Origin: a virus
Lineage: Duplodnaviria > Caudoviricetes
IMG/VR virus record: IMGVR_UViG_3300020043_000527
Location: 1 to 24,240 of that record
Length of the DNA: 24,240 nucleotides
Direction: 5' to 3' (one strand)
A program made the translations under genes and the position numbers. Below, one piece after another: positions 1 to 24,240 of this stretch. The notes beneath the pieces were generated by a model. It saw only the letters and a list, made by a program, of their open reading frames with translations. It did not search any database and was not told where the DNA came from. The first letter of the stretch is position 1. Every line of letters starts with the position of its first letter.

Positions 1-2
1 TG

Positions 3-617
3 GCATCACTGCCGCCCATCAAATGCTTCGTTCGCAAAGAGTTCTTGTATAACTTCCAGAAGGGCCATGGCGAACTAGAGCCAGCCATCTGGGTCAGCCT
101 CAAAGCCCTGCGTGGCCAAGTGTTTCGCATTGAGTCGCTGTTGCCTGCGTATGGTGCTTTGTATGACAAGCTGCCGATCCATGCCTATGTCTGGCAAACC
201 GAGCATGGTGACTTGCCCGTTGACACGCTCCAGCTGTGGGACTGCATGGGCTACCGCTTTACGATCATTGAGAAAATTGGCCTGCGTAACCTTGGCGTCA
301 AGTTCCTTGGCAAAGACAAAGAATGGCACTTCGGGCGCTATCTGTTTACGGTGGACTTCTGCGCCGAGGGTATGGACTTGGACACTGGCTTTACCGAGCA
401 AGCCGAGGAACACAAATCGTTTAACTGGATTGCGCTGGACAACGGCCAGTTTGCCTGCCAGCCCAACAACCGATGCCTGTGGTACGACCAGAGCCTGATC
501 CCTGCTGAGACAAAGTTTCCAGACTTCCAAGCGGCGCAGCGCCTGTGGACGGTTGACGGCACACGCAAATGGTCAGCCGGTGACGATTGGTTCTATGACA
601 TCAAGGAGAGAGCATGA
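3..617 (+). CDS. Conserved phage hypothetical protein, 5'-truncated by the window edge
   Basis: Frame is open from base 3 (ASLPPIKCFVRKEFLYNFQKGHGE...), so the track's TTG at 45 is internal. Motifs YGALYDKLPIHA, LQLWDC, EHKS and GQFACQPNNR resemble an uncharacterised family I recall from aquatic phages. Confidence 0.8.
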   Translation, partial: ASLPPIKCFVRKEFLYNFQKGHGELEPAIWVSLKALRGQVFRIESLLPAYGALYDKLPIHAYVWQTEHGDLPVDTLQLWDCMGYRFTIIEKIGLRNLGVKFLGKDKEWHFGRYLFTVDFCAEGMDLDTGFTEQAEEHKSFNWIALDNGQFACQPNNRCLWYDQSLIPAETKFPDFQAAQRLWTVDGTRKWSAGDDWFYDIKERA

Positions 618-781
618 GTAACAAACCAGACTTTTCTACATGGAACCAGGCTAACTTGGCCAAGTTTGCCGAAGAAGCATACGCCAAGTTGTGTGAGCAA
701 GATGACCGCATTCAGCACTTACAGTGCGACTTAAAGACGGCCATTGAGGCTTACCGCGCTGTGACTAAACAAACGCCCTAG
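614..781 (+). CDS. Small hypothetical protein, 55 aa (MSNKPDFSTWNQANLAKFAEEAY...VTKQTP), not in ORF track
   Basis: ATGA overlap with the upstream stop, GGAG upstream, helical-looking sequence. Overlaps the convergent endolysin gene by 17 bp. Confidence 0.7.
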   Translation: MSNKPDFSTWNQANLAKFAEEAYAKLCEQDDRIQHLQCDLKTAIEAYRAVTKQTP

Positions 782-1187
782 TGCCAGCCTTGTCAATGAT
801 CAGCGTTTGCTTGCGTGGTTTGGCCTCTGGCGTGTTGGGGATGCTAACGTGCGTCCAGCGGTCAAACTCGCGGATCACTTGATCATAGGGTAAACCCGAA
901 GCAATAATTGCCCTGACCACTTGGTCTGGCGTCATAGAGGGCACACGAATGTCAGCAGCGCAGCCGATGCGATGCTGAGAAGTATCTTTACTGCCTACGG
1001 CGTCGTTTACCGCTTTACTGCGGAACGCGCTGTTGACCATAATCGGCTTACCGCCAAGAACAGTTTTGACTTCTTCCAAGAATTCAGCAAGTCTTTGAAT
1101 GTTTGCAAGTTCGGTTTCATTTGGTGTGTTATCCAATGTTCGGTGATCGGTGTGCGTCAGTTCGTCAAGTGTGAAGTGCGGCGTCAT
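765..1187 (-). CDS. Endolysin, peptidase M15A (Zn D-Ala-D-Ala carboxypeptidase-like fold)
   Basis: HFTLDEL N-terminus, SAFRS, SQHRIGCAAD (SxHxxGxAxD) and WTHVS zinc-ligand motifs; last gene of the lysis cassette. Confidence 0.9.
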   Translation of the reverse strand: MTPHFTLDELTHTDHRTLDNTPNETELANIQRLAEFLEEVKTVLGGKPIMVNSAFRSKAVNDAVGSKDTSQHRIGCAADIRVPSMTPDQVVRAIIASGLPYDQVIREFDRWTHVSIPNTPEAKPRKQTLIIDKAGTRAFV

Positions 1188-1594
1188 TTCTTGCTCCTCA
1201 TGTCTGCAAGTTTCTCAACTGTACGGCCACCAAAGTAAGCCAAGAAAATGATCTGCCCCCACTGGCCAAGCAGCTGGACGTAGGACTCTTGTGCGTTATA
1301 ACCAAACGCCGACATCATGGTGAACACAAAGTAGGCCACGAAGATGGCTATTAGGGCCATAGGACGAATATTTTTAGACAGCCAAGAGTCTGACCCCATG
1401 TCTGCTGTCCAGCGGTCTGTGACGGCTGTTTGTTCTACCTCAAATAATTTGGTGTCGTTGGCCATCTTGGCCAGTTCGCCGTCTTGCGCCAGTTTAGCCA
1501 ACTCCAGTTGCGCTTTGGCTTTAGCCTCTGGGTCTGGGATCAGCTTGTCAATCAGCTTGCCGCCCACGTTTAGGATTGCGTCTAGTCCAATCAT
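1184..1594 (-). CDS. Holin, GTA-type 3TM holin family-like
   Basis: LIDKLIPDPEAKAKAQLEL N-terminus, SWLSKNIRP, two hydrophobic helices, YFGGRTVEK C-terminal motif; directly upstream of the endolysin. Confidence 0.8.
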   Translation of the reverse strand: MIGLDAILNVGGKLIDKLIPDPEAKAKAQLELAKLAQDGELAKMANDTKLFEVEQTAVTDRWTADMGSDSWLSKNIRPMALIAIFVAYFVFTMMSAFGYNAQESYVQLLGQWGQIIFLAYFGGRTVEKLADMRSKK

Positions 1595-2202
1595 TGTTTG
1601 CTCCTTGAAAGCATGGTTGCTGCAATTTCCATCATGGTTCTTGCCACTTGAATGTCAGCGGGTTCATTATCCCAGCCAACAGTAATTTGGCCAACAAATC
1701 GGTTTGGGTCAGGAGGGATGCTGATCCGGCAAGTGTAAGTGACGCCCTTGGCGATGTACCACAAGCCCATCTCGGATTGCGCTGATCTGTACTCGCCGCA
1801 AGGTATTTCGCTGGCCATCAGCCTGACCACATCAGCGTTATTGGCTGAGTTCTGGGTAAACAGGCCCACATCTAGCCCATCGTTGGTTTTGTCTCGGCCT
1901 TCTTTGGTATAAGCGCGGTGCAGCACTCTGGTTCCAAACATGGGGTTTACTTTGAACACGGCCACAATGGTGGCGTTGGTGGTTTTAAATAAATGAGCAG
2001 CAGCGTCTTCTACTCTGTCCTCAACAATGCTTGGCATCTTCTTGGACTCTTTGTACGCGCCCATCAGCAGTTCTTGGTTCTGCCAAACAAAGTAACCAGC
2101 AAAGGCAAACACCGCCATGAGGATCAGCGCAAACAGCTTGAACGGGCTATCCACATAGGACAGCACCTTGCTTAGTACATCTGCTGGCTTTTCGTCACTC
2201 AT
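1591..2202 (-). CDS. T4 holin T-like protein: single N-terminal TM plus soluble GAF-like domain
   Basis: One TM (FKLFALILMAVFAFAGYFVW) then about 160-aa alpha/beta domain; segments resemble T4 gpT as recalled from memory (see finding). Confidence 0.6.
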   Translation of the reverse strand: MSDEKPADVLSKVLSYVDSPFKLFALILMAVFAFAGYFVWQNQELLMGAYKESKKMPSIVEDRVEDAAAHLFKTTNATIVAVFKVNPMFGTRVLHRAYTKEGRDKTNDGLDVGLFTQNSANNADVVRLMASEIPCGEYRSAQSEMGLWYIAKGVTYTCRISIPPDPNRFVGQITVGWDNEPADIQVARTMMEIAATMLSRSKQ

Positions 2203-2336
2203 AGACCAAACATCCCTAGTAATTTTTTGGCAACATTATCGGGCAGGAACTTGAGCAGTCCAAGCACCCACCACGCCACGCACAGCCTGACAAAGACTTT
2301 GAGGAAAAGGTCAAACTGTTTCTGGTACTCATTCAC
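2199..2336 (-). CDS. Small membrane peptide, 45 aa (MNEYQKQFDLFLKVFVRLCVAWWVLGLLKFLPDNVAKKLLGMFGL), not in ORF track
   Basis: GTG start overlaps the upstream TGA (GTGA) and its stop overlaps the next ATG (ATGA), filling the gap exactly; hydrophobic/amphipathic. Confidence 0.75.
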   Translation of the reverse strand: MNEYQKQFDLFLKVFVRLCVAWWVLGLLKFLPDNVAKKLLGMFGL

Positions 2337-2830
2337 CGACCACACCTTGTCTTAGCGCACAGTTCGGCCATCTCGTTAAGCCCCCAGCCAATAGCGCCAA
2401 TAAGCATCACAATCACCACAATACCTACCGCCCACTCCAGCTGTTCTTGCTCGGCCTCTTTGCGTTTTTTCTCTTCTTCTTTGGCTTGACGGGCGGCTAT
2501 GGCATCATCCCTGTCCATTTCGGCGGCTCTGGCTTTGATCTTGTTCCACACGTCTATGTGGCCAGTCTGCATATAAAGCAATTGCAATTCAGATTCCAAT
2601 TTGGCCGAATTCATCAATGCATTTTCTATCTGCATCGCCAAGGCAAAGTTGGACTTATTGCCAGACCGTTTGGCCTCGACCATAGCCTTAGTAGCCTGGC
2701 TCTTCGCGTCAAAGAGCCGACCGACCATAACCCCTAGGCCGCCTAAATCATTGGCAACCTTACTCGCTTTTTTAACGAGTCCAATCGCCTGCTGTAAACC
2801 TTCCAGCGCCGTGATGGGATCGATGATCAT
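2333..2830 (-). CDS. Lysis-cassette membrane protein, helical/coiled-coil with C-terminal TM
   Basis: IDPITAL amphipathic N-terminus, charged coil (AKEEEKKRKEAEQEQ), TM WAVGIVVIVMLIGAIGWGL; translationally coupled on both sides. Confidence 0.75.
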   Translation of the reverse strand: MIIDPITALEGLQQAIGLVKKASKVANDLGGLGVMVGRLFDAKSQATKAMVEAKRSGNKSNFALAMQIENALMNSAKLESELQLLYMQTGHIDVWNKIKARAAEMDRDDAIAARQAKEEEKKRKEAEQEQLEWAVGIVVIVMLIGAIGWGLNEMAELCAKTRCGR

Positions 2831-3051
2831 TTATCAACTTTACCATCCAGTTTGTCAAAAATCTTACCGAGCATTTCCCGAACATCTTTTATGTCATTGC
2901 GATAGTCATCGCGGGTGACATAGTTCAAAGGCATACTGCGCACATCGCCATCAAGCCGGTCAATGGCCTGATAGATGCGGTTCAATGTCCAACCACCAAA
3001 GAAGCCTGCTGCGGCTACAGAGATGTTGAATAAAACTTGGTAGTCCATCAT
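2827..3051 (-). CDS. Small membrane protein (N-terminal TM + coiled coil), holin/antiholin-like
   Basis: VLFNISVAAAGFFGGW TM, then YVTRDDY...IFDKLDGKVDK; first gene of the lysis block. Confidence 0.65.
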   Translation of the reverse strand: MMDYQVLFNISVAAAGFFGGWTLNRIYQAIDRLDGDVRSMPLNYVTRDDYRNDIKDVREMLGKIFDKLDGKVDK

Positions 3052-4967
3052 TCGGCCATGCCCGTTAAGTCAATTTTGACTGGCTTATTGTTTAAAGCGT
3101 TTTTGTTTGTTTGCTTTGGAGCCAACTGATTTGGTTGCTTTAAAGACTCTTGAAGTTGTTTTTTGTACTGTCTTTCACGGGCAAACTCAGCGGCGGTTTG
3201 AGTGCCTGGAATCTTAAATGGCAATTTTTGCAAGGCTTCAAGGCCACGCAAAACAGCGCCAGCCGTGTTGGGGTAATTCACTGCGCCTGGCTCTTTTACC
3301 ATCACGTCAGCAATACTTTTCTTCAAATCAAGAAGCGTATCTCTGCCGGTCTTACCAAACATGTAGCCAAGTTTGTCTTCTCGATCAAGCTGAGTGACAA
3401 AATTATTGAAATTGTTTAGACGGATATTGTCTGTTTCATCGCCCTGCTTGAGCAACAAATCTTTCATTCGTTGCAAGGTATAACCTTGCAACTCTTTGTA
3501 AGCCTGTTGGCCTTCTGGCGTTTTCTTAAGCAATGATGTGACGGTTCTCATCTCTTCCAATGAGCCGTCAAGCACGACATGGTTGTAAACATCATCCAAT
3601 GCCACTTTGCGATCTGTCTTGCCAGCTTTTGTGCTTAACAACTGATCAACTCTGTTTACATCTTCAAATTGTTTGGCCAACTGTTTGCGCTCAGTTCTGG
3701 CTGCGCGATATAGATCACCGCCAGCGCCTTCGGTCATGTCATTAATAACGCCTTTGACTTGACCCATAAACCTTGCCGCAGATGGATTGCCTTCCGCTAA
3801 GTTGCCAGCAGACTTGTAAATGTTTTCCAAGTCATCAATTGTTATTTGATTGCCAGTTACCTTCTTAAGCGCATCTAATTTTGCGCCAATGGTTTGTATT
3901 TGCGGTACAGAAATAGCTTCTGGCGCGTTGTCAGCCAACCATTGTTCTAGTTTGGCAGTGTCAACAATTTGTTTTGTTTCACCAGAATCTCTGGCCGCTT
4001 GATAAGCCTGATCAACTTTTTTTAGTTTGTCTTGGTATTGTTTTACCAACGCCTTATCAACAACAGTGCCAACTGCGCGAGGTGTGCTGCGGTCAATTGT
4101 GCCGCCAACTTCCTCGGTCATGCGCTCAAACTGGTTAAGGATGTCTTGCTTTTGGCCAACCTTGAAAGCGCCGTACTGTCTGCCTAATTCAGCTTTAACG
4201 TCTTCAGACACGCCAGGCAAAGCGCCTCTTTGAACATCTGACTCAAACTGCTGTTTTTGTAAATTCTTTTCACGCTCACCAGCTGTTGCGCGAATACCAA
4301 ATTGTTCCAACCGTTGCTGACGCATCAAGTCTTCAGCCGTGCTGGCCGCGCCCATGCCAACCATGCTAGGTTGTTGTTCGCGTGTCATCACATTAGCTAA
4401 GGCATTACGCGCTGGTGCGGTTGCTTGAGTAACCATAGGGCGAACAACTCCGCCAGTCTGCATCATAGCCGCGGGAGCCAAAGCGTTGAGCGTTGTACCA
4501 GTTGCGGCAAGTGTTGGTGGCAAAGCGCCAGTAATTGGCTGTAAAAACTCACCAACAGCGCCCAAGGCTTCTCTGGCCGTCTGTGTGCGTGGCTGATACT
4601 GAACAGCCTTCATGGCTTCTTGGCCAGCGCGAATGCCTTCTTGTGTGCCATATTTGCCACTGGTCAAAGTGCCAACAGCGCCAACAATTGGAGCAATTGC
4701 ACCACCAGCCAAAGTAGCGCCAAACGCCAAAGGCGTTTCAATTACGCCCATAATGCGGTCACGCATAGAAACTTCTGGTGGCTTAACACCAGTCACAACA
4801 TTCTCAGCGCCAGGGATTGCAGTAGCCGCACCTAATCCGATGGTCTTGTAAAACTCCATCTTTGGCATCTTTGAATAAAATTTCTGATGCAATGAATCGG
4901 CCAGAGCAACGTCTGGCACAGAATCATATTGAGGATACTGTGCGCGGAATTCTGCAAGTGTTGCCAT
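3048..4967 (-). CDS. Internal virion / DNA ejection protein (largest of three)
   Basis: 639 aa, helical, Gly/Ala-rich hydrophobic stretch (LAFGATLAGGAIAPIVGAVG); third gene of the ejection block by synteny with P22-like phages. Confidence 0.65.
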   Translation of the reverse strand: MATLAEFRAQYPQYDSVPDVALADSLHQKFYSKMPKMEFYKTIGLGAATAIPGAENVVTGVKPPEVSMRDRIMGVIETPLAFGATLAGGAIAPIVGAVGTLTSGKYGTQEGIRAGQEAMKAVQYQPRTQTAREALGAVGEFLQPITGALPPTLAATGTTLNALAPAAMMQTGGVVRPMVTQATAPARNALANVMTREQQPSMVGMGAASTAEDLMRQQRLEQFGIRATAGEREKNLQKQQFESDVQRGALPGVSEDVKAELGRQYGAFKVGQKQDILNQFERMTEEVGGTIDRSTPRAVGTVVDKALVKQYQDKLKKVDQAYQAARDSGETKQIVDTAKLEQWLADNAPEAISVPQIQTIGAKLDALKKVTGNQITIDDLENIYKSAGNLAEGNPSAARFMGQVKGVINDMTEGAGGDLYRAARTERKQLAKQFEDVNRVDQLLSTKAGKTDRKVALDDVYNHVVLDGSLEEMRTVTSLLKKTPEGQQAYKELQGYTLQRMKDLLLKQGDETDNIRLNNFNNFVTQLDREDKLGYMFGKTGRDTLLDLKKSIADVMVKEPGAVNYPNTAGAVLRGLEALQKLPFKIPGTQTAAEFARERQYKKQLQESLKQPNQLAPKQTNKNALNNKPVKIDLTGMAE

Positions 4968-6442
4968 TATCTAATCCCCAGTCCCAATGGATCGTTTGCG
5001 GTTGCACCTGATATGCCACCAGCCGCGCCGCCTGGCAATCCTTCAAGCGCTTTTCTTGATGCTTTAGGCACACGGCCATAGGTGGTTTCAAGATTTGTTG
5101 TGCTGCGTTTCAACATGTCTTCAATAACTTTAACTTGCTCATTAAAACCTTCTTTTGTTTTAAATTTGCCAGACCATGAAGCAGGGTTAGTCAATTGCGA
5201 CTCAATAATTGACATGTCAGGGCCAGTCAATGCACCAAGTGTGTACAAGTCTTTGACACCCATTAACAGTGCTGTGTACTTGGCCGTCATCCTAGATGTA
5301 TCTGCACCAGAGGGAAGATATTTAGCGCCTGTAAATAAATTTTTATTAATTTCTTCTTTAAAGTCTTTAAGAGAACCAGCCAAACCAGCCAATTGCATGT
5401 CTGTGTCATTAAACTTAACGGGCGCTTCTTTTTTACCGCCAACAGGCATACCAGGCATTCTTGCACCAACTTCGGCAGGCATAGGCATGGCCGCAGGCGC
5501 CGCAGTCTGGTCAAGCACACTGGTCATGCCTGGAATGGCAGGGGTGCGCTGACCAGGCAATGCAGCTGGTGGTTGACGCATCATGCTTGCGCCTGGTGCG
5601 GCTGTTGGTGCAGCCTGAATGCCCATTGGGCCGTACACCACAGGAGTGGCCACGCCAGTTCTTGTATTGATCGCCAACAAGCCGCTTGGGTCTTCTTGGA
5701 TTGACATTGTTGGATTGGCTTTTTCAAACTCAAACTTGGATTTATCAAATGCCAAACGAGCCGCAGCATTTTGATCAGCATAAGTCATGCCTTTTGTAAA
5801 CTCACTGCCTGGCACAAGGGTAGCTGGGCCACCAAGTCCAGCGCGAGTCATTAAACGGCCACCAGTGCCTGTGTCTTGGGCAAAGGTAACTGGTTTGTTT
5901 TCGGTAATGTATTTGGTTGCACCAAGAGCAAACTGTTTTTTCCAATCGTCCAAGCCAGCAGGATCTTCAGGAATTCTTGCAATTTGTTGCATTAGCGGAA
6001 TTTTTGTAAGCGGCGAATCTTTCATTGCCGGATCGTTAACTACCAATTGCAAAAACTTAGCTGCATCCGCTTTATTAGAAATAATGCCTGATATGTTTTG
6101 ATACATGGCTTGCGTATCTTGTGCCAGTTTTGCTTGCCGTGCAAGGTCTTCTGACCGCGCTTTTTCAGCAGCAGTTAAATTTGTAGCAACTTCACGGCCA
6201 GCTTTACCATATCCTGTCAACAGTTGCATTCTTATGTTGGGATCATTTAAATCAGCTCTTGCAAGAAAATTGCGCGTGTTTTCTTCTTCAGCACGCGCAC
6301 GCTCATACTCAGCCATTTGCATTTGATTCAACTGATTGGCTTGTTGTGCGCCTTGAATTTGCGACAACTGAGCGTATTGCGCCAATTGATTTGGAATTTC
6401 AAGTGGCCTAACGCCAAGAGCGATGTTTGGATTAAGCGCCAT
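4967..6442 (-). CDS. Internal virion / DNA ejection protein
   Basis: 491 aa, Gln-rich helical N-terminus (MALNPNIALG...QQANQLNQMQM), Pro/Ala/Met linker; position after the gp7-like gene. Confidence 0.65.
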   Translation of the reverse strand: MALNPNIALGVRPLEIPNQLAQYAQLSQIQGAQQANQLNQMQMAEYERARAEEENTRNFLARADLNDPNIRMQLLTGYGKAGREVATNLTAAEKARSEDLARQAKLAQDTQAMYQNISGIISNKADAAKFLQLVVNDPAMKDSPLTKIPLMQQIARIPEDPAGLDDWKKQFALGATKYITENKPVTFAQDTGTGGRLMTRAGLGGPATLVPGSEFTKGMTYADQNAAARLAFDKSKFEFEKANPTMSIQEDPSGLLAINTRTGVATPVVYGPMGIQAAPTAAPGASMMRQPPAALPGQRTPAIPGMTSVLDQTAAPAAMPMPAEVGARMPGMPVGGKKEAPVKFNDTDMQLAGLAGSLKDFKEEINKNLFTGAKYLPSGADTSRMTAKYTALLMGVKDLYTLGALTGPDMSIIESQLTNPASWSGKFKTKEGFNEQVKVIEDMLKRSTTNLETTYGRVPKASRKALEGLPGGAAGGISGATANDPLGLGIR

Positions 6443-6444
6443 AA

Positions 6445-7260
6445 TTAACCTCCTCCAGGTGGTTGAACCATATACGATGGAACATTAGAATACCCACCGG
6501 TATTTACCAATTGCATATTTTGATTTCTCTGCAATGCGTTAAGCAAAGCATTGTTTTGAGAGTAGTTTAAATATGTACTCAAGCCACCAGTTAAAGCATT
6601 AGCCACGCCCACTTGACCAGCTGCTTGAGCTGCGCCAGCACCAGTCATTAAATTGCCTACATTTGTACCATATGTACCTAATGCGCCGCCAGCACCAGTT
6701 GCGTAGTTCTGACCAGCTTGGCCAACTAAATTAGTGGCAGTTTGACCAACACCAGACAATGCTGCTTGACGGTTATACAACTGGTTCTCACGCGCCACAT
6801 CAGTGTTGTAGCCAGTTAAAGCACGGTTGTATGCGTTGCCAAATTCTTGTGACCCCATCTCTTGACCATAACGCTGTGCGGCTCTTAATGCGCCACCAGA
6901 AATCAAACCGCCACGGGCAGCCGCTTGGCGATCAAGCGCTTTTTGGCCTTCTGCCAAACGGAAAGCGTAGCCTGGGTCAGCTTGATAATCGCCTGCACCA
7001 AACTTAAACGCGCCAGGTACATTACCAGCAGTGCGTTGCATCTCAGCTAAAGCGTTATAGCCAGCCGTGCGGTAAGGCGCTTGATCTTCGCGGGTTTTCT
7101 CAAACATTTCGCGTTGCAGCGCGACTTGTTGATCAGCAACTTGCTTTTGCACATCTGCGGCTTCAGATGCTGCCGCTGCTTGCGTTTTTGCAGCACTTTT
7201 AGCCGTACTTGCGCCAACTAAACTGCTGACCGCTATGGCCCCTGCTACCCATCCAGACAT
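6445..7260 (-). CDS. DNA transfer/ejection protein, P22 gp7-like
   Basis: Ala/Gly/Gln-rich, with the typical DQAPY, DPGYAFRL.EG..AL...AAARGGL.SG.AL motifs. Confidence 0.8.
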   Translation of the reverse strand: MSGWVAGAIAVSSLVGASTAKSAAKTQAAAASEAADVQKQVADQQVALQREMFEKTREDQAPYRTAGYNALAEMQRTAGNVPGAFKFGAGDYQADPGYAFRLAEGQKALDRQAAARGGLISGGALRAAQRYGQEMGSQEFGNAYNRALTGYNTDVARENQLYNRQAALSGVGQTATNLVGQAGQNYATGAGGALGTYGTNVGNLMTGAGAAQAAGQVGVANALTGGLSTYLNYSQNNALLNALQRNQNMQLVNTGGYSNVPSYMVQPPGGG

Positions 7261-8093
7261 GGCAATTCTCCTTGTAACGTGAGTCCAAAATTGACTCGCA
7301 TTGATGCTCTGTAATCTACCAGTAATTCATCGCCAGCGCATATTTTACGCGCAGCAATTGCATAAATGTCATCCCCTACTTTTTCGGGTCTGATATTGCA
7401 GTTAAATGAGTGGTTGATAAAGCGCCCGCCGGGAGTTCTTTTACCATCCACTCGACCAGGGCACACAGTTTCCCCAGCCTCAAAGTCGCGGGTTGCAAAC
7501 AACCCTTTACCGTGAATCGGCGAATCGCGCAATTCCACCGCCACGCCGTCAGGCATCTCCATCAAATCAGACTCGTTATGGACAATTGCGTCCATTTCGC
7601 CTTGAGTCAAACCGATCTGATATAGGAACGCCCCATAATCAATCTGTGCCCTTTGTGCGTCAGTGCGGCTGTCGGCAAGGCCACAGTCAGGCACGACATA
7701 CAAACGGTCTTCTAGCACCGCCAAATCATTGCAGTCGTCTGGGTTGTCATAGACATCTACCCAAACCACTTCTTCTTCAAACACTCGGCCTGCGCGTTGC
7801 ATTCCGGCCTTTGCAGGGAAGTCACATGGGCCGGTAAACACTTTAACGCCGTCATCCGTATTAACCGCAATTGTGCCCTTTTCCACTCGAACGTGGTAGG
7901 GCGTTTTGTGTTCAGCGCCAGTCAAAACAGTCCAAGCGGGGATCGTGATCTTGCGCTCGTAAACGCCAGGCTTGAAAATATGCTCGGTCACAATGTTGGC
8001 CTGCGGCATTTTTAAGAGTTCATTCTGCAACGCCAAAACCTTGCCCGTCATGGACAAGGTTGGTGCAAAACCCTTGCCGTAGGTTACACGCAT
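7245..8093 (-). CDS. Cupin-like + SET-domain fusion (putative protein lysine methyltransferase)
   Basis: C-terminal SET motifs: SPIHGKGLFATRDFEAGE, RFINHSFNCN, GDELLVDY. N-terminal beta-rich cupin-like region (EHIFKPGVYERKITIP...GAEHK...EEVVWVDVY). Confidence 0.85.
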   Translation of the reverse strand: MRVTYGKGFAPTLSMTGKVLALQNELLKMPQANIVTEHIFKPGVYERKITIPAWTVLTGAEHKTPYHVRVEKGTIAVNTDDGVKVFTGPCDFPAKAGMQRAGRVFEEEVVWVDVYDNPDDCNDLAVLEDRLYVVPDCGLADSRTDAQRAQIDYGAFLYQIGLTQGEMDAIVHNESDLMEMPDGVAVELRDSPIHGKGLFATRDFEAGETVCPGRVDGKRTPGGRFINHSFNCNIRPEKVGDDIYAIAARKICAGDELLVDYRASMRVNFGLTLQGELPCLDG

Positions 8094-8428
8094 TAGGTCA
8101 CCTCACGGCCGCTGACGCGGATATTGATTGCGCTGGCTGTGCCTGCGATTGTACTGATAAAGTCGCCAACGCCAAGCACTTGACCGACTAGTTCTGGGAA
8201 CGTATAGACCTCAGACGCTTGCAATGTTTTGGTCTTAGTGATCAAGTTGGTGTTGCCAGCAGAGCCAGCAACCGTGACCAAGTTGACGCTGATCGTAGCG
8301 GCAGACGCGCTAATGTTAGTCGCGGTGAACTTGTCAATAATGGCCGTAACGCCAGTCGCTGTGTATTGCGTGACTTGGGTTGCTTCGGCAAATTTAGCCG
8401 GTACTAATACTTTCACAGATACGGTCAT
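8093..8428 (-). CDS. Small beta-rich virion protein
   Basis: 111 aa, Thr/Ala/Val-rich, coupled within the tail block. Confidence 0.6.
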   Translation of the reverse strand: MTVSVKVLVPAKFAEATQVTQYTATGVTAIIDKFTATNISASAATISVNLVTVAGSAGNTNLITKTKTLQASEVYTFPELVGQVLGVGDFISTIAGTASAINIRVSGREVT

Positions 8429-8431
8429 GGT

Positions 8432-9727
8432 TTACTCCAATAAGAGGCAGTTATTAGCGGCTTGTTGCATGATGACCCAATTTGTGCCGTCAGACACCAT
8501 TGTCGCCCAATTTCCTACAACTGCCAAGAGGATTGCTGTGCCAGCTACTGTACTGTCGATAGGCACAACGTTGCTTGACGCTGACACCAAAGTCTGCGCC
8601 TGCATGTTTTTAAAAGTCAAAGTGCGGCCAATGTAAGTCGCAGCAGACGGCAAGGTTACGGTGCAAGTCGATCCTGACTTGTTGTTAATCAGCCAAGTAT
8701 CGGTTGCGGCAACCGTAAAGTCAGCCGTCTTGGTGACTGGTGCGCCGCTAGCGGTGTAAATAATAGATGACGCAGGAACGTTCTCCCAGCGCAACTGAAC
8801 CCCATCGTAAACCAGCACATCACCGTTAGCAGGTGTCGGCGCATACACATCAGACAGTTGACTGACCAATGGCTCGGCCTGAACTCTGACAAAGACAGAC
8901 CCAGCGCCAGCTGACGAGGCATTGACCACTGCCGCTACCACAACGTGAGGGATTGGCGCGGCAGGCAGATTTTTTGTTAATCCACCAGCGTATGAAGGGT
9001 TGTAGTACAGGATGTCACCGTCTGCCCAGACCTCGCCATACGGCGTGCCAGTGGTGTCAAACCCCCGCACTAAGCCAAAACTAGAAACCAAGCCAAAGCC
9101 ATTGTTTGCGATGGCTTCTGCGGCAATACCCATAATGAGCTGGCCATTGGTCACGCCAGTAGAAGGCTTGCCCTTCAGCACGCCAGAAGCACCGACAGAG
9201 CCATCAAACATTACCAACTCGCCTTTGGCAATAACAGCCGATGCTTTGATAAAGTAATACTGCGCTTCGCCAACTGGCTGAAGCACGTTAGCGGTCATTT
9301 GGATGCCCAGCGTTGTGCCGCCGTCCCACGCCACAGTGCCAATGTCGGTTGGTAAACTCTCTGGCGTATTGTCAAAAGTTACCCATGGCAAGTTAGCCTG
9401 CTGAAGCGCGGCCATTGTGCCCAACTCTTGCCGTGGCAGTGTCTCAAGCATCTGACGCACGTTTGCAATCTGCGCCTGCAACTCGGCTGACTGAGACGCT
9501 GGCAAGGTCTGCAACTCTTGATTTACTGTGAGTAAAGCCGCATCGTAAGACGCAAGTAAGGATATGGAGTCAGTGGCTAGATCAACATCTTCAACCACAG
9601 ACGTTGCTATGTCTTGCAGCGACAGAAAGAACAAATACCAAGCGCGGTCAATCAGACCCGTGCGAGGGTCGATCAACGGCACTCGCGGTGGCGTGATCGG
9701 CGTTGGCGTCGCGTTAGGACTAGGCAT
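8432..9727 (-). CDS. Tail needle/fibre-like protein (P22 gp26 position)
   Basis: Follows the gp10-like gene; N-terminal coiled-coil, then beta modules including the fibre-type repeat LSQLSDV..PTPANGDVLVYDG...WEN and TKTADFTV...TVTLP. Confidence 0.6.
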   Translation of the reverse strand: MPSPNATPTPITPPRVPLIDPRTGLIDRAWYLFFLSLQDIATSVVEDVDLATDSISLLASYDAALLTVNQELQTLPASQSAELQAQIANVRQMLETLPRQELGTMAALQQANLPWVTFDNTPESLPTDIGTVAWDGGTTLGIQMTANVLQPVGEAQYYFIKASAVIAKGELVMFDGSVGASGVLKGKPSTGVTNGQLIMGIAAEAIANNGFGLVSSFGLVRGFDTTGTPYGEVWADGDILYYNPSYAGGLTKNLPAAPIPHVVVAAVVNASSAGAGSVFVRVQAEPLVSQLSDVYAPTPANGDVLVYDGVQLRWENVPASSIIYTASGAPVTKTADFTVAATDTWLINNKSGSTCTVTLPSAATYIGRTLTFKNMQAQTLVSASSNVVPIDSTVAGTAILLAVVGNWATMVSDGTNWVIMQQAANNCLLLE

Positions 9728-11159
9728 TCGTTGGACTTAGAATAAGTTCTGCGCCCATGATTGCAATCTTCACAGGGTCAGTGCCAGACACTTCATAAAC
9801 ACGGTCACGCAACTTAGTTGTCATGCCAAGCCTACGCCACAGCACGCGCTTGTAATACTCGCCAATCTTGCCCATGGACTTCCAATGCTCGTTTGACCAT
9901 GTGTGACCGCCATCGTCTGAGAAGCGAAGCATGACTTGAGGGTCACTGCCCTGACCAAGATTCAAGCCAACGCCAGATTCGCAATCGAGTTGCAAGGTGT
10001 GCTGGGCCGTGCGGCGCAGATTGTTCTGACCAGTTGGCAGCGCACGCCATGTGCGTAACCACTTCTGGATGCTACCGTTGTCGCTAAAGTCGTCTAGGTC
10101 AAAAGCGTAGATGTTGCCGTTTTCAAAGTCGCCAATAACAACCTTGTTGTTAAACGCCATCTGGCAATTGCCACGGTGACGGGTAAAGTTGCCATCGACA
10201 AAGCCTGCACGCTCATGCCAGGCTTGCGTAGCGGCATCGTAAACCCAAGTCGTGTTAGCACTAGGGAAAACCAGCACATAGAAGCTGTGGCCGTCTTGCT
10301 GGTAAGTGTACGCAATAGCGTCCGATATATCACCGTATTGTTGGATCTGCCACTCAACAGCGTGTGTGGAAATGCGTATCCCTGAATAACCGTTGGCGCG
10401 GTAGACAATACCTTCACCACGGCGGTCACGGCCAAGCCAGAACAGGCCGTTGTCCATCTTGGCTACTGAGTAAGGGGCGGCACAGCCCAACTCGTTAAAA
10501 GCGCCTTGAATGCGCTGTAATGGGAAATCTGTTGCGCCAGAGTCGTACCAGACTTCAATCGAGTTAGTGCCAAAGGCCCAGACCTCACGGAAGTTAGCGG
10601 CCACGGCTACCAAGCCGTCAGGAGAGCCTTCAGTGCTTGCAAATTCAAGAGGGTCAATGGATGTGCCGTCTAGCAGTGCAGTGATCCACAGCTTCTGGCT
10701 GTTTGGCTCGTTGAACACAAAGTAGCCGTCCAGATAGCAGACAGTCACAGCACCTGGGAAGTCAGGGTCGGTGATTTGGCCAAAGGCATTTGTCGTGTTG
10801 TTGTAGATGTAGCTAGGGCCATTGGCCGCAATGAACAACTGCGTGCCGTTGTCAGCCAAACTGACAGGGCCAGTACCAGCCACCGTGCCAATTAGCGTGG
10901 CCACATACGCGGTGGTGATCTTGTAAAGCTGAGTGCCAGACACCACAAAGGCTGTGCTGTCGTTAGACGAGAACGCCCACAGGCCACGGATCGGGCCGTT
11001 GCCAATGGTGTTGAGCAGTTTCAGACCTGGGGCGCGGTTTAGGAACGCAGGCTCTTTACCGGCCTCTGGGACAATCTCGGGGAAAAGATTGACCATCCGA
11101 GCGTCTGCTGCATTGACGCTTCGGGTGACGTAAGTGCTGCCAAGAATCGGCGTTTTCAT
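9720..11159 (-). CDS. Tail hub / packaged DNA stabilization protein, P22 gp10-like
   Basis: VNLFPE, DNGTQL, DGYFVF, FASTEGSPDG, GHSFYVL, TWVYD, SDDGGHTWSNE, WRRLG motifs; ATG at 11159 overlaps the gp4-like stop. Confidence 0.9.
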   Translation of the reverse strand: MKTPILGSTYVTRSVNAADARMVNLFPEIVPEAGKEPAFLNRAPGLKLLNTIGNGPIRGLWAFSSNDSTAFVVSGTQLYKITTAYVATLIGTVAGTGPVSLADNGTQLFIAANGPSYIYNNTTNAFGQITDPDFPGAVTVCYLDGYFVFNEPNSQKLWITALLDGTSIDPLEFASTEGSPDGLVAVAANFREVWAFGTNSIEVWYDSGATDFPLQRIQGAFNELGCAAPYSVAKMDNGLFWLGRDRRGEGIVYRANGYSGIRISTHAVEWQIQQYGDISDAIAYTYQQDGHSFYVLVFPSANTTWVYDAATQAWHERAGFVDGNFTRHRGNCQMAFNNKVVIGDFENGNIYAFDLDDFSDNGSIQKWLRTWRALPTGQNNLRRTAQHTLQLDCESGVGLNLGQGSDPQVMLRFSDDGGHTWSNEHWKSMGKIGEYYKRVLWRRLGMTTKLRDRVYEVSGTDPVKIAIMGAELILSPTNA

Positions 11160-11872
11160 CAATAGTTACCGGCATAGATGTTGAAACGCTGGCGGTTGGC
11201 CACCAATGCGTAAGGCAGTGCCATCACGTCATCTGGGTTGTTGATGCGCTTCAAGTCACGCTTAGAAGTCATGGCAATGCGCTGCACTTGTGGGCTTGGC
11301 TCAATGCCAAACTCAGGGGCAAACTCCATGGCCAAGTTGTAAGTAAACGCACGCAGATAGCCTGGTGGGTAGTACAAAATCGTGGACAGTGTGGCGGGGT
11401 TGTTCAACTCTTGAACCGACACAAAGTGAAACTCCAAGTCCTGCGTAGGGCGTGGGTAGAGATATATCTCAATGTTAGGGAACGTCATGTTGACCCACAT
11501 CACTTGTGGGTAAGTAGACGTCACGGTCTTAACAGCAATACCGTTGTACTGCTGTTGGTTAATCATTTTGATGCCATACGACACGTTATTTGTCGCTTTG
11601 AAGTATGTAGCATCGTCAAGCAAGATGGGGCGAAGACCTACGAAGTCACCAGACGGGCCAAGGGTGCGGCTAATTAAGCCTGCGGGCCATGTAAAGACTT
11701 GATCTTGCGTGGAGAACACTGACAGACGCTCGGTCTGCCAGCTATCAATCATTTGGTTGAGCGCCATTAAGGCGTCTTGAGAAGTAGCAGCAGAGGGCGT
11801 TTCGCCTTCAGCAAGCACACCGAGAAGCCGAAGGGCACGTTCAATTTGTTGGCCAGCGGTGTACGTTGTCAT
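11159..11872 (-). CDS. Head-tail adaptor, P22 gp4-like
   Basis: TAGQQIERALRLLGVLA.GE...DALMALNQMIDSW N-terminus and YNLAMEFAPEFG; position between coat region and gp10. Confidence 0.8.
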   Translation of the reverse strand: MTTYTAGQQIERALRLLGVLAEGETPSAATSQDALMALNQMIDSWQTERLSVFSTQDQVFTWPAGLISRTLGPSGDFVGLRPILLDDATYFKATNNVSYGIKMINQQQYNGIAVKTVTSTYPQVMWVNMTFPNIEIYLYPRPTQDLEFHFVSVQELNNPATLSTILYYPPGYLRAFTYNLAMEFAPEFGIEPSPQVQRIAMTSKRDLKRINNPDDVMALPYALVANRQRFNIYAGNY

Positions 11873-11874
11873 GC

Positions 11875-12060
11875 TTAAACCTCTTCAGTAGTCACTTTTC
11901 TACGGCGCTTAACTTCCAGCACGTTAACAGGAGCCGCTTCGGGTTCGGAAGACGTGTCTGGATTATAGCGAGTCCAGCCGTTTCTTTCATCCATCTCAGC
12001 CTCTAAATCCATAGTTGCAATTTTAGCGCCGTGAACGGGGTGAGAAAGGTAGATGATCAT
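11875..12060 (-). CDS. Hypothetical protein, 61 aa
   Basis: Fills the gap between the hairpin and the gp4-like gene; YLSHPVHGAK motif, basic KRRRK tail. Confidence 0.65.
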   Translation of the reverse strand: MIIYLSHPVHGAKIATMDLEAEMDERNGWTRYNPDTSSEPEAAPVNVLEVKRRRKVTTEEV

Positions 12061-12068
12061 AATTTAAG

Positions 12069-12091
12069 AATGGGGGTGATTAGCCCCCATT
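12069..12091 (-). terminator. Intergenic GC hairpin (weak terminator or mRNA stabiliser)
   Basis: AATGGGGG...CCCCCATT 8-bp stem immediately after the stop at 12097; no strong U tract. Confidence 0.55.
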
Positions 12092-12096
12092 TGGTT

Positions 12097-12333
12097 TTAA
12101 CCGATAACCCAGTTTGTGCCGTTGCAGAAAACGGGAACAATGTTAGAGCCACCGCCAGCAACGGTAGCGCCAGCATTACTAGCGTAAGCGGCGTTTGAGT
12201 CGCTTACAGCAGACCGAGTACCAGCCAAGGCGGCGGATGCTGTGGGCAACTGGGCAACTGTATAGAGCGTAAATTGCGCTTCGTCCAACGCAGGGTCAGC
12301 GAATGCTACGCCAACAGGCTTAGTGTTTGACAT
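12097..12333 (-). CDS. Small virion (capsid decoration/fibre) protein, 78 aa
   Basis: True start probably ATG at 12333 (MSNTKPVGVAFADP) after AAGGA; YTVAQLP...VPVFCNGTNWVIG module typical of fibre tips. Confidence 0.65.
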   Translation of the reverse strand: MSNTKPVGVAFADPALDEAQFTLYTVAQLPTASAALAGTRSAVSDSNAAYASNAGATVAGGGSNIVPVFCNGTNWVIG

Positions 12334-12344
12334 GATTTTTCCTT

Positions 12345-12372
12345 TAAAAAATGAGGGCCGAAGCCCCCATTT
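12345..12372 (-). terminator. Rho-independent terminator-like hairpin with C(UUCG)G loop
   Basis: Minus strand AAATGGGGGC-TTCG-GCCCTCATTTTTT. Confidence 0.7.
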
Positions 12373-12376
12373 AGGT

Positions 12377-12805
12377 TTAGGCAACGCGGTAGATTGAGTA
12401 CGCTGCGTCACCAGTTTTGCGGAAACGGAACGTGCCAGATGTGTTGCTGGTTTTAGTCAGCGAATCTTGGATCGTGTCGTTACCAACAAGGGTGTTGCCC
12501 GTACCAGCAGTGAAAACCACGTCATTTGCTGCATTGTCACCAAGATTGATGAAAGCGCAGTCAAATGTCGAGCCAACTTTAAGGCTAGGGAATGCAGCGT
12601 CAAGCAATGCGCCTGTGGGGAACACATAGGCTCCTGCGTCTGTGCCGCCTGAGTCCATGGTACACACACCAGAAGCCAAATCGGCTGCGGTGATAGTGAC
12701 AGCCGCGCCAGTCAAAGCGACGGGAGTGCTGGTGTTGGAAAAACTGATTTCGCCAAGATTGCCGTCACCAACTTGGTAACCGCCTGCGCCATTAGGGAGA
12801 GCCAT
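12377..12805 (-). CDS. Probable capsid decoration/auxiliary head protein
   Basis: Directly after coat, strong RBS (AAAGGA), small-residue beta-rich; MALPNGAGGYQVGDGN start, FRFRKTG end. Confidence 0.65.
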   Translation of the reverse strand: MALPNGAGGYQVGDGNLGEISFSNTSTPVALTGAAVTITAADLASGVCTMDSGGTDAGAYVFPTGALLDAAFPSLKVGSTFDCAFINLGDNAANDVVFTAGTGNTLVGNDTIQDSLTKTSNTSGTFRFRKTGDAAYSIYRVA

Positions 12806-12838
12806 GATAAATTCCTTTCAATGTTAATAACAGAGATA

Positions 12839-12852
12839 GGGGCCGAAGCCCC
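12839..12852 (-). terminator. Hairpin with C(UUCG)G tetraloop after the coat gene
   Basis: Minus strand GGGGC-TTCG-GCCCC, 6 nt after the coat stop; weak U tract. Confidence 0.6.
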
Positions 12853-12858
12853 AATCAA

Positions 12859-14061
12859 TTAGCCCCAGATACGGCAGCCCATTTGTGGGCGGATCGTATT
12901 GAAACCGTACAAAACGTCGATACGGCAAGGCATACGGTCGTTGTTGATGTCGTATTGACGAACAACACGCAAGCTGATACCGTTGTGAACTGCGCGAGCA
13001 GCCATGTCAACACCTTGTGGCAACAGCAAGTCAGCGGTTGCAAAAGTGATGGCATCCTTGTGGTAGACCAAGTTCTGAGCGTACTGGCTAGATGCAGCAC
13101 CAACGAACACAACAGCCTTACCAGCGACAGGGAAGCTGTCAACGGTAGCCAAAGCATTGGCAGAAGTGTAGATAGGAGCGACATTAACAGTAATTGCGGT
13201 CAAAGTAGCAGTTGCGTCAGCCAAAGCAACGAACTGGAACAAAGAACCAGTGGACTCACGAGTCTGTGGGTTCACGGCGAAGCAATCAGCGATGGTGAAC
13301 ACGTCACCGGCTTTAATGGTCAAACCAGAGCCGATAGTCAACGCCAATGTAGCTGTGCCTTGAGCAGTCACAGTGGTAGTCACAGAGTTGCCGGTGGCAA
13401 CGCGTGAACCAGTGGTGTGCTGCTTGATAGACTGCGACATGTTGATCTCGTCAAAGCCCAACACGCCAGTGCCCATCATGCCGTTCTTGAATTGCTTGCT
13501 GATAGTGTCTGTTGGGTTGAACAGACCTTTCATGCCTTCAACCAAGCCAGCGTTAGCAGCAGGGTTCACGGTAGCGTAACGTGGGGTCATCACAGCTGCG
13601 TTCTCGTTCAGCTTCTGCTGGGCTTGGAGCAAGACCAAAGAAGTAGAAGGAGTGGTGCCAGGTGTACCAACGGTGTTACCGATGGTTTTGTACGCATTGG
13701 CCACATCTGCATCAATAGAAGATGCCAACTGGCTAATACGAGGCTTCAACACACGCTCTGCGAAGTCATCCAATTGCATGGTCAATTCAGCAGATGTGAA
13801 GTTGACACCGATGTGCTTTTGGCTGGCAACGGTCAAAGTGGTGAACTGTTCGTTGTCGTCTTGCACTTGCAAGGCGGCGCCGTCAGTTACCAGAGCGCGG
13901 TCGGGCAAACGGATACGCAAGGTAGAGCCGATTTTTGCACCTTCAACAGCGAAGGAATCGTCATATTGACGGTTCACGTTGCGTGTCAAAACGAGGTTGT
14001 TTTCCAAGATCTCCAACGCTTTGCGTGTGATCATGTCAATCGTCAGAATACTATTAGACAT
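12859..14061 (-). CDS. Major capsid protein, P22 coat (gp5) family
   Basis: MSNSILTIDMITRKAL.ILEN, KIGSTLRIRLP, QNLVYHKDA, CRIDVLYG motifs; strong RBS and biased codon usage. Confidence 0.93.
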   Translation of the reverse strand: MSNSILTIDMITRKALEILENNLVLTRNVNRQYDDSFAVEGAKIGSTLRIRLPDRALVTDGAALQVQDDNEQFTTLTVASQKHIGVNFTSAELTMQLDDFAERVLKPRISQLASSIDADVANAYKTIGNTVGTPGTTPSTSLVLLQAQQKLNENAAVMTPRYATVNPAANAGLVEGMKGLFNPTDTISKQFKNGMMGTGVLGFDEINMSQSIKQHTTGSRVATGNSVTTTVTAQGTATLALTIGSGLTIKAGDVFTIADCFAVNPQTRESTGSLFQFVALADATATLTAITVNVAPIYTSANALATVDSFPVAGKAVVFVGAASSQYAQNLVYHKDAITFATADLLLPQGVDMAARAVHNGISLRVVRQYDINNDRMPCRIDVLYGFNTIRPQMGCRIWG

Positions 14062-14081
14062 TTTAAAAATCCTTTAAAGTT

Positions 14082-14870
14082 TTAGCGGTTCTGCGCTTCC
14101 CACTTCTTCATCTGTCGTTTGCGTTCGGCCTCAATCCACTGCGAATCCGTCATGGTCTTGGTAGACCTTGGATCAGTAGTGTCATAAGCCGACACTCCAG
14201 TGGAGCGTGCGGTGACAGGAGAAATCGGCGCTGGCGCAGATGTTGTTTTCTTGACTGGGGGCGCTGCGGCCAATTTGGCCTCAATTTTCCCAATCTCTTT
14301 CGCCTGACCGAGTGGCGTCATACGCGAGATACGATCTGCTTCTTTTGGATTTGAGCCAAGGTAGTACGCTAACTCAGGCCCAATGTCCGAAGACTGGATC
14401 GTTTCAGCCATCACGTTTGTGATCGGCAGTTTGGGGTTGTAAGCGACTTGTTCAAAGTCATCGTACTTGTCCCGTGCTTGCTCTTCACGCTCTTGATAGC
14501 TTTCGAGAACGGCTGATTGCTGCTTGGCTGCTTCACGTTTAGCGATCAGTTCTTCGGCTTTCTGATAGGCCATTGCTTCCGCATAGGCTTCAGGGCTTTC
14601 AAACTGGTCAACGGACGCAGTTGGCGCGGCTTTCACGATTTGCGTTTCCGCAGACCGATTTGCTTGCTCTCTTTCCCACTTACGTTGCTCTCTTGCGAGG
14701 CGTTTGCCGATCATCGCATCAATTTCAGCCTGGGAGTATTTTTTCTCCTCGACTTGATCAACTTGGTTCTCAGCGACTTCCGGCGTACTTTCAGCAACTT
14801 CAGGTGTGGCCGTCACATCCATCGTTGGCGCGGAGTCTACTTCCGCTAGGGCTTGGACTTCTTCAGTCAT
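14082..14870 (-). CDS. Scaffolding protein
   Basis: Acidic N-terminus, coiled coil, GPELAYYLG.NP.EA.RI and SAPAPISPV motifs; directly upstream of coat. Confidence 0.85.
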   Translation of the reverse strand: MTEEVQALAEVDSAPTMDVTATPEVAESTPEVAENQVDQVEEKKYSQAEIDAMIGKRLAREQRKWEREQANRSAETQIVKAAPTASVDQFESPEAYAEAMAYQKAEELIAKREAAKQQSAVLESYQEREEQARDKYDDFEQVAYNPKLPITNVMAETIQSSDIGPELAYYLGSNPKEADRISRMTPLGQAKEIGKIEAKLAAAPPVKKTTSAPAPISPVTARSTGVSAYDTTDPRSTKTMTDSQWIEAERKRQMKKWEAQNR

Positions 14871-14874
14871 TTAT

Positions 14875-14949
14875 GAATCCTAAGATTCCCCGGTGAACCT
14901 CGCCGGTAAGGTTTTTTGAATCTTACACCTAATTTAATACTAAGTGCAA
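14875..14949 (-). promoter_or_regulatory. Putative sigma70 promoter and structured leader of scaffold-coat
   Basis: Minus strand TTGCAC (14949-14944), 18 nt, TAAGAT (14925-14920); leader hairpins CCGG..CCGG and GAATC-TTAG-GATTC over the AGGA SD. Confidence 0.55.
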
Positions 14950-14954
14950 GATAG

Positions 14955-16616
14955 TTAAATTGCTGCAATAACAAAAGCTAACAATTCGTCATAGCGTAGG
15001 CCAAAACGATCACCAGCGGTTTTGACAAGAATTTGATTGCCTGTTTCGTATTGCTCCATGACTGGATTTTTTTCTTTATCCAATTCTGGCTCACCTTTGT
15101 CATTTAACTTTGCACGAGTTGCAAGTTCTGGCTCATATTCATCATCCCATTTGTCGTAACAGAACAACGCATATTTTTCAGGATCAAGACCATTGGCTAC
15201 AAATGCACTAGCAACTTCTTGCGCCATTGCACCAAAGTGGATCCGCGCATCGTTTCCTTTTTTAGCAACTGCATCTTTAAAACGATATGACTTAATCAGA
15301 CTTTTGATTGCAACCGCTGTTTGACGCTCTGCTTCGCTCAGGTTTGCAATGTCTTGCTTTTCTCGTATATCGGAAGTATTGATTGTTCCAGTTCCAGCGT
15401 AAACAACTGACCAGCGATTTCCTGAAGCACCAAGTGACTTGTCGTTATCCGTCATTGGAATGAAAAGTGTATTGCTCATTCGATATGCTTCAGCCAACAC
15501 GCCGCTAGTGGCTTGGTAAAAAGTCATATTGGTTGTGGTTGGTGTAGCAGATTGCGTTGTAGCAATCAGGCCGCCATCTATCGCCGCAACGCCATCACCA
15601 CCATTTGGTGTACCGAAATATATGCCAACACCTCTACCATTTGCATTTGTTGATTGACCATTAACGGACAACAGTCTTTCAATGCCGGTAAACGATACTG
15701 CTGTAATTGTGGCACTATTTTTAATTTGGCTTGTGTTCAATACTGCGCTGGTATATCCCAAAATGTTTGAGAACGAACCAGCATCGGTAAAACCAGATCC
15801 TGATTGCCCAATAAAACAGTTGTATTTACCAGCATTGTAAAGTTGGCCGGACAAATTGCCTTCGTCAAAGTCTCCAGCAATAACTGTGCTTTTATCAGCC
15901 TCATTGGTCAATATCATTCCATACAGACCATTTTGTTCAGCAAGAATGTTGATAAAAGTATTTCCCCAAGCGTTGCCAACGCTGATACCACTTCCAGCAT
16001 TCTCGCGAACCGATATATTGATTGCACATCCTGCATTGCAATCTGCAACTGGATATGTCAAAAATCCATCATCAAGTACGATCCCAAAACCGCTGTTATA
16101 GGACGCTTCTACACGATAAAGTGACCAGCAGTTGCAATTCAAATAACCACTGGCTGGTGTTGAGCCAATAAAAATACCTTCTTCAGCGTGGCCATTAGAT
16201 GAAACAAATTCAAGTGATTGGTAATTGTTGGCCATCCAAATACCACGGCCTAAAGCACCGGCAATTCTATATACACCAAGATTTTGAAGCCTTGCTCGTT
16301 TGCCAACTAATTTCACACCTGTGGTTGTCATTGAGGCAATCTTGGTTAACCTTGTTGGCTCACCTTCTGATCCGCCAGCATAAGCCGCAGTATTGCCTTG
16401 ACCACGCAAAGTCACGCCTTCAGGCACTTCAATGGTTGTTCCAAACAACAAAATGCCGCCTGGCAATTGAACATCACGAACAACACCAGCGGCAGCGGCA
16501 TTTAAAGCGGCTTGAATGGCGGCGGCGTTGTCTGCGTTAGATGTTGAAGCGCCATAATCAACTGCATTGATGCAATTGCCAGCGATCATTGAGTATGAAA
16601 CTTGTGTTAATGCCAT
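14955..16616 (-). CDS. Tailspike: beta-helix (pectate-lyase-like) with C-terminal peptidase S74-type intramolecular chaperone
   Basis: NAVDYGA...DNAAAIQAALNA start, Asn/Gly beta-helix repeats, TINTSDIREK cleavage motif, HFGAMAQEV, GLRYDEL. Confidence 0.85.
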   Translation of the reverse strand: MALTQVSYSMIAGNCINAVDYGASTSNADNAAAIQAALNAAAAGVVRDVQLPGGILLFGTTIEVPEGVTLRGQGNTAAYAGGSEGEPTRLTKIASMTTTGVKLVGKRARLQNLGVYRIAGALGRGIWMANNYQSLEFVSSNGHAEEGIFIGSTPASGYLNCNCWSLYRVEASYNSGFGIVLDDGFLTYPVADCNAGCAINISVRENAGSGISVGNAWGNTFINILAEQNGLYGMILTNEADKSTVIAGDFDEGNLSGQLYNAGKYNCFIGQSGSGFTDAGSFSNILGYTSAVLNTSQIKNSATITAVSFTGIERLLSVNGQSTNANGRGVGIYFGTPNGGDGVAAIDGGLIATTQSATPTTTNMTFYQATSGVLAEAYRMSNTLFIPMTDNDKSLGASGNRWSVVYAGTGTINTSDIREKQDIANLSEAERQTAVAIKSLIKSYRFKDAVAKKGNDARIHFGAMAQEVASAFVANGLDPEKYALFCYDKWDDEYEPELATRAKLNDKGEPELDKEKNPVMEQYETGNQILVKTAGDRFGLRYDELLAFVIAAI

Positions 16617-16640
16617 AATTTTTCCGTTAAAGAATATTTC

Positions 16641-17582
16641 TTAACAAGCCATTAAAACGCAAGGCACACAATATGAACCGTCTGCATATGTGCAAGTGAC
16701 ATGATTTGATGTGACTTTGGCAATCGTCTTGGCACGAATAATGTCGTCACCTTGTGGCTTGGCAGTGCCATCACCAGCAGACATGAGCAAGTCACCACGG
16801 GTAACGGTTACGCCTTGAGCAATGCGGATAATCATGTCACCCGTCATAGCCATGTTGATTTCGTCCACGTTGTGCGCATCGTCGTGTGTCCAGTTAACGA
16901 ACACACCAGCAACATCGACATCACCTTGAACATCAGAAACTTTGACCTTGTTGAGCTGTTCGTTTTCGACAGGATTGCCATCAACGTCAACGTACTGGTT
17001 CATCTCGTCAAGGTTGGACAAGACAGTGCCCTTGACCAAAGAATCGTCTTTGGGGCCAGTGGTCTGTGCCCAGCGAGACAAGTGACCGCCGTTGTAGGAC
17101 ACTGTTGTACCAGATACAGAGATTGTTCCTTCTAATGTACCAGCTTGATAAAAAGCAACTAAAGTACCATCGCTTACATGACGATTAATTTCTAAAGGCG
17201 CTCCACCGCTTGCTCTTGCGTTTGTAAGAACAAGCGCTGCATCATCGGGGCTTCCTGATATTAATTCAACGCCGTTTGTATCTCTGTTAGAACTTGACTT
17301 TCCAACTAAAACAGTGCCACTTAATAATGGCGATGCTGCCAACACATTGCTTCCTGTGCCTGTATTGGTAACGCTTACCGCATTCTTGCTTGCATCTAGC
17401 GCCAGCGCAGTAGATGCTGTTAAACCTGAAATAGTAACGCCCAAAGCGCTAATTACGCGGCCTGCGGTCAAATCAGATACAGCAACTTTAACAGTCGCGC
17501 TAGATTGAACAATCGGCAATACTTCTGTGCCTGCAAGGGGAGTGGTTGATGCGGTCAGCGCTGAAATCTTTTTATCTGCCAT
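16641..17582 (-). CDS. Tail fibre-like protein with C-terminal autoproteolytic (peptidase G2/IMC-like) domain
   Basis: MADKKISAL...GTEVLPIVQ docking-type N-terminus; GGHLSRWAQ, KGTVLSN, VTRGDLLMSAGDGTAKPQ, VPCVL C-terminal domain. Confidence 0.7.
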   Translation of the reverse strand: MADKKISALTASTTPLAGTEVLPIVQSSATVKVAVSDLTAGRVISALGVTISGLTASTALALDASKNAVSVTNTGTGSNVLAASPLLSGTVLVGKSSSNRDTNGVELISGSPDDAALVLTNARASGGAPLEINRHVSDGTLVAFYQAGTLEGTISVSGTTVSYNGGHLSRWAQTTGPKDDSLVKGTVLSNLDEMNQYVDVDGNPVENEQLNKVKVSDVQGDVDVAGVFVNWTHDDAHNVDEINMAMTGDMIIRIAQGVTVTRGDLLMSAGDGTAKPQGDDIIRAKTIAKVTSNHVTCTYADGSYCVPCVLMAC

Positions 17583-17591
17583 GATTATTCC

Positions 17592-18092
17592 TTAATTAAA
17601 CATTACTTCAATAAGTGAAGTAATAGGCGGTGCTTCTGAAAAAGTAAGCGTTGTGCTGTTTACCGTATATGTATTTTTATTTTGGTATACGCCATTGATA
17701 TAAACAAACGTGTAATTTTCACCAAAAGATGCGGCGCTTAATGTAAATACAGTTTGTGATCCAGTGCCTGTAAAGTTTTGTACTTGATACGATGCCGCAC
17801 CAATACCATAAACATTGTCGTATGTTGCAATCAATACGTCAGTTGAGTCGGTAAGGACAAACTTATACGCCGCTGATGTAATCCAAATTTCACCGCCGCT
17901 AGGCACTCGGCCAGCAGCGTCCAAAACAACGGGGTTTGTACGAGCAACATTTCCAGCGCTAGTCGTGTAGCTAACTAAAGGAGTAGTTGTGCCAGCCGCA
18001 TAGGTGTACAACTTACCGCCGGTCAAAACAGCGCCGGTGTTGGTAAAGAACTGGGCCGCAACGCCGCCCACTGGGGAGAGAAATACGGCCAT
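17592..18092 (-). CDS. Tailspike head-binding/anchor protein with C-terminal adaptor module
   Basis: QFF...G..L.GGKLYTYAAGTTTP...NPVVLDAAGR N-terminal anchor; FTGTGSQTVFTL...VYINGVYQ...TFSEAPP module. Confidence 0.7.
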   Translation of the reverse strand: MAVFLSPVGGVAAQFFTNTGAVLTGGKLYTYAAGTTTPLVSYTTSAGNVARTNPVVLDAAGRVPSGGEIWITSAAYKFVLTDSTDVLIATYDNVYGIGAASYQVQNFTGTGSQTVFTLSAASFGENYTFVYINGVYQNKNTYTVNSTTLTFSEAPPITSLIEVMFN

Positions 18093-18097
18093 TTAGG

Positions 18098-18262
18098 TCA
18101 CTCCAAAAGAATCAAGCCACCGTCTTCTTGGACGAGATTGTCACCAGATTCGGTGAGAAGGTTGCCCACTGAAGCACCGCTGTCGCGTGTGCCTGTAAAC
18201 AGCGTAGCAATGCCGCCAAGGCCAAGGCCCAGAGCATTGCGAAGGGCGACACCGAAGCTCAT
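18098..18262 (-). CDS. Small virion peptide, 54 aa (MSFGVALRNALGLGLGG...NLLTESGDNLVQEDGGLILLE), not in ORF track
   Basis: ATGA overlap with the upstream stop; its end supplies the GGAG SD for the next gene. Confidence 0.75.
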   Translation of the reverse strand: MSFGVALRNALGLGLGGIATLFTGTRDSGASVGNLLTESGDNLVQEDGGLILLE

Positions 18263-18561
18263 TGCTTGTTGATAGGCTTGCAGTACACCACGCCGTCATC
18301 CGAAATACGGATAGCGCTCACTCGGAAAGGAGCGCCGGTGCCCATGGCCACATAGAACGGGATTGGTGTGAATGCAGGGATCGGGGTGCTAGCAGTCGTG
18401 GCCACAGCACCTGGGCCAACTTCCACATAGCAAGGAGTCGTAGACCAGATCACCACGCCTTCGGGGCCTGGGTTCCAATCAGAAGTGTTAGCAGCAGTGC
18501 CAGTGTAAGACGCTGTGCGGCCTGGGAAGTCGGCTTTTGATAGGGGGTTCAGAAGTTCCAT
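18259..18561 (-). CDS. Hypothetical beta-rich virion protein, 100 aa
   Basis: AAGGA RBS, in operon, Thr/Pro/Ala-rich. Confidence 0.65.
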   Translation of the reverse strand: MELLNPLSKADFPGRTASYTGTAANTSDWNPGPEGVVIWSTTPCYVEVGPGAVATTASTPIPAFTPIPFYVAMGTGAPFRVSAIRISDDGVVYCKPINKQ

Positions 18562-18569
18562 GATGATCC

Positions 18570-18932
18570 TTACGCCAAGAATTTCAATTTGTACAAAGTC
18601 CGGAGATATACCTCAACGATATTATCTATCAATTGTTGCAGTGATGAGTCTGATTTATCACACACATCGTATCTTGCGGCTTCAATTTCAGCAAGCGAAT
18701 CTTGCAGGAATTCAATGATATTAGCCGTCTTTTTGGCCGAATGCAGGGTGATGGGGCCAATCAGACCATGACGGCCTTGGTAGGCTTCAGCAAAGTCGTC
18801 AGCCGCACCAATGATACGGTTGTAAAAGATGTTGAGGGCTTCGTGCTTGCTAAAGCTGCGAGTGTTTAGATGCACGGAATGTGCAACATCCCGCGCCAAA
18901 AACAGCAAGCCTAGAAATTCATTTGCTTTCAT
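18570..18932 (-). CDS. Dps/ferritin-like four-helix protein (DUF5856-like)
   Basis: HSVHLN...SKHEAL..FY...DDFAE pattern parallels the Dps ferroxidase helices; ATGA-coupled to the portal stop. Confidence 0.65.
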   Translation of the reverse strand: MKANEFLGLLFLARDVAHSVHLNTRSFSKHEALNIFYNRIIGAADDFAEAYQGRHGLIGPITLHSAKKTANIIEFLQDSLAEIEAARYDVCDKSDSSLQQLIDNIVEVYLRTLYKLKFLA

Positions 18933-21121
18933 TGTGGCATTCCTTGTGGGGGCATCATTTGTTCTGGTGGCATTTCCATTTCCATAGGTTCCTGCGGAGG
19001 CAGCATCTCAGGCATCTGGTTCATCATGCTCTGCGACTCCATGGCCGCAGCGACCACGCCCATGGCGATGTCTTGAATCTGCTCTTCAGTCATACCGGCC
19101 TGCACCGCAGCAATACGCTTGGTTTCGGCATCGTATGCCTTGATCTGAGCCTCAAAATCCTTGCGCTCCAAGTCCTGCATCTCGATGGATTTGCCGACAT
19201 TCTGGATCATCTGGTGCATCTGCTCCATCTCAGCGCCCATGGCCTGAATCTGTTGCTGCGCCGCCTGCAATGCTGGGTCTTCGTCACCATCGGACAAGAA
19301 CTTAGGATCAATGGTCTTGGCAAAGCGCTTGGACATTTCCTGTGCGCCTGGCCAGTCCATGTTTTTAACGAACAAGTCACCGGCCACTTGCCACAGTTGG
19401 GGATTACCCTGTAACAGCTGAGCCATGGCTTCCAAAGCCTCTTGGCGCTTGGTTGCATAGCCTGGGCCAGTGGTGGCCACCACATCGTACTTGCCAACAC
19501 CAGGGTTGTAGATTTTCTCGATCACAATACCGTTTTGATCCATGATCTTGTTGACGGGTTGCGGCTGGTCAGGATTGATCTTGACCATCTTCGTCTCGCC
19601 GTCTTCACCAATGATGCGAGCGATGCGCTGTGTGTCGTAAATCTTGGGGATCAAGTCCACCAACTGACGGGCCACATGGCGCACGGCACGGGTTAAGTTG
19701 TCACCATAGTGGTAAGTACCTACATCACCCTCACGTTGGCGAGCCAGAATGGCTTTACCAGAGCGTTCGTTGCTCCCCATGCCCAAACTGGCATTGTATT
19801 GACCAGTTGTGGACTTAATGTCCTCAGATGCGCCTGCCTTGGCCTGTAATAGTCCGCTGGAGGCCATTGGCGGCTGTGCCCGCTGGGGTAGTGGCAACAC
19901 GGCGCCTTGGCCGTCTGTAACGTCTGGATTTACTTCGAGGTAAGGCCAGTTGTTCGTGTTGGCTGTCTTCCACTTGTCCTCATAACCCTCAAACTGGCCA
20001 CCATAGCCAATAAACGGAGCTTTGGGCGCCAAAGCCAGCATCTCAGCTTCTTGGCTGACCCAGTAGTTGTACATGCGCTGGGCATCCTTGGCGTTTCTGA
20101 CAAGGCCAGAAATGTAGATACGGCCATCAACCTCAAACTCGTTGCCAACAACACGGATTACGGGGATCCATTTGCCAGCCCACTCTTTTTGTTCGAGGAT
20201 TTCGTAGCCGTTAATCTTGCAATACATCACCCGTGGGCGCTCAGACATGCGTGATCTGACAGGTTTGCCAAACATGCTTTTGAGCATTTTGTCTTCAGGC
20301 GTGCCTTCAAAGGCCGTTTGGTTGCCTGGGTACAAATTCAGCTTGGTTTTGTCGTAGTCAATGTAGTAATAACTGGCAATACGCACTGTGTCTTCATTGA
20401 GCCAGTTGCTGATCGACTGATCGCCTACACCGAGGGACTGAAGCGTAGAAATAGGCGCAGCATCAGGGTACTGGCGCTCATATTCTGCTTTAGTCAGGTC
20501 TTCGGTAATAAAGCAATACTTGGCATCCGCACCCGTTGGGTCTTGCATCAAAGGATCCATGTAGACGCTGAACGAGTTACGAATCCGGCCAATCTTAATG
20601 TCTTGATCGAATGTGTTTTCGTCACAGTACTCGGTCATCAGGGTGATGTAACCCTCGCCGTAGGACACTTGGTTCTCGCAGGCAGTATCGTAGGCCACGT
20701 CAGCGTCAGAGATGTACTCGATATGACGGATCATGCCGTTAAAAACGTCTGCTACTTCCACATCAGCATCGTCATCCACAGGAATAACCCGCGCGCCTGG
20801 GCGATTTTGACGCATGTCATTCGTCACTTGACGAACGTGTTGCGGCAGTTTGTTGATTGTAAGCGTTGGGCGGGCGTTGATTGTCTGACCTTGCACCGCA
20901 CCACGGGTGGCCAGCACGTCAGCAGGCCACTGCCAATGGTTGTCAGGAGATCCGGCATAAAAGCGCAGATCGTCAATTTCGTCTTCTCGACTCTCGGCCA
21001 GTGCGGCGACGGCCATGTCCAACCGAGCGCGGGCGGTTGTCAGAATGTCTGAATCAGACTTTGGTGGTTTGCCGCCAGCAGCTACGTTAGCCGCTGCGAC
21101 TATTCCGGTTGGATCATTCAT
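18929..21121 (-). CDS. Portal protein, P22 gp1 family
   Basis: 730 aa; DDLRFYAG..QW, RPTLTINKL, GLVRNAKDAQRMYNY, SGKAILARQ, GKYDVV..GP.Y.TKRQEA, Gln/Met-rich C-terminal barrel. Confidence 0.93.
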   Translation of the reverse strand: MNDPTGIVAAANVAAGGKPPKSDSDILTTARARLDMAVAALAESREDEIDDLRFYAGSPDNHWQWPADVLATRGAVQGQTINARPTLTINKLPQHVRQVTNDMRQNRPGARVIPVDDDADVEVADVFNGMIRHIEYISDADVAYDTACENQVSYGEGYITLMTEYCDENTFDQDIKIGRIRNSFSVYMDPLMQDPTGADAKYCFITEDLTKAEYERQYPDAAPISTLQSLGVGDQSISNWLNEDTVRIASYYYIDYDKTKLNLYPGNQTAFEGTPEDKMLKSMFGKPVRSRMSERPRVMYCKINGYEILEQKEWAGKWIPVIRVVGNEFEVDGRIYISGLVRNAKDAQRMYNYWVSQEAEMLALAPKAPFIGYGGQFEGYEDKWKTANTNNWPYLEVNPDVTDGQGAVLPLPQRAQPPMASSGLLQAKAGASEDIKSTTGQYNASLGMGSNERSGKAILARQREGDVGTYHYGDNLTRAVRHVARQLVDLIPKIYDTQRIARIIGEDGETKMVKINPDQPQPVNKIMDQNGIVIEKIYNPGVGKYDVVATTGPGYATKRQEALEAMAQLLQGNPQLWQVAGDLFVKNMDWPGAQEMSKRFAKTIDPKFLSDGDEDPALQAAQQQIQAMGAEMEQMHQMIQNVGKSIEMQDLERKDFEAQIKAYDAETKRIAAVQAGMTEEQIQDIAMGVVAAAMESQSMMNQMPEMLPPQEPMEMEMPPEQMMPPQGMPQ

Positions 21122-21351
21122 TCCAAAACCCCTAAAATATGAGGCTCACGCATGACGACATACTCTTTGCCATCTTGCTTAAATTCTTGCCCTACATCGA
21201 AGTATACATGGTCACCAACTTTGATGTCTAGGCATTTTGGCCCAATCGCAACAGCAATGCCAGTACCTAGCTTTTCAGTCTGGGGCAACACAAACAAGGG
21301 ATGCTTCTCAACATCGCGCTCAATGATGATGCAATCTTGCAGTGCTTTCAT
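21118..21351 (-). CDS. GroES/Cpn10-like co-chaperonin
   Basis: KALQDCIII, G.AVAIGP, IKVGDHVYF, DGKEYVVMREPHILGVLE match the Cpn10 consensus; loops shortened. Confidence 0.85.
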   Translation of the reverse strand: MKALQDCIIIERDVEKHPLFVLPQTEKLGTGIAVAIGPKCLDIKVGDHVYFDVGQEFKQDGKEYVVMREPHILGVLE

Positions 21352-21485
21352 TTCTTTTTCTTTTCGGCTTCACGCTTGACTGAGTAGGCAATGGCCACGG
21401 CCTGCTTGACTGGCTTGCCAGCAGCCACTTCAGCTTTGACGTTCTTGCGGAAGGCTTCGGGTGATTTTGATTTAACCAGTGGCAT
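21348..21485 (-). CDS. Small basic protein, 45 aa (MPLVKSKSPEAFRKNVKAEVAAGKPVKQAVAIAYSVKREAEKKKK), not in ORF track
   Basis: TAATG and ATGA overlaps at the two ends; GKP.KQAVAIA motif familiar from phage packaging regions. Confidence 0.8.
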   Translation of the reverse strand: MPLVKSKSPEAFRKNVKAEVAAGKPVKQAVAIAYSVKREAEKKKK

Positions 21486-21637
21486 TATTTCTTCTTCGCT
21501 GTTTTGGCAGATTCTTTGAAGTCCTTGGCCGTAGGCGCCGCCTTGGAGCCAGGCTTGTTCATCTTCTCGCCAGAGCCAGCTTTGATGCGGGCTTGCTTGG
21601 CATGAATGTTTGCATAGAGTCCAGGTTTGGTAGCCAT
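21485..21637 (-). CDS. Small Lys/Ala-rich protein, 50 aa (MATKPGLYANIHAK...SAKTAKKK)
   Basis: Start reassigned to ATG at 21637, just after the upstream stop; PGLYANIHAK motif. Confidence 0.75.
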   Translation of the reverse strand: MATKPGLYANIHAKQARIKAGSGEKMNKPGSKAAPTAKDFKESAKTAKKK

Positions 21638-21638
21638 A

Positions 21639-21899
21639 TCAACACTTCCATCGTTTAAGAGCCGCTTTAGCGCGTTCGCCATCCTTGGCGTTGGCCGCTA
21701 CAGCGCCCATCCTTGCACAAAATGAGTCCTTGCGGCCTTGGTCTGCCTTGGTCTTGGGGTTGGGTGCTGGCGCTTTAAGGTTGGAGCCAGTGGCTGCGTT
21801 GTACTTAGCGCGGCCCTTCTCGGTTAAGCCAGCACCTTTGCTGACCGGCAACTTCTCGCCTCGGCCAACTGACAGTGATACATTCTTTTTGGTAGCCAT
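21639..21899 (-). CDS. Small basic protein (DUF6321-like)
   Basis: GLT.KGR..YN..TGSNLK.P and SFCARM...ALKRWKC motifs; abuts the terL stop. Confidence 0.7.
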   Translation of the reverse strand: MATKKNVSLSVGRGEKLPVSKGAGLTEKGRAKYNAATGSNLKAPAPNPKTKADQGRKDSFCARMGAVAANAKDGERAKAALKRWKC

Positions 21900-23426
21900 T
21901 TACGATCCCATCCAAGATGTTGCTACAGCCGTGCGGTCAGAGTATGCGCGGGTTGTTTGCCTCGCAGTATATTCCCTATGAGCCACAGGAAACGCAAAAG
22001 TAACACAAATTGCGTCTGCTGCGTCAGGACTGGCCAAACCTCGAGCCTTCATGTCCTTCTTGCTCTCCAAAAATATAGTGCCCCTAGAGTCTGGCTTGAT
22101 CATAGGCGAAACCAAATCAGTTTTCAAGAACCTATCTTTGGGGATTGATGCGCTTCTTAGCCAATCCTTCATTTTTCCCCACATTTCGGCCCTTTTATTG
22201 CCATACATGATCGGATTTGCCGATTTATTGCCAAAGTTGACACCTTTGATTTTGTACCTTTGTTCCTTCAAACGGTCAACAATGCCGGCTCCAAGCCCAC
22301 CTTCGTCAATCACAACCAATGCAGGCTTGAATTCCTCAATGGCCTCAATGATGTGGCCAACCACCGTCATGGTGTCATCACCCCTGTGGCGGTCAATGCG
22401 CACAATGTCGCGCCCTTGGCGAATGGCAATCACCGTGGCATCAGCGCCAAAGCGTGCAGGGTCAACTCCAATGATGATGGGGGCAGTTTGATCCTTGTAT
22501 TTCGGTCTGGCCATTGCTTCATCCACAATGTCAGCCGGTATAAACTGGTCATCACCTTCAGACGGAAACTGGCCATAGACCTCAACGTGTGCTTGGGAAC
22601 TGTCGGGGCCGTACTCGTCAATGATGTTCTGGTATACGGCCTTGTCAGTGCCTTCCACGGTTCTGGCGTCCACCACCTTGTTTGACCAGAAGTCGCGCTT
22701 AGAGTTAAAGCACTCATAAAAGTAGCCAGTATTACGCCGTGGATTGGAAAAAGCCAGCCAAAGTCGGTTCGGCGTGTTCTCCGTAAAGAAACCAGCCGTC
22801 ACAGCCCAGATCGAGTCGTCGATACCTGAGGCCTCGTCAAAGATCACCATCACACCATCAAAGTTGTGGACACCAGCGTAAGCGTCTGGGTTCTCAGCAG
22901 ACCACAGCCGGCCCTCAACAGCCCAATACCTTGTGCCTTTTTTGAGGTCTTTTTCAACCAGTTCAGTAAGCCATGACGCAGGCGTGATCTTGGTGGCCGC
23001 GACCTCAAACCAGTGGCTGTTGATGCTCATGGCCAACCACTTGGTGATCTCAGCCCAAGTGACTGCACGCAGCTGGGCTTCGCTGTTGGCCGAAATGATC
23101 GTTGTCGAGCCTATGCGCGTGGATAACATCCAAATGGTAAGCCAACTGACGAGAGCCGATTTGCCAATACCACGGCCAGAAGAGACTGCGTGGCGCAGGG
23201 TTTCAAAGTCAATCAGACCACCTTGGCGCTTGATGTGCGCGGTAATCTCTCTTAGCACTTCGCGTTGCCATTTGCGCGGCCCCTTGAAGTTCGCCAGTGG
23301 CGTGTTTTCCTGACCCCAAGGGAAAGCAAACAACACAAACGCCTCGGGGTCATCGGCAATGGCCGGTGTCCACAGCGTGGCCATCAACTCTTGTTCGTCT
23401 TCGGGCTTGTAAATCGTGGTTTGCAT
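21900..23426 (-). CDS. terL: Terminase large subunit
   Basis: Walker A SGRGIGKS, Walker B VIFDEASG, motif III SNP, RNase H-like GVDPARFG and SPDAADA. Confidence 0.95.
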   Translation of the reverse strand: MQTTIYKPEDEQELMATLWTPAIADDPEAFVLFAFPWGQENTPLANFKGPRKWQREVLREITAHIKRQGGLIDFETLRHAVSSGRGIGKSALVSWLTIWMLSTRIGSTTIISANSEAQLRAVTWAEITKWLAMSINSHWFEVAATKITPASWLTELVEKDLKKGTRYWAVEGRLWSAENPDAYAGVHNFDGVMVIFDEASGIDDSIWAVTAGFFTENTPNRLWLAFSNPRRNTGYFYECFNSKRDFWSNKVVDARTVEGTDKAVYQNIIDEYGPDSSQAHVEVYGQFPSEGDDQFIPADIVDEAMARPKYKDQTAPIIIGVDPARFGADATVIAIRQGRDIVRIDRHRGDDTMTVVGHIIEAIEEFKPALVVIDEGGLGAGIVDRLKEQRYKIKGVNFGNKSANPIMYGNKRAEMWGKMKDWLRSASIPKDRFLKTDLVSPMIKPDSRGTIFLESKKDMKARGLASPDAADAICVTFAFPVAHREYTARQTTRAYSDRTAVATSWMGS

Positions 23427-23461
23427 TTATCTAGCTATCTGATAGAATGATGCTTTGGAGG
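23421..23461 (+). promoter_or_regulatory. Sigma70-like promoter and RBS for the antisense small gene
   Basis: TTGCAT (23421-23426), 16 nt, TAGAAT (23443-23448) preceded by TGn; GGAGG at 23457-23461. Confidence 0.6.
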
Positions 23462-23467
23462 CCATCA

Positions 23468-23656
23468 ATGAAAAAAGTAGTCGCATACTGTGGTTTTAAT
23501 TTTTCAAACAATTCGGCTTATTTGCGGATGCCAGAAGCATTTTGGAGCCAAACAGATGCGCAGCGTCTGGAAATTGTCAATCAATTGCTTGAAGAATTGA
23601 CCAAAGAAAAAGAGCATCTTGAATCTCTTAATCAACTTGATACCCAAGGTATCTAG
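23468..23656 (+). CDS. Small hypothetical protein, 62 aa, antisense to the late operon
   Basis: ATG 6 nt after GGAGG; AT-rich; C-terminal acidic helix (RLEIVNQLLEELTKEKEHLE). Confidence 0.6.
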   Translation: MKKVVAYCGFNFSNNSAYLRMPEAFWSQTDAQRLEIVNQLLEELTKEKEHLESLNQLDTQGI

Positions 23657-23976
23657 CAATATTGTCAATTGCCTCTTGATCCAACCTTTCGCCATGATGG
23701 CTTTTCAGCAATGACGTGCGAATATTGTTGATGTTCTTGCCTTCGGCAAATTTTTTGGCAAAAGTTTTTGGCAACATTAACCGATCAGGCACACCAACAA
23801 TTTGACCTTGAGCATTTTGCAAAGATCCCATAACTTGCGCTTCAAGGCCAGCATTGTATGAGCCATGCTGAAAGTTTGGTGTGACCATCTGGGTGTTGGG
23901 CTTAACGGCCAATAGCGTATGCGCCATACCAGTCTCAGCGCCTGGCTCACTCATTACGTTGTACACATCCTGCCAG
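23628..23976 (-). pseudogene. C-terminal portion of a hypothetical phage protein, apparently 5'-truncated
   Basis: Protein-like from RWQDVY onward; the nominal N-terminus MLFLLFGFLFVAF derives from a low-complexity A-rich tract with no RBS. Confidence 0.45.
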
Positions 23977-24064
23977 CGTTGCGCAAACGCAACGAAAAGA
24001 AAGCCAAACAACAAGAAAAGCATCTGCCACTTAACACAACGTTCATTATGTTAAGTTGACCCTA

Positions 24065-24117
24065 AGTTATCCACAGAATTTAGAGTACTCAAGCATTACA
24101 GTTTGAGTTATCCACAG
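24065..24117 (+). repeat. Direct repeat AGTTATCCACAG x2, each with a perfect DnaA box
   Basis: TTATCCACA at 24067-24075 and 24108-24116, 41 bp apart. Confidence 0.8.
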
Positions 24118-24141
24118 GCAAATATACAGAGGTAAAAGATT

Positions 24142-24240
24142 ATGAATTTGATAGAACTGAACGCAATCAAGAGGCATCTGGACAGCCAGGTCAAACAGAT
24201 CCACAACATCGAGGTGAACTGTTTGCACTGCAACAGTTTT
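24142..24240 (+). CDS. Start of a small CxxC (possible Zn-binding) protein, runs off the window
   Basis: GAGGT SD upstream; MNLIELNAIKRHLDSQVKQIHNIEVNCLHCNSF, open to the end. Confidence 0.5.
   Translation, partial: MNLIELNAIKRHLDSQVKQIHNIEVNCLHCNSF

Follow-up and report, generated by a model that had tools for sequence, protein, structure and literature searches.

What a SET domain fused behind a cupin might be doing directly before the first ejection gene of a phage is the question raised by this locus. The window, by which we mean the whole stretch of DNA analyzed (24,240 nucleotides), is a 24.2-kb virus record with P22-like portal, coat and head-closure genes and a lysis block, as determined by Pfam and PHROG matches. 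The position before the first ejection gene is referred to here as the slot and the first ejection protein as the pilot; the genes on either side of the slot are as follows.

3048..6442, minus strand: two more genes, of 491 and 639 aa, which from position and size only are likely to encode the second and third ejection proteins.
6445..7260, minus strand: first ejection (pilot) gene, P22 gp7-like, 271 aa, starting M-S-G-W-V-A-G-A (phrog_598, E 4e-32); proposed substrate on the basis of co-variation.
7268..7273, minus strand: AAGGAG ribosome-binding site of the pilot gene, read from the sequence within the 3' end of the SET gene.
7245..8093, minus strand: cupin-mini-SET gene, 282 aa (protein P0001; ORF, Pfam SET, phrog_34170 at E 2e-39, 1191 homologues).
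8093..8428, minus strand: conserved 111-aa gene, the upstream border of the slot (ORF list, comparison of relatives).
9720..11162, minus strand: P22 gp10-like head-closure gene (phrog_578).

Judging from the sequence, the cupin-SET gene is translationally coupled to the pilot gene; it has a GAGGTG ribosome-binding site, its ATG and the stop codon of the 111-aa gene upstream have one base in common, and its 3' end overlaps the start of the pilot gene by 16 nt. The pilot gene falls within the same PHROG as P22 gp7.

The features of the SET half that bear on its identity are the following.

7287..7544, minus strand: mini-SET core, residues 184-269, with a 29-residue SET-I and without a post-SET zinc cluster (Pfam, alignment; dN/dS 0.092).
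7503..7511, minus strand: SET motif I, G195-K-G197 (G197 in 115/115 homologues, G195 in 114/115).
7407..7415, minus strand: SET motif N227-H-S229 (N227 and H228 in 115/115).
7311..7328, minus strand: SET motif E256-L-L-V-D-Y261, including the conserved Tyr (E256 and Y261 in 115/115).
7581..7661, minus strand: helical pair, residues 145-171, N-terminal to the SET core (model, sequence comparison).

The initial annotation had read all three SET signature motifs in this gene, and they are indeed present as H194-G-K-G197, R224-F-I-N-H-S229 and E256-L-L-V-D-Y261. Pfam SET (PF00856) matches P0001 above its cut-off (E 9.3e-11, 42.5 bits against 22.4), the family profile matches MLL1 at 1.8e-16 and vSET 1n3j at 2.5e-11, and the SET fold is further supported by an AlphaFold model (pLDDT 92.2, pTM 0.83) for which Foldseek returned MLL1/SET8, ranked after cupins. 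An NCBIfam search of P0001 gave no match, PHROGs gives no function for phrog_34170, to which this family belongs, and one GenBank record is labeled by its likeness to vSET. The absence of a post-SET zinc cluster, also part of that first description, extends to the family, with 0, 1 and 2 cysteines after Y261 in 72, 40 and 3 of the 115 homologues, respectively; such a cluster is not universal among SET protein-lysine methyltransferases. The spacing from GxG to NH is 29 residues in 107 of 115 homologues compared with about 64 in MLL1 (counted from the alignment), and since only 29 residues separate these motifs, SET-I is mostly missing. The full SET-I region, which provides the lysine-peptide cleft of SET protein-lysine methyltransferases, is thus absent from the P0001 family.

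The homologue pool comprised 1191 proteins of similar length and 2673 representatives of 50% clusters. Among the best 150 of these 2673 representatives the two domains were fused in both orders, 116 as cupin-SET and 18 as SET-cupin, with 13 cupin only and 3 SET only. The 115-row alignment, consisting of P0001, four close homologues and 110 of the 116 cupin-SET representatives at about 28-88% identity, has S191, G197, N227, H228, N233, E256 and Y261 invariant in every row, and the cupin half has one invariant position. Comparison with 25 close loci gave a dN/dS of 0.031 in the cupin half and of 0.092 in the SET half, which is under purifying selection. A degenerate or unconserved SET half, named beforehand as an outcome that would undo the annotation, was therefore not what we found, the catalytic motifs being invariant in 115 homologues, and the SET domain is deleted in some close relatives.

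The helical pair accompanies the SET core in reversed fusions and in stand-alone SETs as well. Stand-alone mini-SETs of the family occur at L623, L156, L158, L273, L637, L648, L679 and L641, in contexts that include integrative elements, where they follow primase genes, the interval from portal to scaffold gene, and a site ahead of a terminase gene. One family mini-SET lies within an 819-aa 2H-phosphoesterase/LigD-N protein.

We then consider the slot itself. A tblastn search matched 53 phage records, and in all 8 of those examined a cupin gene stands directly before the first ejection gene, which is annotated as such in 6 and was assigned in the other 2 from the same kind of N-terminus. These records span P22-like, VPMS1-like and T7-like lineages, and the slot is a conserved feature of P22-like and T7-like phages; three of the records carry SET (P26218, PH1 and ct1fd225) and five do not (RSK1, BA3, RSB3, VPMS1 and DES1). 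The slot proteins of the latter five belong to PHROG 12032/24280 (CDD PHA00672 according to the VPMS1 record), which is labeled ‘short tail fiber/adhesin’ and is homologous to the N-terminal half of P0001; their fold is that of a cupin, not a fiber. The same position is held by T7 gp13 and P22 gp14, as well as by IVPA and the cobavirus GNAT pc40. In the accessible portions of the respective papers, a cobavirus GNAT at this position is likened to T7 gp13 (PMC6775973), IVPA is equated with P22 gene 14 and linked to T7 IVPA (PMC10386132), and no substrate is named for T7 gp13, P22 gp14, IVPA or pc40; the accessible part of a third describes gp14-like proteins as ejected first and inserting into the outer membrane (PMC8954989). 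According to the P22 record, gp7 loses 20 N-terminal residues to OpdA. The slot proteins T7 gp13, P22 gp14, IVPA and pc40 have a fold unrelated to P0001 and an acyl-CoA cofactor, whereas SAM is the predicted cofactor of P0001, and Pfam and PHROG searches of P0001 found no match to PF11090, PF11039 or GNAT homologues.

The head-closure gene at 9720..11162 served as a slot-independent handle for choosing relatives, and yielded 80 loci, of which 21 were incomplete and 59 complete. The survey of relatives that the initial annotation had called for found, in these 59, a cupin in 27, an empty slot in 20, another gene (mostly GNAT) in 8 and a cupin-SET in 4. The 8 other occupants were four GNATs of one family (two of the four were scanned, both above the Pfam cut-off), one weak GNAT, two members of a DDxxD family and one unclassified gene. 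The idea of a modification slot gains from this result, with GNAT, cupin, cupin-SET and the DDxxD family alternating at one position in close relatives.

Several of these occupants have pilot starts of their own. The GNAT family of close relatives (72-100% identical) pairs with M-A-[I/V]-x-T pilots in 15 of 15 non-redundant loci. Pilots at DDxxD loci start in varied ways, often M-P-[D/E/N]-P, Cys/Gly-rich (M-C, M-G-C), or with a leader before a Cys/Gly-rich segment. The DDxxD occupant corresponds to phrog_21390, an all-unknown family found in the same slot (L070:9566-10039, L107:6186-6644 and loci L737-L856) and carrying W-D-D-L-I-D-x-D, the motif used in the search that collected its loci. 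This family has no Pfam or PDB sequence match and a weak Atlas lead (0.77) to isoprenoid-synthase clusters; that it might be a prenyltransferase is a guess. At empty-slot loci (L059-L138), the pilots often have amphipathic-looking leaders, e.g., M-G-[F/W/L]-[F/L]-S-x-L, or long Gly/Ala-rich extensions.

In order to relate the cupin-SET to the pilot, loci were gathered by SET motifs, by cupin motifs blind to SET, and by protein, and as the pilot we accepted the longest ORF of at least 100 aa that opens with ATG no more than about 30 nt from the stop of the slot gene. The 469 cupin ORFs yielded 359 that qualified; removal of 3 cupin-pilot fusions and addition of 52 loci (one with a hand-set start) resulted in 408 loci falling into 201 lineages at 70% cupin identity, 98 SET-bearing and 103 cupin-only. 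The position that concerns us most in the window is the following.

7255..7257, minus strand: pilot codon 2 (TCT, Ser), which tracks SET presence (sequence, co-variation).

Residue 3 of the pilot was Gly, Ala or Ser in 87 of 98 SET-bearing lineages compared with 9 of 103 cupin-only lineages, where it was mostly Trp or Phe (72/103); the start of T7 gp14, M-C-W-A-A-A, has this cupin-only pattern. The full M-S-[G/A/S] start was present in 83 of 98 and 2 of 103 lineages, respectively. Gene overlap was considered as the cause and rejected, as the pattern persists without it (small residue 3 in 25/28 SET-bearing and 4/35 cupin-only non-overlapping gene pairs). Loci picked by cupin motif alone also had a small residue 3 in 12 of 15 SET compared with 8 of 92 cupin-only cases. 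Within the window clade, Ser2 was found in 85 of 85 SET loci, encoded by TCN in 73 and AGY in 12, with 13 of these loci lacking the overlap. The four SET-less loci of this clade, which represent three independent losses with different deletion junctions, all have Ala2; the possibility that one deletion spread and produced all the Ser-to-Ala cases was rejected on the three different junctions and an AU test (p 4e-6). In six SET-before-cupin loci, where SET is not adjacent to the pilot, residue 3 was small in 3 (p 0.017 against cupin-only) and residue 2 was Ser in 5, a result in the right direction for a SET-pilot link but weak. Of 260 SET loci in which the motifs are intact, 10 have Ala2 or Thr2, and a Ser start is also present in 61 of the 103 cupin-only pilots. 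Taken together, this co-variation of SET with the first residues of the pilot supports the earlier suggestion that the enzyme acts on an ejection protein, and constitutes new evidence for the target of the cupin-SET.

The slot gene lies next to the first codons of the pilot, and the two will necessarily be exchanged together by recombination; linkage alone explains their co-variation among close relatives. On the cupin tree, independent pairs gave p values of 0.125, 0.031 and 0.125 for small residue 3 in three trees, with almost no opposite pairs, so that this trait, the first tested, is not significant in 2 of 3 trees after phylogenetic correction. Ser plus small gave 8.5 same, 0 opposite and 4.5 no difference (p 0.004), and 7.4/0/3.6 in a second tree (p 0.016); Ser2 alone gave p 0.039, both of these traits having been defined post hoc, after the data had been seen. 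The phylogenetically corrected support for the SET-pilot link is modest and partly post hoc. In the SET tree (113 rows), residue 3 changed 30 times among Gly, Ala and Ser and 10 times between small and large, and the 30 changes indicate that this residue is not frozen.

This modest signal bears on the proposal, quite unlikely in our estimation, that the SET domain is an active but independent passenger with host proteins as its methylation targets, either late in infection or once delivered, and that hitch-hiking accounts for the pilot pattern. Same-family SETs are found away from any pilot gene, which counts against a pilot-specific reading; they follow primase genes, precede a terminase gene or form part of an unrelated multidomain protein of 819 aa, and the slot is dispensable, being empty in 20 of 59 relatives. 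A hitch-hiking passenger does not, however, fit well with a Ser2 that is kept across the switch between TCN and AGY codons and gives way to another residue in each of the 3 independent SET losses, with a residue 3 that moves freely among small residues and seldom exits this class, or with pilot signatures that are particular to unrelated slot occupants. Delivery into the host to modify host proteins, which the initial annotation had offered as a second option, found no support in any test run.

Lysine, the usual acceptor, was examined as the target within the pilot. Most SET domains act on lysine, and histone lysine methyltransferases are what P0001 matches best, both by structure and by profile. 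A lysine methyltransferase within the module could dock on, or be co-translated with, the Ser-led pilot N-terminus and methylate a downstream pilot Lys or another ejection or virion protein; Ser2 could then be a docking determinant and not the acceptor, and the stand-alone family members between portal and scaffold genes would fit as well. We nevertheless regard this as rather unlikely. No Lys is present in residues 2-45 of 35 of the 98 SET-linked pilots, leaving no conserved Lys near the N-terminus, and Lys is not enriched in SET-linked compared with cupin-only pilot N-termini (p 0.41), which makes the lysine target implied at the outset doubtful. Additionally, in an alignment of 57 pilot sequences, preselected as Ser-starting, a single column is invariant, and it holds the first residue of the mature chain, Ser1.

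The cupin half is the remaining part of the protein to be accounted for.

7689..8003, minus strand: cupin barrel, residues about 31-135 (phrog_12032/24280, model and Foldseek; dN/dS 0.031).

The description of the N-terminal half as cupin-like and fused to SET agrees with the AlphaFold model (pLDDT 92.2), for which the top Foldseek matches are cupins (tm1459, E 2e-6); short relatives pass the Cupin_2 cut-off (7.4e-7) and Atlas neighbors carry Cupin_2. By alignment, the family His positions 62, 66 and 115 correspond to H62, Y66 and Y115 in P0001, and neither a three-His nor an H-x-D/E...H metal site is seen in this comparison, just as no JmjC-like triad had been visible at first reading; P0001 also has H38 and H67. 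JmjC and the three-His cupin dioxygenases (tm1459-like) share the cupin barrel with P0001, whose stand-alone relatives have three or four His, but P0001 has no H-x-D/E triad and has Tyr at two of the three His positions. N-terminal cysteine oxidases belong among the three-His cupin dioxygenases. The stand-alone cupins mostly keep all three His (69/103 cupin-only lineages), whereas the SET-bearing forms mostly do not (17/98). A scenario in which the cupin decays when SET arrives was rejected; SET absence against the triad gave 1.1/0.3/9.7 on phylogenetic correction, leaving a clade pattern only. The triad was associated with pilot residue 3 in raw comparisons (p 0.003 in SET lineages, 0.006 in cupin-only) but not after correction (1.3/0.2/4.5, p 1), and showed no clear association with pilot residue 2 in cupin-only lineages.

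Of the two roles proposed at the outset for the cupin, reader or second enzyme, the absence of two of the three family His favors the first, and the His-poor cupin is likely a binder rather than a second enzyme. It may recognize the N-terminal peptide of the pilot, and cupin-pilot fusions in which the linker ends before a typical pilot start fit with such a role. These fusions, in frame and via a Cys-containing linker domain, occur at L554:2779-4176 (minus), L514:2545-4209 (minus) and L418:2623-4728 (plus); the L554 linker weakly resembles peptidase C39 (E 0.056, below the cut-off) and stops immediately short of a typical A-T-W-V-A-A start, and the linker may possibly allow self-release of the pilot N-terminus.

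A cupin that has lost its His site, together with a largely deleted SET-I, could also be taken as a sign that the protein is not an enzyme at all, and either escorts or chaperones the hydrophobic N-terminus of the pilot or serves as a structural ‘short tail fiber’. PHROG and RefSeq labels point the same way and Pfam names the T7 slot protein a probable scaffold protein, yet we consider a non-catalytic role very unlikely, as it is in the SAM-binding and catalytic motifs that the invariant residues are concentrated, the model consists of two small globular domains with no fiber, and bona fide GNATs substitute in the slot. A tail-fiber/adhesin identity, i.e., an elongated trimeric fiber, was rejected on the same compact two-domain model and the cupin fold.

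On balance, the SET domain probably methylates the free N-terminal serine of the pilot, with the cupin helping, before or during packaging in phage assembly. The alpha-amine at the tip of the pilot is the predicted target because Ser2 is kept with SET and gives way to Ala2 in three separate SET losses. The host aminopeptidase removes Met1 where the second residue is small. In the pilot, its action would leave Ser-Gly exposed as the first two residues of a hydrophobic segment rich in Gly and Ala; this N-terminal peptide would be bound by the His-poor cupin, and the SET channel, opened by the loss of most of SET-I, would accept the Ser alpha-amine, with a small next residue permitting entry. A SAM-dependent methyl cap would then be placed on this amine and might tune the packaging, stability or outer-membrane insertion of the pilot, a job that GNAT or other enzymes might perform in the same slot of sister phages. 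The co-variation predicts a slot-gene-dependent mass shift on the N-terminal peptide of the pilot.

A broader and distinctly more tentative proposal is that the podophage slot gene (T7 gp13, P22 gp14, IVPA) could be an interchangeable writer on the N-terminus of the membrane-inserting pilot, adding acyl by GNAT, methyl by mini-SET and possibly prenyl by the DDxxD family, with an unknown cupin reaction on X-Trp/Phe starts, each writer having its own recognition start; the cupin-SET would then be a SET-fold alpha-N-methyltransferase specific for N-terminal serine. Should the predicted mass shift on the pilot be borne out, a mis-annotated family numbering over a thousand proteins would gain a function, phage-encoded tailoring of a DNA-delivery machine would be revealed, and SET chemistry would extend to alpha-amines, which would be new for a SET domain.

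Compared with known systems, P0001 shares the SET fold and the GxG, NHS and ELxxDY motifs with PBCV-1 vSET (A612L; PDB 1n3j) and MLL1/SET8, and differs from them in its 29-residue SET-I, an R-T-x-x-G-R family motif, the added helical pair, the fused cupin and the lack of a post-SET zinc cluster; it also comes from a bacteriophage, whose host has no histones, and has a predicted alpha-amine target. With NTMT1/2, METTL13 and PrmA it shares only the predicted reaction, protein alpha-amine methylation. These N-terminal methyltransferases are seven-beta-strand enzymes and not SETs in the part of PMC10293735 available, and the prior against an alpha-N-methylating SET is real for this reason. Among the open-access papers searched, none names a substrate for a slot occupant or describes a cupin-SET fusion. 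As far as can be predicted from sequence, the cupin-mini-SET is a real, conserved new variant of SET methyltransferase for which a specific substrate prediction can be made.

Other arrangements of the slot were observed among the loci collected. A cupin follows a GNAT-looking domain in one fused protein at L430:2449-3291 (plus) and L551:1137-2084 (minus); L551 matches T7 gp13 (E 3e-6), and the GNAT likeness of L430 was judged by eye only. At L628:2797-4224 the slot consists of three genes, encoding a stand-alone SET, an Asp/Asn beta-hydroxylase-like protein (Pfam 2e-13) and a cupin, and the pilot starts M-S-A. At L379, L420, L446 and L522, cupin-linked pilots have a leader of 19-23 residues that ends in a Cys-containing motif and precedes the usual S/A/T-[W/F] start, a layout that recalls the leader cleaved from P22 gp7.

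Elsewhere in the window, a GroES-like co-chaperonin gene lies before the portal gene (21118-21351, minus; Pfam/PHROG), and a DUF5856 gene with the PHROG label ‘starvation-inducible regulator’ lies after it (18570-18932, minus). The gene that follows the head-closure gene (8432-9727, minus) keeps its N-terminus while varying in length from about 130 to more than 1300 aa in close relatives, and is likely a swappable appendage gene.
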